Below, in pieces: positions 1 through 64,000 of a stretch of DNA of 64,000 bases. This DNA is from Dehalococcoidia bacterium (lineage in GTDB: Bacteria; Chloroflexota; Dehalococcoidia; Dehalococcoidales; Fen-1064), in assembly GCA_011170375.1 (NCBI GenBank), contig DUEV01000013.1, positions 6,662 to 70,661 of the forward strand, written 5' to 3'. Within the stretch, counting starts at the first letter, position 1, and each line of letters opens with the position of its first letter. A model generated the notes under the pieces. That model saw nothing but the letters and a program-made list of their open reading frames with translations, did no database searches and was not told the DNA's origin. Both the position numbers and the translations under genes were made by a program.

Positions 1-496
1 GGTTACTGGCGTACTCAGATTGCAGCAAAGGCGGACACTTCGCCAGCAGCCCCGGGTCGGTACGGAGTTCGGCAGCAAAGGCGAGGCAGGTGAGATAGCC
101 ACACTCCTTACAGTTGGTCTTGGGTAATAGCTGGTAAATATCAATCACTGTGGGAAGCTTCCACTCATCGTAACACGGCGTAATCTGGTCACGTTCCCGC
201 CAGACCTGATTGACGCGGTCGACTACCTCTTGAGAGACCTGAGGGACATCGGAAACATCTAAAATCCCTGATACTCTGATATCGGTGGAGCGAAAAGCGA
301 AGCCGCGATTGTTTTCCTCACAAATCAGAATACGGTTATCATGGTCGTAGCGGGTATTTTCAAACAGCGCATTCAGGTAAGGCAAGACGGCGCTGATGTT
401 ACGCGTCAGTGACACCTTCAGAGCGTAGAACCCGCTCCCGGGGGCACAACCGGCCTCAGCCAGCTCACAACGGTAATCTTTAATCAGTTCTTCCAT
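1..496 (-). CDS. Fe-S cluster-domain protein, partial (C-terminus lies beyond the window edge)
   Basis: Reverse-strand ORF enters from the window edge, ATG at 494-496. Translation MEELIKDYRCELAEAG... contains KTNCKECGYLTCLAFA, the Cys motif of the RnfB/CFeSP-type putative Fe-S domain. Confidence 0.55.
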   Translation of the reverse strand, partial: MEELIKDYRCELAEAGCAPGSGFYALKVSLTRNISAVLPYLNALFENTRYDHDNRILICEENNRGFAFRSTDIRVSGILDVSDVPQVSQEVVDRVNQVWRERDQITPCYDEWKLPTVIDIYQLLPKTNCKECGYLTCLAFAAELRTDPGLLAKCPPLLQSEYASN

Positions 497-540
497 CTAA
501 CCTTGATTCTACTATCCAGACAGACAGAAAATCAAGGGGG

Positions 541-610
541 ACATCATTGGAATCCCCCTTAGTCCCCCTTTTTAAAGGTACGTATACCTTTACTGTAGAG
601 GGGGAATAAG
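541..610. repeat. Intergenic palindromic repeat patch (G/C-run modules plus AAAGGTA-cgta-TACCTTT hairpin)
   Basis: Contains GGAATCCCCCTTAG and CCCCCTTTTTAAAGG, which resemble modules at 52088-52135 (CCCCCTTTTTCAAAGG, CCAAGGGGGATT in reverse). Confidence 0.4.
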
Positions 611-619
611 TTGGATAAT

Positions 620-1212
620 TTACTTGAACTCAGAATTGAACAATTTAAGCGTATTAGTAACATCCAGCACAAGTTGCTCAAGTCCTTCTATGACGGGCGT
701 TCCGTCGTTGAACGTTATCTTGATGGTAGCATAGCTATCCACATCCACCTTTTTACCAGAAATAATCACATTTTCATGACTACCATCAAGTCTAATGCCA
801 GTATAATGTCGGATAGCTGTAAGAGTTTTGTGTTTGTCGGGGTTGGAGAGAGTTTCAATGAGTTTCGTCCAATTGCATCCATTGTAAGGTTGCAACCGCT
901 CAAGCATTGCAATGTGTTCCCCTGTCAATCCCCTAAGGTGCCATTTTTGTCTCTTGAAGTCCTTTTCAGAATCTACAATGACAAATTGCGTCTTCTCTAC
1001 GACACTCTTGGAATCATAACGGGCCAACTCATAGACCAAGTAATCCAAAGCTTTTCTCAAGGATTGTATAACGTCCCCAATAATCCGTCTGGCGCGGAGG
1101 GGGGCAGGATAATTAATGGGAGCAGTGGCAGTCCCAATTCGGGTTTCCAAGCGTTTCCCTTTGATATCAACGACTCCTTTCTCGTAATTCAAGGAAACTT
1201 TGTTGGCCCTTT
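620..1212 (-). pseudogene. C-terminal fragment of a hypothetical gene split by the IS element
   Basis: The 199-aa ORF only starts at a TTG lying inside the IS left inverted repeat (1217-1219). The ANKV codons next to the IS are repeated in the N-terminal fragment at 3012-3120. AT-rich. Confidence 0.5.
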
Positions 1213-1229
1213 TACTCAATCTTGGTTGT
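1213..1229. repeat. Left terminal inverted repeat of the IS
   Basis: TACTCAATCTTGGTTGT; its reverse complement matches 2995-3011 at 16/17 positions. Confidence 0.65.
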
Positions 1230-1237
1230 GGTATAAT
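1229..1237 (+). promoter_or_regulatory. Extended -10 promoter element (TGgTATAAT) inside the IS left end
   Basis: Perfect TATAAT preceded by TGn, 21 nt upstream of the ORF1 ATG. The RBS AGAGGTG lies between them. Confidence 0.5.
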
Positions 1238-1257
1238 CCCCCCGAGAGAGGTGTCCT

Positions 1258-2028
1258 ATGACATCTCTTGATGCGAAACAAGAAGTTAGTATTAATTTAC
1301 CTTTACTAGTTGCTATATTATCTAGCGTAATAGTTTCAAGGGGGTTTGGTATGGAAGTGTGGCAATCAATATTAATAGGTGCTGCAACATTTGTAATATG
1401 TGCAGCGTTAGCGTGGTTATATAAAAGCAAGTTACAGATATGGTTTAAATCTCCTGAAAAATTATGTGGCATTCTATTTATTCAAGTCTTACCCAGTCAG
1501 ACAATAATTCATGAGGAAATACTGCGAGTTTCACCTGATAAAATGCCCAAGACTGTTAATATGCAGCTTTATTCTTCAGTTCAAAAACAGGTATCCGAGA
1601 TAACGATACGATTTGGCAAAAAAATGGGATACTGGGGAAAAGTATATGCCATTATATTAAACAGATTTAAGGAACAAATAGTGTTTACGTCACCTAGCCC
1701 TAATTGGTGGAGTGCTTTTAGGCTACCTACTGTGATACAAGATGATAAGACCCCACGAATTAGACGTATTATGGAAACGCATACAGGAACTGAGATTGGG
1801 ATAATGAGTGGTGTTGATAGTGATGGCAATGGGCATATTAGATTTGATGAACCTATAAAGATACCTAGAGGTAAGCCATTTGGTGCTGATGCAATCCAAA
1901 TTGATATTGAGATACTGGCAGAGAATGAATGGAACGGTGTGTTGGAATTAGTAGGCAACGTAGATGGTGTAACCCAATTTGCAATAAGAAGAGTTAAAGT
2001 TTCAAGAGAGCATGGAATAAAACGATGA
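1258..2028 (+). CDS. IS-borne hypothetical membrane-anchored protein (256 aa)
   Basis: ATG preceded by GAGAGAGGTG. Two predicted N-terminal hydrophobic helices (LPLLVAILSSVIVSRGF, ILIGAATFVICAALAWLY). The stop overlaps the transposase start (ATGA at 2025-2028). I recognised no family. Confidence 0.6.
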   Translation: MTSLDAKQEVSINLPLLVAILSSVIVSRGFGMEVWQSILIGAATFVICAALAWLYKSKLQIWFKSPEKLCGILFIQVLPSQTIIHEEILRVSPDKMPKTVNMQLYSSVQKQVSEITIRFGKKMGYWGKVYAIILNRFKEQIVFTSPSPNWWSAFRLPTVIQDDKTPRIRRIMETHTGTEIGIMSGVDSDGNGHIRFDEPIKIPRGKPFGADAIQIDIEILAENEWNGVLELVGNVDGVTQFAIRRVKVSREHGIKR

Positions 2029-2984
2029 CTGAAATTAAGTGCAAATACTGTGATTCCAAAAACGTAATCAAGTACGGCAAATACAAAGACGTGCAGTACT
2101 ACTACTGCAAGGACTGCAAGCGCAAATTCGCTGGCACTGGCAGAATACCCAAGATGCAGTATTCAACGGATAAGGTTGCTGATGCCCTCAACATGTACTA
2201 TGAAGGCATGAGTCTGAAAGAAATCAGACGTAATTTCATACAACAGCACAACGACTATATCTCTGATGTATCACCGCTAAACTGGGCTAACCGATTTTCA
2301 AAGCTGGCTATCATAGAAGCCAATAAGTACAGGCCAAATGTAGGCTCAGTTTGGGTAGCCGATGAGACTGTGATAGATATAGACGGCAAGAACATCTGGT
2401 TCTGGGACATCATAGATACCAAGACTAGATTCCTGATTGCATCTCATATGTCGTATACCCGTACTGCCAAAGACGCACAACAGTTAATGAGGCAGGCTTA
2501 CGAGCGAACGGGTAAAATACCCCGCCTGATTTACACAGACAAGCTTAGGGCTTATCTTGACGGCATAGAGCTAACCTTTGGTGCGGACACGAATCACAGG
2601 CAGGGCGGGCCATTTGATATTGAATGTAACACAAACCTCATAGAGCGTTTTCATGGAACTATCAAGTCGAGAACTAAGGTAATGCGGGGGCTTCACACAA
2701 TAGAGTCTGCTAGGCTGTTTATGGACGGCTGGCTGGTACACTACAACTTTTTCAGACCTCATATGTCCCTCAGAGACATGACGCCCGCACAGGCTGCGGG
2801 TATTAAGTTCCCGTTCCGCAACTGGAAAGACGTGATAGAGCAACCTTATGAGAGAACGTCTAGGATACCTGTTATACGTAAGGCAGGCAGGATAGCCAAG
2901 CCAAAACGGGCGAGAATAACCAAGCGCAGACCACGAATCTCGCCCCAACCAACGGCAATTTCCCAGATTAGAGGGATGAAATAA
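2025..2984 (+). CDS. IS6-family (IS240-type DDE) transposase with N-terminal zinc ribbon
   Basis: CKYCDS...CKDCKRKF zinc ribbon. DDE-region motifs WVADETVIDIDGKNIWFWDIID, IYTDKLRAY and NTNLIERFHGTIKSRTK match the IS6 pattern W-DET-G...D / TDK-Y / N-N-IER-H-K-R. Confidence 0.7.
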   Translation: MTEIKCKYCDSKNVIKYGKYKDVQYYYCKDCKRKFAGTGRIPKMQYSTDKVADALNMYYEGMSLKEIRRNFIQQHNDYISDVSPLNWANRFSKLAIIEANKYRPNVGSVWVADETVIDIDGKNIWFWDIIDTKTRFLIASHMSYTRTAKDAQQLMRQAYERTGKIPRLIYTDKLRAYLDGIELTFGADTNHRQGGPFDIECNTNLIERFHGTIKSRTKVMRGLHTIESARLFMDGWLVHYNFFRPHMSLRDMTPAQAAGIKFPFRNWKDVIEQPYERTSRIPVIRKAGRIAKPKRARITKRRPRISPQPTAISQIRGMK

Positions 2985-2994
2985 TGTCCTCAAA

Positions 2995-3011
2995 ACAACC
3001 AAGATTCAGTA
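2995..3011. repeat. Right terminal inverted repeat of the IS
   Basis: ACAACCAAGATTCAGTA, the inverted copy of 1213-1229. Confidence 0.65.
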
Positions 3012-3120
3012 GAACCTTGTTGGCTATCATTTTAGCGAAAGCTTCAATCTCAGGTCTGAGAGCATCCAAGTGTTCCCTTGCCCCACTAATTTGCTCATAA
3101 GCGCCATCCAAAGGTTGCAT
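3012..3120 (-). pseudogene. N-terminal fragment (36 codons) of the IS-split hypothetical gene
   Basis: ATG at 3118-3120 gives MQPLDGAYEQISGAREHLDALRPEIEAFAKMIANKV. It then reads into the IS right repeat and stops at 2968. Below the ORF-track size cutoff. Confidence 0.45.
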
Positions 3121-3238
3121 ATGCTACACTATCCTTACGAAGGAGAAAAAAATCGCAAAAAGCTCCGAATATTTATGTTATCTAAATATTTCACCTTTTA
3201 AATGCACTGTCAAGTTATTCAGTATTTTATGGACGTTT

Positions 3239-3317
3239 AAGAGGGGCGTAGCCCCTCTTTCTTATTATTCCCCCTTCCCCAGTGGGGAAGGGGGACACAG
3301 GGGGATGGGGCCTCCAC
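3239..3317. repeat. Mosaic intergenic palindromic repeat (modules C, B, A)
   Basis: AAGAGGGGCgtaGCCCCTCTT (3239-3259), CCCCCTTCCCCagtGGGGAAGGGGG (3270-3294) and CAGGGGGATGGGGCCTCCAC (3298-3317). The same modules occur at 6731-6869 and 48612-48688. Confidence 0.75.
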
Positions 3318-3383
3318 TGGTGAAAATGAGGTAATTAACAGAATTTCCAGAGTACCACTAATTTGCGAATGGCTCCTGGAGGC

Positions 3384-3412
3384 TTGACTGGCTCTATTCG
3401 AAGGATTAAACT
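3384..3412 (+). promoter_or_regulatory. Sigma70-type promoter of the zinc-ribbon gene
   Basis: TTGACT (3384-3389), 17-nt spacer, TAAACT (3407-3412). GGAGAGAG RBS before the ATG at 3430. Confidence 0.5.
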
Positions 3413-3429
3413 GATGATGGAGAGAGAAA

Positions 3430-3660
3430 ATGCCGATATATGAGTACGTTTGCACCGATTGTGACCACAAGTTTGAGTTGATTCGTCCCATGAGTCAGTT
3501 TTCTGAGGCAGCTTCCTGCCCCAACTGTAACAAGCCGGCTGAGCGGATACTTTCCCGATTCGCCTGTTTTACCACGGATGACAGCGGGATGCCGATGTCT
3601 CTGGCAGGGAACTCCTGCGACGGTTGCAGTGCTGATGATTGCAGTTCCTGCAATATGTAG
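3430..3660 (+). CDS. FmdB-family zinc-ribbon protein (CxxC_CxxC_SSSS type)
   Basis: MPIYEYVCTDCDHKFELIRPMS...CPNCN is the canonical FmdB/putative-regulatory zinc-ribbon N-terminus. Cys-rich tail. Confidence 0.8.
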   Translation: MPIYEYVCTDCDHKFELIRPMSQFSEAASCPNCNKPAERILSRFACFTTDDSGMPMSLAGNSCDGCSADDCSSCNM

Positions 3661-3721
3661 TTTCGTGGCGGCAGGTGATTTTGATAGGTACCAGGCAAAC
3701 TGGTGTGGGCTATGTTAGTGA

Positions 3722-3750
3722 GGTGCTCGTTATCGGGCACCTTTTAAATT
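3722..3750 (+). terminator. Rho-independent terminator after the zinc-ribbon gene
   Basis: GGTGCTCG-ttat-CGGGCACC forms an 8-bp stem (one G-U pair) followed by TTTTAAATTT. Confidence 0.6.
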
Positions 3751-3785
3751 TGCACAAAGGTCATCGGAATGACTTCCCCTGAGGT

Positions 3786-4874
3786 GTGCAGTTGCAGTCG
3801 AGACGGACGGGAATCGCCAACCTGCCCCTTCATCATGGCAGGGCACCGCGCTGGCTGTTTGAACGCATGACCAGACTGGCCCGTGAGATTACGATTGCTA
3901 TCGTCGCCGAGTACGGCCCCGATGAGGTACTGCGAAGGCTATCACACCCCTACTGGTTTCAGGCCTTCGGCTGTGTGCTCGGCTTCGACTGGCACTCCAG
4001 TGGTGTTACCACCACACTCTGCGGGGCCATGAAAGAAGGCGTGAAGGGAATCGAGCGGGAACTGGGACTGTTTGTCGCCGGTGGCAAGGGGGCTACCTCC
4101 CGGCGGACGCCGTCGGAGATAGAGGGGTGGGGTGAGCGGCTCTCGCTGGAACCGGCCCCGCTGGTGTATGCCAGCCGTATTTCCGCCAAGGTGGACAACT
4201 CCGCTGTCCAGGACGGATACCAGCTATACCACCACACCTTCCTCTTCACGGCCAGGGGTTCTTGGGCGGTTGTTCAGCAGGGCATGAACGACTCCAACCG
4301 CTATGCCCGCCGTTACCACTGGTTGGGGGAGGCGGTCACTGACTTTGTCAATGAGCCTCACTCGGCGATTGCCTCTCAGGCGCGGGGCACCACTTTAAAC
4401 CTGGTGGCCGGGGAGAGCGAACCAGCCCGCAGTACTGTCAGTGAGATAGCCGTCAGCGAAAAGCCGGAAGCAATAGTAACTGACCTCAAAAAGCTGAAGA
4501 CTCTAAGCCTGCCCGCCCATCACCCGATTGGAATCGGCGACCTTCACCCCGAAAGCATTAACAGGATTCTACTCAGCATTTACGAAAAACAGCCGCAGGG
4601 ATTCGAGCAGTTACTTGGCCTGCAGGGGGTGGGTGCCAAGACCCTGCGTGCTCTGACCCTTATTGCCGAGCTTGTCCACGGCGTAGCCCCCAGCTACCAG
4701 GACCCGGCCCGTTACAGCTTTGCCCACGGCGGCAAGGACGGCCACCCCTATCCGGTCGACAAAGAGACCTACGATAAATCGATTGAGTTGCTGGCCAAAT
4801 CGGTCAACCGGGCCAGGCTGGGGCTCAGCGAGAAGCGGGAGGCGCTGGACAGGCTGGGAGGAATGCGGCGATAG
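3786..4874 (+). CDS. DUF763 domain protein
   Basis: The N-terminus LPLHHGRAPRWLFERMTRLAREI is typical of DUF763. An internal helix-hairpin-helix-like motif LLGLQGVGAKTLRAL is present. The start is GTG at 3786, or TTG at 3792 with GAGGTG upstream. Confidence 0.6.
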   Translation: MQLQSRRTGIANLPLHHGRAPRWLFERMTRLAREITIAIVAEYGPDEVLRRLSHPYWFQAFGCVLGFDWHSSGVTTTLCGAMKEGVKGIERELGLFVAGGKGATSRRTPSEIEGWGERLSLEPAPLVYASRISAKVDNSAVQDGYQLYHHTFLFTARGSWAVVQQGMNDSNRYARRYHWLGEAVTDFVNEPHSAIASQARGTTLNLVAGESEPARSTVSEIAVSEKPEAIVTDLKKLKTLSLPAHHPIGIGDLHPESINRILLSIYEKQPQGFEQLLGLQGVGAKTLRALTLIAELVHGVAPSYQDPARYSFAHGGKDGHPYPVDKETYDKSIELLAKSVNRARLGLSEKREALDRLGGMRR

Positions 4875-5396
4875 CTAAGCCCGGTAGTGGGTGTAGTCTG
4901 GGGGCCGGTCTTTAAGAAAGCCGGTTATCCTGGTTGCGTTCTTCGTGCCGCAGCGGTAGCAGGTCTGAGCATACCAGTCCAGCGAGACACCGCAGAACTG
5001 GCAGCGTATCCGCTCGTATTCCTCCTGGCACCACTCGTAGATGCCTATCTTCTGCTGGCGGCAGATGTTTTTTAGACCATCACTATAGTGTGGTACACCG
5101 CAATTACAGTGCTCGATAATTAGATTGCAGGGGAAATCCGGGCAGTCGGAACAGCGAGAGACCCCCGGCTTACTGGCGGCACATTGTGCGACCTCGCACC
5201 GCTCGAACGCTATGCTGGAGCGTCCTTCATGCAGGCAGCCTTCACAGGTGACCAGTTCTACAGGGACATTTAGTTGCTCACTCAGCCGCTGTAGAACCCT
5301 CTCCGAATTCTTTCGGTCGATATCATGGCGGGCGCGATATATGCGACAGGAACCACAATATGTTCCACAGACAGCAGCTAGATGTTCGCCTTCCAT
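4875..5396 (-). CDS. DUF3795 domain protein (Cys-rich)
   Basis: CGTYCGSCRIY plus multiple CxxC motifs. I chose the start at ATG 5394-5396 (MEGEHL...) because AAGGTGA lies 8 nt upstream. The ORF-track start at 5435 lacks an RBS. Confidence 0.6.
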   Translation of the reverse strand: MEGEHLAAVCGTYCGSCRIYRARHDIDRKNSERVLQRLSEQLNVPVELVTCEGCLHEGRSSIAFERCEVAQCAASKPGVSRCSDCPDFPCNLIIEHCNCGVPHYSDGLKNICRQQKIGIYEWCQEEYERIRCQFCGVSLDWYAQTCYRCGTKNATRITGFLKDRPPDYTHYRA

Positions 5397-5471
5397 AGTT
5401 GCTTCACCTTTCTCAGGACAGGTGCATACACGCAAGCTAACTATGATGATATAGCTTTGCAGTCCTGCATG

Positions 5472-5936
5472 TCAAGGCAGGTTGTCGGTAGACTGGCGAC
5501 CCGGATAGTAATTCAGGTGCTTGCCTAGGTCTTTCCAGCCGTGACGCATATAGACGGGGTAGCCAAGTTCACTGGGGCGGTTTACCTGAAGCTCGTAGCT
5601 ACCCTTTTCGGTAGCCTTGTTGATAGCCGCCTCAAGGAGTTTGCCCCCCACCCCTTTGCCCCGCGCCTGCTCGGTGACAATGAACTCCTCGATACAGGAA
5701 TAGAGGCCACCGCAGCGTATCGCCACCGGGTAGGATAGAGTCAGTAGCCCGAGCATCTGGCCATCCTCCTCGGCGACCAGAATGGTACCTGTTTCCTCCT
5801 CAATTACCTGCCTGAAGGTCTCGATACTGCTCGGCTGGTTAATGGGGCTCTCCATATTTGCCGAGGTCATCAGCTGCCGCAGCAGGTCGAAGACTTCTTC
5901 CTGGTCCTCAACTTTCGCTTCACGGATATTGACCAT
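5472..5936 (-). CDS. GNAT family N-acetyltransferase
   Basis: Acetyl-CoA binding motif QARGKGVGGKLLEAAI and the overall size of a GNAT fold. Confidence 0.8.
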   Translation of the reverse strand: MVNIREAKVEDQEEVFDLLRQLMTSANMESPINQPSSIETFRQVIEEETGTILVAEEDGQMLGLLTLSYPVAIRCGGLYSCIEEFIVTEQARGKGVGGKLLEAAINKATEKGSYELQVNRPSELGYPVYMRHGWKDLGKHLNYYPGRQSTDNLP

Positions 5937-6666
5937 CGTTCGTTATCTCTCCATTCTCTGTATTCGCCAAGGAATCCAATTGCGGGGGTGCAGATCTTCT
6001 CTTTGTAAAGAGATACCCGCCAGCTACTCCGCTCAGTATGACGGCAGCACCAGCGGTCGCCGCGGCGCAGTAGATAGCGGTGTTGTACCAGAAATCGTGC
6101 GGGAAAAGGAGCACCATATAGCCTTCAGTCGACCAGAACTCGTTGGAGAAGCTGAGGAGATGGAATTTCAGGAAAAGCTGGTCAAAGTCAAGCAGTGTCC
6201 CCACCCCGAGGGCCAGCATCAGGACCAGTGTGATGCCACCGCCAACAAGGGTTGCCCAGGCAAGACCCCGCCAGTACTGGGGACGTCTCCACAGCAGACT
6301 GACGGCGGCATAGCCGACTACAAATATACCCGTCCCCAGCAGCACGTAGAAGTCAAGCCGGAACAGCCCCTTGACATCGCAGAAGTGGATGATTTCCTCC
6401 TCGGTGAACAGCTCAAAAGACTGGCCATCCTTGTTCGCTGTAATGTTGACGTACTCTTCGGGTGAGTTGAAATAGTCAATCAGCTCGGTAGCTATCCGCT
6501 CCAGCTCGACCTCACTAAGACCGGTGTTCTGGCTGACATCATACCGCTCAAAGCCGGAGGTATAGAGCCAATGGCTGTTGGCCCACCACCAGATGCTGCC
6601 GGTCAGCAGCAGAAAGGGCAGACAGAGCACGAAGAGCCACCTGGCGGTAACACCCAGAATCTTCAA
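5920..6666 (-). CDS. TIGR01906/DUF1461-like integral membrane protein
   Basis: N-terminal TM segment, an extracytoplasmic segment with YDVSQNTGLS...ELIDYFNS...LFTEEEIIHFCDVK, then three C-terminal TM helices. Overlaps the downstream GNAT gene by 17 nt. Confidence 0.55.
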   Translation of the reverse strand: MKILGVTARWLFVLCLPFLLLTGSIWWWANSHWLYTSGFERYDVSQNTGLSEVELERIATELIDYFNSPEEYVNITANKDGQSFELFTEEEIIHFCDVKGLFRLDFYVLLGTGIFVVGYAAVSLLWRRPQYWRGLAWATLVGGGITLVLMLALGVGTLLDFDQLFLKFHLLSFSNEFWSTEGYMVLLFPHDFWYNTAIYCAAATAGAAVILSGVAGGYLFTKRRSAPPQLDSLANTENGEITNDGQYP

Positions 6667-6730
6667 TCCAACCTCCCCTGAGATTGTACACTGTCAGCAT
6701 TGTTATTGTCATGGTTACGACCTTTCGTCA

Positions 6731-6869
6731 GTGGAGGCCCCATCCCCCTGCCCGCTCGCCTTCGCTGAAGCTTTAGCGCAAGCAGGCCGTCCCTCCGGGA
6801 CTATGGCAGGCGGGCCTGTATCCCCTTCCCCAGAGGGGAAGGGGAAGATATAGTAAGAGGGGCTTCGCC
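6731..6869. repeat. Mosaic intergenic palindromic repeat (modules A, D, B, truncated C)
   Basis: GTGGAGGCCCCATCCCCCTG (6731-6750), GCCTTCGCTGAAGCTTTAGCGCAAGCAGGC (6758-6787), CCCCTTCCCCagaGGGGAAGGGG (6822-6844) and TAAGAGGGGCTTCGCC (6854-6869). Confidence 0.75.
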
Positions 6870-6962
6870 GTTGCTACTCCGCAATCTTTTTACTTGAACC
6901 AGTCAACCCTCCCGAAATCTTTAGCATAATAGTGTCACTCTGGTAATCTCATGACTAACTCA

Positions 6963-8324
6963 CTATACTTCGATGGTCTGCCATTTTCCCCCGGCAAAGC
7001 GCCACCACATCAGAAGCGCCCGTACACTATAATCTAAAACTGCCCCTATCCAGGCTCCTGGTGCCCCAAGATTCAATACTAATACAAGGAAAGCACCACC
7101 ACCTACACGCATCAACCACATCCCAGCAATGGTAAGCAGGAGCACCCAACGGGTATCTCCAGCTCCCCTAAGACCACCGGACAGAGAATTACTAACAGCC
7201 ATCCCGGGCATAGCGAAAGCCCAGATTTTGAGTCCCATGGCACCAATTCGAATAACCTCAGGATCATCGACAAATATGCCTATCAACTGGCGACTAAATA
7301 TAAATATAATCAGACCGAGGGTGACCATCGTTATCACGCAGTAGCGCTGAATTAAGTAGCCGGCTTTTTTAGCGAGGTCTGGCTTTTTAGCTCCCAAAGA
7401 CTGACCAACCAAGGCGGTAGCTGCAATGCCGAATCCGAAGCTGGGCATGAAGGCAAACTCCTCTACCCTCATTGCCAACGCATGGGCCGCATAAACGGTG
7501 GTACCAAGGCTACTGAGAATTATAGTGTAGATAATAAAAGCTCCCCGCATCTGCAAGCTGTTTGCGAAAGCCGGCAGTCCAATCCTGAGAATACGTTTTA
7601 CTTCAGCCCAATTGAAAACGAGAGCAGAACCTATATCATATTTAAGTATGCCTTTTCCCCTTATAAGAATCACCAACATCAACGCGCCACCGATAAAACT
7701 CGCTATGGCTCTGGCGATACCAGCACCAAGCACTCCCAGGGCAGGTATTACCCAGAAACCATTAATAAGAATATAGGCAAGGGTAGTGCCGAGTACTTCC
7801 ATGATGATTATTACTATCATCGGTGTTCTGGTATCTCCGACACCACGGAAAATGGACTCACCCCCAATGACGATGATAAAAAAGAAAATACCCGGCGCAT
7901 TGGCACGGATATAGTCTTTGCCAATAGCTACCACTTCTGGACGAGCCTGCAAAATCCCCAACAGTTGTTCTGCGAAAAACCACAGAATCAAGGCAAAGAC
8001 GATGCCGAGGATAAATGTCATAAGCATTGCCTGTCCTAAGATGCGGTTGGCATGCTCCGGTTCTTTGGCCCCGGTATGTCGAGCAATAATTGCTGTTGCC
8101 CCAATACCGATACCCATGAAGGCTGTCATAGGCAGGAAGACGACCTGTTCACTCAGACCAACGGCAGCGATAGCTTCCGCACCAAGGTGCCCTATAAAGA
8201 CCATGATTATCATGGAAAGGCTCGTCCAGGTTGCTTCTTGCAGGACTACCGGCCAGGCAAGTCTAAAAACCGTACGCGGAAGACGCTTCTCGTCTAGGTC
8301 TAAGGATATCTCTTGGTTGTTCAA
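6963..8324 (-). CDS. MATE family efflux transporter
   Basis: 453 aa with about 12 TM helices. The N-terminus RLAWPVVLQEATWTSLSMIIMVFIGHLG is typical of NorM/DinF-type MATE transporters. Confidence 0.85.
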   Translation of the reverse strand: MNNQEISLDLDEKRLPRTVFRLAWPVVLQEATWTSLSMIIMVFIGHLGAEAIAAVGLSEQVVFLPMTAFMGIGIGATAIIARHTGAKEPEHANRILGQAMLMTFILGIVFALILWFFAEQLLGILQARPEVVAIGKDYIRANAPGIFFFIIVIGGESIFRGVGDTRTPMIVIIIMEVLGTTLAYILINGFWVIPALGVLGAGIARAIASFIGGALMLVILIRGKGILKYDIGSALVFNWAEVKRILRIGLPAFANSLQMRGAFIIYTIILSSLGTTVYAAHALAMRVEEFAFMPSFGFGIAATALVGQSLGAKKPDLAKKAGYLIQRYCVITMVTLGLIIFIFSRQLIGIFVDDPEVIRIGAMGLKIWAFAMPGMAVSNSLSGGLRGAGDTRWVLLLTIAGMWLMRVGGGAFLVLVLNLGAPGAWIGAVLDYSVRALLMWWRFAGGKWQTIEV

Positions 8325-8456
8325 ATTACTTGAATATATTCTACTAGTTCAATGGGAACACGGGTATATCATCTATCAGGCATCGATTGAGGAAATTTTT
8401 CCTAATCACTAAAAAGGGCCTTATGTTATCTCATCATACAATTCTCTCTAAAGCAA

Positions 8457-10004
8457 TCACGCCTCCCAAACAACCTCCCCACCACTAATCGTCATCTCGA
8501 TACTGATGTCCTTAATCGCCTCGGCATCTACCCTGGTGGGGTCATCGCTCAAGAGCACCATGTCAGCCAGTTTGCCCGGGGTTATTGAGCCTTTAATACC
8601 CTCCTCATGGGAGGCATAGGCAGCATTGGTGGTATACATGGTCAGCGCCTGTTCCGGCGATATCGTCTCGTCCTGCTGAAGATACTGTCCCGAGGCCGTC
8701 TTTCTGGTCACAGCACCGTAAATACCGACGAGCGGATTGTTAGATACTATCGGGGAGTCCGAGCTCCCGGCCACAACCAGCCCGGCATCGAAAAAAGACC
8801 TGATGCAGTAGAGATGGGGTAATGTCTCCTTGGGCACGGTCGCCAGGTACCTTTCCCCGGAGTAATAGAAGAACGGCGGTTGAGTTGCTATGACAACCTG
8901 GAGTCGGCGGAGCCGCTCCAGCAGAGGGGGTGGGCACTCGGCACAGTGCTCGACACGGTGGCGACGGCCCGGCCCCGGTAACTGGGACTGGGCATATTCG
9001 TAGGCAGTGGCCACTGCCTCAACGGTACTGTCCCGAACGGCGTGTATCGCCACCGGGAAGCCACCCTGATGCATCTCCAGGACCATCTGGTTCAACTCCG
9101 GCTGGGGCGGATACAACTGCCCACCGGGACTACTTGGTACAACCTTCAGTCCTCCCAGACGCAGCCGGCTATCACCGGCACCGTAGGCCAGGCCTGCCTC
9201 TCGGAACTGGCTGGCAGCCTCGGGGCCAAACATCATATATACCCGGCTCCTGAACTTAGCGGCGTCAATAAAGCGGCGAAATTTCTGCCAGCGCTGGTAG
9301 TCATTGACCACAGTGGCATCCTGCAGAGAGGTCAGACCCTGCGAGAGATATTGACGGTTCGCCAGCTTCATACCCTCGCCCAACTCTTCTTCGGACCAGG
9401 GAGGCATCACCTGCTCCCTGATAATACCCAGCATCTCGTAGAGAACCCCGTTAGGCTCACCATCAGTCAGGTCACGCTCGATGAGCGCGCCGGGTGGCTC
9501 TGGTGTCTCGCGGTTGATACCGGCCAGTACCAGCGCCCGGCTATTGAGGACACAGGCATGCAGGGAGCGGTGGGAAATCACCACAGGGTGGTCCGGCGCC
9601 ACCTCGTCAATATCCCGACGGTTAAGATGGCGTCTCTCCGCCAGGTAGAACTCGTTGTAGTCGGTGGCCTGAATCCACTGACCCGGGGGGGTCTTCTGTG
9701 CCTGCCAAGCAATTATTTCCTTGATATCAGCAATCGACCTGATAGATGGCGAACTGAGGTCGATGCTGAGCAGCTTTCTGATGAACGAGAAGATGTGGCA
9801 GTGAGCATCGTTAAAACCGGGAACGAGGGTTCTGCCCTGGCAATCAATTACCCTTGTGCCGCTACTCCGAACATCTCCCAACAGGTCATTGCTGCCAACC
9901 AGCCAGACTTTTCCGCCCCTGACAGCCACCAGCTCCGCCTTGGGCTGTACCGGGGCCATCGTTATTACGTTAGCATTTCTGAAAACAAGGTCTGCAGACG
10001 GCAT
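8457..10004 (-). CDS. Amidohydrolase (Amidohydro_3 / metal-dependent hydrolase) family protein
   Basis: MPSADLVFRNANVITM...LVPGFNDAHCHIF is the classic N-terminus and HxH metal motif. Start trimmed to ATG 10002-10004 (AAGGAG upstream). The longer ORF-track N-terminus overlaps nadE on the opposite strand. Confidence 0.8.
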   Translation of the reverse strand: MPSADLVFRNANVITMAPVQPKAELVAVRGGKVWLVGSNDLLGDVRSSGTRVIDCQGRTLVPGFNDAHCHIFSFIRKLLSIDLSSPSIRSIADIKEIIAWQAQKTPPGQWIQATDYNEFYLAERRHLNRRDIDEVAPDHPVVISHRSLHACVLNSRALVLAGINRETPEPPGALIERDLTDGEPNGVLYEMLGIIREQVMPPWSEEELGEGMKLANRQYLSQGLTSLQDATVVNDYQRWQKFRRFIDAAKFRSRVYMMFGPEAASQFREAGLAYGAGDSRLRLGGLKVVPSSPGGQLYPPQPELNQMVLEMHQGGFPVAIHAVRDSTVEAVATAYEYAQSQLPGPGRRHRVEHCAECPPPLLERLRRLQVVIATQPPFFYYSGERYLATVPKETLPHLYCIRSFFDAGLVVAGSSDSPIVSNNPLVGIYGAVTRKTASGQYLQQDETISPEQALTMYTTNAAYASHEEGIKGSITPGKLADMVLLSDDPTRVDAEAIKDISIEMTISGGEVVWEA

Positions 10005-10078
10005 GATACGACCTGCTCCTTTTGACGTTGTGGCTACAGGATAGTATACTACCGACAGCATATTAGGGCAAAGGAGAG

Positions 10079-10807
10079 ATGGACACAGCGCAACTTGTTG
10101 AAAGGCTGGTCGGCTGGATAAAGGACAGGGTTGTCGGTGCAGGCTGTCGCGGGGCGGTACTCGGCCTGAGCGGCGGAGTCGATTCGGCTGTGGTGGCGGT
10201 CTTGTGCCAGCGTGCCTTTCCCGAAAGCACGCTGGTAGTAATGATGCCCTGCCACAGCGTTCCCCAGGACGAGGAGCATGCCCGATTGGTGGCGGATATG
10301 TTTTCCATCCCGACGCGACTAGTTGTACTGGACAATGTTTACGATGCCCTGAGCGAACTTCTGCCTGATGAAAAGAAATCACCGGAGGCAATGCATCTCG
10401 CCAGGTCAAACCTCAAAGTCCGTCTCCGCATGATTACCCTCTATTACCTGGCCAATCAGCTTCTATACCTAGTCGTCGGCTCAAGTAATCGAAGCGAGCT
10501 CGCCGTCGGCTATTTTACCAAGTATGGTGACGGCGGAGTTGATATCCTCCCCCTGGGAAACCTGGTCAAGGCCCAGGTCAGAGAAATGGCCACGTTCCTC
10601 GGTATACCCCGTGAAATTATTGACAAGCCGCCATCGGCCGGACTCTGGCCGGGGCAGACCGATGAAGCCGAGCTGGGCCTCAGCTATGAGGAGATTGACC
10701 GCTACCTGCTCACGGGCGAAGCCAGTGATGAAGTCCGGCAAAAGATCGAGGCCAGAACAGCTTCATACCACCACAAGCGCCAGCCCCCAATACTACCTGA
10801 TTTCTAG
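10079..10807 (+). CDS. nadE: NH3-dependent NAD+ synthetase
   Basis: [14 protein letters not shown]-loop motif. Length of 242 aa and overall NadE-like sequence. Confidence 0.85.
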
Positions 10808-10873
10808 TAAAATCAGGCAGTCCGACTCCGTAATATCCGAGATTTTTTACGACAATTCAGCCCCTAATTATCC

Positions 10874-10902
10874 TTGCTATCGACTAACGTTTATGTTATT
10901 CT
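10874..10902 (+). promoter_or_regulatory. Candidate recA promoter with an overlapping palindrome
   Basis: TTGCTA (10874-10879), 17-nt spacer, TATTCT (10897-10902). The palindrome TAAC-N6-GTTA (10885-10898) overlaps the spacer and the -10. Confidence 0.4.
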
Positions 10903-10916
10903 TATGTCAGGCGAAT

Positions 10917-11948
10917 ATGACCACAGAGAAGGAAAAGGCACTAGAACTAGCCATCGGCCAGATCGAAAAACGGTTTGGTAAAGGCTCAATCATGAAACTG
11001 GGAGAGTCAGCTGGGACATCGCCGACATCGGTGATTTCCAGTGGCTCAATTTCGCTTGACCTGGCCCTGGGAGTGGGTGGTATACCCCGAGGGCGGATTA
11101 TAGAGGTGTTTGGCCCTGAGTCTTCAGGTAAGACCACTCTGGGATACCACATCATCGCTGAGGCACAAAAACAGGGAGGAATCGCAGCCTACGTTGACGT
11201 AGAGCACGCCTTTGACCCTACGTTCTCCGCGAACTGCGGTGTTAACCTCGAAGACATGCTTATCTCCCAGCCGGATACCGGTGAGCAGGCCCTGGAAATC
11301 GCCGAGGCGTTGGTCCGAAGCGGCGCCGTCGATGTTATCGTGGTGGACAGTGTCGCCGCTCTGGTACCCCGGGCCGAGATTGAGGGAGAGATGGGGGATA
11401 CCCAGGTAGCCCTGCAGGCTCGCCTGATGTCACAGGCTTTGAGGAAACTAGCAGCGGCTATCGGCAAGTCAGGCAGCGCGGTGATATTCATCAATCAGTT
11501 GAGAGAAAAGGTCGGCGTCTTCTTTGGCAATCCTGAAGTCACGCCTGGTGGCAGAGCCCTCAAGTTCTACAGCTCGATAAGGATAGAACTGAGGCGGGTG
11601 GAAACCATCAAGCAGGGTGATAAAGCCATCGGCAATCGCGTTCGGGCCCGAATCGTCAAGAACAAGGTTGCCCCACCGTTTCGTACCGCTGGGTTTGACC
11701 TCATGTTTGACCACGGGATAAGCCACGAAGCCGACCTTATTGACCTGGGTGTTGAGCTGGGGCTGGTGAAGAAGAGTGGTGCTTTCTTCTCCTGGGATGA
11801 TACTCGTCTGGGGCAAGGCAGGGAGAATGCCAAGCAGTTCCTTGAGCATAATCCCGGAATTGCCCAGGAGATTGAGAAGCAGGTCAGAGCCTCAGCTATT
11901 ACCATGCCTGGTCCGGTCACAGAAGCTATTCCGGACGAGGTCTCATAA
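10917..11948 (+). CDS. recA: Recombinase RecA
   Basis: [30 protein letters not shown]..., Walker [10 protein letters not shown]. Start trimmed from the ORF-track 10524 (in frame). Confidence 0.97.
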
Positions 11949-11988
11949 AGCCCCCAGACACCAGACAACTAAATAGCTGATAATACGG

Positions 11989-12020
11989 CAGAGCTGAGGC
12001 CTGAGTCTCAGTTCTGTTTT
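11989..12020 (+). terminator. Rho-independent terminator/attenuator between recA and recX
   Basis: CAGAGCTGAG-gcctgagt-CTCAGTTCTG forms a 10-bp stem (one G-U pair) followed by TTTT. Confidence 0.6.
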
Positions 12021-12038
12021 GTGAACGGATGCAGTTTA

Positions 12039-12695
12039 ATGGGCAAGATTACAGCGATTCGCATAGTGAACCGCTCAGGCCAGAATGGCGGTAAGAAAGC
12101 AAATGTGTTCCTTAATGGCCAGCTTGCCTTCACCCTGGAAACAGAGACAGTGGTCAAGCAGGGGCTACAGGTCGGACAGGAATTATCGGCCAACCAGATT
12201 GAGGCACTGACTAAAGAGGGGCATTTTTACCGGTGTATGGTTGCTGCTACGCGTCTCCTCAGCTACAGGCCAAGGAGCGAGTCGGAACTGAGAAAACGCC
12301 TCAATCAGCGCGGTCTTGAAAGCGATATTATCGAAATGGTAATCGACCGCCTGAAAAAGCAGGGCCTGGTAGACGATGTCGCCTTTGCACAGTTCTGGAA
12401 GGAGAACCGAGATACATTCAGCCCACGCAGCCGGTGGTTAACCGGGCTGGAATTGAGAAGACAAGGGGTTGCTGGCGACATCATAAACGCAGTGGTTGAC
12501 GATGTCGATGATAATGATAGTGCCTATCGGGCAGCGTGCAGTCGGGCAAGACGACTGCCCCTGTCGGACTACCAGACCTTCCGTCGACATTTAGGCAGCT
12601 ATCTTAAGAGACGAGGCTTCAGCTACGGAGTAATCGCCGATACCGTGAGGCGTCTCTGGCACGAACTGGGACAAGAACACGACAACTCCTCTTGA
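12039..12695 (+). CDS. recX: Recombination regulator RecX
   Basis: Sits immediately downstream of recA. Shows three-fold helical-repeat sequence (LLSYRPRSESELRKRL...). ATG at 12039; an in-frame GTG at 12021 abuts the terminator. Confidence 0.8.
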   Translation: MGKITAIRIVNRSGQNGGKKANVFLNGQLAFTLETETVVKQGLQVGQELSANQIEALTKEGHFYRCMVAATRLLSYRPRSESELRKRLNQRGLESDIIEMVIDRLKKQGLVDDVAFAQFWKENRDTFSPRSRWLTGLELRRQGVAGDIINAVVDDVDDNDSAYRAACSRARRLPLSDYQTFRRHLGSYLKRRGFSYGVIADTVRRLWHELGQEHDNSS

Positions 12696-12750
12696 GAGAT
12701 CGAGATATAGTAATAAGAAATAATTGTAAGGAAAGCGAGGTGAGGACAGG

Positions 12751-14283
12751 ATGGAAACTGTACTAGTCTACATTTCTAGCTTTATTATAGGCACAGTACT
12801 GGGTGGCGCCATCGTCTTTTTCTGGAGACGTATGGCCATCAACCGCCAGCTCCGGGCAGCCCAGCGAAAGGCAGCCAGAATATTGGCGGAAGCCAGAGTC
12901 GAGAGTAGGGAATTGCTCGACCAAGCCAAGGAAGATGCAGAGAAGGCAAAATCATCCGCCGAGGCAGATTACCGGGAGCGACGCTCGGAGTTACAGCGTC
13001 AAGAGAATCGCCTGCAATCCAAGACAGAGAACCTGGATCGTAAGACCGAAAGCGTTGCGCAACGTGAGCGCGGCCTGGCCAACAGGGAAAAAGCCCTGGA
13101 GACCACAAAGGCCCAGCTTGAAGAGGCCCGGGACAAGCAATTAAAACAACTGGAACTTATCTCAGGAATGTCAAGCGCTGAGGCAAAGGACATCCTGCTC
13201 GAGAGGATGGAATCTGAGATGAACGAGGAAGCCTCACGTCGCCTTCGGGAGTGGGAAACCAAGTTAAAGGCAGAAGCTGACATCAAAGCACAAGAAATTC
13301 TAACACAGACAATACAGCGTAGTGCCTCCGAGGTGGTATCGGAGACCACAGCAGTAAGTGTCCCCCTCCCCAGCGACGAAATGAAGGGCCGCCTCATCGG
13401 GCGCGAAGGACGCAATATACGGGCATTGGAGCAGGCTACAGGGGTGGACCTGATTGTTGACGACACTCCAGAAGCGGTGACCCTCTCCAGCTTCGACCCA
13501 GTACGGAGAGAAGTGGCTCGTAATGCCCTGACCAAGCTCATTCTCGATGGCCGTATCCACCCTGCCCGCATTGAAGAGGTGGTGAAGAAGGCCGAGGAAG
13601 AGGTCGAAGCCGAAATCATCAACGCCGGAGAGCAGGCAGCTTACCAGGTTGGTGTGCACGGACTGCGCCCCGAACTAATCAAACTGCTCGGTCGCCTCAA
13701 ATACCGCACCAGTTACGGCCAGAATGTGCTGGCACATAGTATTGAAGTCGCCTTCATGTCAGGGATGATTGCTTCAGAGCTGGGAGCCAACCCGGCTACT
13801 GCCAAGAAAGCCGGCCTGCTCCATGACATTGGTAAGGCGGTTGACCGCGAGGTGGAGGGCACCCACGCTGCCATCGGGGCTGACCTTGTTAAACAATGGG
13901 AGAAGTCTCCCGAAGTAGTCCAGGGCATCGCTGAGCACCACCTCGAGACATCCGATGTTAGTATCTGGGGTTTCATCGTCGCCGCAGCCGACGCCATCAG
14001 CAGCGCCCGGCCAGGAGCCAGGCGGGAGTCGTTGGAGAGCTACCTGAAGCGACTGAGAGCATTGGAAGACATCGCTAACGGCTTCCCGGGCGTGGACAAA
14101 TCCTATGCCATCCAGGCAGGCCGGGAGATCCGCATCCTGGTCAAACCGGAAGAGATTGATGATCTGGGAGGCATGAGACTTGCCCGGGACATCGTTAAAA
14201 AGATAGAGGAAGGACTGGAATACCCCGGTCAGATTAAGGTAACCGTGCTCAGAGAGACACGGGCAGTAGATTACGCCAAGTAA
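12751..14283 (+). CDS. rny: Ribonuclease Y
   Basis: N-terminal TM helix, long coiled coil, KH domain ([15 protein letters not shown]) and HD domain (LLHDIGKA). Confidence 0.95.
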
Positions 14284-14351
14284 CTGGAGGACATTACCGG
14301 GAGGAGCAAACAAGCCTTTTAGGCGACCTCCCCACCTGGATGCGAGGGGCG

Positions 14352-15116
14352 ATGATAATACTGGCAATTGGTGACGTAATTGGCAAGCCAGGGAGGCGGG
14401 CAGTCAGTACACTCCTGCCTGACCTGCGGGAAACGTACCACCCTGACCTGGTTGTCGTTAACGCCGAGAATGCCGCTGGCGGACTGGGCACAACCCCGAG
14501 TACAGCCCAGGAGTTGCTTGACGCCGGTGCTGACGTTCTCACATCGGGCAATCACATATGGACCCACAAAGAGATAGTCCCGTATCTTGATAGTGACATG
14601 CCCGTCCTGCGACCACTGAACTACCCACCAGGCGTCCCCGGCCGCGGCTACCTCATCAATCAGGCTATGGTGGTCAACCTGATAGGCAGGACATTCATAG
14701 GCAACTACGATTGCCCGTTCCGGGCGATGGACCAGTTGCTCAGCGAGTTCGAGGACAGGCCACCGGTGGTTATTGTCGATTTCCATGCCGAAGCGACTTC
14801 GGAAAAGATGGCGATGGGACACTACCTGGACGGCCGGGTCAGTGCCGTGCTGGGCACACACACGCATGTTGGAACGATTGATGCCCGGATACTACCCGGC
14901 GGGACCGCCTACGTCACCGACATCGGTATGACAGGACCGACAGACTCTATCATTGGCGATGATGCTGAGGCAGTGTTGGAACGCTTTCTGACAATGATGC
15001 CCAATCATCTATCGGTGGGGAAGGGAAAGACAGTGCTCGACGCAATCCTGGTAACGGTCGATGACGCCAGCGGTAAAGCAACCGGAATTGAGCGAATCAG
15101 CCGGGAGGTAAACTAA
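14352..15116 (+). CDS. TIGR00282-family metallophosphoesterase (YmdB-like)
   Basis: MIILAIGDVIGKPGR...VVVNAENAAGG...DFHAEATSEK motifs. The rny-ymdB synteny is conserved. Alternative ATG at 14340. Confidence 0.85.
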   Translation: MIILAIGDVIGKPGRRAVSTLLPDLRETYHPDLVVVNAENAAGGLGTTPSTAQELLDAGADVLTSGNHIWTHKEIVPYLDSDMPVLRPLNYPPGVPGRGYLINQAMVVNLIGRTFIGNYDCPFRAMDQLLSEFEDRPPVVIVDFHAEATSEKMAMGHYLDGRVSAVLGTHTHVGTIDARILPGGTAYVTDIGMTGPTDSIIGDDAEAVLERFLTMMPNHLSVGKGKTVLDAILVTVDDASGKATGIERISREVN

Positions 15117-15967
15117 TGCTCCGTGTAGACCTCCACCTGCATTCTACCGCATCCGATGGTCGCTTCAGTCCGGCTGAACTCATCCATAAAGCCGTGGACG
15201 AGGGGCTGACTGTGATTTCCCTTACGGACCACGATACCGTAGATGGTGTGGCCCCGGCACTGGAAGCCGCCCGGGCATTCCCTCAACTCAGGTTGATACC
15301 GGGTGTTGAAATCAGCACTTATATCTCCGAGGGCGAGGTACATATTCTGGGGTATTTCATAGACTACATCGACGGTAGCCTGCAGGCCTCCCTGGAGCAG
15401 ATGCGTAATTCCCGGTGGGAGCGCGCCCAAAAAATGGTAGCCAAGCTAAATAAACTAGGCTGCCCGATTGAGTGGGAACGTGTCCAGGAGATTGCCGGGA
15501 GCGGTGCCATTGGTCGCCCCCACATTGCCCAGGCCTTAATAGAAAAAGGCTATATCGAGTCGTTCAAAGAGGCCTTCACAAAGTATATAGGTCGGGATGG
15601 GCCAGCCTATGTTGAACGATATAAAATAACTCCTGCCGGAGCCGTAGAATTGGTAATCCAGGCCAAAGGACTGCCGGTATTGGCACACCCGTTGACAGTA
15701 CCTGAGCCGGAACGGATAGCTACTGAGTTGAAAGCGGTCGGCCTGATTGGCATTGAAGCCTACTACGCGGCCTATACTGCTGAGGACGTCGAGAGGCTGG
15801 TGAGCATGGCTAACCGGCACAGTCTGATTACCACCGGCGGCACCGATTTCCATGGCCTCGATAATAATGTGGAGATGTCGATTGGTGGGGTGGATATCCC
15901 TGAAGAATCACTAAAGAATCTTCTAGCCCTGGCACGGCAAGCAAGGCTGAAGCCAGCCAGCACGTAA
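15116..15967 (+). CDS. PHP-domain phosphoesterase (TrpH/YciV-like)
   Basis: VDLHLHSTASDG...LTDHDTVDG PHP motifs. The start overlaps the upstream stop (TAATG). Confidence 0.85.
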   Translation: MLRVDLHLHSTASDGRFSPAELIHKAVDEGLTVISLTDHDTVDGVAPALEAARAFPQLRLIPGVEISTYISEGEVHILGYFIDYIDGSLQASLEQMRNSRWERAQKMVAKLNKLGCPIEWERVQEIAGSGAIGRPHIAQALIEKGYIESFKEAFTKYIGRDGPAYVERYKITPAGAVELVIQAKGLPVLAHPLTVPEPERIATELKAVGLIGIEAYYAAYTAEDVERLVSMANRHSLITTGGTDFHGLDNNVEMSIGGVDIPEESLKNLLALARQARLKPAST

Positions 15968-15982
15968 CTAAAAGGAGATCCC

Positions 15983-16693
15983 TTGAACGTCCAGTTCATA
16001 CTATTGATAATAGGTTCCTACCTTCTCGGTTCGGTACCGGCCGCCTATTTGGCAGTTAAATGGGCTCGTGGTGTCGACATCCGTAAGCAAGGCACCGGCA
16101 ACGTTGGCGCTGCTAACGTGCTCAGCACAGGACCCAAATGGTTGGCGGTTCCGGTAGCCCTCTTCGATATCGGTAAGGGGGCCTTCTGTGTCTGGGTAGC
16201 CCAGTTGCTTGACCTCGGTGTCGCCCAGCAGGTTACGGCCGGCCTCTGTGCTATTGTCGGTCACAACTGGCCGGTATTCCTCAGCTTTCGCGGGGGACGT
16301 GGTGTCTTTGCCTCCCTGGGGTTTATCACTATACTTTCACCACTATTGGGGTTATATACCCTGGTAATGCCGTATCTGTTTGCCCCATTCCGACTGGTCG
16401 CTTTAGGTGTATTCTTTGCCTATATTTCAGTGCCCACCCTGGCCTGGTTCCTCAGCGAACCTCTGGGCATATCAGAAAGGCTAACAGTTACACTGGGCTT
16501 CGTAGCGATGTCACTAATCGGACTTTCCAAGAGGTTGCTGGTCCCGAGGTCTGCTCTCGGTAAATCGCTACCGCTTGGTGAGTTGGTGATTAATCGATTG
16601 CTTTTCGACCGTGACATTGCTGACCGTAAAGTCTGGGTATACCGGTCCTCATCATCAACAGATACAGCCAACCCACCCGCGAATGAACAGTAG
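15983..16693 (+). CDS. plsY: Glycerol-3-phosphate acyltransferase PlsY
   Basis: GSYLLGSVPAAYL...GTGNVGAANV signature and multiple TM helices. TTG start. Confidence 0.85.
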   Translation: MNVQFILLIIGSYLLGSVPAAYLAVKWARGVDIRKQGTGNVGAANVLSTGPKWLAVPVALFDIGKGAFCVWVAQLLDLGVAQQVTAGLCAIVGHNWPVFLSFRGGRGVFASLGFITILSPLLGLYTLVMPYLFAPFRLVALGVFFAYISVPTLAWFLSEPLGISERLTVTLGFVAMSLIGLSKRLLVPRSALGKSLPLGELVINRLLFDRDIADRKVWVYRSSSSTDTANPPANEQ

Positions 16694-16726
16694 GAATAGA
16701 AACAGCCAGACTACCTGGTATCCAAC

Positions 16727-18652
16727 CTAATCTGTCACTGTCTCCAGCATCTTTTGCGCTTCTCGGAAGGCTTCTCGCACTTCTTCAGCACTGGCACCGT
16801 CTTCAGTAATACTCAGAGTCGACAAGTCCTGCTTTTCATAGGCTGCCCTGAGCACTTTCTTCATATAGCGACCGTCTCTGGTCCTGGGAAGAAACGACAC
16901 GAAGTGAATGCCGCGAGGTGTCGCTATCGCCCCGATGCTCTCCCTGACGAGGTTCTTGATTCCTACCCTGAGCTGGCTTGAGGGTTCACGTCCCGGCTCA
17001 AGGATAATCAGTGCAATAGGCTCTTCACCCTTGACAGCATCGGCCACCCCGATGATACAAGCCTCGGCTACCGCCGGATGAGACTCCAGTACCATCTCTA
17101 TCTCCCTCATGGAGAGGCGATGAGCGGCCACATTCATCACCTCGTCGGTCCGGCCTAGCAGTCTTACATAGCCGTCATCGTCGGCCACGGCATAGTCACC
17201 GGTGGCAAACATGCCGGGGATCTGCTGCCAGTATTCTCGACGGTACCGCTCGTCATCACCCCACAATGTGACAATATTCCCCGGTGGCAGCGGGGGCTCT
17301 GCTACCAGATATCCGGCGGTATTCGCCGGTACTGGCCTGCCGGCGTCATCGACGATGGCCATCTTATAACCCACCACCGGCTTGGTGACCGAACCTAGTT
17401 TTATCGGAAGGAGTTCTATACCGGGCAGATTGCTAAGCACCGGCCAGCTCGATTCGGTCAGCCAATAGTGGTCTATTACCAACCCTCCATCCAGCGCCTC
17501 CATGCACCACTGCCAGGTAGGTATATCCAGAATCTCGCCACCAAGAAAAAGATAATGCAGGGAACTGATATCACACTTTTTAACATGGTCAATCCCAAAC
17601 CGCTGCAGCATCCTCATCGTCGTCGGAGCTGCAAACATGGCGTTAACGCGGTACTTCTCGATAACACGCCACATCACGCCGTGGTCAGGATAGTCAGGAG
17701 TCCCCTCATATATCACCGACGTCACCCCGAAGAGAAGCGGAGCATACACCGTGTAGCTGTGACCGACAACCCAGCCCAAATCAGAAGCCGCCCAGAAGAC
17801 TTCATCGGCTCCAACGTCATAAATCTGTCTCATGGAATTGTACATGGCGACCATGTAGCCCCCGGTATCTCTCACCACACCATATATCTTCCCCGTAGTA
17901 CCTGCCGTATAGAGTATATAGGACGGCTCGTTACTTTCCATTGGTACCGACTCTACGTACTCATCGCCCTTATCATCAACCAGCTCATCCCAGTAATAGT
18001 CGCGGCCCTCTATCATATCGACTTCTGCCAGTCCCCTATTGAGCACAATCACCCTCGCCACCGGCGCCTTCTCCAGAGCCTTATCAACGGTATCTTTGAG
18101 AAGGACCGTCCGATTCCTCCGCAGTCCAGCATCGGCCGTTATCAGGACCTTCGGCTCTGAATCCGATACCCGCTTAGCCAGAGCATTAACCCCATACCCG
18201 GTGAAGACAACCACATGAATCGCCCCGATGCGTGCACAGGCAAGCATGGCAACGGCAGTCTCCGGTATCATGGGCAGATAGATGGCAACCCGGTCCCCCT
18301 TCTCCACCCCCAAACTCTTGAGCACACCGGCAAAATGGTTGACTCGCCGGTAAAGCTCACCGTAGGTAATTGTCTCAGACTTCCCCTGGGCGGTACTTTC
18401 CCAGGCTAGGGCAGTTTTCTCAGCGAGACCGCCCAGCACATGTCTATCTACGGCGTTATAGCACAGGTTTGTCCGGCCACCGACAAACCAGCGAAAGAAT
18501 GGAGGATTTGAGTCATCAAGAACCCTGTCCCACTTCTGGTACCAGTGAAGCTCACGGGCAATCCTGCCCCAGAAATCCTCAGGGTCAGCCACGGAATGCC
18601 GGTAAACATCATCATAACGGGCGTTCCCTGCTCTCCCGGCTTCCTTGCTCAA
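16727..18652 (-). CDS. Acetate/propionate--CoA ligase family (PrpE/Acs-like AMP-forming acyl-CoA synthetase)
   Basis: The N-terminus DDSNPPFFRWFVGGRTNLCYNAVDRH closely resembles PrpE/Acs. AMP-binding motif YTAGTTGK. 641 aa. Confidence 0.85.
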   Translation of the reverse strand: MSKEAGRAGNARYDDVYRHSVADPEDFWGRIARELHWYQKWDRVLDDSNPPFFRWFVGGRTNLCYNAVDRHVLGGLAEKTALAWESTAQGKSETITYGELYRRVNHFAGVLKSLGVEKGDRVAIYLPMIPETAVAMLACARIGAIHVVVFTGYGVNALAKRVSDSEPKVLITADAGLRRNRTVLLKDTVDKALEKAPVARVIVLNRGLAEVDMIEGRDYYWDELVDDKGDEYVESVPMESNEPSYILYTAGTTGKIYGVVRDTGGYMVAMYNSMRQIYDVGADEVFWAASDLGWVVGHSYTVYAPLLFGVTSVIYEGTPDYPDHGVMWRVIEKYRVNAMFAAPTTMRMLQRFGIDHVKKCDISSLHYLFLGGEILDIPTWQWCMEALDGGLVIDHYWLTESSWPVLSNLPGIELLPIKLGSVTKPVVGYKMAIVDDAGRPVPANTAGYLVAEPPLPPGNIVTLWGDDERYRREYWQQIPGMFATGDYAVADDDGYVRLLGRTDEVMNVAAHRLSMREIEMVLESHPAVAEACIIGVADAVKGEEPIALIILEPGREPSSQLRVGIKNLVRESIGAIATPRGIHFVSFLPRTRDGRYMKKVLRAAYEKQDLSTLSITEDGASAEEVREAFREAQKMLETVTD

Positions 18653-18694
18653 GTCCTTCCTGTTCCTTTTCCCTCAGGTATTATTCTTATAGCC

Positions 18695-19840
18695 TCAGTC
18701 ATCTCTGAGGAGCTGCCGGGCGATGGTCATCCTCTGCATCTCTGATGTGCCCTCGTAGATTTCCATGATTTTAGCATCACGGAAATAGCGCTCCACCGCG
18801 AAATCCTTGGTATAACCGTAGCCGCCGTGTATCTGGACAGCCTTGGTGGTGACAAACATGGCAGTCTCAGCAGCGTACAGCTTGGCCATACTGGACTCCT
18901 TGATAAAGGGGAGACCCTGGTCTTTGAGAAAGGCCGCCCGATGTGTGAGCAACCGGGCAGCGTCTATCTGGGTTGCCATATCCGCCAGCATCCACTGTAT
19001 CGCCTGGAAACTAGCGATTGACTGCCCGAACTGCTGCCGCTCCCGGGAATAGGACAATGATTTCTCAAAGGCTGCCTGGGCAATCCCCAGCGACTGCGCC
19101 GCAACCCCGAGCCGGCTGGCATCAATCGTCTCCAGCGCAATGCGGAAACCCCTACCCTCATCGCCGAGCCGGTTCTCTACTGGTACCAGGCAGTCCTCAA
19201 AAACCAGTTCCGTTGCCGAGGCGGCCCGGATACCCATCTTACGCTCATGCTTGCCCACCGAAAAGCCCGGCGTTGCCTTCTCCACGATGAAAGCCGTCAC
19301 ACCCCGGTATCCCTGAGACCGGTCAACAGTAGCAAAGGTGATAATAATATCCGCTTCGGCGCCGTTGCTGATGAATATCTTGTTACCATTGAGGATATAA
19401 CCATTATCCTGGCGAGCGGCGGTCATCGCCATGGCGGCAACATCGCTACCGGCACCAGCCTCAGTCAGACCGAAAGCCCCCAGTTTATCACCCTTCAGTA
19501 ACGGCACCAGGTACTGCTGCTTCTGCTCCTCCGTACCATAGGCATACAATGGATAGGCAGCTAGCTCGTTTGTGGCAACAAATATAACACTGGTAGCTGC
19601 ACAGGCCCGTGCCAGTTCCTCAAATACAATGGCCTGCTCAACCGTCCCGCCACCACTCCCACCATACTCCTCAGGATAGCCAATACCTGTCAACCCGAGT
19701 TCGGCTGCTTTCTGGACACTCTCAGCAGGAAACCTAGCCTCCTCGTCTATCTCGGCAGCAATTGGCTCCAGCTCTTTCTCGGCAAAGTCACGGACCATTG
19801 CCCGGAGCATCTTCTGGTCTTCAGTCAGAGAAAAGTCCAT
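18695..19840 (-). CDS. Acyl-CoA dehydrogenase
   Basis: 381 aa with typical ACAD motifs (GLTEAGAGSD, IYEGTSEMQR). Confidence 0.9.
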   Translation of the reverse strand: MDFSLTEDQKMLRAMVRDFAEKELEPIAAEIDEEARFPAESVQKAAELGLTGIGYPEEYGGSGGGTVEQAIVFEELARACAATSVIFVATNELAAYPLYAYGTEEQKQQYLVPLLKGDKLGAFGLTEAGAGSDVAAMAMTAARQDNGYILNGNKIFISNGAEADIIITFATVDRSQGYRGVTAFIVEKATPGFSVGKHERKMGIRAASATELVFEDCLVPVENRLGDEGRGFRIALETIDASRLGVAAQSLGIAQAAFEKSLSYSRERQQFGQSIASFQAIQWMLADMATQIDAARLLTHRAAFLKDQGLPFIKESSMAKLYAAETAMFVTTKAVQIHGGYGYTKDFAVERYFRDAKIMEIYEGTSEMQRMTIARQLLRDD

Positions 19841-19864
19841 ATCTCTAAAACAGCTTCCTGAGCC

Positions 19865-21433
19865 CTACTTCTTTTCCGAATCACCACCGTGCTGCTCACG
19901 CAGCACTCGCTTCAAGACCTTACCCATCGGGTTTCGCGGGAGCTCGTCAGTGAAGACTACCGACCTGGGCCGCTTGTAGCTGGCCAGTGCCTGTCGGCAG
20001 TGCTCCATTATCTCATCAGCGGTGGCTTCCTCCCCTTCCTTGAGGACAACTACACAGATGGGTACCTCACCCCAATCTTCGTCCGGAACACCGATTACGG
20101 CTGCCTCCTCGATTTTGTGATGCTGCTGAAGCACCGCCTCCACTTCCTCCGGTGAGATGTTTTCCCCTCCCCGGATAATCATGTCGGTGGTCCTTCCTGC
20201 CAGGAAGAAATAACCATCCTCGTCCATATAACCCATGTCACCGGTGTGGACCCAACCATCTTTATCGATTGTCTTGGCCGTCTTGTCCTCTTCCTTCCAG
20301 TAACCGCTCATAACCCTGGGTCCCCGGGCAACAATCTCACCGACCTCTCCCGGAGGTAACTCATTGCCCTCCTCATCCATTATCTTCATCTCGACGTCGG
20401 ACATTGGCCGACCAATCGAGGTGAGCCTCTTTAGCTTCTTCTCTTTCTCCTCTTCAGTACCCGTTATCATATGGTCTTCCGGACTCAGGGTGGTAATAGT
20501 TGAGGCCGTCTCAGTCTGCCCGAAAGCATTTATGAAACTGACTCCCGGGAAAACCTCCATCGCCTTTTTGATTACCGGCAGCGGCATCGGGGCGGCGCCG
20601 TAGGTAATCACCTGCATACTGCTCAGGTCGTACTTCTCAAAATCGGGGTGGTCTAATAGCTGCTTCAGCATGGTGGGCACCATCATCGCCCGGCCAACCT
20701 TCTCTTGCTGTACCAGCCCCATCCACTCTGTCGGCTCAAACTGCCTCTCCATCACCAGTGTCCGGCCACCGTAGATTGCCGCCATCATTGCCTGGATGCC
20801 AGCAACATGATAGAGGGGTACGGTCAGGATATTGTTTTCGTCTATCGTCGGGTCGGCTGGCGTAACGTTCTCCAGCACATAGATGGAGAAGCTGTTGTGG
20901 GACAGCATAACGCCCTTGGGAAAACCGGTGGTGCCGGCAGTGTACATCAGTATAGTGGTATCGTCATCATCTATATCGGTAAATACCTCATCATCACTCG
21001 TCCCGTCTATGATATCCTCATAGTTAATCATACCCTCGTGCGGTGTATCAATCGAAATGTAGTTCTTGACACTAGGCATCTCGGCCTTGATTGAGTCTAT
21101 CAATTCGAGGTAGCGCTCACCGCTTAAAACCGTGTGCGCCTCAGCAGTGTTAATCATGTAGGACAGTTCGTGCTGCTTTGCCCTGAAGTTAAGGGGTACG
21201 TAGATAGCACCGAGCTTGGCCACGGCGAAGTAGGTCTCGATACACTGGTTGCAGTTGACATGGAGCAGTGCTACCCGTTCGCCTTTGCCAACACCTAAGG
21301 CAGCTAGGGCGTTGGCCAGACGGTTCACCCGCTCATTTAGCTGGCTGAAGGTGAACCGCTTGCCTTCAAAGACCATCGCCTCCTTGTCCGGACAGATTGC
21401 TGTGGCTATAGTGAGAAACTCCGTGGTATTCAT
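19865..21433 (-). CDS. AMP-dependent acyl-CoA synthetase/ligase (fatty-acid--CoA ligase-like)
   Basis: Motifs YTAGTTGFPKGV, GQTE, TGDMGYMDEDGYFFLAGR. 522 aa. Confidence 0.9.
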   Translation of the reverse strand: MNTTEFLTIATAICPDKEAMVFEGKRFTFSQLNERVNRLANALAALGVGKGERVALLHVNCNQCIETYFAVAKLGAIYVPLNFRAKQHELSYMINTAEAHTVLSGERYLELIDSIKAEMPSVKNYISIDTPHEGMINYEDIIDGTSDDEVFTDIDDDDTTILMYTAGTTGFPKGVMLSHNSFSIYVLENVTPADPTIDENNILTVPLYHVAGIQAMMAAIYGGRTLVMERQFEPTEWMGLVQQEKVGRAMMVPTMLKQLLDHPDFEKYDLSSMQVITYGAAPMPLPVIKKAMEVFPGVSFINAFGQTETASTITTLSPEDHMITGTEEEKEKKLKRLTSIGRPMSDVEMKIMDEEGNELPPGEVGEIVARGPRVMSGYWKEEDKTAKTIDKDGWVHTGDMGYMDEDGYFFLAGRTTDMIIRGGENISPEEVEAVLQQHHKIEEAAVIGVPDEDWGEVPICVVVLKEGEEATADEIMEHCRQALASYKRPRSVVFTDELPRNPMGKVLKRVLREQHGGDSEKK

Positions 21434-22173
21434 GTCGCTTCCTCCTGCATCATTTCCTCAAGCAGACTGGCTCCCAGCCTGGACTCAAGCTCAAGCCCCT
21501 GTTCAAGGCGGAGGTCAAGCCCCCGGGTTACCGCCTGCTTGGTATAGCTTAGCACATTAGCATCATGTACTTTAATCTTCCTGGCCAGTTGGTCAACCTC
21601 CGACCACAGGTCTTCCCGGGAGACTACGCGGTTGACCAGCTTCATCCGGAGTGCCTCTTCTGCCTTAACCCAACGGCCAGATAAGAGCAGCTCCAAGGCA
21701 TAACCCCTGCCTATTATCCTCGGCAGGGTCTGGGTGCCACCAGCGGCGGGTATTATGCCCAGTCCCGTCTCGGGCACACCAAGCTGGACGTCATCCGAAA
21801 CCACCCTGATATCGCAACACAAAGCCATCTCAATTCCTGAGCCAAATACGTAGCCATGCAGGGCAGCGAGCATCGGCTTGTTGATACTCAGGAAAAGCCC
21901 CCAGACATCCCGCTGCCAGCGTACCTGACGGGCAATTGTGGGTGAAGGCGCCGTAAGGAACTCGGTCAGGTCGGCCCCGGCACAGAAAGCCCTCTCTCCG
22001 GCCCCCCTGAGCACCCCGACCTTCACCTCCGAGTCGTCCTTGACAGCACCTAGTACCTGAAATAGTTCGTCCCGCATCTGGATATTGTACACATTCAGCG
22101 CCTTTGGTCGGTTAAGCGTGATGTAACCAACGTTGTCCTGTATCTCGTAGATGATTGTCTCAAAAACACTCAT
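21430..22173 (-). CDS. Enoyl-CoA hydratase/isomerase family protein
   Basis: Crotonase fold motifs (FCAGADL, GSGIEMALCCDIR). 4-nt overlaps with both neighbouring genes. Confidence 0.9.
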   Translation of the reverse strand: MSVFETIIYEIQDNVGYITLNRPKALNVYNIQMRDELFQVLGAVKDDSEVKVGVLRGAGERAFCAGADLTEFLTAPSPTIARQVRWQRDVWGLFLSINKPMLAALHGYVFGSGIEMALCCDIRVVSDDVQLGVPETGLGIIPAAGGTQTLPRIIGRGYALELLLSGRWVKAEEALRMKLVNRVVSREDLWSEVDQLARKIKVHDANVLSYTKQAVTRGLDLRLEQGLELESRLGASLLEEMMQEEAT

Positions 22174-22709
22174 CGGGACTCTATATTACTCGGAGACAAT
22201 AGTTTTTCATATCGTATGCTATATGTCTGAAATCCAGACTTAGCGTGAAGTCCCTGTGAAGCCACGTTTTCGAATCCCGTCCCGGAGCGCAGTAAATTAG
22301 CCCCTCTCTCTAGGGCCTGCTGCTCTATATACACCATGAGCTTCAATGCTATTCCCCGACGCTGAAAATCAGGGGAAACAGCTATATCATTGATTTCTGC
22401 AATGGAGATGTCGTAATCAGGCATATTTGTAAACGTCACCCACAAATAGGCTACTACCGAGTTCCCATCCTCCCAGATTTCAGCGATGGTTCTCTCGTCC
22501 TTCATCGATTCGACGAGGTCTTTCAGGTACGATTCCGGCTGTGATGTGCTAAACCACTTCTCCCGGTACTGCTCATACGGATTAGACCTGCCCCACGCAC
22601 ATTCGCTTTCATAGTTGATGCGACAATGAAACTCCAGAAGAACATCTCTATCAGTCTTAGTATCTACACTACGAGGGCTCAGCAATTTACTATCTCCATC
22701 CCGATTCAA
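22170..22709 (-). CDS. GNAT family N-acetyltransferase
   Basis: FQRRGIALKLMVYIEQ acetyl-CoA binding motif. Translationally coupled to the downstream hydratase gene (ATGA overlap). Confidence 0.75.
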   Translation of the reverse strand: MNRDGDSKLLSPRSVDTKTDRDVLLEFHCRINYESECAWGRSNPYEQYREKWFSTSQPESYLKDLVESMKDERTIAEIWEDGNSVVAYLWVTFTNMPDYDISIAEINDIAVSPDFQRRGIALKLMVYIEQQALERGANLLRSGTGFENVASQGLHAKSGFQTYSIRYEKLLSPSNIESR

Positions 22710-22724
22710 CAGAAATAACCAAGC

Positions 22725-23459
22725 CTATTGTCCCTTGAAATCGGGTGACCTCTTTTCCTGAAAGGCCCGGATTCCCTCGGTACGGTCGGTGGTCGTATGC
22801 AAGAGGAAATACAGGTCTGCCTCAAGGCGGAGACCCTGTTCAAGTGTCAGGTCGAGTCCCTTGCTGACGGCCTCCTTGACATACCTGAGAGCAATCGGTG
22901 CCTTGCCTGCCAGGTGCTCGGCCAGTGCTTCAGCTTCGGAAATTAGTGTTTCACGGTCGACCACTTTGTTGACCAGTCCTATATCAAGCGCTTCCCCAGC
23001 GCTGATTATTTCTCCGGTGAAGAGCAGTTCCAGGGCCTTGCCCCTGCCCACAATACGGGACAACCGCTGTGTCCCGCCATCCATCGGGATAAGACCTGTG
23101 GTCACCTGGGGGAAACCCATCCTGGCCTCGTTCACAGCTATCCTGATGTCACAGCTCAGTGCCAGTTCCAGTCCCTGCCCTATGGCGTCACCATTGATAG
23201 CCGCAATCACCGGTTGCTCCAGACCGGCCACCGCAGCCACGACCCCACAGGGTACGGCTAGCTCGCTACCACGGCAGAAAGTATCCCCGGTACCGGTAAC
23301 AACGACAACACGAACTTCATCATCCTGGTTTATCTGCTGGCAGACCTCCCCTATCTCCTGAGCGAGTTGCTGGTTAATAGCGTTGCCCGCCTCGGGCCGG
23401 TTGAGGGTGATTATCACGAAGTCCTGCCTCTTATCACAGATGATTGCCGAATAGGACAT
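22725..23459 (-). CDS. Enoyl-CoA hydratase/isomerase family protein
   Basis: Crotonase motifs (ITLNRPEAGNAI, GQGLELALSCDIR). Start moved to ATG 23457-23459 with AGGGAG upstream. Confidence 0.85.
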   Translation of the reverse strand: MSYSAIICDKRQDFVIITLNRPEAGNAINQQLAQEIGEVCQQINQDDEVRVVVVTGTGDTFCRGSELAVPCGVVAAVAGLEQPVIAAINGDAIGQGLELALSCDIRIAVNEARMGFPQVTTGLIPMDGGTQRLSRIVGRGKALELLFTGEIISAGEALDIGLVNKVVDRETLISEAEALAEHLAGKAPIALRYVKEAVSKGLDLTLEQGLRLEADLYFLLHTTTDRTEGIRAFQEKRSPDFKGQ

Positions 23460-23555
23460 GGTCTCCCTCTTGAAAACCACGGAAACAGTCTCTGCTACCA
23501 GTAGAGCTTATCTTAAACAACATGGTCAGCAACGTCAAATCGGAGCCGCCACCCC

Positions 23556-24095
23556 TTATTCAAGATTCACCAAGCGCGCCTCTACCTTGCCGTTTTTGAT
23601 GGTCAGGAGGCCGACACTGCCCAGCTTGGGGATATAACTCGGCATGGTGGGGCTGCCAGGATTCACCAGCAGCACTCCCTTGTATTCCTCAATCTCAGCG
23701 AAGTGAGTGTGGCCAAAGGCAACCACATCAGGAGGGTCCACCGGGTCATCTGCCGGCTTTTGGCTAAATAACGCCGAGTATGAATTAGTTTGCTCCTGAG
23801 GGACAATCTGTCCATAGCGCGGTTTGATATGGGTCGCCCAAAGCTTAATCCCCTCTATCTCCAGTACCTGCATCCTTTTCATCCGGTTGTCTTCGCCGAA
23901 ATCTTCGTCCATGTCATCATCACCCCTGGCAGCGAGAACCGGGGCCACTGTCTCCAGTGTATCCAGCACCGAAGGAATCCAGACATCCCCCATGTGCAGA
24001 ATCAGGTCGACACCCTTGAAGGCTGTCAGCACCTGCGGAGGAAGCGGCTGACTGGGAAAAGCAATGTGAGTATCCGAGAGTAGTCCGATGAGCAT
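23556..24095 (-). CDS. Metallophosphoesterase (YfcE/MJ0936 family)
   Basis: Motifs LSDTH, GDV, GHTH. 179 aa. Confidence 0.8.
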   Translation of the reverse strand: MLIGLLSDTHIAFPSQPLPPQVLTAFKGVDLILHMGDVWIPSVLDTLETVAPVLAARGDDDMDEDFGEDNRMKRMQVLEIEGIKLWATHIKPRYGQIVPQEQTNSYSALFSQKPADDPVDPPDVVAFGHTHFAEIEEYKGVLLVNPGSPTMPSYIPKLGSVGLLTIKNGKVEARLVNLE

Positions 24096-24103
24096 ATATC
24101 CCC

Positions 24104-24763
24104 CTAACTAGCCTCACCGAAGTGACAGAAATCACCATTGAGACAGCACTGCTGGCAGAAGGGACGCCTGCGGCAGACATTCTTCCCGAGACAGACCAGC
24201 AGGGCATGATATTCGTTGAAAAGACCAGAATCCACCGGTAAATTCTCCATGAAGAGACTTTGATAGTCGCTATAGCGGTCTTTATTCGTTACCAGACCGA
24301 CACGACTGAGAATTCGGCGAGTATAGGCGTCAACCACAAAAACAGGGCGGTTGGCAGCATAGAGCAAAATCGAGGCGGCAGTTTCCTCGCCGATACCATG
24401 TACTTCCAGCAACTCACGGCGGAGCTGGCAGGTATCGACGGCAAATAGGCGGTCCAGGTCGTCTTGGTATTTCCCTAGGTAGTCAGCTAGGGCCTTCAGC
24501 TTGAGGGCCTTGGCGTTGTAGTAGCCACTGGAGTAGATGAGGGCGGCAAGCTCAGATAGGGATAATCGACGCAACGCCCTCGGCGAAAGTGCCCCGGCTT
24601 CTCTTAGATTTCCGATCGCCTTCTCCACGTTCGCCCAGGCAGCTGACTGGGTGAGAACAGCACCGACCATCACTTCAAACGGCTCCTCTGCCGGCCACCA
24701 GTGTTGCGGTCCGTATCGGTCGAAAAGGCGATGGTAAATATTCAGCAGCTTCTCCTCAATCAT
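24104..24763 (-). CDS. Endonuclease III-related HhH-GPD domain protein with a C-terminal Fe-S Cys cluster
   Basis: HhH motif LLEVHGIGEETAASILLY, a downstream Asp, and the C-terminal Cys cluster CLGKNVCRRRPFCQQCCL. Confidence 0.75.
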   Translation of the reverse strand: MIEEKLLNIYHRLFDRYGPQHWWPAEEPFEVMVGAVLTQSAAWANVEKAIGNLREAGALSPRALRRLSLSELAALIYSSGYYNAKALKLKALADYLGKYQDDLDRLFAVDTCQLRRELLEVHGIGEETAASILLYAANRPVFVVDAYTRRILSRVGLVTNKDRYSDYQSLFMENLPVDSGLFNEYHALLVCLGKNVCRRRPFCQQCCLNGDFCHFGEAS

Positions 24764-25214
24764 TGGTTATCCAGGCAGCGACAGTAGCATCGACTGCTAC
24801 GTCATACCCCGGCAGATACGGTTTGATGTCTATTACAGGAGAGCCATCGAGAGCATCCAAACCCTCCACTCTCAGTACGTTGTCTTTACGTTCCAGCAGC
24901 CTGACGGTCGTTTTACCGACGGGATTTGGCCGGTTTGGCGTCCGCAGGGCAAAAAGCCCCTTAAGAGGACGACCGGGATTTCCCATAGGACGTTGCTTTA
25001 GGGGGGTATCACCCTGGTGGAGGCGGTGCATCCAGAAAAGGACGATGATGTGGGAGAACTCTTCAATGCCGTCGAGCGCCTCGGTCAGGCTGCTATCAAT
25101 CACAATCTCAGAGGTCGCCTTCTCCCAGTCGCTGCGCGGCGTCGGCGGTGTCTGAAGACCGTTCCGTACCACGCCGATAGCCCTCAGTGTCATCCTAGGC
25201 ATCTCGTTAACCAT
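24756..25214 (-). CDS. trmO: tRNA (t6A37-N6)-methyltransferase TrmO (TsaA/YaeB family)
   Basis: RTPNRPNPVGKTTVRLL and DGSPVIDIKPY motifs. Confidence 0.8.
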   Translation of the reverse strand: MVNEMPRMTLRAIGVVRNGLQTPPTPRSDWEKATSEIVIDSSLTEALDGIEEFSHIIVLFWMHRLHQGDTPLKQRPMGNPGRPLKGLFALRTPNRPNPVGKTTVRLLERKDNVLRVEGLDALDGSPVIDIKPYLPGYDVAVDATVAAWITND

Positions 25215-25304
25215 GCTGGAACCTCAGTCCAAGCAGTAACATCAGCATGACTTCAGTAACGGAACTCGGTGAGGAGCCCACCAAAGGCCGGGCTTGCAGG
25301 ATAA

Positions 25305-25703
25305 TTAACGCTTGGTGTATTGTGGCGCCTTACGGGCCCGCTTGAGACCGGCCTTCTTCCTCTCTTTAACACGGGCATCCCGTGTGAGCAACCCGTGCTG
25401 GCGCAACATCGACCGGTGGCCTTCGTCCGCCTTCAGTAGCGCCCGGGCGATACCGTGACAGACAGCCCCGCTCTGACCATTGACACCACCCCCGGTCACC
25501 TTGACGACAGCATTGTACTTGTCAAGGGTACCGGTAACCATAAGAGGCTTAGCTACTGTGTTCCGCTGCTTGATACGAGGAAACAGCTCCTCATAGGGAA
25601 TGCCATTGACAATGATGGCACCGCCACCACCCGGTGTCAATTTCACTCGAGCGACTGCTGTCTTGCGCCGGCCAGTCCCATAAAAATAGTTCTGTTCCGC
25701 CAA
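25305..25703 (-). CDS. rpsI: 30S ribosomal protein S9
   Basis: YGTGRRKTAVARV...KAPQYTKR. TTG start. Confidence 0.97.
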   Translation of the reverse strand: MAEQNYFYGTGRRKTAVARVKLTPGGGGAIIVNGIPYEELFPRIKQRNTVAKPLMVTGTLDKYNAVVKVTGGGVNGQSGAVCHGIARALLKADEGHRSMLRQHGLLTRDARVKERKKAGLKRARKAPQYTKR

Positions 25704-25777
25704 CTAAATTTTCCTCTCCTCGCTTCGCTATCAGTTAAGGCCAACGGCCGCTGCCTGATGGCAGGCAATAGCCATTT

Positions 25778-26212
25778 TTATCCAGTCGTCTCTGATGCAC
25801 CGACCTGCCCCTGGTGAGGATGGCTATCACCAACATACACCTTGAGGCGCTTCATCATACCCGCACTCAGTTTATTGCGCGGCAGCATACCCCTGACAGC
25901 ATGCTCAATCACCCTGGTGGGATGGGTCTGCATCATCTTCTCCAGGCTGGTGCTCTTCAGCCCGCCAGGATAACCGGAATGCCGGTAGTACATCTTTTGC
26001 TTGACCTTATTACCCGTGAACCTGACTTTATCAGCGTTGATGACAACCACGAAATCACCCACGTCCAGATTACGGCAGAACATTGGCTTGTGCTTGCCCA
26101 TAAGCAATCTGGCAATCCTTGTCGCCAGCCTGCCCAGGACTTCACCATCGGCATCAATAGTGTGCCACTGCCGCTCAATGTCAGAGGCCTTAATACTATA
26201 GGTCTTCGTCAC
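25778..26212 (-). CDS. rplM: 50S ribosomal protein L13
   Basis: [20 protein letters not shown]... Start taken at GTG 26210-26212. The ORF-track TTG at 26227 is the alternative. Either start overlaps the truA 3' end. Confidence 0.93.
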
Positions 26213-27026
26213 TATTCTCTTCCTCAAAAGGGTGGGGGTAATTCACCCGTACCAGGCAAAGCCCGCATGCCGGTAGTGTCGGCCCGGCCAGCCCCGGCTG
26301 CTTTGCCTCGATTATACTGCGAAACTCATCCAGACTCATCCTACCCAGACCAACGCTAACGAGGCAGCCGGCGGTACTGCGCACCTGATGGCGCACAAAG
26401 GCATTGGCCACCATGTCCAGAACCACAAGTTCCCCTTTCCTGGTTACCTCAGCCTGATAGACTCGCCGCACTGTGCTCTTTTCCTCACCCCCGACACCAC
26501 TAGCAAACGAGGCGAAATCATGCTCACCAACAAGGGCCCGGCACGCCTGGTTCATCGTATCAGCATCCAGAGTACCAGCAACGCGGTAGGCAAAGGCTTC
26601 ACGGAGTGGTGAACGAGTCCGGATATTCAATATGCTGTATCGGTACTGCCGGCTCGCCGCAGCGCGCCGGACGTCAAAGGAGTCTTCCATGATATGCGCC
26701 GACTTGACAGCAATATCCTTCGGCAAGTAGTGGTTCAGTCCACTAACGAATGCCTCCCGCGGCAACACCGAACTAGTCCGAAAACTGACAACTTGTCCTC
26801 GAGCATGTACCCCGGCATCAGTCCGGCTGGCCATTGCTACCCGAATCGTCTCCCCGGTCAATCCGCGCAACGCCTTCTCTATCTCACTCTGAATAGTAGG
26901 CACACCAGCCTGCCACTGGGAACCATAGTAGTTGGTGCCATAATACTCCGTGGCCAGCACCATCCTTGTGGTCGTCACCAGATTGCCCTTCTCTACTTCA
27001 AAATCAGCCACAGTAGATAACATCAT
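26196..27026 (-). CDS. truA: tRNA pseudouridine(38-40) synthase TruA
   Basis: [12 protein letters not shown] and [12 protein letters not shown] catalytic-Asp motif. ATGA overlap with the rplQ stop. An internal ATG at 26963 is an alternative start. Confidence 0.9.
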
Positions 27027-27376
27027 TTCACCAGTTCAAGCTGGACCATGGCCGCCCCATCACCCTGCCTGGGACCCAGCTTGGTAATCCTTGTATAGCC
27101 GCCAGGCCGTTCTGCATAACGTGCCGCCAGCTCATTAAACACTTTATCAGTCACCTTCTTGCTGAGGATAAACGTCAGTGCCTGACGACGGGAGTGCAAG
27201 CTGCCCTCTTTACCCAGCGTCACCATCTTCTCCGCCAGACCGCGCACCTGCTTGGCCCTGGCCTCAGTGGTCGTAATCTTTTCATAGTTTAGAAGGTCAG
27301 TTACCAGGTTGCGATGCATCGCCCTCTGGTAACCTGAAGACCTCGCTAATTTCCTGCCGGACATTTTATGCCCCAT
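27023..27376 (-). CDS. rplQ: 50S ribosomal protein L17
   Basis: [17 protein letters not shown]...GGYTRI. Confidence 0.97.
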
Positions 27377-27394
27377 GTTGTTTGCCCGCTTCTA

Positions 27395-28450
27395 TCAATC
27401 CTCGTTACGGCTCTCACCTTCTCCGGCCTCGCCCTCAGCCCCGGAGGTGGCAACAGCCTCGGCAGCACTGGCCACCAGGTCCTCAGACTCGCCCTCGGCA
27501 GGCTCCTCAGATTCTTCTGTCTTGGGACTGAGAGAAAGCCCGATCTCGTTGAGACGGTCTTCAATCTCCTGTCTTGATTTTTGTCCGAAATTCCGCAGCG
27601 CCAAAAGTCCCTTCTCACCCCGGCTAATAAGCTCCCCCACGGTAGTGATATTACCACGCCTCAGGCAATTCATAGTACGCACTGAAAGGGCAAGCTGTTC
27701 CACCGGCATGTTGTACTGCTCTTCGGACATGGCCAACTCAGCGAACTCCTTCTCCACCTCAGCCGGGGCGACAACGCCATAATTGACAAATGAGTTCAAC
27801 ATACTGATGAGAATGCTGGCGCTCTTGCTCATGGCCTCACCAGCCTCGATAGTACCGTCAGTCCATATCTCAAGATACAACCGCTCATGGCTGGTCTCAC
27901 GGCCAACGTGCAGCGGTTCGATTTTGTAGTTAACCTTGCGTACCGGTGTGAAGATAGCATCCACTGGAATAACTCCCAGCGGCATACTATCACCAGACTC
28001 AGCTTCCATATAGCCTACCCCTACCTCCACATCAAACTCGACGAAGAGCCTGGCCTCCGGAGAGTCCATTGTCGCCAGGTAGAGTTCAGGATTAGCAATC
28101 TCGAAGTCGGAGGAAGGGTTAATATCGGCGGCACAGACGCGTCCCTCCCCCGCCATGTCCAAAATCAACCTGCCGGGCCGGTCCGCGATTGGTTTCAGCC
28201 GTATCGCCTTTACATTAAGGAGAAACTCAATGACGTCCTCCCTCACATGAGGAATGGAAGAGAACTCGTGCTGAATCCCCTCAATCCTGACCCGGGTAAT
28301 GGCCGCTCCCGGGAGATGACCAAGCAGTACTCGCCTCAGGGCATTCCCCAGCGTCATACCGAAGCCTTTATCCAGTGGCTCAGCCACAAAGCGTCCGTAG
28401 TTGTCCCTAGTTTCGACGCACTCAATTTTAGTTATTGCCGATAGAGACAA
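27395..28450 (-). CDS. rpoA: DNA-directed RNA polymerase subunit alpha
   Basis: The N-terminal domain and C-terminal domain (LSVRTMNCLRRGNITTVGEL) are recognisable. Carries an acidic tail of about 40 aa. Confidence 0.97.
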   Translation of the reverse strand: MSLSAITKIECVETRDNYGRFVAEPLDKGFGMTLGNALRRVLLGHLPGAAITRVRIEGIQHEFSSIPHVREDVIEFLLNVKAIRLKPIADRPGRLILDMAGEGRVCAADINPSSDFEIANPELYLATMDSPEARLFVEFDVEVGVGYMEAESGDSMPLGVIPVDAIFTPVRKVNYKIEPLHVGRETSHERLYLEIWTDGTIEAGEAMSKSASILISMLNSFVNYGVVAPAEVEKEFAELAMSEEQYNMPVEQLALSVRTMNCLRRGNITTVGELISRGEKGLLALRNFGQKSRQEIEDRLNEIGLSLSPKTEESEEPAEGESEDLVASAAEAVATSGAEGEAGEGESRNED

Positions 28451-28484
28451 ACTCCTACCTCCTTATCGTGCCTAGCACGTGACC

Positions 28485-29108
28485 TTACCGCGAGTAGTAC
28501 TCAACGATGCTCTGTCCCTCAAACTTGGCTCCAGCGTCTTCAGGTGTCGGCATGGATATGACCTGTCCGACAAGATTGTCTCTGTCCAGTCCGAGCCAGC
28601 CTGGGACAGACTTCGACCCGATTTCCCCAGCAACCTGTTTGAAATACTCGGTCTTGGTGCTGCCTTCCCGCCAGGAGATGGTATCACCCTCTTTTACCAG
28701 ACAGGATGGGATGTTCGTCCGGCGACCGTTTAAAACGATATGCCCGTGCAACACAATCTGGCGGGCCTGATTTCTGGAATCGGCAAACCCTAGGCGGTAG
28801 ACCACATTGTCCAGCCGCCTTTCCAGCAATGCTATTAAATTATCCCCCGTGACACCAGGCTGCCGCTCGGCTTGAGCGAAAGTCCTCCGGAACTGTCTCT
28901 CTAGCACACCGTAAGTGTAACGAGCCTTCTGCTTCTCCGCCAACTGCAGGGCACGGTCGGAAACCCGACGCCTGCGGAACCGCTGCCCGGTAGGCCGTCG
29001 TCTCCGCTCCATAGCGCATTTCTGCGTGTAACAGCGGCTACCCTTGAGCATCAGCTTGTCACCACATCGCCGACACAGATGACAGACAGACCCAGTATAT
29101 CTGGCCAT
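28485..29108 (-). CDS. rpsD: 30S ribosomal protein S4
   Basis: MARYTGSVCHLCRRCGDKLMLKG... (zinc-binding form). Confidence 0.97.
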   Translation of the reverse strand: MARYTGSVCHLCRRCGDKLMLKGSRCYTQKCAMERRRRPTGQRFRRRRVSDRALQLAEKQKARYTYGVLERQFRRTFAQAERQPGVTGDNLIALLERRLDNVVYRLGFADSRNQARQIVLHGHIVLNGRRTNIPSCLVKEGDTISWREGSTKTEYFKQVAGEIGSKSVPGWLGLDRDNLVGQVISMPTPEDAGAKFEGQSIVEYYSR

Positions 29109-29199
29109 TTTCTATCTTACTTCTATCTCCTCTCAGCAACTAAACGCCCGTTACACAGCGCCAAGCCATTTGCCTGTCACTGGTAACACCGGTAATATT

Positions 29200-29592
29200 T
29201 CACACCCTTCTCCTCTTAGGTGGTCGACACCCGTTGTGTGGTATCGGGGTTACATCCCTGATACTGGTAATATTCAAGCCAGAGCTCTGAAGAGCCCGGA
29301 GGGCTGCCTCACGCCCACTACCCGGTCCCTTAACGTAGACATCCACCTGTCGCAAGCCCTGGGCCATTCCCTTACGCGCCGCATCTTGAGCAGCCAGTTG
29401 GGCAGCATAGGGTGTACCCTTACGCGAACCCTTAAAACCAGCGGTCCCGGAACTACCCCAGGCAATAACGTTCCCCTCGGGGTCCGTCAGCGTCACCAGA
29501 GTATTATTAAAGGTTGACTGAATATAAGCTCTCCCCGCAGGAACGACCCTGCGTTCTCTCCTCCTTGCCCTGGTTCGTTTCTTCGCTGGCAT
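29200..29592 (-). CDS. rpsK: 30S ribosomal protein S11
   Basis: [16 protein letters not shown]...[14 protein letters not shown]. Confidence 0.97.
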
Positions 29593-29620
29593 CCTGCCCT
29601 CCTGTCTAAGCTAAGTCCGA

Positions 29621-30010
29621 TTACTTCTTGGTAGCACCACGCTTCTTACCTCTGCCAGCCACAGTCTTTCGCGAGCCACGGTGAGTACGAGCATTGGTGC
29701 GGGTCCGCTGCCCCCTGGCCGGCAGACTATAGCGGTGCCTGTGGCCCCGGTAGCTGCCGATCTCAGTAAGGCGCTTGATGTTGAAGCTGACTTCCTTTCT
29801 AAGCTCACCCTCAACCCGGTACTCCCGGTCAATATACTCGCGGAGCCTGTTGACCTCCTCCTCGGTAAGGTCATCCGCCTTGGTCTCGGCATTCACACCG
29901 GCATACTCCAGAGCCTTGTGGCTCAGTGCGGAGCCAATCCCGTGAATATACTGCAGCGATACCCAGATTTGCTTGTCTCTTGGTATGTCCACTCCAGCGA
30001 TACGCGGCAT
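29621..30010 (-). CDS. rpsM: 30S ribosomal protein S13
   Basis: [26 protein letters not shown]. Confidence 0.97.
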
Positions 30011-30037
30011 CAGACTACCTCCTTCCTCAGCAAGATA

Positions 30038-30151
30038 TCAGCCCTGCCTCTGCTTATGACTGGGCTTGGAGCAAATCACCCGGACTACTCCTCGTCGCCT
30101 TATTATCTTACACTTCTCACATCTGGCTTTGACCGAAGCCCTGACCTTCAT
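30038..30151 (-). CDS. rpmJ: 50S ribosomal protein L36
   Basis: A 37-aa ORF missed by the ORF track: [37 protein letters not shown]. It sits in the expected slot between infA and rpsM. Confidence 0.93.
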
Positions 30152-30163
30152 ACTAACTTCCTC

Positions 30164-30382
30164 TCACTTGAACCGGTAGGTTATCCGGCCCCGACTCAGG
30201 TCATAGGGAGACAACTCGATCAAGACCCTATCGCCGGGCAGGATTCTAATATAATGCACCCTTATTCTACCTGAGATATGGGCCAATACCTGGTGCCCAT
30301 TTGGCAACTCGACCCGAAACATGGCGTTAGGCAATGCCTCCGTGACCACCCCTTCTACCTCAATACTTTCCTTCTTGGGCAT
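30164..30382 (-). CDS. infA: Translation initiation factor IF-1
   Basis: [31 protein letters not shown]. Confidence 0.97.
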
Positions 30383-30393
30383 AGATTTCCCGC

Positions 30394-31161
30394 TTATAGT
30401 TTGGTAAGGACCTCAGCCTCACCATCAGTGATAGCAATGGTATTCTCAAAGTGTGCTGAAAGACTACCATCTCTGGTACGCACCGTCCAGTTGTCGTCAT
30501 CCTGCTTGGTTTCCCAATCACCAATATTCACCATCGGTTCAAGGGCCAATGTCATCCCCTTCTGCAGCTCCGGGCCAGTCCCCGCCATAAGCCCGAATCC
30601 TGGCGTGGTACAGTTAGGCACCTGGGGATCTTCGTGCAACTTCCGACCAATACCGTGGCCGGAATACTGACGCACCACCGAGTAGCCTCTAGATTCCGCA
30701 TACTGCTCAATCGCCGCCGAGACGTCTCCCAACCTCGCTCCAGGACGGGCCGTCGCGACGCCAGCTTTCAGGGCATCCTCGGTCACCTCCATTAGCCGCT
30801 TAGCTTCAGGACTGACATCACCTACGCCCATGGTAATAGCGGCGTCACCCTGGAAGTCCTGGTAGATAACCCCGAAATCCAGTGAAACGATGTCACCTTC
30901 GCAGAGCACCTTCTTTCCCGGAATACCATGCACAATTTCGTCATTGACCGATACACAAAGGTTGGCGGGAAATCCTCGATAACCCTTAAACGAAGGCCGT
31001 CCGCCCAGCTTCTGCGCCTCTTCGGCAGCAATTACGTCCAACTCTTCGGTACACATCCCCGGTCTCACTCGTGCCTTTAACACCTCCAGGACCATCGCTA
31101 CAATCCTACCAGCCTGACGCATTAACTCAATCTCATGTTCAGACTTGATAATAATACTCAT
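30394..31161 (-). CDS. map: Type I methionine aminopeptidase
   Basis: Metal-ligand motifs ([16 protein letters not shown]) in the conserved position after adk. Confidence 0.95.
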
Positions 31162-31172
31162 CCCTATTCCCG

Positions 31173-31829
31173 CTACTTAACAGACCCTTTCTCCAATGAC
31201 TCTAATATACGCTCCCGCACCTCGTCGACACCACCCTCTCCATCTACCTCAAGCAGTTTACCCGCGCGGTTATGATAGTCAATCAGGGGTGCCGTCTCCG
31301 CAAAATATACACGCAACCTCTCCTTGACCGTCTCCGGTGTATCATCAGGGCGCTGATAGAGTTCACCACCGCACCGGTCACACCTGCCCTTAGTACGGGG
31401 TGGCGAATTCACCATATGGTACGGGGTCTGGCACTGGCGGCAAATCCAGCGTCCGCTAAGCCTCTCCAACAGCTCGGCTTCAGAGACTTTTATGTAAACT
31501 ACATTGTCTATCATCTTATCCTGTTTGACCAGCGCTTCATCCAGCGCCTTGGCCTGTTCCAGAGTCCTTGGGAAACCGTCAAAAATTACACCCTGCTCAC
31601 AGTCCGGGGCTGAAATACGCTCCAAGACCATCTTTATCGTAATATCGTCGGGAACAAGCACCCCCTTTTCCATATAGACCCTAGCCTGTTTTGCCAGCTC
31701 GGTTTCCTGTTTCTGAGCTTCCCGGAACATATCACCAGTGGCGATATGAGCCAGCTTAAGCTTCCCAGCCACGGTTGCAGCCTGTGTGCCCTTACCTGCC
31801 CCGGGGGCACCGAGAAAAACAATATACAC
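31173..31829 (-). CDS. adk: Adenylate kinase (zinc-lid type)
   Basis: P-loop GAPGAGKGTQ. Lid Cys motif CRQCQ...CDRCG. Confidence 0.96.
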   Translation of the reverse strand: MYIVFLGAPGAGKGTQAATVAGKLKLAHIATGDMFREAQKQETELAKQARVYMEKGVLVPDDITIKMVLERISAPDCEQGVIFDGFPRTLEQAKALDEALVKQDKMIDNVVYIKVSEAELLERLSGRWICRQCQTPYHMVNSPPRTKGRCDRCGGELYQRPDDTPETVKERLRVYFAETAPLIDYHNRAGKLLEVDGEGGVDEVRERILESLEKGSVK

Positions 31830-31837
31830 CTTTACTC

Positions 31838-33160
31838 CTACTTAATAAAGCCCTCGTAGCGCCTCATTGTTAATTGCGCTTCCATCTGCTTCATCGTATC
31901 GAGCACCACACCGACCACGATCAGTAAGCCCATACTTGAAAGCTGTATTGCCTGGACATTGGTGACTGTTCTGGCAAGGAACGGGATTATGGCCACGAAT
32001 GCCAGGAATAGGGCCCCAACCGTCGTAATACGGTTGATGACATGATTAAGATAAGTGGACGTATTCTTACCCGGCCTGATTCCAGGGATGAAGCCCCCCT
32101 GCCGCTGTAAGGTCCCCGGCAGGTCCTGCTGTTGAAACATAACCATCGTATAGAAGAAAGCAAAGCCAATCACCAGCATGAAGTACAACCCCCAGTAAAG
32201 TAAGCCCAAGGGCAGCGGTGCATCAGCGCTCAATATATTTTGAATGTGATTGGCGAAGTTCGCCGGCTCCCCTGGCGCATTGGCAAAATAGCTGGCAATC
32301 ATACCCGGGAAGATTACCAGTGACATTGCGAAGATAAGGGGAATCATCCCAGCACTGTTCACCCGCAGCGGGATATGGGTCCCCCCCGATTGCCGGTACA
32401 TGCGGCCACCACGAAAGGTGGTGCGGGCATACTGTACCGGAACCCGTCGGTGGGCCTCGGTGAAAATAACAATCAACGCCACCGTAGCTAGCATAATAAG
32501 GGCATAGGACACCAGTCCCACAACCTGTCCCTGCTGTCCCGCTAGCATACCTGTCCCGAATGTCTCCCAGTACCCGGCCACAATCCCACCGAAGATTATT
32601 ATGGATACTCCGTTGCCGATACCGTACTCCGTAATCTGCTCACCCAACCACACCAAGAAGACCGTGCCGGCAATAATCGAGATAATCATTGCCACCATTG
32701 GCAGTCCGCTGGTGGGTTCGATTGCTCCGTTAGCCTCCAACAGTTTTATTTGTCCGAAACCGGCGATACCGGCCAGAGGAATCATCAACCAGTGAGTAAT
32801 CCGGTTTATCTTATTACGGCCAGCTTCTCCTTCCTGAGAAATCTGCTGCAACCGCGGAATCACCGGCGTCATCAACGTCATGATAATCGACGCCGTTATG
32901 TACGGGTAAACGCCCATCGCCGCCACACTAAAATTCTTCATGGCACCGCCACTGAACATGTCAAGAAAGCCCAGCATTGCATTGCTCTCAAAGAATGCCT
33001 TTAGGGCCTCTGCATCCACTCCGGGGAGAGGTACGTGTGCCACGAAGCGGAAGACCACCAGCATAGCGAAGGTAAAAAGGAGCCGTCGCCTCAGGTCAGG
33101 TAGCCTGAAAGCATCGAGCATCGCCTGAATTAACCGAGGTCTAGTCTGCCGCGGCCGCAT
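31838..33160 (-). CDS. secY: Preprotein translocase subunit SecY
   Basis: 10-TM protein with LRRRLLFTFAMLVVFR. GAGGAGGTGG RBS lies inside the rplO 3' end. Confidence 0.96.
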   Translation of the reverse strand: MRPRQTRPRLIQAMLDAFRLPDLRRRLLFTFAMLVVFRFVAHVPLPGVDAEALKAFFESNAMLGFLDMFSGGAMKNFSVAAMGVYPYITASIIMTLMTPVIPRLQQISQEGEAGRNKINRITHWLMIPLAGIAGFGQIKLLEANGAIEPTSGLPMVAMIISIIAGTVFLVWLGEQITEYGIGNGVSIIIFGGIVAGYWETFGTGMLAGQQGQVVGLVSYALIMLATVALIVIFTEAHRRVPVQYARTTFRGGRMYRQSGGTHIPLRVNSAGMIPLIFAMSLVIFPGMIASYFANAPGEPANFANHIQNILSADAPLPLGLLYWGLYFMLVIGFAFFYTMVMFQQQDLPGTLQRQGGFIPGIRPGKNTSTYLNHVINRITTVGALFLAFVAIIPFLARTVTNVQAIQLSSMGLLIVVGVVLDTMKQMEAQLTMRRYEGFIK

Positions 33161-33605
33161 TTACCACCTCCTCGGCTTTGCCTCCAGCCGCCTCAATCTT
33201 AGCCCTGGCAGCCGCCGAGAACTTGTGTGCCTTAACCGAAAGGGGATGATTGATATCACCATCCGCCAGTATCTTGATTGGCTTGCGCAGGGACTTGACT
33301 ATCCCAGCTGCCACCAATTTTTCCGGATCCACCTCACTACCTACTTCAAACGCATTCAGAGCTGCCAGCTTGACAACGCAGTATTCGGTGCGGAAGATAT
33401 TGGTGAAGCCACGCTTGTGTGGCAGGCGTTCGATAAGCCGCAATTGCCCGCCTTCAAAGCCAGGTATCATCCGGTGACCGGAGCGGGATTTTTGCCCTTT
33501 ACTACCCCGTCCCGAATATGTCCCGTGTCCACTGCCATCCCCACGCCCAACGCGCTTCCTCGTCTTGCGTGAGCCAGGTGCCGGGGAAAGCGAATCCAGT
33601 CTCAC
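33141..33605 (-). CDS. rplO: 50S ribosomal protein L15
   Basis: [28 protein letters not shown]. Confidence 0.97.
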
Positions 33606-33784
33606 TTTGCTTCCTCCACCTTGAGCAAATGTCTAACTTTCACAATCATGCCACGAATCGAGTCGGAGTCTTCGTGAACAACACTCTGGTTAAGTCGACG
33701 AAAACCCAGGGCCTGCAACGTCCGCCGCTGATCCTGACTGTAGCCAATGCCACTCTTGACCCAGGTAACCCTCAGCTTAGTCAT
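33602..33784 (-). CDS. rpmD: 50S ribosomal protein L30
   Basis: [25 protein letters not shown]. Confidence 0.95.
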
Positions 33785-34298
33785 CGGTCTCAGTCTCCTC
33801 AGGCTCAGGCAGCCCCTTTCGTCTGGCTACCTCCCTGGCCGGGTCCCTTAACTTACTGAGGGCAAGAATAGTTGCCCTGGCCACATTAGCCTTGTTAGCA
33901 CTGCCTAATGACTTCGTCAGGATATCCTTGACCCCGGCCACCTCAAGCACAGCGCGAACACTGCCACCAGCGATGATGCCGGTACCTGGTGCCGCTGGTT
34001 TCAACATAACCCGGGCCGCCCCATATTTGACCGTTATCTCATGGGGAATGGTCGACCCTGCTAGGTTGACTTTGATGAGTTCTTTTCTCGCGGTCGCGTT
34101 AGCCTTGTTAATCGCCAGCGGTACTTCGTTGGCCTTGCCAATGCCAACACCAACATGACCATGACCATCACCAGTCACCACCAGAGCACTAAAGCTGAGG
34201 CGCTTACCCCCCTGCACCACCTTAGCAACACGGTTAATGTATATCAGCTTGTCAGTCAGCACCAGGTCAGCAGGATCTATTTTTCTTAGCACTACCAT
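33777..34298 (-). CDS. rpsE: 30S ribosomal protein S5
   Basis: [36 protein letters not shown]. Confidence 0.97.
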
Positions 34299-34320
34299 AG
34301 TCTATCTATTACCACTCCCC

Positions 34321-34686
34321 TCAGAGCTTGAGTCCCTCCTTACGAGCGGCCTCAGCTAGTGCCTTGACCCGACCATGGTACTTGAAGCCGCCGCGGTCAA
34401 AGGCAACCTGATCTATCCCTTTAGCCAATGCTCGTTTCGCTATCAGCGTTCCAACAAGCCCGGACTTATCCGTTTTGGCCTTACCGTCCAGCTCACTCTT
34501 TATCTCCTGGTCAAGAGTTGATGCCGCCACCACGGTATGACCGATAGTATCATCGATGACCTGAGCATAGATATGGTTCAGGCTACGAAACACACACAAG
34601 CGCGGCCGGGTGACAGTACCTTTCACCTTCGCCCTGACCCGGGCATGCCGCCGAATACGAGCAACCCTTCGGTGTTTTGGCCCCAC
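34321..34686 (-). CDS. rplR: 50S ribosomal protein L18
   Basis: [20 protein letters not shown]...[16 protein letters not shown]. Confidence 0.97.
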
Positions 34687-35238
34687 TTATCCTCTCCCTA
34701 TCGCCTTACCAGCCTTACCTGGTTTTAAACGGACTACTTCTTCGCTGTAGCGGATACCCTTACCCTTGTAAGCATCAGGTGGGCGAATTGCCCTGATTCG
34801 GGCTGCCATCTCACCAACCACTTCCTTGTCAATCCCGGTAACATTTATACGATTGTTCCCCACAACCTCCAGTGTTATGCCCGGCAAAGGCTTTACCTCA
34901 ACCGGGTGGGAAAAACCAATGTTGATTACCAGGTTGTCCCCCTTCTTCTCAGCTCGATAGCCGACACCTACAATCTCCAGAGTCCTTTCACAGCCTTTCG
35001 TCACCCCTTCCACCATGTTGGCGAGAAGGCTCCGCGTCAGCCCATGCAAGGCACGGTGCATCCGCTCATCACTGGGACGCGATACTGTCAGGATATCCTC
35101 TCTCTTTTCAATCAACATCACCGGATTGAACTGGCGCCGCAGTTCTCCCTTGGGTCCCTTCACAGTGACCTCGCCTTTATTTATGTCCACCGATACCCCC
35201 TCAGGCACCGGTATCGGCATCTTCCCTATCCTAGACAT
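34687..35238 (-). CDS. rplF: 50S ribosomal protein L6
   Basis: [17 protein letters not shown]... Confidence 0.97.
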
Positions 35239-35256
35239 TGATACTACTCCAGGAAC

Positions 35257-35655
35257 TCACCATATGTAGCACAGCAGCTCGCCACCGACCCCCCGCCGCC
35301 ACGCCTGCTGACCAGTCATCACTCCCTCAGGGGTCGACAGTATCGCAATCCCCAGCCCGCCGTAAACACGGGGGATTTCTTTTTTCTGGACATATACCCT
35401 CAGGCCGGGCTTACTGACACGCTCCAGTCCGGAAATGACTGGCTCATTTCTGTCCCGATACTTGAGGTGAACCTTGATAACCCGCTGCGTCTTATCCCGA
35501 ACTACCTCATAATCGCTGATAAAGCCCTCATCCTTGAGGATACTGGCGATAGCCAGCTTCATCTTCGATGAAGGTATCAGCACTGAATCATGCCTCACCA
35601 TGACCGCGTTGCGCACCCGGGTTAACATATCGGCGATTGGGTCAGTAACAGTCAC
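35257..35655 (-). CDS. rpsH: 30S ribosomal protein S8
   Basis: [13 protein letters not shown]... Confidence 0.97.
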
Positions 35656-35677
35656 CCTTACCCCCTCCGAATATATC

Positions 35678-35863
35678 TTACCAGCTCGATTTCCTCACTC
35701 CCGGAATCTTACCGGCCAGGGCCAGTTCCCGGAAGCAGATACGACACAGACCAAACTTACGCATGTAAGCGCGGGGTCGACCACACAAATGGCACCTATT
35801 GTGAAACTGTACCTTGTACTTTGGTGGCCGTCTCCACTTGGCAATTTCCGACTTTTTAGCCAT
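35678..35863 (-). CDS. rpsZ: 30S ribosomal protein S14 type Z (zinc-binding)
   Basis: 61 aa with CHLCGRP...CRIC. Confidence 0.96.
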
Positions 35864-35873
35864 CTAACTCCGT

Positions 35874-36416
35874 TCAATCCCGGCTGAAAGGCATGCCGAA
35901 CAATTCCAGAAGCTGCCTGCCCTCTTCGTCTGTCTTAGCAGTCGTAACGATTGTTATTTCCAGCCCTCGTACTTTATCAATCTTATCATAGTCAATCTCG
36001 GGGAAAACGGTCTGCTCTCTAAATCCCAGAGTGTAATTACCATGGCCATCAAAGGAATCCCTGGGGACACCGCGAAACTCCCTGATACGAGGCAGGACAA
36101 CACCTATCAACCGCTCAATGAAATCATACATACGGTCTTTCCGCAGAGTTACCTTTAGCCCAATCGGCATCCCTGTCCGCAATCTGAAAGCGGCGACTGA
36201 CCTCTTAGCACGAGTGATAATTGGTTTCTGTCCGGTAATAGCCGGCAGGTCTTGCTCTGCGCCCTCCAGTGCCCGCGCGTTTTGGATGGCTTCCCCCAGA
36301 CCAATACCAACAACAACCTTCTCCAGCCTGGGCACCTGCATAACATTCCGGTAGCCACCGAGCTCCATCAGACGAGGAACAATATCTTGCCTATATCTTT
36401 CCTTCAACCCCGACAT
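35874..36416 (-). CDS. rplE: 50S ribosomal protein L5
   Basis: [14 protein letters not shown]...[15 protein letters not shown]. Confidence 0.97.
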
Positions 36417-36728
36417 CTAGTCAACTACCTCATTACAAGCCCGACAAATACGTACCTTGCGTCCGTCTTCCAACTTGCGGAATCCAACCCTTACCGGCCG
36501 ATTGCAGCGGCTGCAGACGAGCATTACGTTCGACACATTAATCGGTGCTTCTCGCTCAATAATGCCAGCCTGTCTCATCTGCGCCCTGGCCCGACTGTGC
36601 ATCTTGATGAAGTTAACACCTTCGACCAGTATACGGTTCTTCTTGGGATAGGCAAACCGTACCCTACCCTTCTTCCCCTTGTCTTTGCCGGTGACAACCA
36701 GCACGTTGTCGTTCTTTCTAATCTTCAC
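36417..36728 (-). CDS. rplX: 50S ribosomal protein L24
   Basis: KIRKNDNVLVVTGKDKGKKGRV. Confidence 0.96.
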   Translation of the reverse strand: MKIRKNDNVLVVTGKDKGKKGRVRFAYPKKNRILVEGVNFIKMHSRARAQMRQAGIIEREAPINVSNVMLVCSRCNRPVRVGFRKLEDGRKVRICRACNEVVD

Positions 36729-36741
36729 AGCGCAGTCTTCC

Positions 36742-37110
36742 TCACAAAACTTCAGGAGCCAGGGAAATTATCTTGGTGAAGTTCTTCTCCCTTAGTTCCC
36801 TGGCCACCGGACCAAATATCCGGGTCCCCCGCGGATTATTTTTATCGGTAAGAATTACGGCAGCATTCTCGTCAAACCTGATGTACGAGCCATCCGGGCG
36901 CCGGTAGGGCTTAGCGGTACGAATAATAACCGCCCGGACAACATCGCCACCCTTTACAGCACCCCCCGGGATAGCCCGTTTGATAGACCCCACGATTACA
37001 TCACCGACACGGGCATATTTTTTCCCTGTGCCGCCCAATACACCGATGCACATCATCTGCCGAGCACCGGTATTATCCGCTACCTTGAGTCTGGTATTAG
37101 ACTGGATCAC
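36742..37110 (-). CDS. rplN: 50S ribosomal protein L14
   Basis: [17 protein letters not shown]... Confidence 0.97.
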
Positions 37111-37127
37111 TTCACACTATCGCCATA

Positions 37128-37484
37128 TCAGTCTTCAGTCTCTTCCTCAGGCACATTATCAGCAACGACTTCCTCTGCCTCAGTAACGGCTTCCTCAGGC
37201 TGGGCTTCCAGTTCTTCCGGCCTGACCTCTATCTGCTCTGCCTTGGTAACTATCTCTACCACCCGCCACCGCTTCTCCTTAGACAGGGGGCGGGTCTCCT
37301 CCAACCGGACAATATCACCCGGCTGACACTCATTCTTTTCGTCATGTACCTTGTAGCGGGTAATCCTGCGAACGGACTTCTTATACACCGGGTGATGCCG
37401 GCGTGTTTCCACGGTCACCACCACAGTCTTATCCATCTTGTTGCTTACTACTTGGCCAAGCCTGCTCTTTCGTTTTCTCTCCAT
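37128..37484 (-). CDS. rpsQ: 30S ribosomal protein S17 with an acidic C-terminal tail
   Basis: [25 protein letters not shown] core, followed by an E/A/V-rich tail of about 36 aa. Confidence 0.95.
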
Positions 37485-37535
37485 AGATTAGGCCCTTCTC
37501 CGGTCTCGGCAAATCACCATGCCGAATCGATAGTC

Positions 37536-37745
37536 CTACTCCGCAGAGTCACTCTGTGCCAACTCCCATTCTCTCAGTACCGTCTGCATTCTGGCAATAT
37601 CTCTCTTAACCCTCGGAATCTCCCGATGGTTCACCAGTTGCTTGGTGGCCGCTCGAAAGCGAAGGTCAAAAAGCTCCCGACGGGCCGCTTCCAATTGCCT
37701 CGTCAGTTCTCCTGGGCTTAGGGCTCGCATCTCTTCAACCTTCAA
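37536..37745 (-). CDS. rpmC: 50S ribosomal protein L29
   Basis: [14 protein letters not shown]. Confidence 0.95.
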
Positions 37746-38197
37746 ACCTGTACCAGCTCCTTGGTTTCTGGTCTGGCCCCAACGCCGCGGGCCTGCCTAG
37801 TTACAAACCGTACTTTTAGCGGCAACTTGTGTGACGCCAGACGCATCGCCTCCTTGGCAACATCCTCAGCAACACCGGCCATCTCAAACATTACCCTGCC
37901 CGGTTTAACGACAGCCACCCAGTGGTCGGGGGCACCTTTACCCGAGCCCATTCGGGTCTCAGCTGCCTTCTTCGTCACCGATTTATCAGGGAAAATACGT
38001 ATCCAGATTTTACCACCACGACGTACATGGCGTGTCATCGCCCGCCGGGCCGCCTCAATCTGACGGGCCGTTACCCAGGCGGACTGTTCTGCTACCAGTG
38101 CAAAATCCCCAAAAATAACCGTATTTCCAGCGTTCGCTTTGCCACCACGCCTCCCCTTGTGAGTCTTACGAAACTTAACTCGCTTAGGTTGTAGCAT
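37742..38197 (-). CDS. rplP: 50S ribosomal protein L16
   Basis: [16 protein letters not shown]. Start trimmed to ATG 38195-38197 (in frame with the longer track ORF). Confidence 0.96.
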
Positions 38198-39350
38198 CGC
38201 TATCTCCCTGGCTCTCAGCCGACTCTGCTGCGGCAGGCTCCTCCGTAGTGGCGTCACCTTCCGCCGGCGTCTCCTTTGCCTCCTCTACCTCAGCCTTCGG
38301 CGCTGCCTTTCTGGTGCGCCTCTTTACCGCCGGTTTAGCTTCAGCCGGTTTCTCCTCCGCTTCAGCCACAGTCTCGGCCTCAACCTCTACAGCCTCGGCC
38401 TCCACTTCAGTAGTCGTCTCTGCCTTTGCCGGGACCGCCTTTCTGGTACGCCTCTTGGCTGCTGGCTTAGCCTCAGCCGGTTTCTCGTCCGCTTCAGCCA
38501 CAGGCTCGGCCTCAGCCTCTACAACCTCGGCCTCCACTTCAGCAGTCGCCTCTGCCTCAACAGCAGCTTCAACCACCGGTTCCACAGTCTCTACTACAGC
38601 AGGCTCTACTGGAGATGGCTCTTCAGACACAAGGGCAGGTGCTTCAACAACCTCCCCCTCAGCCGACGGGACAGCCACCGTCTCTACATACTCAGCAATG
38701 GCCTCTTCCTCGACCTCCTTAGGTACCGGCAGCACGTCCCCTCTATACAACCAGACCTTGACACCGATCCTGCCCATAGTGGTACGTGCTTCGGCAAATC
38801 CATAGTCAATATCAGCTCTCAGGGTATGCAGGGGTACCTGCCCCCTGTGCATCGTGACACGCCGGGCAATCTCGGCACCATCTAATCTGCCAGCGCAACT
38901 GATTTTTATCCCCTTGGCTCCTGCCTGCATCGACCGAAGAATTGCTTGATTCAGGGTCCTTCGGTAGGCAAGCCGGCGCTCAATCTGGTCAGCCACGTTT
39001 CTCGCCACTAGATAAGCATCAAGCTCCGGCTGCGGAATCTCCCGAATGTTCAGCTGGACCCGCTTCCCGACGAGGTCCTCAAGCTTGGCTCTCAACTCAT
39101 CAACCCGTTGCCCGCCACGACCGATAAGAATGCCGGGACGAGCAGTATGGATAGTCATGGACACATTGTTTGCCTGGCGGTCAATTTCAACAGTGGAGAC
39201 ACCAGCCTCAGGATACATTGATTCCACAACCTCACGAAGCTTGAGGTCTTCCTGCAGGTACTCCATGTAATGCCGGTCGGCATACCACTTGGCATCCCAA
39301 TCGCGTATCACACCAAGCCTGAAACCTGTGGGGTGGACTTTATGTCCCAT
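38184..39350 (-). CDS. rpsC: 30S ribosomal protein S3 with a C-terminal low-complexity extension of about 180 aa
   Basis: [14 protein letters not shown]... The core ends near residue 206. The remainder is E/A/V/K/P-rich and contains a duplicated 44-aa unit. Confidence 0.95.
38303..38557. repeat. Tandem duplication (2 x 132 bp) inside the rpsC 3' extension
   Basis: CCTTTCTGGT recurs at 38306 and 38438 (period 132 nt, 44 codons). The flanking sequence is about 85-90% identical. Both copies encode EKPAEAKPA[A/V]KRRTRKA. Confidence 0.8.
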
Positions 39351-39356
39351 TAAGAC

Positions 39357-39695
39357 TTAAGCCTCCTGCTCTCCAACGATAACCGTAATATGACTGGACC
39401 TCTTCAAAATATGTTTGACCCGCCTACGGGCACCAGCACGATACCTTTTCAGAGTTAGCGCATCATCCGCAAAGATACCGACAATCCTGAGTTCCGCAGA
39501 CGGTATCTGGTAGACATTCTCAGCATCTGCCGTAGCGGCCTTCACCACCTTGGCCACAATCCGGGCACTCGGGGAGGGAGCGAACTTCAGCAACGTGAGT
39601 GCTTCATCCACCGATTTTCCTCTTACCATATCTACCAGGCGCCGCATCTTGTGAGCCGGCACGCCCGTATTCTTGGCAACCGACTTTACTTCCAC
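39357..39695 (-). CDS. rplV: 50S ribosomal protein L22
   Basis: Sits in the canonical L22 slot of the cluster, between rpsS and rpsC. 112 aa beginning MEVKSVAKNTGVPAHKMRRLVDMVRGKSV. Confidence 0.96.
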   Translation of the reverse strand: MEVKSVAKNTGVPAHKMRRLVDMVRGKSVDEALTLLKFAPSPSARIVAKVVKAATADAENVYQIPSAELRIVGIFADDALTLKRYRAGARRRVKHILKRSSHITVIVGEQEA

Positions 39696-39712
39696 CTTAT
39701 TTCCTGCCTAGC

Positions 39713-40003
39713 CTACCTTCTCCGTCTCTGAACAGTTGTCTCTGCCTTGGCAGAATGTCCACGGAAGGTCCGGGTCTGAGCGAACTCACCCAGCTTGTGA
39801 CCCACCATGTTCTCTGTAATGAAGATAGGAACATGTCTCCGCCCATCATGCACCCCGATGGTAAGTCCCACCATCTCTGGCAGGATGGTGCACCAGCGAG
39901 ACCATGTCCGTATCACCGTTTTCTCACCAGAGAGATTGACTGCCTCCACCTTCTTCAGAAGCTTGGCATCGACAGCTGGTCCTTTTTTAGTTGATCTTGA
40001 CAA
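39713..40003 (-). CDS. rpsS: 30S ribosomal protein S19
   Basis: (M)[11 protein letters not shown]... starts at TTG 40001-40003, 9 nt after GGAGGA and just after the rplB stop. The track ATG at 40030 would overlap rplB by 26 nt. Confidence 0.9.
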
Positions 40004-40004
40004 T

Positions 40005-40835
40005 TTACTTCGTCCTCCGGCGTCTGACAATCAGACTGTCCGTAGCCCTGTTCTTTCTTGTTTTATAGCCCAGGGCCGGCTTACCCCATGGCGTTTTAGG
40101 CCCCGGCAAGCCCACCGGACTCCTTCCTTCGCCACCACCATGAGGGTGGTCTCGGGGGGTCATTGCCGAGCCCCTTACCGTTGGTCGCCAGCCAAGCCAT
40201 CGCTTCCGGCCGGCCTTGCCCAGCTTAATTCCCTGATGTTCAACATTACCCACCTGGCCTATAGTAGCCATACATTCGCTGCGAATCAAGCGTACCTCAC
40301 CAGAGGGCAACCGCACGTGAGCATAATCACCTTCCTTGGCAAGTAACTGGGCAGATGCCCCAGCACCACGCACCAGTTGACCTCCTTTGCCCGCTTTTAA
40401 CTCAATGTTATGTATCGAGGTTCCGGTTGGGATTGACTTCAAGGGCAGGGAATTCCCCGGTCTTATCTCAGCCTCAGGACCGGCCTTCACCATATCATTA
40501 ACACTCAAGCCGACCGGAGCCAGAATATAACGCTTGTCTCCATCCAAATAGTGGATGAGGGCAATCCTCGCCGAACGATTTGGGTCATACTCAATCGTCG
40601 CTACCCGACCGGGAACACCGACTTTATCCCGCTTGAAATCAATGATACGTAGCTGACGCTTGGCACCACCACCCCGGTGACGCACCGTTATTCGCCCCTG
40701 GTTATTACGCCCCGCTCTCTTCTTCAAAGGCCGCAGTAACGACTTCTCCGGCTTCGATTTGGTTATCTCTTCGAAGCTGGAGCCAGACATGGCCCGTCTA
40801 CCGGGCGAGGTTGGACGATATGTCTTTAGTGCCAC
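40005..40835 (-). CDS. rplB: 50S ribosomal protein L2
   Basis: [13 protein letters not shown]...[10 protein letters not shown]. Confidence 0.97.
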
Positions 40836-40850
40836 ACGGCCCCCTTATAC

Positions 40851-41135
40851 CTACACATTCTCAAATAGCTCTATCCGGTTACCCGGCTCGAGCGTAACAA
40901 TCGCCTTCTTCCAGGATGGTGTCCTCACATGACGCCTCCCGACTCTGCGTTCTTTGCCGGGCATTGTCATCACGTTAACCCCGGTAACCTTCACCTTAAA
41001 GGCTGTTTCCACAGCCTGCCTAATCTGCGGTTTGGTAGCCCCACCGGCTACCTCAAAGGCATACTTGCCTTCCATCTGCAGTACTGCGTTCTTCTCCGTC
41101 ACCAGAGGACGGCGCAATACCTCATAAAGATGCAT
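40851..41135 (-). CDS. rplW: 50S ribosomal protein L23
   Basis: LRRPLVTEKN...KYAFEV. Confidence 0.96.
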   Translation of the reverse strand: MHLYEVLRRPLVTEKNAVLQMEGKYAFEVAGGATKPQIRQAVETAFKVKVTGVNVMTMPGKERRVGRRHVRTPSWKKAIVTLEPGNRIELFENV

Positions 41136-41779
41136 TACTCACCCTCCTCAGGTGATTTCTCTCCCCAGAGCTGCTCGGCGCGGCGTACTGCCGCCACCTC
41201 CATCAGCAACGTCTTACTGGAGAGGACATCAACCACGTTAAGGACATCGGCCGGCCGGGTCTGAATTCCCGGCAGGTTACGGGCTGATTTTACCACATTG
41301 GCCTTCGCTTCCGAGGTGACGACGAGGGCAGTGGAGTTTACGTTGAGCGCCCTCAGAACCTGGGCCATCTCCTTGCTCTTTGGTTCATCCAGTGTCAGTG
41401 ATTCCAGAACTGTCAGCTCTCCGTCTCTGGCCTTGGCAGAGAGGGCACACCTCAGCGCGAGCCGCCGCATCTTTTTCGGCATCGCCTGCCGGTAGCTCCT
41501 CGGCTTGGGACCAAAGGTGATACCTCCACCACGTCGCAAAGGCGACTTAACACTGCCTGCCCGGGCATAACCCGTTCCCTTCTGCCGGTACAGCTTCCGC
41601 GTACTGCCGACAACCTCACCACGAGTCTTGGCGCTGGCCGTGCCCTGACGGGCATTAGCCCGTTGCCGGACTACTGCCTGATGCACCACCGCTTCGTTGA
41701 ATGGTACGTCAAAGACATGGTCGCTGATTTCTATATTATCAACGACTTCTCCAGTCAACCCATATACCGGGACCTGCAC
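41135..41779 (-). CDS. rplD: 50S ribosomal protein L4
   Basis: RQKGTGYARAGSVKSPLRRGGGITFGPKPR. Confidence 0.97.
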   Translation of the reverse strand: MQVPVYGLTGEVVDNIEISDHVFDVPFNEAVVHQAVVRQRANARQGTASAKTRGEVVGSTRKLYRQKGTGYARAGSVKSPLRRGGGITFGPKPRSYRQAMPKKMRRLALRCALSAKARDGELTVLESLTLDEPKSKEMAQVLRALNVNSTALVVTSEAKANVVKSARNLPGIQTRPADVLNVVDVLSSKTLLMEVAAVRRAEQLWGEKSPEEGE

Positions 41780-41783
41780 CTAT

Positions 41784-42407
41784 CTACTTCCCCTCGCGCG
41801 ATTTTCTTATCAGCAGTAACCCATTCTTGCTCCCGGGCACTGCACCTTTAACCAGTAACAGGTTACGCTCCGGATCCGCCTGGAATACCTCCAGATTGCG
41901 CACCGTCACCTGGTCGGCACCCATACGGCCAGCCATCCGCGTACCCTTCAATACCCGCCCCGGCGTCGTTGTTGCCCCAATCGAACCCGGGGCACGGTGC
42001 CGGTCGGACTGTCCGTGTGTTTTTGGTCCGCCACGGAAATGGTGCCGTTTCACCACTCCGGCAAAGCCCTTACTCTTAGATATCCCAGTAACATCAACCA
42101 GGTCACCCGCCTGGAACAGGCTAACGTCAACCTTGTCACCCACCTGAAGGGTCTCATCATCATCCACCCTGAACTCACGGAGATACCGGTACTGCCCCAG
42201 TTCCTTAAGATGTCCCTTCTGCGGTGAGTTAACTCGCTTTGCCTCGCCGAATCCAAGCTGGACGGAGCTGTATCCGTCCTTGTCCTCTGTCTTGACCTGA
42301 ACCACACAGCACGGCCCCGCCTCGACAGCAGTCACTGCCTCGACTTTGCCGTCCTCACGGAATACCTGGCTCATGCCTAACTTCCTACCGATGATGCCTG
42401 AAAACAT
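41784..42407 (-). CDS. rplC: 50S ribosomal protein L3
   Basis: IIGRKLGMSQVF...GKSKGFAGVVKRHHF. Confidence 0.97.
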   Translation of the reverse strand: MFSGIIGRKLGMSQVFREDGKVEAVTAVEAGPCCVVQVKTEDKDGYSSVQLGFGEAKRVNSPQKGHLKELGQYRYLREFRVDDDETLQVGDKVDVSLFQAGDLVDVTGISKSKGFAGVVKRHHFRGGPKTHGQSDRHRAPGSIGATTTPGRVLKGTRMAGRMGADQVTVRNLEVFQADPERNLLLVKGAVPGSKNGLLLIRKSREGK

Positions 42408-42435
42408 CTCTCACCCGGTCAAAGACCAACTTGCG

Positions 42436-42744
42436 CTACAGCTTAATATCAAGTTCCACCCCGGACGGTAGATTCAGCTTGGTCAGAGAATCTATCGTCT
42501 TCGAGGTAGTCTCGACGATATCAATCAGGCGTTTATGCGTTCTGATTTCAAACTGCTCCTGGGAGTCCTTATCGATAAAGGGGGAGCGGATGACACTGAA
42601 CTTTTTAATGTGAGTCGGCAGTGGTATCGGCCCGACAACCACAGCGCCCGTTTGCTCCACCGTCTCGACAATCTGCTGAGCAGACTGGTCAACCAGCTTA
42701 TGGTCAAAACCCTTGAGCTTGATACGAATCTTTTGCTTAGGCAT
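42436..42744 (-). CDS. rpsJ: 30S ribosomal protein S10
   Basis: [15 protein letters not shown]. The start overlaps the fusA stop by 8 nt. Confidence 0.97.
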
Positions 42745-44824
42745 ACTTCACAAATCCTGCTGTATCCTTAATCTGTTCCACCATCTCACCCGGCAGCTCC
42801 TGGTAGCTGTGAAACTCCAGGGAATGGGTAGCCCTACCCTGTGTCTGCGACCGCAGACTGGTGGCATAACCGAAGGTCTCCACCAGAGGCAGAAGTGATT
42901 GGACGATACACGTTTCGCTGTGGGTCTCAATCAACTCTATCTTTCCCCTCTTAGCACTCAAATCGCCAATTATATCACCAAGAAACTCCTTGGGCGTGAC
43001 CACCTCAAGCTTCATTATCGGCTCAAGCAGGACAGGTTTCGCCTTGCGGACACCGTTTTTAAGAGCCATTGAACCGGCTATCCTGAAGGCAAGCTCTGAA
43101 GAATCAACTTCGTGGTAGCTGCCATCAACCAGTGCTATCCTGACATCAATCATCGGGTAGCCAGCAACCACTCCAGTCTCCAGGGCCTCTTTGATGCCGG
43201 CCTCAACCGCCGGAACAAATTGCTTAGGAATGGCCACTCCGCGGATTCGGTTGGTGAATGCAAAACCACCGCCGCGCTCCATCGGTTCCAGCTCGATGAT
43301 GACATGGCCATACTGCCCATGCCCCCCTGTCTGCCGGACAAACCTGCCCTCACCCTGTGCTGGAAGAGTAATTGTTTCCTTGTAAGCAACCCTCGGCCTG
43401 CCCACCTTCACCGCCAACCCGAACTCGGCCAGCAGCCTGTGTACAATCACCTCAAGGTGAAGCTCACCCATACCGGCAACGACTGTTTGCCCTGTTTCCT
43501 CGTTGAAGTTGACTTTAAAAGTAGGGTCCTCCTCGGTCAGCTTACGGAGGGACTCTCCCATCCTGTCCTGGTCAGCCCTGGTCCTCGGTTCGATTGCCAC
43601 CGAAAGTACCGGCTCGGGAAAACGAATCGACTCCAGAAGCACCGGCTGGTTCGACTGGCACAGGGTATCACCGGTGAAGGTGTTCTTGAGGCCCACTGTA
43701 GCCACGATGGCGCCGGTATCAGCAACATCAATCTCTTCACGCCGATTGGCATGCATCAGGAGCAATCGGCCAATGCGCTCGCTTTGACTGCGAGTTGAAT
43801 TATAAATCTGGGCCCCGGCCTTTACCCTGCCAGAGTATACCCGGAAATAGACAAGCCTGCCCATGTAGGGGTCAGTAACAACCTTGAAGGCCAATGCCGA
43901 AAACGGGGCCTCATCCGTAGCGGGACGGGTAACCTGAATACCCATCTTGGTATCAGTCGCCTGCACCGGGGGCATATCAACAGGGGATGGCAAATAGTCC
44001 ACAATCGCATCCAGCAGCTTGCGGATACCCATATTCCTCAGGGCACTACCACAAAGGACCGGTACCACTTTATCCGCCAGGGTGGCCTGCCTTACGGCCT
44101 GCCTCAGGTCCGAGGCCATGATTTCACCACCATCAAGGTAAGCCATCAAGATATGGTCATCAATCTCAGCCAGCCTCTCTATCATCGCCCGACGGTATTC
44201 GGCACATCGTGCCTGCTCTGATTCAGGAATAGCTATCTCTTGTGGCAGCGCCTTCGGGTCATCGTCGAAGGCCCAGGCTTTGTTCTCGATGAGGTCAATA
44301 ATGCCCCCAAATGCCTCCCCCGAATTAATGGGCAGTTGCACCGGCAGGGGTCTGGCTCCAAGCCGGCTCTTTATCATAGAGACGGTCCGATAAAAATCGG
44401 CACCAATCCGCTCCATCTTGTTAACAAAGCAAATTCTGGGTACCCGGTACCTATCGGCCTGCCGCCATACTGTTTCTGACTGCGCCTCGACACCGGCAAC
44501 GCCATCAAAGAGCACCACCCCGCCGTCCAGCACCCTGAGAGAACGCTCGACCTCGGCGGTGAAGTCCACATGCCCCGGCGTATCGATAATGTTGATGCGG
44601 TGGTCCCGCCAGTAGCATGTTATCGCTGCCGCCGTAATGGTAATACCGCGCTCCCTTTCCTGCTCCATCCAGTCCATTACAGCCGTGCCGTCATCCACCT
44701 CGCCGATTTTATAGGTCAGCCCGGTGTAATAGAGGATACGCTCAGTGGCGGTGGTCTTCCCAGCGTCAATATGAGCGATAATCCCTATGTTCCGTATTCG
44801 CTCTAGCGAAAAACTCCTGGGCAT
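42737..44824 (-). CDS. fusA: Elongation factor G
   Basis: [17 protein letters not shown]... 695 aa from ATG 44822-44824. The longer track ORF runs into rpsG. Confidence 0.96.
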
Positions 44825-44873
44825 AGTACCCCTTATCATAGTGCTTGAGTTGCGACTAATCGTGGACCACCTC

Positions 44874-45347
44874 TCACCATCGATAGTGGGCAAAGGCCCT
44901 GTTGGCTTCAGCCATACGATGGGTATCGTCACGCTTTTTTACCGTGACCCCCTGCCCTTTTGAGGCGTCACTGAGTTCTGCGGCCAGTTTCTCTGCCATC
45001 GACTTCCCACTCCGCGCCCTGGCCGATTCCACCAGCCAGCGCAAGGCCAGTGACAGACCCACTGTCTGGCTGACCTCCACCGGCACCTGGTAGGTTGCGC
45101 CGCCAACGCGACGCGACTTAACCTTGAGCTGAGGGGTAACGTTCTTTATTGCCAGCTCCGTGTCCGTAAGCGGTGACTTGGAGCCATGCTGTTCCATGAT
45201 GTCCAGAGCTCCGTAAACAATCCGCTCGGCTGTGCTCTTTTTCCCGTGAAGCATAACCTTATTTATCAGCTTGGCCAAGACCATGCTCTGATACTTGGCA
45301 TCAGGCCGAACCTGCGGTCTTTTTATCACTCGAGCCCGCCTAGACAT
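44874..45347 (-). CDS. rpsG: 30S ribosomal protein S7
   Basis: [21 protein letters not shown]... Confidence 0.97.
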
Positions 45348-45355
45348 CGTCTCTC

Positions 45356-45787
45356 CTATTCAATCTCAACCGCAGCCCTGGGACGCTTGGCACCGTATTT
45401 ACTGCGCCCCTTGCGGCGACCCACAACACCGTCGGAATCCAGTGCCCCCCGCACAATATGGTAGCGGACACCGGGCAGGTCTTTGACCCGCCCCCCGCGG
45501 ACTAACACTGCCGAGTGCTCCTGTAACTCATGCCCCTCCCCCGGGATATAGGCGGTTACCTCCATCCCGTTGGTCAACCGCACCCTGGCTATCTTACGCA
45601 ATGCCGAATTCGGCTTCCTCGGGGTGGTGGTCTTCACCTGGACACAGACCCCCCGCTTCTGTGGAGAGCCACCCCCCCACCACATCCGGTTCTTCAGGGC
45701 ATTATAGCCATAGTGCAGGGCCGGAGTCTTCGACTTCCCCCTGCTCGACCGGCGTCCTTTACGCACAAGCTGACTTATAGTTGGCAA
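45356..45787 (-). CDS. rpsL: 30S ribosomal protein S12
   Basis: (M)[11 protein letters not shown]...[17 protein letters not shown] start. Confidence 0.97.
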
Positions 45788-45915
45788 TTCTCTTTTTATT
45801 CCTCCACAATTTAATGGATGAGCCTTAGCCCATCCATACTGGAATAAACTATAGCAGATGAAGACCTAATCTTCAACCTGCTTAGCCTCAACTGGATAAG
45901 AAAGCCAAACATAAA

Positions 45916-45945
45916 ATAGTACCATTTTATTTAATTCTATGTCAA
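45916..45945 (-). promoter_or_regulatory. Candidate str-operon promoter
   Basis: On the minus strand: TTGACA (45945-45940), 18-nt spacer, TACTAT (45921-45916). Gives a leader of about 125 nt before rpsL. Confidence 0.5.
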
Positions 45946-46076
45946 CTATTTTTGAGCGCAGGGAATATGCGGGAAATTAGCACACTACGACTATCATGAT
46001 AAACGCCATACATATACCTTCAGGAATAAGGATAACAGGGCTATTATTGAAGGCCGAGCCTATCTAATTCCGGGTA

Positions 46077-46105
46077 TTGACAGCCTATGGTCCAAGTGCT
46101 ATCGT
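46077..46105 (+). promoter_or_regulatory. Candidate promoter of the LRR gene
   Basis: TTGACA (46077-46082), 17-nt spacer, TATCGT (46100-46105). Confidence 0.4.
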
Positions 46106-46128
46106 TTGCGTACTACAGACGTATAGCA

Positions 46129-47424
46129 ATGGTCATCAACAGACGATACACAATGCGGCTGGTAAATATTACTTTAATAACAGTACTCCTTTCCCTAGTA
46201 AGCAGTGTGCCCCTGGCTTGCGGCCCTGAAGTGGTCAATTTCCCCGACACAAATCTCGAAGCAGTCATCAGGGAGGCTATTAACAAGCCCGAGGGTGCCA
46301 TCCTTACTTCAGACCTCGAAGGACTAACAGAAATCGAAGCTGAGCACAGAGAAATCACCGACCTTACTGGTCTGGAATATTGTGATAACCTTATGGTGCT
46401 TTGGCTTAATGGCAACCAGATAAGTGATGTCTCACCACTGGTTTCACTAACTGACCTGACCTGGCTGAACTTGAATGGTAACCAGGTAAGTGACATCTCT
46501 CCCCTGCTCTCGCTGGCCGAACTAAAGACGCTGTATCTTATGGATAATCCCTTAAGCAGCACCTCGTTAGAGGTCTATGTCCCCCAGCTTGAAGAGAGAG
46601 GCGTACTCGTTGTGTGTGCTCCCAGAGAGGTGCAAATCCCCGACCCTGAGCTTGAGGCAGCTATCAGGGATGAACTAGACAAGCCCGAAGGAGTCTTGCT
46701 CTCTACAGACCTTGAAGGGATTATTGGGCTTGAGATTAACTATTATGACCCATATAGTGATATTACCAACCTTACAGGATTAGAGTATTGTGTTAACCTA
46801 ACAGGGCTATGGCTCGAGACTGCCCAGGTGAGCGACCTCTCACCTCTGGCTTCAATAAACAACCTTGAAACACTGGTGCTCGGTTATAACCAGATAAGCG
46901 ACCTCTCACCTCTGGCTTCACTGCCTAATCTCACATCTCTACAACTCTATGACAATCAGATAAACCACCTCTCGCCTCTAGCTTCCCTGACTAATCTGAA
47001 CTGGCTAGGCCTGAATGATAATCAGATAAGCGACGTCTCACCTTTATCCCGCTTAACCAATATCACCACCCTCATGCTTATGGGTAACCAAATAACTGAT
47101 ATTTCACCTCTGGCTTCGTTGACTAACCTTGATCGCCTATTCCTTGGGGAGAACCAGATAACCGACATCTCACCTCTGTCCTCGTTGACTAACCTCCACA
47201 GCCTATATCTTGGGGGGAATGAGATAACGGATGTTTCGCCGCTGACTTCCCTGACTAACCTCGACCATCTCAACCTTGGTAACAACCAGATCAGTGATAT
47301 CTCACCTCTGGTTTCACTGATGGACCTTAGAATTCTTTATCTTCATGACAATCCATTGAGTCAAGAATCAATCGAAATCTACATACCTCAGCTTAGAGAA
47401 AGAGGGGTGTCAGTTGGCTGGTAA
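46129..47424 (+). CDS. Secreted/anchored leucine-rich-repeat protein (internalin-like 22-aa LRRs)
   Basis: N-terminal hydrophobic signal ending VPLAC. Two blocks of repeats of the form LTNLxxLxLxxNQIxDxSPL. Start uncertain (46087, 46129 or 46153); the first lies upstream of the predicted transcription start. Confidence 0.75.
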   Translation: MVINRRYTMRLVNITLITVLLSLVSSVPLACGPEVVNFPDTNLEAVIREAINKPEGAILTSDLEGLTEIEAEHREITDLTGLEYCDNLMVLWLNGNQISDVSPLVSLTDLTWLNLNGNQVSDISPLLSLAELKTLYLMDNPLSSTSLEVYVPQLEERGVLVVCAPREVQIPDPELEAAIRDELDKPEGVLLSTDLEGIIGLEINYYDPYSDITNLTGLEYCVNLTGLWLETAQVSDLSPLASINNLETLVLGYNQISDLSPLASLPNLTSLQLYDNQINHLSPLASLTNLNWLGLNDNQISDVSPLSRLTNITTLMLMGNQITDISPLASLTNLDRLFLGENQITDISPLSSLTNLHSLYLGGNEITDVSPLTSLTNLDHLNLGNNQISDISPLVSLMDLRILYLHDNPLSQESIEIYIPQLRERGVSVGW

Positions 47425-47459
47425 TAACACCCCCTGCCCCTGTGATATAATAAGGCAGC

Positions 47460-47990
47460 ATGAAAAGGACTAGCTCTTCCCGGCAGGCTGATTATAAGCC
47501 GGTTAACGTCTATCTCGGTCTCGGCTCAAACCTTGGTGACCGGCAGCACAACCTGAACATGGCGTTGGAACTGCTAGCGCAGCGGGTGAAGGTGGTCAAG
47601 GTCTCCTCTACCTATGATACCGAGCCAGTGGGCAATCCGGACCAGCCCCGCTTCCTTAACCTGGTAGCCCGGATTCAGACCAGGCTGGCGCCGCTGGAGC
47701 TATTGACCCTGACCCAGGGGATTGAGCTGATGCTGGGCCGGATACGGGACAAGCCCAACGCCCCCCGCTCGCTCGATATCGATATCCTGTTTTACGGTGA
47801 CCAGGTAATCAAGAACCGTAAGTTAACGATACCCCACCCCAGAATCGAAGAAAGGGCCTTCGTCCTCGTCCCCCTCGCCGAGATAGCCCCGAAGCTGATA
47901 CATCCGGTCAGCGGCAAGTCTGCCGAAAAGCTGCTGGCGGCACTAAAACAGGGTGTGCAGGGCGTCTTCAAGCTATCGAATGGTGGATAG
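47460..47990 (+). CDS. folK: 2-amino-4-hydroxy-6-hydroxymethyldihydropteridine diphosphokinase
   Basis: VYLGLGSNLGDR...YDTEPVGNPDQPRFLN...PRSLDIDIL HPPK motifs. Confidence 0.9.
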   Translation: MKRTSSSRQADYKPVNVYLGLGSNLGDRQHNLNMALELLAQRVKVVKVSSTYDTEPVGNPDQPRFLNLVARIQTRLAPLELLTLTQGIELMLGRIRDKPNAPRSLDIDILFYGDQVIKNRKLTIPHPRIEERAFVLVPLAEIAPKLIHPVSGKSAEKLLAALKQGVQGVFKLSNGG

Positions 47991-47999
47991 GCTGGCAAA

Positions 48000-48371
48000 A
48001 TGTACACGATAGCGATCGAGCAGCACTTCGATGCGGCGCACTTCCTCAGGGGCTATCAGGGTAAGTGCGAGTCATTGCATGGGCACCGCTACCGGGTTGT
48101 CGTCAGAGTAACCGCTACCAGGCTCGATGATATCGGCCTGGCCTACGATTTCGGCCTGCTGAAGCAGCACCTCGGCAAAATACTATCAAAGTTCGACCAT
48201 ACCTGCCTGAATGATGTCCCCCCCTTCGACAAGATAAACCCTTCCTCGGAGAACATCGCCGCTACCGTATATCAGGAGCTCAAACCAAAACTGGAAGGAG
48301 AGTCGGTCTCTATTGCCAGCATCGAGGTCTGGGAGACACCTCAGAGCTGGGTCACTTATAGCCCCGACTGA
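48000..48371 (+). CDS. queD: 6-carboxytetrahydropterin / 6-pyruvoyltetrahydropterin synthase family protein (QueD/PTPS)
   Basis: FDAAHFLRGYQGKCESLHGHRY active-site motif. 123 aa. Confidence 0.8.
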   Translation: MYTIAIEQHFDAAHFLRGYQGKCESLHGHRYRVVVRVTATRLDDIGLAYDFGLLKQHLGKILSKFDHTCLNDVPPFDKINPSSENIAATVYQELKPKLEGESVSIASIEVWETPQSWVTYSPD

Positions 48372-48386
48372 ATCAGACCGGGCACA

Positions 48387-48560
48387 TTATTCTGGTGGTA
48401 GCAGATTGGGGATGGTGTCCGTAATCGGGTAGCGTATATCACACTTGGAGCAGTAAAGGGAACCGGTTACTATCTCCCTCTCGTTCTCCTCCTCAACCGT
48501 AAGCTCAAGCTCCCCCTTGCACATCGGACAGACCAGAATATCCATCAGCTCTTTCTTCAT
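48387..48560 (-). CDS. Trm112-family zinc-ribbon protein
   Basis: MKKELMDILVCPMCKGEL...LYCSKCDIRYPI..IPNLL. Confidence 0.8.
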   Translation of the reverse strand: MKKELMDILVCPMCKGELELTVEEENEREIVTGSLYCSKCDIRYPITDTIPNLLPPE

Positions 48561-48611
48561 GGGCCGATTATAGCACACCCCCGGCTCCTGCGAAAACGGG
48601 CCTGTTTAGTA

Positions 48612-48926
48612 GTGGTGGCCCCATCCCCTGTATCCCCTTCCCCAGAGGGGAAGGGGAATTTCATATAAGAGGGGCTAGCGCCCCTCTTAAACTCCCCCTT
48701 AACGGTGTTCAGAATACTGGTTTGCCCCAAAGGCTTCGCCTCTCTTATACTCTCGACTTATAGTCACCACCTAGGGCTCTTGATAGAACAGTACGGTACC
48801 CTTTAAGGTGTGAACGACCCCTGCCAGAAGACTACTCCCTCACCGTTTTGGGGTGTCCAGAGGGGTGAAACCCCTTTGGACGCCTGCCTGCGCGTAGCCT
48901 GCTTACGCTAAAGCTTCAGCGAAGGC
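48612..48926. repeat. Largest mosaic intergenic repeat patch (modules A, B, C, E, D-inverted)
   Basis: Modules present: GTGGTGGCCCCATCCCCTG (48612-48630); CCCCTTCCCCagaGGGGAAGGGG (48634-48656); AAGAGGGGCtagcGCCCCTCTT (48667-48688); a module of about 72 nt at 48804-48875 matching 51978-52049; and GCCTGCTTACGCTAAAGCTTCAGCGAAGGC (48897-48926), the reverse complement of 6758-6787. Confidence 0.8.
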
Positions 48927-49169
48927 AAGCCGCTTCGGCGTAGGCAGGGGGGATACCAAGGGGGTGTCCCCTCTGAGCCGTTTCACGTCCACGGAGGAAT
49001 TACGGAAGATGATTACAGTGTCACCAATCTATCTGTACTAACCCAAACCAGGATGTAAGACCCGCCTGCCTGGCATAAATATAATAAGGAAGGGAAGCGT
49101 TTCTCACTTCCCTTCAGGTAGTCTTCGATTTTAATACTTTAATATTAAGGGCTGCCGGGCCTGCTGAAC

Positions 49170-49856
49170 TCAGACCGCAAAGCGATAACCCACTCCCCTC
49201 TCGGTCAGGATTAACTGAGGCTTGTGCGCGTCCTCCTCGATTTTCTGGCGTAGGTATCTGATATACAGCTTAACGAAGGACTTATCACCGATGTAGTGTG
49301 GCCCCCACACCTTCTGCAGGAGCTGTTCGTGGGTAACAATCCAGCCACGGTTCTTGACTAAACAAGACAGCAGCTTGAACTCTGTTGGCGATAGCTTCAC
49401 CGCTTCTCCCCTGACATAGACCTGGTGGCTCTTCCAGTCTACCTCTACCTCGCCATTATGGAAGCTTTCGGAGGCTTCGTCCTGCATTTCGATAGCACAC
49501 CGTCGCAGGATGGCTGCAACCCGGGCCACCAGCTCGGAGAAATCAACCGGCTTGGTCATGTAGTCGTCAGCCCCGAGGTCAAAGCCTCTCAGCAGGTCGG
49601 ACGCCCGCCCGTTCACATTGACCATGATAACAGGTGTGTCGCTCATGTCACGGATGCGATGACAGACATCGTATCCGTCCATCTCGGGCATATTGGCATC
49701 CAGGAGTACCAGGTTGGGTCGGCTGCTATAGAAGCGACGTAAACCAGCTTTTCCATCTTCCGCAGTCAGTACATCGTATCCCGCATTCTGCAACCAGGTC
49801 TGGGCAATTTCCGCAAACTCAACATCATCATCAACCAGTAGTATCTTCTCTTTCAT
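49170..49856 (-). CDS. OmpR-family response regulator (receiver plus winged-helix domain)
   Basis: KILLVDDD...LVLLDANMPEMDG receiver motifs. C-terminal LSPTEFKLL...RGVGYRF. No histidine kinase gene is adjacent. Confidence 0.9.
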   Translation of the reverse strand: MKEKILLVDDDVEFAEIAQTWLQNAGYDVLTAEDGKAGLRRFYSSRPNLVLLDANMPEMDGYDVCHRIRDMSDTPVIMVNVNGRASDLLRGFDLGADDYMTKPVDFSELVARVAAILRRCAIEMQDEASESFHNGEVEVDWKSHQVYVRGEAVKLSPTEFKLLSCLVKNRGWIVTHEQLLQKVWGPHYIGDKSFVKLYIRYLRQKIEEDAHKPQLILTERGVGYRFAV

Positions 49857-50239
49857 GTATCCCCCCTAATTTAGAAGAAGAGCCGGGCTTTCCGGCTAAT
49901 TTGATTTACTTGTTAAAGGCGGTGGTACATTAAGGCTCTTAAAGGACAGTTGCTGTACCACCTAACAAAAGGTTAGCACACGTGTCTGGAGGCAAGCATA
50001 AATATCATGAAGATACTATAAATATTTCGTTAAGGTTTCATAAAGAAATGGAATTAGGCTAAAAAACTGACGATGACATCATTAAGAACGGTATAGAAGC
50101 AGGCAATTGCTACGTAGAAAAACGGTCTGAATATATATAAAGGAAAGACAAAAAGAAGACAGGAAGCTAGGAGAGTGCTGGCAACAAGTGCAGGGACCGA
50201 GTGAGGGGCAGTGTTGTTACGACCAGAACATTACCGGAA

Positions 50240-50467
50240 TCAGCCTGTGGACACCTTTTCCAGGGACGGCAGCAGGATAACCCACTCCCCCGCCTCACCC
50301 AGCAGAGTGCTCGCGATTCTGTCGGTCTCTGTCTCGACTGCTTGGCTTACAATCTCACCCTCGAGGCAGACCGGGCACAGGAAGACATCAGCCCTCACCG
50401 CCTTCTTATCAATACTGATAACGCTGGCGCAGCGAGGGCATTTGTAAGTGGTACATTCTGTTATCAT
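50240..50467 (-). CDS. Small zinc-ribbon protein (75 aa), hypothetical
   Basis: MITECTTYKCPRCASV...CPVCLEG. Strong GGGAGGTGG RBS upstream of ATG 50465-50467. Confidence 0.55.
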   Translation of the reverse strand: MITECTTYKCPRCASVISIDKKAVRADVFLCPVCLEGEIVSQAVETETDRIASTLLGEAGEWVILLPSLEKVSTG

Positions 50468-50724
50468 AACCCCACCTCCCACCAGGTCCGTCCCATACCT
50501 GTATGGTCTACTCTAGCACGCCCTGCCGGCATACCGAATCCGCCTTTGGTAGTATCCCGGCAGGTACTATCGTCCCATAAGACCAGCAGCCCGAATTAAG
50601 TTTGTCTCCGACTCTATTTTCTCACCGGACAATAGAGGCAGATAAGACATTTGGGGCCAGATATAGTGACCCGGTGGGGTCATTCCGGCAGCCCAGATTG
50701 GTCATTTCATAAAGAAAAAATGTA

Positions 50725-50753
50725 TTGACACGAGGGAGTACAGGCGATACAAT
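50725..50753 (+). promoter_or_regulatory. Sigma70-type promoter of the lipoprotein gene
   Basis: TTGACA (50725-50730), 17-nt spacer, TACAAT (50748-50753). Confidence 0.55.
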
Positions 50754-50786
50754 CTCAGGAACAAAAGATTTCCTGATGTGGCTCAA

Positions 50787-51134
50787 ATGAAGTATAAGAG
50801 CAAGCTATCACTGGTCCTGTTCAGCATGGTGTTACTTATCGGTATCATGCTGCCCGTATTAACAGCCTGTGACCCTACATATGAGATAGAAATAGAGAAT
50901 GGTGCCGAGCAAGTTCTAACTATATACTACGACTTTGGCCGTAGGGGTCATCCTCGTTCAGTGGTTGACGTAGAACCTGATGAGCTTATCAACACAATCG
51001 ACTTTTGGATAGCCGATAGTTATTGCCAGATCGACGCTGAAAATGAAGAGGGTGAGCTAATATTTTCAAAAGAGTATTTCTGGACGGAGCTACGTGATAT
51101 GGACTGGACGGTGGTGATAACGCCTCCAGAATAA
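50787..51134 (+). CDS. Hypothetical lipoprotein
   Basis: MKYKSKLSLVLFSMVLLIGIMLPVLTAC signal peptide with an L-T-A-C lipobox. In-frame GTG at 50778 is the alternative start. Confidence 0.6.
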   Translation: MKYKSKLSLVLFSMVLLIGIMLPVLTACDPTYEIEIENGAEQVLTIYYDFGRRGHPRSVVDVEPDELINTIDFWIADSYCQIDAENEEGELIFSKEYFWTELRDMDWTVVITPPE

Positions 51135-51176
51135 GATTGAACTCTTTTACTACCCTTACGGCACTACCAAAACTCA

Positions 51177-51740
51177 TTACGGGACGAGTGGGGTGAGGGG
51201 GCGGATTTCCTGATACTTGTCCGGGTTACCTACGATAAAGTCCCAGATGTCATCGGGCGTTGCCGCCCCGGGTTCAACCCCGAAGTTCTTATCGGCCTTA
51301 CTGAAGGCATAAGCCACCACCCAGGAGCAGATGGGGTATTTGTTGTCGGGGACGAGTCGTCGGAACACGTAGGCCCCTAGCAACATCCAGTCCAGCAAGT
51401 GCACCACGATTTTCAGGTACCCGTACTTTTTACCGACCTGTCTCTCCGCCGTGGCGACAATCATCTTGACCTCGTCCGGTGTCAGGTTAATGGCTCGGTA
51501 GACGGCCACCAAATCCTCCTTAGGCGGGCCGTACTGGAGCCAGAGCCGGTGACGCCTGACCATGCTGAGTGCTTCGACAACGATGGCCTCCTTCAGGTCC
51601 CCCGCTTCCACGACAAGGCCCACGTGATTGACTTTGGTACGGCTCTCGCCGATGCTACGGGTACAAAATCGGATAGCCCGACTGATAAACGAATGACCAC
51701 GGGTAAGAAATACATCCCCCGGTTCAAGTAAAACGCTCAT
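51177..51740 (-). CDS. YiiX/YaeF-like permuted papain-fold (NlpC/P60-related) protein
   Basis: PGDVFLTRGHSFISRAIRF...VNHVGLVV...VVEAL...YPICSWVVAYAF is the order typical of permuted papain-like amidases. Start at ATG 51738-51740 with AAGGAGGG upstream. The longer track ORF runs into repeat sequence. Confidence 0.55.
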   Translation of the reverse strand: MSVLLEPGDVFLTRGHSFISRAIRFCTRSIGESRTKVNHVGLVVEAGDLKEAIVVEALSMVRRHRLWLQYGPPKEDLVAVYRAINLTPDEVKMIVATAERQVGKKYGYLKIVVHLLDWMLLGAYVFRRLVPDNKYPICSWVVAYAFSKADKNFGVEPGAATPDDIWDFIVGNPDKYQEIRPLTPLVP

Positions 51741-51893
51741 AATACCCTCCTTATTAAGAATCTCCTTGATAAGGATTGCTGTATGATAAGCCCCCCAAAC
51801 GCTGTAGTCAAGGGGGTTTGCTGTCCAGATGTTCGTTTGTAGTGGCTCCATCCTCCCAATTTATCTTTTCCCGCCCGCCGCCCTTTAAGGAAA

Positions 51894-52076
51894 AAGAGGG
51901 GCTGCGCCCCTCTTAAACTCCTCATATTAGCCTGCGGGCAGAGTAATGAGTATTTTACCTGAAGGAACGCACGCCTATAAGGTGCGAAGGTGCTTGCATA
52001 AAAACCAGTCTTTTCACCGTTTTGGGGAGTCCAGAGGGGTGTAATCCTTCTCAATCTCCCTTTAATAAAGGGAGAT
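51894..52076. repeat. Mosaic intergenic repeat patch (modules C and E plus a 23-nt palindrome)
   Basis: AAGAGGGGCtgcGCCCCTCTTAAACTCC (51894-51921); a module at 51978-52049 matching 48804-48875; and the perfect palindrome ATCTCCCTTTAaTAAAGGGAGAT (52054-52076). Confidence 0.75.
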
Positions 52077-52154
52077 TAAATGCATGTTTCCCCCTTTTTC
52101 AAAGGAGGACCAAGGGGGATTTACAAGGGCGTCCCCCATTGGTTGTACTATTGC

Positions 52155-52183
52155 TTGACATCCTCCCGATTTACTCCTAGACT
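52155..52183 (+). promoter_or_regulatory. Promoter P1 (TTGACA-17-TAGACT), sharing a conserved box with the promoter at 57955
   Basis: TTGACA (52155-52160), 17-nt spacer, TAGACT (52178-52183). 32/42 positions are identical to 57954-57995, including the exact 15-mer CTAGACTGTGGGCAC. Confidence 0.6.
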
Positions 52184-52261
52184 GTGGGCACTGAGACAGC
52201 ATAGAATCGCACCCGGAAGTACAGTTAATAAATAATAATTCGACTAAGGCAGGATAAAGCG

Positions 52262-52633
52262 ATGGCTGAAAGCGTAGACAACATATTGATGCTTCTTAAA
52301 GGATTCACCTTCGATGGTGACACGGGGAGGACAATAAGCGACCTCTATGCCGCCGTGAGTGGGACGGGTTGTACCAGGGACACCCCCTTCGCCATGCCAT
52401 TGTGGCTTGAGGGCGACGACAGACCCGCTGGTGTGAACAGCTATCTGGACCCTGATGGCAAGCGGGTCCATATAGTCTGGCAATCAGACGAAACCGGGGT
52501 ATCACGCGTAATCGACGTTGTTCTCGATGCCCCTTCTCTGGCAAGGGAGAAACACGAAGAAGGCGAAACGTGCGATATCTGCAGCATCGATATGATGAAG
52601 GAAATGTTACAGGGGGATACGGAGGAAGAATAG
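52262..52633 (+). CDS. Hypothetical protein (123 aa, acidic)
   Basis: ORF downstream of P1. I recognised no family. Confidence 0.5.
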   Translation: MAESVDNILMLLKGFTFDGDTGRTISDLYAAVSGTGCTRDTPFAMPLWLEGDDRPAGVNSYLDPDGKRVHIVWQSDETGVSRVIDVVLDAPSLAREKHEEGETCDICSIDMMKEMLQGDTEEE

Positions 52634-52648
52634 CCAAATACTTACACC

Positions 52649-52676
52649 TTGACATTAAAGGATTGCAGGGTATGAA
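52649..52676 (+). promoter_or_regulatory. Candidate internal promoter
   Basis: TTGACA (52649-52654), 16-nt spacer, TATGAA (52671-52676). GGAGGTG RBS before the ATG at 52746. Confidence 0.4.
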
Positions 52677-52745
52677 AATGCTGCTCTCACTGGAGAGGGT
52701 ACTCAGGCACAAGGAGATACTAAGGGCGTAATCTGGAGGTGAACA

Positions 52746-53231
52746 ATGGAAAACCAGAAGATTGATTTTGCAGATTGCATTGATTTGATGAAACAAAGCG
52801 ATTATAGGCATATTCGAAATCTAGTATCATATTTGCGAGCATTAAAAAATAGCTTTGGTGATGACGTAGCAAAAATAGTTGAAGATATCAGTTGTAAAGA
52901 TGCTTTTAATCGTTATAAGAATTTAGCAATTGATCAAGAGGACCGTACTATTGAAAAACTAATCAGTATATTATGGGGAGAAAGGCCAATTCCTGGCTTG
53001 CACCAATATACCTATAAAAAAGAAAATGATGGTTTTCAATTCAATTGTACAGTGTGTCCATATGTTGATATGTTTAAAAAACTCGACGCAACAGAATGGG
53101 GTTATAGGTTATATTGCGCACTAGACCCACCCCTTGTCGAAGGTTTCAATGAAAATATTGGGTTTCGCAGAACAAAAACCCTTATGGAAGGGCATGATTG
53201 CTGTGACCATTTTTACTATTATTTGAAATAA
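52746..53231 (+). CDS. L-2-amino-thiazoline-4-carboxylic acid hydrolase-like (ATC_hydrolase family) protein
   Basis: C-terminal pattern CTVCPYV...WGYRLYCALDPPLVEGFNENIGFRRTKTLMEGHDCCDHF resembles the ATC_hydrolase family. Markedly AT-rich relative to its neighbours. Confidence 0.45.
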   Translation: MENQKIDFADCIDLMKQSDYRHIRNLVSYLRALKNSFGDDVAKIVEDISCKDAFNRYKNLAIDQEDRTIEKLISILWGERPIPGLHQYTYKKENDGFQFNCTVCPYVDMFKKLDATEWGYRLYCALDPPLVEGFNENIGFRRTKTLMEGHDCCDHFYYYLK

Positions 53232-53334
53232 TTAAGGATTTCACGAGATGAAGATGTAGCCCCCACCGGAGAGGGTGCCGAGATACAATGAGATTCTGGG
53301 GTCGCAGCTCCTCCAACCCCAGGAAAAGGAGGAC

Positions 53335-53547
53335 ATGATGCCAGTATATGAATATTACTGCCCCAAGTGTAAGAAAGAGTTCGAGCTAAAGCGTCCCATG
53401 AGTGAATACGACCAACCTGCAGTATGTAGTCAATGCGGTTATAAGGCACAGAAACTGATATCAGGGTTCGCCTCCAAGACCGGCTCGTACCTCCAATCAC
53501 CCAAGCCACTTTTTAGGAAAAGGCAAGCCGGTGGAAAGGCAACCTAG
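53335..53547 (+). CDS. FmdB-family zinc-ribbon protein
   Basis: MMPVYEYYCPKCKKEFELKRPMS...CSQCG. AAGGAGG RBS. Paralogous to 3430-3660. Confidence 0.8.
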   Translation: MMPVYEYYCPKCKKEFELKRPMSEYDQPAVCSQCGYKAQKLISGFASKTGSYLQSPKPLFRKRQAGGKAT

Positions 53548-53559
53548 AGGAGGTCACAG

Positions 53560-53919
53560 ATGACCACAGTAAACAGCTTCAAGTTCGGTTCGATAGTCCT
53601 TGATGGTAAGAAGTACCGTCGTGACGTCTTTCTGTATCCAGATGGCGGCATCAGAAAAAGGAAGGGCGGGTTCTGGATGTTTGGCAGTCACGCTATCAAG
53701 CGAGAGGAGATTGAGGAACTGGTCAAGTCCGCACCAGATGCGCTCATAGTGGGGACCGGCACAGACGGTGTAGCCCAGTTGAACCCGGATGCGGATGCTT
53801 TCCTGAAAGGCTCCGGAGTAGAGTCGGCAGTGGTTCCTTCGCAAGAAGCGGTCGACAAATTCAACGAGCTGTCAGCTCAGGGTAAACGTCCGGCAGCCCT
53901 GATACACATCACCTGTTAA
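53560..53919 (+). CDS. Mth938/NDUFAF3-like (DUF498) domain protein
   Basis: FKFGSIVLDGKKYRRDVFLYPDG...ALIVGTGTDG...AALIHITC matches the Mth938-like pattern. Confidence 0.6.
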   Translation: MTTVNSFKFGSIVLDGKKYRRDVFLYPDGGIRKRKGGFWMFGSHAIKREEIEELVKSAPDALIVGTGTDGVAQLNPDADAFLKGSGVESAVVPSQEAVDKFNELSAQGKRPAALIHITC

Positions 53920-54101
53920 ATAAATAAGACTTAACGTTAGCCTGAAGGGAATACAAAAGCATGAAAGCATTTCGGACCCCGTCCTGGTTCCGGCAAAAGG
54001 GACATACAAAAGATACAAAGGTAAAAGCCCAAGCCAGTAAATCTAAACAGCCAAAGACGAAAAAGTAGCCCTAAACTAATTAATCAATAAGGAGATACGA
54101 T

Positions 54102-55133
54102 ATGGTAGCCGAGCCTGAAGTACTGGCAAGGATGATGGCGGAGGAGATAATAGAACCTGAGTTGCCTATCTGCGACCCGCACCACCATCTGTGGGACCGC
54201 ACTGCCCGCGATGACCGCCCCAGAAACACCTACCTGCTAGACGAGCTGCTGGAGGACATCGGCGACGCCCACAACATCGTCCAGACCGTATTTGTGGAGT
54301 GCCGGTCTATGTACCGAGAGAGGGGGCCCGAGGAGATGCGGCCCATAGGCGAGACGGAGTTCGTGCAGGGCATTGCGGCCCAGAGTGCCAGCGGGCAATA
54401 CGGCATAACCAGAGTTGCCGCCGGGATAGTGGGGCACGCCGACCTCACGCTGGGTGCCGCCGTAGCACCGGTGCTCGAGGCACACATAGCCGCCAGCGTC
54501 AACAGATTTCGCGGGATTCGGCATTCGAGCGTCTGGGATGCCAGCCCTGAACTCACCCGCTATATGAGCCCTCCCAGGGGACTGCTGTTGGATTCTAAGT
54601 TTCGTGAGGGGTTCGGTTACCTGCAGAAATACGGCCTGAGTTTCGATGCCTGGCTCTACCACCACCAGATTACGGAACTGGCCGACCTGGCCAGGGCTTT
54701 TCCAGATACCATCATTATCCTGGACCACGTCGGTGGAATAATCGGCATCGGCCCCTACGCCGGGAGACGCGAGGAAATATTCCAGCAATGGAAGCGCAGC
54801 ATTGCTGAGCTATCGACCTGTCCCAATGTAGTCGTGAAACTCGGTGGTCTCGGCATGCCGGTCTGCGGGTTCGGCTGGGACGAGCGAGCGACCCCACCGG
54901 ACTCGGTCGAGCTGGCTGAGGCCATGGGGCCGTACTTTCTCTGGTGCATTGAGCGGTTCGGGGTCGACCGATGTATGTTCGAGAGTAACTTTCCGGTCGA
55001 TAAGGCGTCGTATTCATACACGGTTATGTGGAACGCCTTCAAACGCATCGCCAAAGACTGCTCCCACTATGAGAAGGCCGCCCTGTTCCACGATACCGCC
55101 GTGAGGGTTTATCGTCTTTCCAGCGGGTACTGA
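54102..55133 (+). CDS. Amidohydrolase-2 (TIM-barrel metal-dependent hydrolase) family protein
   Basis: ICDPHHHLWD N-terminal metal motif, IILDHVGG, FESNFPVD. Confidence 0.75.
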   Translation: MVAEPEVLARMMAEEIIEPELPICDPHHHLWDRTARDDRPRNTYLLDELLEDIGDAHNIVQTVFVECRSMYRERGPEEMRPIGETEFVQGIAAQSASGQYGITRVAAGIVGHADLTLGAAVAPVLEAHIAASVNRFRGIRHSSVWDASPELTRYMSPPRGLLLDSKFREGFGYLQKYGLSFDAWLYHHQITELADLARAFPDTIIILDHVGGIIGIGPYAGRREEIFQQWKRSIAELSTCPNVVVKLGGLGMPVCGFGWDERATPPDSVELAEAMGPYFLWCIERFGVDRCMFESNFPVDKASYSYTVMWNAFKRIAKDCSHYEKAALFHDTAVRVYRLSSGY

Positions 55134-55154
55134 AGCACGAGGAGCTCGTAGGGA

Positions 55155-55994
55155 CTAACCACCAACCCTGAGAGCAACCAGTATCACCCCGGGGCCACCA
55201 TTGGCACCAAGAGCCGCCCCCATCTTCAAGACAGTAATCTTTTCCGCAGGGAAAACGGAGTCGAGCCGTGCCCTGAGTGCCTCTGCCCGCTCGGGTGCGG
55301 CGCTGTGGACAATTATCAATTCCCGGATGTTTTTTTTAGAACTCACGAAGTCGTAGAGCTGGTCCATGCCGCGGGAGACAGCGCGTACCATACCGGCACG
55401 CACAATCTCGCCATTCTGGAATGTGAGGAGAGGTTTTACATTGAGTATATTGCCGGTGGCGGCGATTGCCCGGTTGATACGCCCGCTCCTTGCCAGGTAT
55501 TTCATCGTATCGAACATACCGAGCATTTCAATCTGTCGAATAGCTTTGTGGGTCTCTTCGAGCACCTCCGGCAGGCTCTTCCCCCTCCGTGCCAGTCTGG
55601 CGGCTGCCAAGACAACCAGGGCCAGCCCACCTGAGTTAAACATGGAGTCGACGACCTCAATCGGGCACGCTGGCTCAAACATTGCTTTCGCCAGGAGGGC
55701 GGAATTATAGGTGCCACTTATCTTGGAAGATATGTGAATTGAAATTATACCGTCGGTGTTTTTTGAATACTTGGAATAGATACCTGAGAAGTCTGCTGGC
55801 GTGGGCTGAGAGGTCGCCGGATGAGGTGTGGAGCCGGTCAGCTTCTTAAAGAACTCATCACTGCTCAGGTCAACGCCATCCCGGTAAACGTCACTGCCGA
55901 AGCGGACATAGATGGGTACCACCCCGATGCCCAGCTTCTTGACTAGCTCGGGGCTGAGGTCAGCGGTGCTATCTGTGATAACTTTGACTGCCAT
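55155..55994 (-). CDS. DegV-family fatty-acid-binding protein
   Basis: VKVITDSTADLSPE...VVPIYVRFGSDVYRDGVDLSSDEFFKKL...PATSQPTPADF are canonical DegV motifs. The start lies 12 nt after the heliorhodopsin stop. Confidence 0.85.
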   Translation of the reverse strand: MAVKVITDSTADLSPELVKKLGIGVVPIYVRFGSDVYRDGVDLSSDEFFKKLTGSTPHPATSQPTPADFSGIYSKYSKNTDGIISIHISSKISGTYNSALLAKAMFEPACPIEVVDSMFNSGGLALVVLAAARLARRGKSLPEVLEETHKAIRQIEMLGMFDTMKYLARSGRINRAIAATGNILNVKPLLTFQNGEIVRAGMVRAVSRGMDQLYDFVSSKKNIRELIIVHSAAPERAEALRARLDSVFPAEKITVLKMGAALGANGGPGVILVALRVGG

Positions 55995-56006
55995 ACTTCA
56001 CCATTC

Positions 56007-56783
56007 CTAGACAGGCCGGAGGGTGCCGCCGAATACCTGCCAGGCCAGAGCCGACTTGGCTACCAGACTCAGTATGATATATGCTCTCTCACCGTAGAGG
56101 TAGTCCCTCCACCGGCCTACCTTCTTATATTGCAACACCATGTTGACCGCGAAGCTATTGAAGAACAGGAATATGGTGAAAAAGATTGCATAGACGAAAC
56201 CCGGAGGTCCTCCCGCCTCGTTACCAGACCCAATGAGGTATATCGCGATGGCAACCCAGGGAATTGCCCCGGCAAACACGCCGAACCAGTACGGTGTCCA
56301 GCTTGTCTTCTCCGTCCTCTGGTTATACAGCTCCATCAGCCACCCGAAAAGAATCATGGTCGCATTGACGGCGAAGATAAGGATAAGGCTGGCGATATCA
56401 TAGATGCCGACCAGCATGGCGATGACCACAATCATCAACGAAGCGCTCAGTGAATACTCCATCCAGCGAGCGTGATTGATGCCCTTCTCCAGATTGCGAG
56501 CATACCAGCCGAAGACACCGGGGGCTGAAATCGAGAAGTGGGCCACCGCCGATATCAGCAGGAAAGCGGCCACCATCGGCCCGATGCGGAGGTCTACGAT
56601 AGTATCATATGATGCTTCTAGTCTGCCTACCTCTGGGTTGAAAACCTGGAATGCGCTGGTAACCGGCAGCGAAAAATCGCTGCTAAGCACCAGCATGAGA
56701 ATACCCTGAACGAGGTGAAAAATACCCATGATGAGGTTGAAACGGCGAAGTCGAGGAATGGATACTCTGGTCTCTTCAGTCAT
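56007..56783 (-). CDS. Heliorhodopsin
   Basis: Full-length similarity to published heliorhodopsins, compared from memory with 48C12: GIFHLVQ, RWMEYSLSASLMIVVIA, NATMILFGW, PGFVYAIF, LFFNSFA, GERAYIILSLVAKSALAWQ (Schiff-base Lys). ATG 56781-56783 with GGAGGGAGG upstream. Confidence 0.9.
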   Translation of the reverse strand: MTEETRVSIPRLRRFNLIMGIFHLVQGILMLVLSSDFSLPVTSAFQVFNPEVGRLEASYDTIVDLRIGPMVAAFLLISAVAHFSISAPGVFGWYARNLEKGINHARWMEYSLSASLMIVVIAMLVGIYDIASLILIFAVNATMILFGWLMELYNQRTEKTSWTPYWFGVFAGAIPWVAIAIYLIGSGNEAGGPPGFVYAIFFTIFLFFNSFAVNMVLQYKKVGRWRDYLYGERAYIILSLVAKSALAWQVFGGTLRPV

Positions 56784-56829
56784 GGCAACACCTCCCTCCT
56801 GTGGTATCGACACGTCCTGGCTGTTGTAC

Positions 56830-56852
56830 TAATCTCCCGGACCGGGAGATTA
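56830..56852. promoter_or_regulatory. Perfect 23-bp palindrome upstream of the heliorhodopsin gene (operator or hairpin candidate)
   Basis: TAATCTCCCGG-A-CCGGGAGATTA lies 46 nt upstream of the HeR ATG. No T-run follows on either strand. Confidence 0.5.
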
Positions 56853-57231
56853 CCCTCCCACCTCTCAGCAGCCCGGTTCGCCGGGATGACCACAGCAGCC
56901 TTGCCGCTTCCAGACCTTTATCAGGTTATTACGCAATACGAGGTACAGTTTTCGGTAAAGCGGCATCGGTACGGACATATTGGTGAAGATAGCTCTGGCA
57001 CGCGGCATTTCCTATTTCCCCCAACACCTGCTATTTGTCCTGAATGTATAACATAACCGAAGGGTCTTTGGCAAGCTATTTTAGAGAATTTGATAGTTCG
57101 CGCCTACTGTTTAACGCTCTACCCCCGTAAGTACAGGGGGATTTGCCCCATGCCTGTTTCCTATAACACAAGCATGGTATATACTAAATAGCGCATATCT
57201 ACGCTTGACACAGAGATACTGGAACGGGGCA

Positions 57232-57885
57232 ATGAGAGTACAAACAGTACGTTCTTTTTGGCTTGCCCGCCTGTCAAGGTATCTGGCAATTTGCGGGATG
57301 CTGGCTCCGCTGGCGGCAATTGCATTTATTCTTGTCGGGGCAGCAGTGACACCGGGCTACGACCATATCAGAAATACCATAAGCGAGCTTTCCGCAGTAG
57401 GCGCACCTCACCCCGAATGGATGAATACCGGTTTCATATTATACGGTATTCTAATAATCGGCCTGTCCTTCGCCGTGAGACAACACCTTGCCCCAAGGAC
57501 CGGGACCACAATAGTCTGGCTCATGGTAATCCTTCATGGCGTGGGAGTTATTCTTACAGCGTTATTTCCCTATAACGCAGCGATAACAGAAGGGATACAC
57601 TCAATAAAAGACGCATCACACCACCTGGTATCGATTGTGGCCTGTGTGGCGTTCATAACCGGTATGCTGATAATGGCCAGGATGATCTGGGCTGAGCCCG
57701 CCTGGCGTGGCGTAACGAGGCTATCTCTGGTGGCTATAGGCATTGTCTCTATACTGTTTGTGTTCACCCTGATTCCGGTTTTCAGAGACATTGCCGGACT
57801 GCTACAACGGATTTCCGCCTTGGCTATGTTCATCTACATCGAAGCGCTATCTGTTAAGTGCTTTATACTTTCCCCCCACCGCTAG
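57232..57885 (+). CDS. DUF998-like integral membrane protein
   Basis: Six or more hydrophobic helices. TPGYDHIRNTISELSA resembles the DUF998 N-terminal motif. ATG at 57232 preferred over the track TTG at 57205. Confidence 0.5.
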   Translation: MRVQTVRSFWLARLSRYLAICGMLAPLAAIAFILVGAAVTPGYDHIRNTISELSAVGAPHPEWMNTGFILYGILIIGLSFAVRQHLAPRTGTTIVWLMVILHGVGVILTALFPYNAAITEGIHSIKDASHHLVSIVACVAFITGMLIMARMIWAEPAWRGVTRLSLVAIGIVSILFVFTLIPVFRDIAGLLQRISALAMFIYIEALSVKCFILSPHR

Positions 57886-57928
57886 GTGAGAAACAAGCGG
57901 AGGCCGTCCTACAATTTCGGCAGCCTAC

Positions 57929-57950
57929 AGTCGAATCGCACAATTCGACT
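57929..57950. promoter_or_regulatory. Inverted repeat abutting the -35 of promoter P2
   Basis: AGTCGAAT-cgcaca-ATTCGACT, with 8-bp arms. Ends 4 nt before TTGACA. Confidence 0.4.
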
Positions 57951-57954
57951 TCAC

Positions 57955-57983
57955 TTGACATCACTTTAGTTTACCTCTAGACT
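57955..57983 (+). promoter_or_regulatory. Promoter P2 of the STAND kinase gene, sharing a conserved box with P1
   Basis: TTGACA (57955-57960), 17-nt spacer, TAGACT (57978-57983), followed by GTGGGCAC[C]GAG exactly as at 52184-52195. Confidence 0.6.
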
Positions 57984-58015
57984 GTGGGCACCGAGCCTGT
58001 GCTTACGAGTGAGTC

Positions 58016-61000
58016 GTGAAGTGCCCAAAGTGCCAGACAGAGAATCCAGAAGATGCCAAGTTCTGCAAAGAATGCGCACAGCCGTTAATCGCAGAGCGAG
58101 TGTGTCCACAATGCGGATACACTAATGCACTCGATAGCAAATTCTGTAATAATTGTGCCCATCCTCTAACTGAGCAGGTATCTATACCTGTTCCTGAAGC
58201 ACCCCTCTCCCCCGAACCCACTTCCTTTGCTGGTGGTCGTTATCAGGTCAAACAACTACTCGGTGAAGGCGGTAAGAAGAAGGTCTACCTCGCCCACGAT
58301 AACACTCTCGACCGCGATGTAGCCTTTGCCCTGATAAAGACCGAGAAGCTCGATGACGAAGCCCGCACCCGTATTAAGCGTGAGGCTCAAGCCATGGGCA
58401 GACTCGGTGACCATCCCAATATCGTGACTGTCTACGATTTCGGAGACCATGAGGGCCAGCCCTACATCGTCCTGCCCGTCATGTCGGGAGGTGATATCGA
58501 GGGGCTTATCGAGAAAGCACCTGAACACCGACTCCCTCTTGAGCATGTAATCGGTATTACCAAATCAGTCTGTCAGGGACTGGAGTTTGCCCATTCTAAA
58601 GGTATCATCCACCGCGACCTTAAGCCGGGTAACGTCTGGATGAGCGCTGATGGTACTGCCAAGATAGGTGACTTCGGTCTGGCGGTGGCGGTCGACCTCT
58701 CCCGCCTTACTCAGTCAGGCATGATGGTGGGCACGGTGTCCTATATGCCCCCGGAGCAGGCGATGGGCGGCAAGGTAACACCGAAAGCTGACCTCTACTC
58801 CCTGGGAGCGATGCTCTATGAGATGGTGACCGGGAGGCCACCCTTCATTGGGGACGACTCGGTGGCTATCATCGGGCAGCATATCAACACGTCAGTGGTA
58901 TCGCCCACCTGGCACCGGGCCGACCTGCCAGCAGGACTAGAGGTACTCATCCTGCAACTGCTGGAGAAAGACCCCGAGAAACGACCTAACTCTGCAGGTG
59001 ACGTCCTCAAAGCACTGGAGTCCATCGAGCAGGGTAAGGTGACCGAGTCGGTATCACAGGTAGCGACTGCCCCGGAGAGCCCACTATATAGAAAAGTCTT
59101 TGTTGGCCGTGAACCGGAACAAAAACAGCTACAGGCGGCCTTTGATGGTGCCATGTCTGGGCAGGGTGCATTGATGATGGTAGTGGGAGAGCCGGGTATC
59201 GGTAAGACTGCCCTGTGTGAGCAGCTGGCCACCTACGTAACGCTCAGAGGTGGCAAATACCTTGTCGGTCATTGCTATGAGGAAGGCTCACTGTCACTGC
59301 CCTACTTAGCCTTTGTCGAAGCGATGCGTTCCTATGTGCTGTCAAGAGAGACCAGAGACCTGAGGAAAGAGCTTGGCACCGGGGCGGCTGATGTAGCCCG
59401 CATCGTCTCCGAGGTAAGAGAGAAGCTCAAGGTAGAGCCAAGAACCCCTGAGAGCCCCGAGGAAGAGCGCTACCGGCTGTTTCAGGCTGTTACCAGCTTC
59501 CTTACCAGCGCCGCCAAAGTCCAGCCCTTACTGGTTATATTAGAAGACCTTCACGATGCCGACAAAGGCACGCTGGAGATGCTGACCCATGTATCGAGGC
59601 ATCTATCAGGTGCAAGGCTTCTGATTGTAGGAACCTACCGTGATGTCGAGGTAGACAGGACTCACCCATTATCAGCCGCTTTGGCTGAGCTAAGGCGTGT
59701 CACCACCTTTAACCGTGTCCTGCTGCGGGGCCTCAATGCCGATGAGGTGAGGCGGATGCTGGAGAGCATCGTCAGGCAGGACGTGCCCTGGGGGCTGGCC
59801 GAGGCGGTACACCGCCAGACCGAAGGTAATCCTCTCTTTGTTCAGGAGGTCGTACGCCATATCGTCGAGGAAGGTCTTATTAGTCGGGAAGGGGGACAGT
59901 GGCGGGCTGCCCGGGACACACCACTGGAGATGAGCATCCCCGAGGGGCTACGCGATGTCATTGGCAAGAGACTATCCCTGCTCAGTCCTGAGTGTAATCA
60001 GCTTCTTTCAGTAGCCTCCGTCATAGGACGCGAGTTTGCCCTGGAGACGCTGAAGACTGTGGCTGGCATCAGCGAGGATGTATTTGTTAACGCTCTCAAG
60101 GAGGCAGTACAACTATCGATACTGGAGGAGCGTTCACAGGTCGGTATCATAGCTTACCGTTTCACGCACGCTTTCTTCCGGCAGACACTGTATGAGGAGA
60201 TGATTGCCCCACAGCGACTGCAGCTACACCGGCAGGTAGCACGTGCCCTAGAAACCTTATACACCAGACGCCCTGAGGAGCATGCCGCCGAGCTTGCCGA
60301 GCACTTCTCCCAGTCTACCGACCCCGCTGACCTTACAAAGGCGGTTGAATACGGTGAGATGGCAGCCAAACGTGCTATGAACGTTTACGCCTATGGAGAG
60401 GCGGTGCGTTTGCTTGACCAGGCCCTCAAGGTGCAGAGGGTTCTAGACCCGGATGACAAGGGAAAGGTATGCGACCTGCTACTGGACCTGTGTGATGCCT
60501 TATATCTCGCTGCGGATAACAAACGCATACTTGATATAGAGGCGCCGGCGGCATTTACCCTGGCTGAGAGCCTTGGCGACAGTTCACGAGCTATCCGGGC
60601 CTGTATAATAGCAGTATATACTTATTCCACCGAACTCAGGCTTTTTACTGCTCCTCAATCAGCCGAGTGGGTGGAGCGGTTAGACCGATACGCCACGCCT
60701 GATACCACTGAGCGTGCCCTTGCTGATGTATTTCTCGGAGCTGGGAAATGCCAGACCGGTGAAGCGAGGTTGGGACACAAGCTTATGAGTCAGGCTGTTG
60801 ACCTAGCCCATCGCCTGGGTGACCAAGATACCCTGTTCATGGCTACTGGCACATTTCTCGCCAATATCGGAGCGCCACAGCATGCTGCGGAGAGGATTCG
60901 AGTAGCTGAAGAAGTCTGGTCAAGTTCACACGCTGGATTGAGTCCTATTACGATGTACCCAATGTCTTGGATAGGTGATACCTTCCTCACCATTGGGCAG

Positions 61001-61807
61001 CGGCAGCGAGCCGAGGAGGTCTGTGATGAGCTGCGGGTTTTGGCTCAGCGCGGCGGCGATATCCACCATGAAATCCTATCGGCAGCAAATGACAGTGTCC
61101 TAACTGTGATGGATGGCCGTCTTGACGAAGCTATGGATATGGCTAGACAAACACGGACTCGTGGTAAGGAAACTGGTGTAGAAGTAATCGCCAATCTTTG
61201 GGTAGGTTTTACTAGCATTAGAGTCAGTGTCTATCTTGGTATGTATCTTGAAGCCCTTGAGCGTGTGCTTCGTGGACCCCAGGCAGAATCACAACGTTGC
61301 CTAGTGCTGGCTCATCTGGTACGGAAGGAAGAGGCTTCAGAAATCCTGGAGAGACGTGTGGTGAGTCGCCCCAATATCGGTACCTTGAGAGACGAAAGTC
61401 CGACAGTACCCGACGTCCTATTCCTCGAGGCAGCCGTCCTGATAAGTCACCAGCGAGCTACCGAACTGCTACTGAACCGTTTCAGTGGTAGTGGTCTCTA
61501 CACACCGGGCTTTTGGTATACCACCTGCATCCCTCGTCATCTGGGTGGGGCAGCCGCCTTGCTGGATAGACCAGAGGAAGCCCGCCAACACTACAACGAA
61601 GCCATCAGGGTCTGCACGGAGATGAGGTTCCGTCCGGAGCTGGCCCTCACCCGATTACAGCTTGCCGAGCTGATTCTGGAGCACTACCCCGATGAGAAAT
61701 CAGACGCCTTGGAGCACCTGGACTTCGCCATCAACGAGTTCCGCGAGATGAAGATGCAACCCTCACTTGAGAGGGCGCTGAGGCACAAAGAGATATTGGG
61801 GGCGTAG
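58016..61807 (+). CDS. Multidomain Ser/Thr protein kinase: double zinc ribbon, Hanks kinase, AAA/STAND NTPase, TPR-like C-terminal region
   Basis: Zinc ribbons CPKCQ..CKEC and CPQCG..CNNC. Kinase motifs VAFALIK, HRDLKPGNV, IGDFGLA, SYMPPE. P-loop GEPGIGKT and Walker B LLVILEDLHDAD. About 650 aa of helical repeats. GTG start. Confidence 0.85.
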   Translation: MKCPKCQTENPEDAKFCKECAQPLIAERVCPQCGYTNALDSKFCNNCAHPLTEQVSIPVPEAPLSPEPTSFAGGRYQVKQLLGEGGKKKVYLAHDNTLDRDVAFALIKTEKLDDEARTRIKREAQAMGRLGDHPNIVTVYDFGDHEGQPYIVLPVMSGGDIEGLIEKAPEHRLPLEHVIGITKSVCQGLEFAHSKGIIHRDLKPGNVWMSADGTAKIGDFGLAVAVDLSRLTQSGMMVGTVSYMPPEQAMGGKVTPKADLYSLGAMLYEMVTGRPPFIGDDSVAIIGQHINTSVVSPTWHRADLPAGLEVLILQLLEKDPEKRPNSAGDVLKALESIEQGKVTESVSQVATAPESPLYRKVFVGREPEQKQLQAAFDGAMSGQGALMMVVGEPGIGKTALCEQLATYVTLRGGKYLVGHCYEEGSLSLPYLAFVEAMRSYVLSRETRDLRKELGTGAADVARIVSEVREKLKVEPRTPESPEEERYRLFQAVTSFLTSAAKVQPLLVILEDLHDADKGTLEMLTHVSRHLSGARLLIVGTYRDVEVDRTHPLSAALAELRRVTTFNRVLLRGLNADEVRRMLESIVRQDVPWGLAEAVHRQTEGNPLFVQEVVRHIVEEGLISREGGQWRAARDTPLEMSIPEGLRDVIGKRLSLLSPECNQLLSVASVIGREFALETLKTVAGISEDVFVNALKEAVQLSILEERSQVGIIAYRFTHAFFRQTLYEEMIAPQRLQLHRQVARALETLYTRRPEEHAAELAEHFSQSTDPADLTKAVEYGEMAAKRAMNVYAYGEAVRLLDQALKVQRVLDPDDKGKVCDLLLDLCDALYLAADNKRILDIEAPAAFTLAESLGDSSRAIRACIIAVYTYSTELRLFTAPQSAEWVERLDRYATPDTTERALADVFLGAGKCQTGEARLGHKLMSQAVDLAHRLGDQDTLFMATGTFLANIGAPQHAAERIRVAEEVWSSSHAGLSPITMYPMSWIGDTFLTIGQRQRAEEVCDELRVLAQRGGDIHHEILSAANDSVLTVMDGRLDEAMDMARQTRTRGKETGVEVIANLWVGFTSIRVSVYLGMYLEALERVLRGPQAESQRCLVLAHLVRKEEASEILERRVVSRPNIGTLRDESPTVPDVLFLEAAVLISHQRATELLLNRFSGSGLYTPGFWYTTCIPRHLGGAAALLDRPEEARQHYNEAIRVCTEMRFRPELALTRLQLAELILEHYPDEKSDALEHLDFAINEFREMKMQPSLERALRHKEILGA

Positions 61808-61820
61808 GGTGTGACGGTTG

Positions 61821-63335
61821 TTACCGCTCCCTCATTTGATAATAGTCTATCACCTTGTTAGCGGCTGAAGCTGCCCGAGACACAGTTGGGTAGAAGGGTA
61901 TACCCTGCTTAATAAGCTCAGCAGTTACCTCACAGACGGTTTTCCATCTCTCATCGTCCTGCTCATTATCATCGCTGTTTGACGTAGGACTCCTGTCCGG
62001 GAGTAGCCCCAGTACCGGCTTGTAATCATCAATTTGCTTATATTGCTTAACGATTTCTTCGGGTGTCAGATTGAGCATTGCCCATGGAGGCATACCCTTC
62101 ATAGGTGAACCACCCCTACCAGGTGGACCACCTCTACCACGGCGACGTCCGCCACCAGGCGGGCCACCCCAGCCGGGAATATTAATGGAGGCAATAATCA
62201 GGTCGAAATCGGGATGCATGGCCATCATCTTCAACAGCTCAGCCGGGCCAAAGTTTTCGTCTCCCATGTTTATCGAGAAGTCTGCCGGGTTACTTATCCA
62301 GTCCCAGATTTGGACACCCTGGCTCCTCAGCTCCTCTCTCATCTCCTGAGGCAAGGGGACAACGTCAAGACCGGCCTCTTCACACTGGTCGGCCGCCAGA
62401 ACAGTAGCTCCTCCGGCTCCCGCCGCGACGCCAACCCTCCGACCAGCTATTGGCGGCAGGAAGTAGAATGAGACGGCCACATCTATCAGCTCGTCTATAC
62501 TGCTAACAGAGACAGCGCCCGCCTGTTCTATCATCGTATTCCACACCTCTGTTGCCCCAGCCAGAGAAGCAGTATGGGAGGCTGTTGCTCTCGTCCCCGC
62601 CTGTCCACGGCCTCCTTTAATTATCACGACAGGCTTGGTCCTGGTTACTTCACGGAGTATATTAAAGAAACGGGAACCGTCCTTAGGTCCCTCGATATAC
62701 ATCATGACAAGCTTTACTTCAGGGTCAGCACCAAAGTACTCCAGGAAATCAGCTTCATTGAAATCAATGGCATTGCCATAGCTAATCGCCTTGTTGAAAT
62801 AGGCACCTCTTTGTGTGGTCCTGCCGATAATTTCCCCAGCTGCCTGGCCGCTCTGGGAGGCTAGTGCTATCGAGCCGGACTCTCTGGAAAACTGAGGTTG
62901 AAAAGCCATACCCATCTTAGGATAGTAGACGCCCATGCAGTTAGGGCCAATAATACGCACGCCTCCTTCTCTAGCGATACGAAGCACTTCTTGTTCCAGG
63001 TCAGCAGCATCTTTCCTTCCGGTCTCACTGAAGCGTGCGGTGAAAAGGTGAATTCCTTTGACTCCCCTTTGGACACAATCACGCATAATTTGGGGTACCT
63101 GTGGGGCGGGGGCGGCGGATATCACAAAATCAACCGGGTCCGGTATATCCTTAACAGTGGGGTAGGCTTTCAACTTCATTACCTCGGAGTATTTGGGGTT
63201 GACCGGGTAAAGAATACCTTTAAATCCGAACTCAACCAGAGCTCCCAAAAATTGCGAACCACGCCCCTCATCAGAAGCTCCAACTACAGCGATAGACCTC
63301 GGATGAAGGACCTCTTCCAGTGAATACTCAGCCAT
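61821..63335 (-). CDS. ADP-forming acyl-CoA synthetase, alpha-type subunit (CoA-binding plus succinyl-CoA-synthetase-like domains)
   Basis: PRSIAVVGAS...GPNCMG...ALASQSG...HTASLAG (phosphohistidine loop). No ATP-grasp beta subunit gene is adjacent. Contains a Gly/Pro/Arg-rich insertion. Confidence 0.8.
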   Translation of the reverse strand: MAEYSLEEVLHPRSIAVVGASDEGRGSQFLGALVEFGFKGILYPVNPKYSEVMKLKAYPTVKDIPDPVDFVISAAPAPQVPQIMRDCVQRGVKGIHLFTARFSETGRKDAADLEQEVLRIAREGGVRIIGPNCMGVYYPKMGMAFQPQFSRESGSIALASQSGQAAGEIIGRTTQRGAYFNKAISYGNAIDFNEADFLEYFGADPEVKLVMMYIEGPKDGSRFFNILREVTRTKPVVIIKGGRGQAGTRATASHTASLAGATEVWNTMIEQAGAVSVSSIDELIDVAVSFYFLPPIAGRRVGVAAGAGGATVLAADQCEEAGLDVVPLPQEMREELRSQGVQIWDWISNPADFSINMGDENFGPAELLKMMAMHPDFDLIIASINIPGWGGPPGGGRRRGRGGPPGRGGSPMKGMPPWAMLNLTPEEIVKQYKQIDDYKPVLGLLPDRSPTSNSDDNEQDDERWKTVCEVTAELIKQGIPFYPTVSRAASAANKVIDYYQMRER

Positions 63336-63664
63336 ATATATTCCTCCAGCTATACACTAACTTCCATTATAAGGTCTGCGGTAGCAAGTATGCCACAAGC
63401 ACGTTGCGATAAGGCACCTCGTCGATTGGTATTTGCAGCGTGACCCCTTATCTCACCTGTTCCAGCCCAAAGGTCTATAACTTCAGCCACTCATTTATAC
63501 TGGCTGTATATTTATTATAGCAGCAGCAGCCTAACCTGTTAAGTTTTTCGGGTGGTTCTGAGGGGGCGCCAGCCAGTTCGCCAGTCATAGTCGAACTGGC
63601 TACCACAGTGCGGAATGTTCAATCCATGTGTATCACAATCGACATGGCAGATACTTACCAATGA

Positions 63665-63693
63665 TTGACAACAGAATGTCATCTATTTAGAAT
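63665..63693 (+). promoter_or_regulatory. Sigma70-type promoter of the MerR-family gene
   Basis: TTGACA (63665-63670), 17-nt spacer, TAGAAT (63688-63693). Confidence 0.55.
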
Positions 63694-63712
63694 GCGACTA
63701 GAGCCAGAGATA

Positions 63713-64000
63713 ATGAATAATCTGCCAGTATTTCCAATTGGTGTTGTTTCGGAGCTACTGAACGTCCACCCTGAGACCATCCGTGTGTGGGAGAGATACG
63801 GGGTAATCAAGCCACAAAGAAGAAGTGGTAGACGATTTTACTCCGAGACCGACCTGAAACGGTTGCGTTTCATTCAAAGATTAATATCGGAAGAACTGAA
63901 CCTACCAGCCATCCGTCATTATCTACGGCTTTACCCTTGCTGGCAACGGGACGGCTGCCCGGTCTGCATGCACCGTTCGGAGCTTGCCGTATGTGCCAAA
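63713..64000 (+). CDS. MerR-family transcriptional regulator, partial (runs off the window)
   Basis: FPIGVVSELLNVHPETIRVWERYGVIKPQRRSGRRFYSETDLKRLRFIQ is a MerR HTH. It is followed by the Cys-rich segment PCWQRDGCPVCMH...C. Confidence 0.8.
   Translation, partial: MNNLPVFPIGVVSELLNVHPETIRVWERYGVIKPQRRSGRRFYSETDLKRLRFIQRLISEELNLPAIRHYLRLYPCWQRDGCPVCMHRSELAVCAK

Follow-up and report, generated by a model that had tools for sequence, protein, structure and literature searches.

The window, by which we mean the whole stretch of 64,000 nucleotides analysed here, from a metagenome-assembled Dehalococcoidales genome, harbours two near-identical predicted core promoters ahead of unrelated transcription units. 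Our analyses indicate that the two belong to one lineage-specific promoter class and are related by descent, the upstream one being the head of a kinase gene that has lost its body, and we give this reading a probability of roughly 70%. The downstream promoter (site B) is native to the window's member of a large zinc-ribbon kinase family, and the upstream one (site A) is most likely a kinase-gene 'head' that now drives other genes. The initial annotation of this DNA had proposed a common regulator or a common 5' leader to account for the resemblance; the main explanation, common descent, was overlooked.

Two promoter boxes and the genes behind them

The 42-nucleotide boxes initially described at 52154..52195 (site A) and 57954..57995 (site B), both on the + strand and both covering positions -36 to +6, have the sequences and coordinates reported for them and are indeed identical at 32 of 42 positions. 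A promoter scan likewise returned the architecture TTGACA-17 nt-TAGACT at both. In site A, the -35 element TTGACA (52155-52160), an exact match to the consensus, is followed by TTTAC (52170-52174), the -10 element TAGACT (52178-52183), the discriminator GTGGGC (52184-52189) and a start nucleotide A predicted from the spacing at 52190. Site B has its -35 TTGACA, also an exact consensus match, at 57955-57960, TTTAC at 57970-57974, TAGACT at 57978-57983 and its start A, predicted in the same manner, at 57990, all on the + strand. Identity along the box runs 9/9, then 0/7, then 23/26; of the ten mismatches, seven fall in the first (5') half of the spacer, two immediately precede the -10 element and one is at +3. 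The similarity is confined to -36..+6. Both sites are in the correct orientation and at a plausible distance from a downstream gene with a ribosome-binding site, with 78 nt between the end of the -10 element and the ATG at 52262 for site A, and 32 nt to the GTG at 58016 for site B. Judging from consensus and spacing, they are probably core promoters, at which a primary sigma-70-type polymerase would bind TTGACA and TAGACT and start transcription at the A located seven bases downstream.

The exact 15-mer CTAGACTGTGGGCAC, on which part of the initial argument relied, is present in two copies in the window (52177 and 57977, both on the + strand). The chance expectation of 1e-4 that had been attached to it is valid for a word fixed beforehand, but not for any pair of identical 15-mers, of which 64 kb should contain approximately 2.1 direct ones by chance; nine separate loci of repeated 15-mers are present in the window. 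By itself, the exact 15-mer is weak evidence for a link between the two sites. For the 32/42 match, 0.013 direct pairs are expected in 64 kb. A chance origin of the A-B pair is unlikely, less extremely so than first claimed.

Pfam searches bore out the initial gene calls around both sites. Site A precedes a predicted leader of ~72 nt (52190..52261) and a gene coding for a conserved 123-residue protein without a Pfam family above threshold (52262..52633). Genes for ATC_hydrolase (52746-53231), Zn_ribbon_8 (ORF listed at 53275-53547), DUF498 (53560-53919) and Amidohydro_2 (54102-55133) proteins follow, all on the + strand. The genes between 52262 and 55133 are on one strand with short gaps between them, and the sole terminator-like site of the + strand, at 54954, falls inside the last of them; they probably form a single operon, hereafter called the A operon. 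The 123-residue protein has 117 homologues, and the named ones come from metagenome-assembled Dehalococcoidia or Dehalococcoidales; the genomes that encode homologues include two closed chromosomes, CP070842.1 and CP070645.1. Its AlphaFold2 model has a mean pLDDT of 78.7 and is confident for residues 1-96. The model has no fold match in the PDB at E<=0.001, the best hit being a partial match to a lysozyme inhibitor with an E value of 0.31. That the 123-residue protein gene might itself be a piece of a kinase gene was ruled out, with a best BLASTP E value of 1.2 against the kinase. Contigs of the same strain are present in several sediment metagenomes.

The gene behind site B (58016..61807, + strand) starts with the GTG at 58016 and codes for a 1263-residue protein with DZR, Pkinase, AAA_16 (STAND) and TPR domains. 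More than 498 relatives of its 200 N-terminal residues are found in metagenomes. Its last ~25 codons (about 61733-61807, + strand) form a 3' 'tail', ending with ...EFREMKMQPSLERALRHKEILGA and the stop codon, that is conserved among kinase paralogues and recurs as relics elsewhere. Copies of site B, orthologous or paralogous, are found upstream of the kinase genes in L010, L012-L018 and L091. The short kinase leader ACCGAGCCTGTGCTTACGAGTGAGTC (57990..58015, + strand), which we call type 1, ends at the GTG start codon and is conserved in L014, L016, L017 and L013. Just upstream of site B on the same strand, the segment TCCTACAAT...GAATCGCAC-AATTCGACT (57906..57950) contains an 8-bp inverted repeat, AGTCGAAT-N6-ATTCGACT, at 57929-57950. 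Its local alignment with the 3' part of box A and the A leader scores 22 (shuffle mean 14.2, p ~0.01), a weak resemblance that makes it a possible decayed relic of another head.

A promoter class that heads the kinase family

Searching metagenomes with the 200 N-terminal residues of the window's kinase provided the >498 relatives mentioned above, of which 80 loci were kept; the resulting promoter set represents the best 80 matches to the window's protein and is biased accordingly. TTGACA-17-TAGACT, when up to one mismatch per hexamer was allowed, was found in 70/81 upstream regions of kinase relatives, and the signature of the class in the kinase family is CTTGACAT-N16-TA(G/C)ACT-GTRG (70/81 members). 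Its features include a C at -36, TTGACAT at the -35 element, a spacer of exactly 17 bp, a -10 element TA(G/C)ACT in which A (-9) and C (-8) hardly vary, and GTRG directly 3' of it. In the set of 66 unique family sites, the A at -9 is present in 66 and the C at -8 in 65; position -10 (the G/C of the -10 element) is G in 49 cases and C in 13, while 62 sites have C at -36, 63 have T at -29, and most have GTRG from -6 to -3. TTGAC is invariant (66/66 sites, with an anchoring procedure that permitted one mismatch). Conservation begins sharply at -36, with almost none further upstream.

We built a weight matrix from 63 kinase-family sites, excluding those of the window, and scanned both strands of the 64 kb with it. 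Site B scored 24.9 bits and site A 23.2 bits, and the next best site of the window reached 2.8 bits. That a matrix of kinase promoters picks out site A, 5' of an unrelated gene, is the strongest single result of this work: no site of the window other than A and B belongs to this distinctive class of promoters. Applied to 562 kb of fetched DNA, the same matrix gave 96 matches of at least 12 bits, all of them upstream of genes or gene remnants, namely 75 kinase genes, 16 genes for the 123-residue protein, 2 kinase remnants and 3 other genes.

These organisms do not use the class as their general promoter. The window contains forty sigma-70-like sites with varied -10 elements (TATCAT, TACAAT, TACTAT, TATACT, TAGAAT), and neither TTTAC nor GTGGGCAC is found in its sigma-70-like sites other than A and B. 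The probable rpsL promoter (~45945, - strand) reads TTGACA-18-TACTAT. Among the exact TTGACA-N17-TAnnnT sites of all the fetched DNA, the -10 element is TA(G/C/A)ACT in 62/65 of those that head kinase genes or A operons and in 2/21 of the others; both of the latter are kinase-head relics, hence 0/19 for independent sites.

Seen against the family, the shared 15-mer is two-layered, with eleven bases class-wide and the rest specific to a subfamily. The class-wide layer comprises TAGACT and GTGG, usually with a C at -2 that the boxes of the window do not have. TTTAC and G.GCAC are limited to the clade of A sites nearest to that of the window (window, L005, L103 and L105) and to one kinase subfamily (window B, L010, L012-L018 and L091). 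These lineage-specific extras, i.e. TTTAC at -20..-16, C at -13, GTGGGCAC and GAG at +4..+6, would have been inherited from that one kinase subfamily and kept by purifying selection, possibly aided by gene conversion between copies.

Site A as the probable head of a lost kinase gene

Orthologous promoters were compared, as had been suggested initially. The -10 element is TAGACT in 9/9 distinct orthologues of the 123-residue protein gene, and the exact TTGACA-17-TAGACT is present in 8/9, the nine proteins spanning 66-100% amino-acid identity. Their discriminators vary (GTGGGC, GTGAAC, TTGAGC, ATAAAG, GAGGAT, AATTAG and GAGGAG).

The leaders of the kinase genes are of two types, and the A leaders align with type 2 in register and without gaps. 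The clearest numbers come from the A orthologue L099 and the kinase gene L091, whose leaders share 21/34 positions at +7..+40 (shifted controls: mean 8.7, maximum 14), the aligned part spanning the ribosome-binding region and the start codon of the kinase gene. Site A of the window matches L091 at 34/42 positions in the box (counted by hand) and at 10/14 positions over +7..+20; over +7..+40 the match is 14/34, with a control maximum of 13, so that the likeness of this leader to kinase leaders over that interval appears marginal. Gapped local alignments between A and kinase leaders, evaluated with shuffled sequences, were mostly not significant, with p values from 0.07 to 0.96 for site A of the window.

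Additional traces of a kinase gene are present inside the A operon itself. They were first noticed as a 71-nt repeat, which corresponds to the last 22-30 codons of the kinase gene. The first relic (52645..52731, + strand) is located between the genes for the 123-residue protein and ATC_hydrolase, reads HLD..MKMLLSLERVLRHKEILRA followed by a stop codon, and is recovered in a tblastn search with residues 1234-1263 of the window's kinase (63% identity, E 0.005). The second (53239..53307, + strand), between the ATC_hydrolase and Zn_ribbon_8 genes, is decayed and reads FHEMKM, an in-frame stop and PPPERVPRYNEILGS. It overlaps the 5' part of the ORF listed at 53275-53547, suggesting that the zinc-ribbon gene probably starts later; its orthologue in CP070842.1 codes for 67 residues. 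A relic 3' of the gene for the 123-residue protein is also present in L007 and L008, and more decayed traces were recognised by eye in L103 and L105. The recurrence of relics behind this gene across loci suggests that it sits in the shell of a former kinase gene, an arrangement that, from these sequences, appears to predate the split of the lineages concerned. The relics have perhaps been kept because they carry AAGGAG, within the codons for HKEIL, just 5' of the start of the next gene.

Site A is not the only place where a kinase head is associated with another gene. In L031 a DUF3237 gene, and in L062 a SnoaL_2 gene, is driven by a kinase head that retains a truncated zinc-ribbon stub. A gene for a ferredoxin-domain protein (Fer4) in L064 lies behind a head-type promoter for which no stub was seen. 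Heads followed by dead stubs are present in L008 and L010.

We propose that a head of this same family lost its kinase body at site A and would now drive the gene for the 123-residue protein and the genes behind it. The direction, from kinase to A operon, is deduced from the relics and from the size of the kinase family. Position -3, which is G in both A and B of the window and A in both sites of CP070842.1, provides only a hint of co-variation within a genome, and as the copies in W589 carry GAG and GGG we make no claim of concerted evolution. Regarding the link that the initial annotation had drawn between the A operon and the kinase gene, the two units share their promoter type and probably its control, but the main cause of the resemblance is common descent. 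With a promoter type in common, both units should show the same response to any influence on it.

What may read the box

The initial annotation attributed the conservation beyond the polymerase contacts to a common regulator, whose regulon a genome scan was expected to delineate. The shared promoter type and the conservation outside the hexamers hold, but a regulon defined by the box is not supported: the extended pattern TTTRC-N3-TAGAC-N-GTG-NN-CAC-N-GAG, searched for in exact form, which would miss diverged members, has only 4 matches in 185,579 species genomes. Two of those are in CP070842.1, at the orthologues of A and B, and the other two, in the metagenome-assembled genome W589, precede the starts of zinc-ribbon kinase genes. 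Each genome thus has two promoters with the extended box rather than many.

In the kinase subfamily with GGGCAC, mean identity amounts to 0.72 in the spacer and 0.73 in the discriminator and first transcribed bases, as estimated from 17 and 22 positions and non-independent pairs; fourfold synonymous sites reach 0.51 and the upstream flank 0.26. The kinase protein has a mean identity of 0.83 over its first 300 residues. Since spacer and discriminator are conserved above synonymous sites, the positions outside the hexamers would be under some purifying selection. Sigma-70 does not usually demand so constant an A at -9 or C at -8, and something beyond plain primary-sigma contacts may read the box.

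It might be read as an operator. A dedicated factor, in the simplest case a repressor over -20 to +6, would then bind TTTAC...GTG-NN-CAC-N-GAG at both promoters and co-regulate the A operon and the kinase gene. Such a factor could coexist with common descent, and we regard it as possible but unlikely. The higher identity of spacer and discriminator than of synonymous sites is in its favour, as is the fact that GTG-NN-CAC forms a short dyad in which only the two central bases vary (GG, AG or AA); moreover, the A clade retains TTTAC, the C at -13 and G.GCAC even without a neighbouring kinase gene. However, we detected neither an extended dyad nor a direct repeat in the box, and the features in question belong to one subfamily, distant A orthologues and most kinase paralogues having kept the core without them. 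The scarcity of the pattern, found in exact form only twice in CP070842.1 and four times in the species genomes, also argues against an operator, and no candidate regulator gene is consistently present nearby. CIRCE, LexA and Fur-like operators, compared by eye with their consensus sequences, fit neither in spacing nor in sequence.

A broader proposal, which we deem improbable, is that CTTGACAT-N16-TAnACT-GTRG marks a regulon, in which a sigma or transcription factor switches on the Dehalococcoidia kinase family together with the captured genes, with heads and tails serving as preferred points of recombination. The factor may read the A at -9, the C at -8 and the subfamily-specific bases of spacer and discriminator, and unrelated genes may have been slotted like cassettes into the shells of kinase genes.

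Decidedly improbable, in our assessment, is an alternative factor of the sigma-70 family (group 2 or 3, for stress or stationary phase) with a preference for TAnACT carrying C at -8 and with the kinase family and the captured genes as its regulon. The two positions that hardly vary at all, -9 (66/66) and -8 (65/66), are normally the least constrained of the -10 element, and this -10 is specific to the class (62/65 heads versus 0/19 independent sites). Both A and B carry a C at -13, a base that, like the hexamer TATACT, is favoured by the sigma-S promoters of Escherichia coli. Most kinase heads, however, have A at this position, and the -35 element is a perfect primary-sigma consensus at the optimal spacing of 17 bp. 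TAGACT is also used by the primary sigma factor: with a TTGAC(T/G) -35 element and an 18-bp spacer, it forms the strong PCL1/P3 promoter of the mycobacterial rrnA operon (PMC1616969, PMC4176334), which indicates that a housekeeping sigma factor can use this hexamer in a strong promoter.

Leader RNA, repeats and the genes in between

The common 5' leader considered initially, i.e. a riboswitch, an attenuator or a small-RNA target transcribed from both sites, is very improbable. Identity does extend past the -10 element to about +6, and GGGCAC of site B could pair with GTGCCC in codons 2-3 of its gene. However, a start at the A at +1 leaves only ~6 shared transcribed bases, and the two leaders are unrelated beyond +6. 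Neither is more stably folded than its shuffled versions, with no significant fold (z scores of 0.5 and -0.6, or 1.7 and -1.1 with GTGGGC included), and neither has an Rfam match, whether at the gathering score or at E<=1. Where the variant GAGCAC or GAACAC occurs, the coding sequence shows no compensating changes. No tRNA or tmRNA genes were found in the window.

A chance match, or a dispersed mobile element (MITE- or REP-like) unrelated to gene starts, has a negligible probability: some two exact 15-mer pairs are indeed expected by chance, and kinase heads and tails do recur as fragments in many places, but the 32/42 match is not expected by chance (0.013 pairs), an independent matrix picks out both sites, 96/96 matrix matches in the 562 kb face a kinase gene, a kinase remnant, a gene for the 123-residue protein or a captured gene, the conservation starts sharply at -36, and terminal inverted repeats and target duplications are absent.

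The genes for heliorhodopsin and DegV, as identified with Pfam, are located on the - strand between the A operon and site B. The true start of the heliorhodopsin gene differs from that of the listed ORF, giving a protein of 258 residues rather than 268. The initial annotation had pointed out that the two promoter-linked units flank this pair; the functional tie to it thereby suggested is not supported, given that the syntenic relatives L103 and L105 have no kinase gene there, the A box, heliorhodopsin, DegV and DUF998 all being retained. In CP070842.1, the order is A operon, DegV-heliorhodopsin, DUF998 and kinase gene. The flanking of the pair is found in some genomes only, and the link is incidental. 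The heliorhodopsin-DegV pairing itself has already been described in a preprint (bioRxiv 10.1101/2021.02.16.431466).

Relation to known systems

Our literature search found nothing on this kinase family or on promoters in Dehalococcoidia. Expanded families of STAND NTPases and kinases are known in bacteria, including PknK/MalT-like proteins with kinase, AAA and TPR domains and the diversifying STAND 'conflict' systems. The family described here resembles them in its domain order of kinase, AAA_16 (STAND) and TPR, and in its large expansion of paralogues with tandem copies and many pseudogene fragments. It differs from them by the N-terminal double zinc ribbon and the very conserved C-terminal tail.

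At the level of the core promoter, the closest counterparts in the literature are the primary-sigma promoters of Terrabacteria that have TAGACT as their -10 element, such as mycobacterial rrnA PCL1/P3 (TTGACT-18-TAGACT; PMC1616969, PMC4176334), with the same hexamer and a near-consensus TTGAC -35. In contrast with PCL1/P3, the promoters reported here, known from their sequences, are from Chloroflexota, have a 17-bp spacer and use a hexamer specific to one gene family.

As a process, the present case is clear and fairly ordinary promoter reuse, closest to promoter capture as represented by the 'putative mobile promoters' of Matus-Garcia, Nijveen and van Passel (2012; PMC3575422). In both situations, highly similar promoter DNA is found 5' of non-homologous genes of a single genome and rewires the expression of the recipient, with no insertion sequence involved. 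The working definition of putative mobile promoters requires 80% identity or more across 50 nt or more (PMC3575422); sites A and B fall short of this with 32/42 identities (76%), their best block being 23/26 (88%). Their downstream genes are non-paralogous, as that definition asks, the comparison of the 123-residue protein with the kinase having a BLASTP E value of 1.2. Unlike putative mobile promoters, site A has an identifiable source, namely the head of a decayed paralogue from a large family; the capture is old, being common to orthologues down to 66% protein identity; and 3'-end relics of the donor have been retained.

Descent from a kinase head would explain how two unrelated units of the window come to have near-identical promoters, the promoter and 3'-end fragments of a pseudogenised paralogue having passed to the A operon. 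The promoter signature that emerges is sharp and searchable; the Dehalococcoidia kinase/STAND family that it identifies is very large and unstudied, and Dehalococcoidia themselves have seen almost no genetics. This signature can be used for the annotation of start sites, for finding members of the family and their relics, and for co-expression analyses in metatranscriptomes. If a dedicated factor does read positions -9 and -8, it would represent a first handle on the regulation of this kinase family.

Kinase promoters, tandem genes and remnants

Promoters of the kinase family (TTGACA-17-TAGACT class, hereafter called heads) also drive other genes. We found such cases in three loci, L031:291-900, L062:1848-2520 and L064:483-1740, where the genes behind the promoters code for DUF3237, SnoaL_2 and a Fer4 protein of 373 aa. 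The heads of L031 and L062 carry a truncated first zinc ribbon (e.g. MKCPKCQTENANGAKFCTACRQ-stop), and in both loci a second head with an intact kinase gene is located directly downstream.

Tandem kinase genes are frequent, as in L015/L016 (a single contig, SMTZ1_10001973), L036:297, L053:2275, L062, L066 and L091:2193. In these arrangements the conserved 3' end of one kinase gene (hereafter the tail) is followed by the next head within 4 to ~250 nt, and in L036 and L053 the following gene lacks a promoter of its own. A possibly broken copy was identified in the MAG W589 (L010:554-859, DUFD01000045.1), in which a GGGCAC-subfamily kinase head precedes VKCPKC and then an in-frame TAG. The gene has either become a pseudogene recently or contains a sequencing error.

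In the window, the sequence directly 5' of site B, the promoter of the zinc-ribbon/kinase/STAND gene, resembles the 3' part of box A and the A leader (57906-57950, TCCTACAAT...GAATCGCAC-AATTCGACT; alignment p ~0.01) and contains an 8-bp inverted repeat, AGTCGAAT-N6-ATTCGACT. It may be a relic of another head, or else the terminator of the DUF998 gene.

Kinase tail relics and gene starts

Intergenic relics of the tail correspond to the final 20-30 codons of a kinase gene (...EFREMKMQPSLERALRHKEILGA-stop), with unrelated genes immediately downstream. They are present in the window at 52645-52731 and 53239-53307, and in other loci at L005:12903 (CP070842.1), L007:10433 and 12325, L008:9928 and 10429, and L013:2356 and 1752. 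The reading frame is open in some of them and interrupted by stops or frameshifts in others. AAGGAG lies within their HKEIL codons, and the ribosome-binding region of Amidohydro_2 consists of a similar 13-mer, the third one (ATAAGGAGATACG, 54087-54099). Tail relics may serve as a source of translation signals, which would be a possible reason for their persistence.

The mechanical ORFs at 53275-53547 (+) and 56007-56813 (-) are probably overlong at their 5' ends. The former encodes Zn_ribbon_8, a 67-aa protein in CP070842.1, and its surplus 5' part is a kinase tail relic; the latter codes for the heliorhodopsin, called as 258 aa in relatives compared with 268 in the window.

Repeats and hairpins

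An exact 33-nt repeat with a GC-rich hairpin (TCCCCTTCCCCAGAGGGGAAGGGGA) occurs at 6815-6847 and 48627-48659. Our scan classed this hairpin as terminator-like at 48633, so that two distant loci share one terminator-like sequence. An exact 18-nt repeat, GCGCCCCTCTTAAACTCC, is present at 48678-48695 and 51904-51921, the latter copy adjoining a terminator-like hairpin (51894-51914, -) ~240 nt upstream of site A, the promoter of the 123-aa gene. Closer to this site, ~80 nt upstream, the divergent intergenic region harbours a perfect 12-bp palindrome, AATCTCCCTTTA-A-TAAAGGGAGATT (52053-52077), followed by a CCCCC...GGGGG hairpin; this region is partially conserved in CP070842.1.

The 123-aa protein

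The 123-aa gene (52262-52633 in the window) always comes first in its presumed operons, the remaining genes of which are variable (Amidohydro_2, DUF362, methyltransferases or a MerR gene). In alignment A2 of the protein, Cys104 is invariant, and Cys37 and Cys107 are nearly so. An AlphaFold2 model predicts an alpha/beta core with confidence, and a comparison of the predicted fold with the PDB gave no match at E<=0.001. The 123-aa protein may be a small subunit with a role in regulation or metal binding.

Follow-up and report, generated by a model that had tools for sequence, protein, structure and literature searches.

The locus described here raises a simple question: what might a heliorhodopsin (HeR) and a lipid-binding protein of the DegV family do together? 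In the window, by which we mean the whole 64-kb stretch of DNA analysed, from an uncultured Dehalococcoidia bacterium (Chloroflexota), the two genes belong to a compact, chromosomal, same-strand string. In order it consists of a promoter-like site, the gene of a small, Cys-rich protein of 47 aa, a stem-loop, the HeR gene, a 12-nt spacer and the DegV gene.

The HeR gene (56007..56783, minus strand) encodes 258 aa with H23, H82, the counterion E109 and the Schiff-base K243. The protein matches the Pfam Heliorhodopsin profile PF18761 over positions 1-242 of 242 (E=1.4e-107, 359 bits, cut-off 26.7) and the NCBIfam HeR equivalog NF038020 (359.5 bits, cut-off 100). Its best matches among solved structures are TaHeR (6is6, E=1.9e-76) and 48C12 (6su3, E=2.7e-72), and in the alignment the motifs GIFHLVQ, AVAHF, RWMEYS and SLVAKS coincide with the His, His, Glu and Lys motifs of these two proteins. 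E109 and K243 are invariant among 119 aligned HeR sequences. Both family histidines are kept in the window HeR, while a sister DegV-linked group, group C, has Leu at both positions in all 24 sequences. Because the window HeR is roughly 50% identical to TaHeR and 48C12, as estimated by eye from the alignments, it would be expected to have the inverted membrane topology, to bind retinal and to undergo a slow photocycle without ion pumping. In this arrangement the C-terminus is extracellular. Translation most likely starts at the ATG at 56783, preceded by AGGAGGGAGG; an alternative GTG start at 56813 is unlikely because the close HeR homologues all have 258 aa.

The DegV gene (55155..55994, minus strand) encodes a DegV/FakB-like fatty-acid-binding protein of 279 aa, as judged from PF02645 (E=1.7e-76, 257.6 bits, cut-off 27), TIGR00762 (283 bits, cut-off 99.7) and solved structures, including T. 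thermophilus DegV (2dt8, E=7.7e-45), FakB1 and FakB2. At such E-values chance is no concern for either family match, and the pair is found on dozens of independent contigs. A first, sequence-only reading of this DNA had named a heliorhodopsin with its hallmark residues and a canonical DegV. The two Pfam searches bear out both family assignments and the residues align as claimed, but "canonical" does not fit the ligand site of the DegV protein. Residues T61, S93, R172, R175, L184 and R199, which correspond to T61, S93, R170, R173, L181 and R202 of FakB2 (PMC10848957), are retained. The carboxyl-binding network of FakB (T61, S93, H264 and R170 in FakB2) is nevertheless incomplete, with Thr, Ser and Arg kept and Asn265 in place of the His. 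All 25 members of the window clade carry this Asn, whereas the His is present in 96 other DegV relatives, in five solved FakB/DegV structures and in the DegV proteins of the remaining DegV-linked HeR groups. This clade-specific change in the ligand site is new, and because of it the ligand or the chemistry of the window-clade DegV may differ from that of FakB. The locus resembles the FakA/FakB system of Firmicutes in the DegV fold and family and in the presence in the window of PlsY, the acyl-phosphate acyltransferase (15983-16693). It differs from that system in that DegV is paired with a rhodopsin, has Asn in place of the His and scores far below the cut-off of the FakB1 equivalog NF038249 (133.5 against 350 bits). 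In addition, a Pfam scan of the non-overlapping window ORFs of 150 aa or more, with shadow ORFs inside longer ORFs excluded, found no FakA (Dak2-type).

The two genes very likely form one transcript, since they are co-oriented and the 12 nt that separate them contain no terminator. From the HeR stop to the DegV start the junction reads TAG-gaatggtgaagt-ATG (spacer 55995..56006, minus strand), with a weak Shine-Dalgarno-like GGTGA, and no terminator-like site is predicted in the spacer or within the HeR 3' end. The earlier description of the junction holds as regards its length and the lack of a terminator, but its two-gene unit overlooked conserved elements 5' of HeR, where the transcription unit probably begins. 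A promoter-like site at 57045..57074 (minus strand) consists of TTGCCA (57074-57069) and TATACA (57050-57045), separated by a spacer of 18 nt whose last three bases are TGT. Its GCTTGCCAA and TTATGTTATA are invariant across 7 loci with differing upstream genes (DUF998, MsrA, FUR). This site would direct transcription of the small ORF, HeR and DegV. A consensus promoter scan left the site unflagged because the final base of its -10 hexamer is not T.

The small, unannotated ORF (56865..57008, minus strand; 47 aa and stop, MPRARAIFTNMSVPMPLYRKLYLVLRNNLIKVWKRQGCCGHPGEPGC) has a basic, helical N-terminal part and a C-terminal CCGHxGEPGC motif with three Cys and one His. Its substitutions follow a period of three in the upstream alignment, and homologues precede HeR at 12 of 13 loci in the window HeR group and at 8 of 26 in a distant one. 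An exhaustive profile search recovered 287 clusters at the 90% identity level and 347 at the 50% level, small proteins throughout and without informative fusions; every match with a source name comes from Dehalococcoidia or Chloroflexota. The family is not confined to HeR loci; one member, for instance, follows a gene for a copper-type P-type ATPase. The protein matches nothing in Pfam (E<=10) or NCBIfam (E<=1), and its AlphaFold2 model, of low confidence (pLDDT 62), places a helix at 17-34. Since the ORF has no Pfam model, a Pfam-based analysis of neighbours would overlook it, and the searched passages of Chazan et al. (bioRxiv 10.1101/2021.02.16.431466) do not mention it. In Znf-HeR proteins (Bulzu et al., bioRxiv 10.1101/2021.02.01.429150) the cytoplasmic N-terminal side of HeR is likewise associated with a small Cys-rich module that probably binds metal. 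There, however, it is a fused CxxC zinc ribbon, and here a separate protein with another motif, whose family is also found apart from HeR; we regard the resemblance as a lead only. Between the small ORF and HeR lies a stem-loop (56830..56852, minus strand; TAATCTCCCGG-T-CCGGGAGATTA). Its stem core (TCTCCCGG...GGGAGA) is identical throughout the window clade, distant HeR groups have a hairpin of different sequence at the same place, and compensatory changes affect 3 of 5 consensus pairs. It was rejected as a canonical intrinsic terminator because no U-tract follows the stem. Rfam (E<=1) gave no match from the DegV 5' end through HeR, the small ORF and the DUF998 intergenic region. The promoter-like site, the small-protein gene and the hairpin are all new elements of the probable HeR-DegV unit.

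Is the pairing conserved? The answer depends on which gene is taken as the starting point. Of 64 assessable contigs with the nearest relatives of the window DegV (54-88% identical), 53 have HeR beside DegV in the same orientation, and in 45 of these HeR immediately precedes DegV at a distance of 7-63 nt. The linked HeRs are 43-95% identical to that of the window, and the other 11 contigs have no HeR. The window protein therefore belongs to a DegV subfamily that mostly adjoins HeR, identified here for the first time. Pairwise identities of HeR and DegV are correlated (r=0.67, a value reached in none of 2000 permutations). Seen from HeR, the picture is reversed. We scanned species-representative genomes for the best 80 HeR loci (57-90% identical, 6-kb flanks) and searched these with an HMM built from 121 DegV relatives, down to E<=10 with filters off; a DegV gene was found within 6 kb at one locus (L001). 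The idea that HeRs of this type generally have a DegV is thus rejected. The linkage is asymmetric: most relatives of this DegV share it, but beyond the immediate clade hardly any of the nearest HeRs do. The window HeR group is itself nested among HeRs without DegV, and HeR clearly has no need of DegV. Conservation of the adjacency, raised in the first reading, is accordingly seen in CP070842.1, DUFD01000024.1, JBHPBM010000030.1 and Dehalogenimonas alkenigignens (KQ758903.1), and is missing from nearly all of the best HeR loci.

The association is not of a new kind. According to Chazan et al. (bioRxiv 10.1101/2021.02.16.431466), DegV and DUF2177 are the neighbours that characterise HeR loci best, chiefly in Firmicutes and Chloroflexi; DUF2177 and DUF1295 often, but not always, accompany HeR-DegV; light-dependent remodelling of membrane lipids is proposed for the pair; and the HeR of the Dehalococcoidia fosmid HULAa30F3 is shown beside a DegV gene. 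Later papers cite this association. The sequence-only reading had taken the HeR-DegV link to be uncharacterised, which is wrong as regards the association and the lipid hypothesis; our literature search found no experiment on the pair. The window locus is one more instance of the published neighbourhood, with HeR adjoining a co-oriented DegV in Chloroflexi/Dehalococcoidia and the same hypothesis of lipid handling. The window differs from that neighbourhood in lacking both DUF2177 and DUF1295, which are frequent there, and in having a DegV with Asn265. The HULAa30F3 HeR, as given there, has Leu at both conserved His positions and for this reason would belong with group C, whereas the window HeR, with both His, falls in another group.

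Only three HeR partners have been tested, namely glutamine synthetase, class 2 CPD photolyase and the ABC transporter OmrDE (PMC11109279; cited in bioRxiv 10.1101/2024.05.16.594530), and DegV is the strongest genomic lead beyond them. The first two had been named in the earlier reading; its list lacked the transporter, which was added in 2024 (PMC11109279). In all three cases HeR forms a complex with the protein encoded next to it in the operon and alters the activity of that protein in the light (PMC11109279; bioRxiv 10.1101/2024.05.16.594530). The window is similar in that HeR very likely shares an operon with a protein that it could modulate by direct light-dependent binding. The known partners, however, are enzymes or transporters, and DegV is a soluble lipid-binding protein; it is also not among the ten HeR neighbour groups of the 2024 survey (PMC11109279).

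By analogy with these partners, we tentatively favour the possibility that illuminated HeR binds DegV and alters its handling of acyl chains. HeR would serve as a light sensor, with a long-lived photo-intermediate and no ion pumping, and once illuminated would bind DegV on the cytoplasmic side of the membrane. The contact would change the pick-up or release of acyl chains by DegV and, with it, how free or damaged fatty acids feed into phospholipid synthesis by the acyl-phosphate/PlsY route. Because light may be a proxy for an oxic surface to a strict anaerobe, the output would be repair or remodelling of membrane lipids under photo-oxidative stress, and the Cys/His-rich small protein may supply a redox or metal input. 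Consistent with this are the close junction of the two genes, their order and short gap kept amid changing flanks, the linkage in 53 of 64 contigs and the correlated identities of HeR and DegV. So are the PlsY gene in the window, the FakB ligand and FakA-contact positions kept in DegV except for the His (PMC10848957), the oxidative-stress genes beside or inside related clusters (MsrA, MsrB, AhpC/TSA, Fe/Mn-SOD, FUR and a desulfoferrodoxin N-domain protein), the precedents for HeR as a regulator of operon partners and the lipid-remodelling idea of Chazan et al. On the opposite side are the presence of DegV at only 1/80 of the best HeR loci, the 11/64 contigs of the DegV subfamily without HeR, the Asn for His, the lack of FakA in the window, the low FakB1 score (133.5 vs 350 bits) and the possible rarity of light for these organisms. 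If true, a light-dependent effect on fatty-acid handling would give HeR a role in the membrane homeostasis of monoderm anaerobes.

Could the two genes share nothing but their regulation? They might belong to a co-transcribed light/oxidative-stress regulon and serve separate processes without their products ever touching. The mosaic make-up of the clusters fits this: in some contigs AhpC and SOD are inserted between HeR and DegV. Moreover, HeR is absent from the cluster of L098, otherwise nearly identical to that of L086, and HeR neighbourhoods are very diverse. It is harder to reconcile with the direct order of HeR and DegV, which is kept, with gaps of 7-63 nt, down to about 50% HeR identity and amid unrelated flanks, such as MsrA / STAS in CP070842.1, FUR-FeoAB / CoA-transferase at L087 and TspO-like / epimerase-DUF1295 at L086. 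Since each operon partner of HeR tested to date is also a physical one, we consider shared regulation alone unlikely, and still the most serious alternative to light-dependent binding of DegV by HeR.

Larger clusters encode DUF1295/steroid-reductase-like, 3beta-HSD/epimerase and DUF2177 proteins and, next to DegV, a membrane protein of ~178 aa; in the 64-kb window there is no match to DUF2177, DUF1295, TspO-like or Staygreen proteins or to the ~178-aa membrane protein. It is conceivable, though improbable, that the window shows in its smallest form a Dehalococcoidia module not yet described, in which the 47-aa protein would be a redox or metal sensor working with HeR, and the HeR-dedicated DegV with its Asn would carry a ligand that is not a plain fatty acid, such as an oxidised lipid or a retinoid. 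Fuller versions would add the unclassified ~178-aa membrane protein, DUF1295, DUF2177 and a disulfide reductase. If true, this would be a light-plus-redox-gated system of lipid repair or chromophore supply.

The asymmetry of the linkage, a DegV subfamily mostly linked to HeR beside HeRs mostly without DegV, would suit an accessory role for DegV as well. It might be a carrier for a hydrophobic ligand (retinal, a retinoid or a lipid cofactor), which it would take up from the membrane or from outside and deliver to the lateral opening of HeR, and would not itself be regulated by HeR. The first reading saw no gene of retinal or carotenoid biosynthesis in this DNA, and indeed across the window Pfam finds no crtB, crtI, crtY or blh among its non-overlapping ORFs of at least 150 aa. 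According to Chazan et al. (bioRxiv 10.1101/2021.02.16.431466), genomes with HeR rarely have blh, and in HeR crystal structures lipids occupy the opening close to the beta-ionone ring. The change from His to Asn would suit a non-carboxylate head group in the window clade, but other DegV-linked HeR groups retain the His, T61, S93 and R172 are kept, and the characterised DegV/FakB ligands are all fatty acids. Most HeRs, besides, function without a nearby DegV, and we find the carrier role quite doubtful. Least probable of all is that HeR itself is a light-driven lipid-modifying enzyme for which DegV supplies the substrate or takes the product, a version stated by Chazan et al. (bioRxiv 10.1101/2021.02.16.431466) and agreeable to the extra lipid genes of the larger clusters, since these genes are all absent from the window, the tested HeRs are regulators and we found no report of catalytic activity for any HeR in the literature searched.

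Light-dependent binding of DegV by HeR could be approached in a cultured relative, also new here. D. alkenigignens, a groundwater anaerobe, carries a tight seven-gene version of the cluster, and the minimal three-gene version can also be cloned. Some related contigs bear names suggesting sediment samples; given these names and the groundwater origin of D. alkenigignens, light may be rare for these organisms. DUF2177 and DUF1295 are both present in the D. alkenigignens cluster, as in that of L086.

The heliorhodopsin (HeR) gene (56783 to 56007, minus strand) has AGGAGGGAGG just before its ATG and encodes 258 aa, the length of all its close homologues. The protein covers the whole Pfam Heliorhodopsin model (E=1.4e-107), scores 359.5 bits with the NCBIfam HeR equivalog (cut-off 100) and aligns over its entire length with the structures solved for TaHeR (6is6, E=1.9e-76) and 48C12 (6su3, E=2.7e-72). 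The motifs picked out in the sequence-only reading align with both conserved histidines, the counterion Glu and the Schiff-base Lys. The DegV gene (55994 to 55155, minus strand, 279 aa) matches PF02645 (E=1.7e-76) and TIGR00762, and its product resembles solved DegV/FakB structures (2dt8, E=7.7e-45). The junction, TAG-gaatggtgaagt-ATG, leaves 12 nt between the genes, and no terminator-like site is predicted there. That reading had described both ORFs at these coordinates, their identities, the HeR hallmark residues and the same-strand gap free of a hairpin. All of this is confirmed, and its interpretation is supported in part.

The unit is longer than the HeR and DegV genes alone, to which the earlier reading had limited it. 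Seven loci with differing upstream genes share about 85% identity over the 300 nt that precede HeR, and the substitutions show a period of three. An unannotated, Cys/His-rich ORF of 47 aa lies here (57008-56865, minus strand); gene callers overlooked it both on the window's own contigs and in CP070842.1, a complete genome. Its C-terminal CCGHxGEPGC is invariant, and a basic helix with a net charge of +7 is predicted. It is preceded by an invariant, promoter-like TTGCCA-18 nt-TATACA with an upstream TG, and is followed, before HeR, by a stem-loop without a U-tract (56830-56852, minus strand). The stem core is unchanged within the window's clade; distant HeR groups have other sequence at this position with pairing retained, and 3 of the 5 stem pairs show compensatory change. 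Neither the small ORF nor the stem-loop has a match in Rfam, Pfam or NCBIfam. We infer a single transcript beginning upstream of the small ORF. This ORF precedes HeR in 12 of the 13 loci of the window's HeR group and in 8 of 26 loci of the group with Leu at both conserved His positions. The clusters of its family, 287 at 90% identity and 347 at 50%, contain small proteins only, and the source-named matches are all Dehalococcoidia or Chloroflexota. Seen from the peptide side there are seven independent contexts, four of them with HeR; in the others the peptide comes after a Na+/H+ antiporter, a PF1765-like gene or a copper-type P-type ATPase.

The HeR-DegV link had been thought uncharacterised, but both the association and a lipid hypothesis are already present in Chazan et al. 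(bioRxiv 10.1101/2021.02.16.431466). There, thousands of HeR neighbourhoods are analysed, DegV and DUF2177 are the best HeR-neighbour discriminators (mainly in Firmicutes and Chloroflexi), a third gene that often occurs is DUF1295, and a role of HeRs in light-dependent membrane-lipid remodelling is proposed. The same paper describes HULAa30F3, a red-shifted Dehalococcoidia fosmid HeR that adjoins a DegV gene and has Leu instead of His at both conserved positions. Two later papers restate the association. The window locus belongs to this published kind, and some of the testable detail added here is new. Tested HeR partners are glutamine synthetase, photolyase and an ABC transporter (PMC11109279); our literature search found no experiment on HeR-DegV.

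Relatives were surveyed from both sides. For HeR, one genome per species was scanned and the best 80 loci were kept (57-90% identity; Chloroflexota, Actinomycetota, Patescibacteria and others). L001, the nearest of these at 90%, is the only one with DegV within 6 kb; a search of the other 79 over the same distance, permissive settings included, found none. For DegV, 64 of the best 80 loci in metagenome contigs (54-88% identity) had enough sequence, and 53 of the 64 carry a same-strand HeR. In 45 of these it lies immediately upstream, no more than 63 nt away; in five it is also upstream but separated from DegV by one small gene or a frameshift; in three it lies downstream, past one membrane-protein gene. 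Adjacency, whose conservation the sequence-only reading had proposed to check, holds for most of the DegV-side loci but for almost none of the HeR-side loci. The window's DegV subfamily is largely HeR-associated, whereas HeRs are promiscuous in their neighbours; we found no statement of this asymmetry in the accessible text of the published HeR-DegV accounts.

Protein look-ups show the pair kept while its flanks vary: MsrA and a STAS-FAD oxidoreductase in CP070842.1, FUR-FeoAB and a CoA-transferase in locus L087, and a TspO-like gene and epimerase-DUF1295-...-Staygreen in locus L086. In CP070842.1 (L081:6916-9436) a STAS-domain protein and a 475-aa FAD/amino-oxidase-type oxidoreductase follow DegV on the same strand; both are missing there in the window. 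Loci L086 (344-2811) and L098 (2684-4349) share DegV and a TspO/MBR-like membrane protein of 261 aa (88% identical), with HeR between them in only one, so HeR presence varies among otherwise matching clusters. Pairwise identities of HeR and DegV correlate (r=0.67, 39 distinct pairs; reached in 0 of 2000 permutations), which shows co-inheritance but says nothing of contact. The DegV-linked HeRs split into four sequence groups, and that of the window is nested among HeRs without a DegV link. The largest (group C, L105-L169) comprises 24 HeRs, all DegV-linked and all with Leu at both conserved His positions, a feature that would place HULAa30F3 with them.

In the window DegV, T61, S93, R172, R175, L184 and R199 match T61, S93, R170, R173, L181 and R202 of FakB2 (PMC10848957). 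The protein scores far below the FakB1 equivalog cut-off and is therefore filed as a DegV-family protein that probably binds an acyl chain, not a proven FakB. Where FakB2 of S. suis has the His of its carboxyl-binding network (H264; PMC10848957), the window DegV has Asn265 (codon 55200-55202, minus strand), as does each of its 24 relatives with 75% identity or more (25/25). The other 96 relatives all have His and none Asn, and His is also found in the DegV of Dehalogenimonas alkenigignens, L086 and L120 and in five solved DegV/FakB structures.

Gene identities, order, spacing and conservation are observed directly, as is plsY in the window (15983-16693, Pfam scan). The reading that we favour, tentatively when its parts are taken jointly, is that one transcript yields a HeR that would contact DegV physically, by analogy with the three tested HeR partners, and that acyl-chain exchange by DegV would change with light and feed the acyl-phosphate route, with photo-oxidative stress as the rationale. 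Alternatively, HeR and DegV may be co-regulated without contact, which seems rather unlikely to us. DegV might instead carry a ligand or chromophore for HeR; this agrees with the DegV-HeR asymmetry and with Asn265, and we still regard it as improbable. That HeR is itself a lipid enzyme is slightly less probable still.

Oxidative-stress genes recur in and around the clusters (MsrA, MsrB, AhpC/TSA, SOD, FUR and a desulfoferrodoxin N-domain protein), and lie between or beside HeR and DegV in L149 and L162 (AhpC/TSA), L169 (Fe/Mn SOD), L165 (MsrB, DUF3243) and L081 (MsrA). The cultured D. alkenigignens (L173, KQ758903.1) has FUR-cupin-DUF2177-HeR-DegV-179 aa-DUF1295-47 aa-disulfide reductase with gaps of 1-59 nt; its tight seven-gene string from DUF2177 to the Pyr_redox disulfide reductase (604-5673) makes it a possible experimental model. 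The membrane protein of about 178-179 aa, multi-pass and without a Pfam model, is encoded immediately 3' of DegV in 58 of the 70 DegV-side contigs that could be assessed, whether or not they carry HeR (L156:4098-4631, L173:2663-3202, L086:4686-5222 and about 58 further loci). It is more tightly linked to DegV than HeR is, and the window lacks it. In the HeR-less locus L108, the longest reading frame within 1.5 kb upstream of DegV lies on the opposite strand and encodes a B12-binding-domain protein. Bacterial homologues of Staygreen (Mg-dechelatase-like) occur a few genes downstream of HeR/DegV (L086:5654-6115, L176:5443-5904, 14 DegV-side loci) and, with the TspO-like genes, hint at tetrapyrrole handling.

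Pfam scans of the non-overlapping window ORFs of at least 150 aa, excluding shadow ORFs inside longer ones, describe an ordinary chromosomal stretch with recA-recX-rny, a beta-oxidation cluster, the S10-spc-alpha ribosomal operons and fusA. As the earlier reading had stated, these ORFs include no retinal or carotenoid biosynthesis gene (crt, blh); FakA, DUF2177 and DUF1295 are likewise absent from them. An identical HeR occurs on JGI metagenome contigs with unchanged neighbours, and the closest named relatives are uncultured Dehalococcoidia/Dehalococcoidales. Divergent from the operon is a DUF998 membrane-protein gene (57205-57885, plus strand), which is also the upstream neighbour in CP070842.1 and locus L088, and not in L086 or L087. 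It adjoins a gene (58016-61807, plus strand) for a 1263-aa protein with a double zinc ribbon, a Ser/Thr kinase domain, an AAA_16 ATPase and TPR repeats. The plus strand also carries a leucine-rich-repeat protein of 445 aa (46087-47424) and a DDE/rve transposase ORF (2025-2984).
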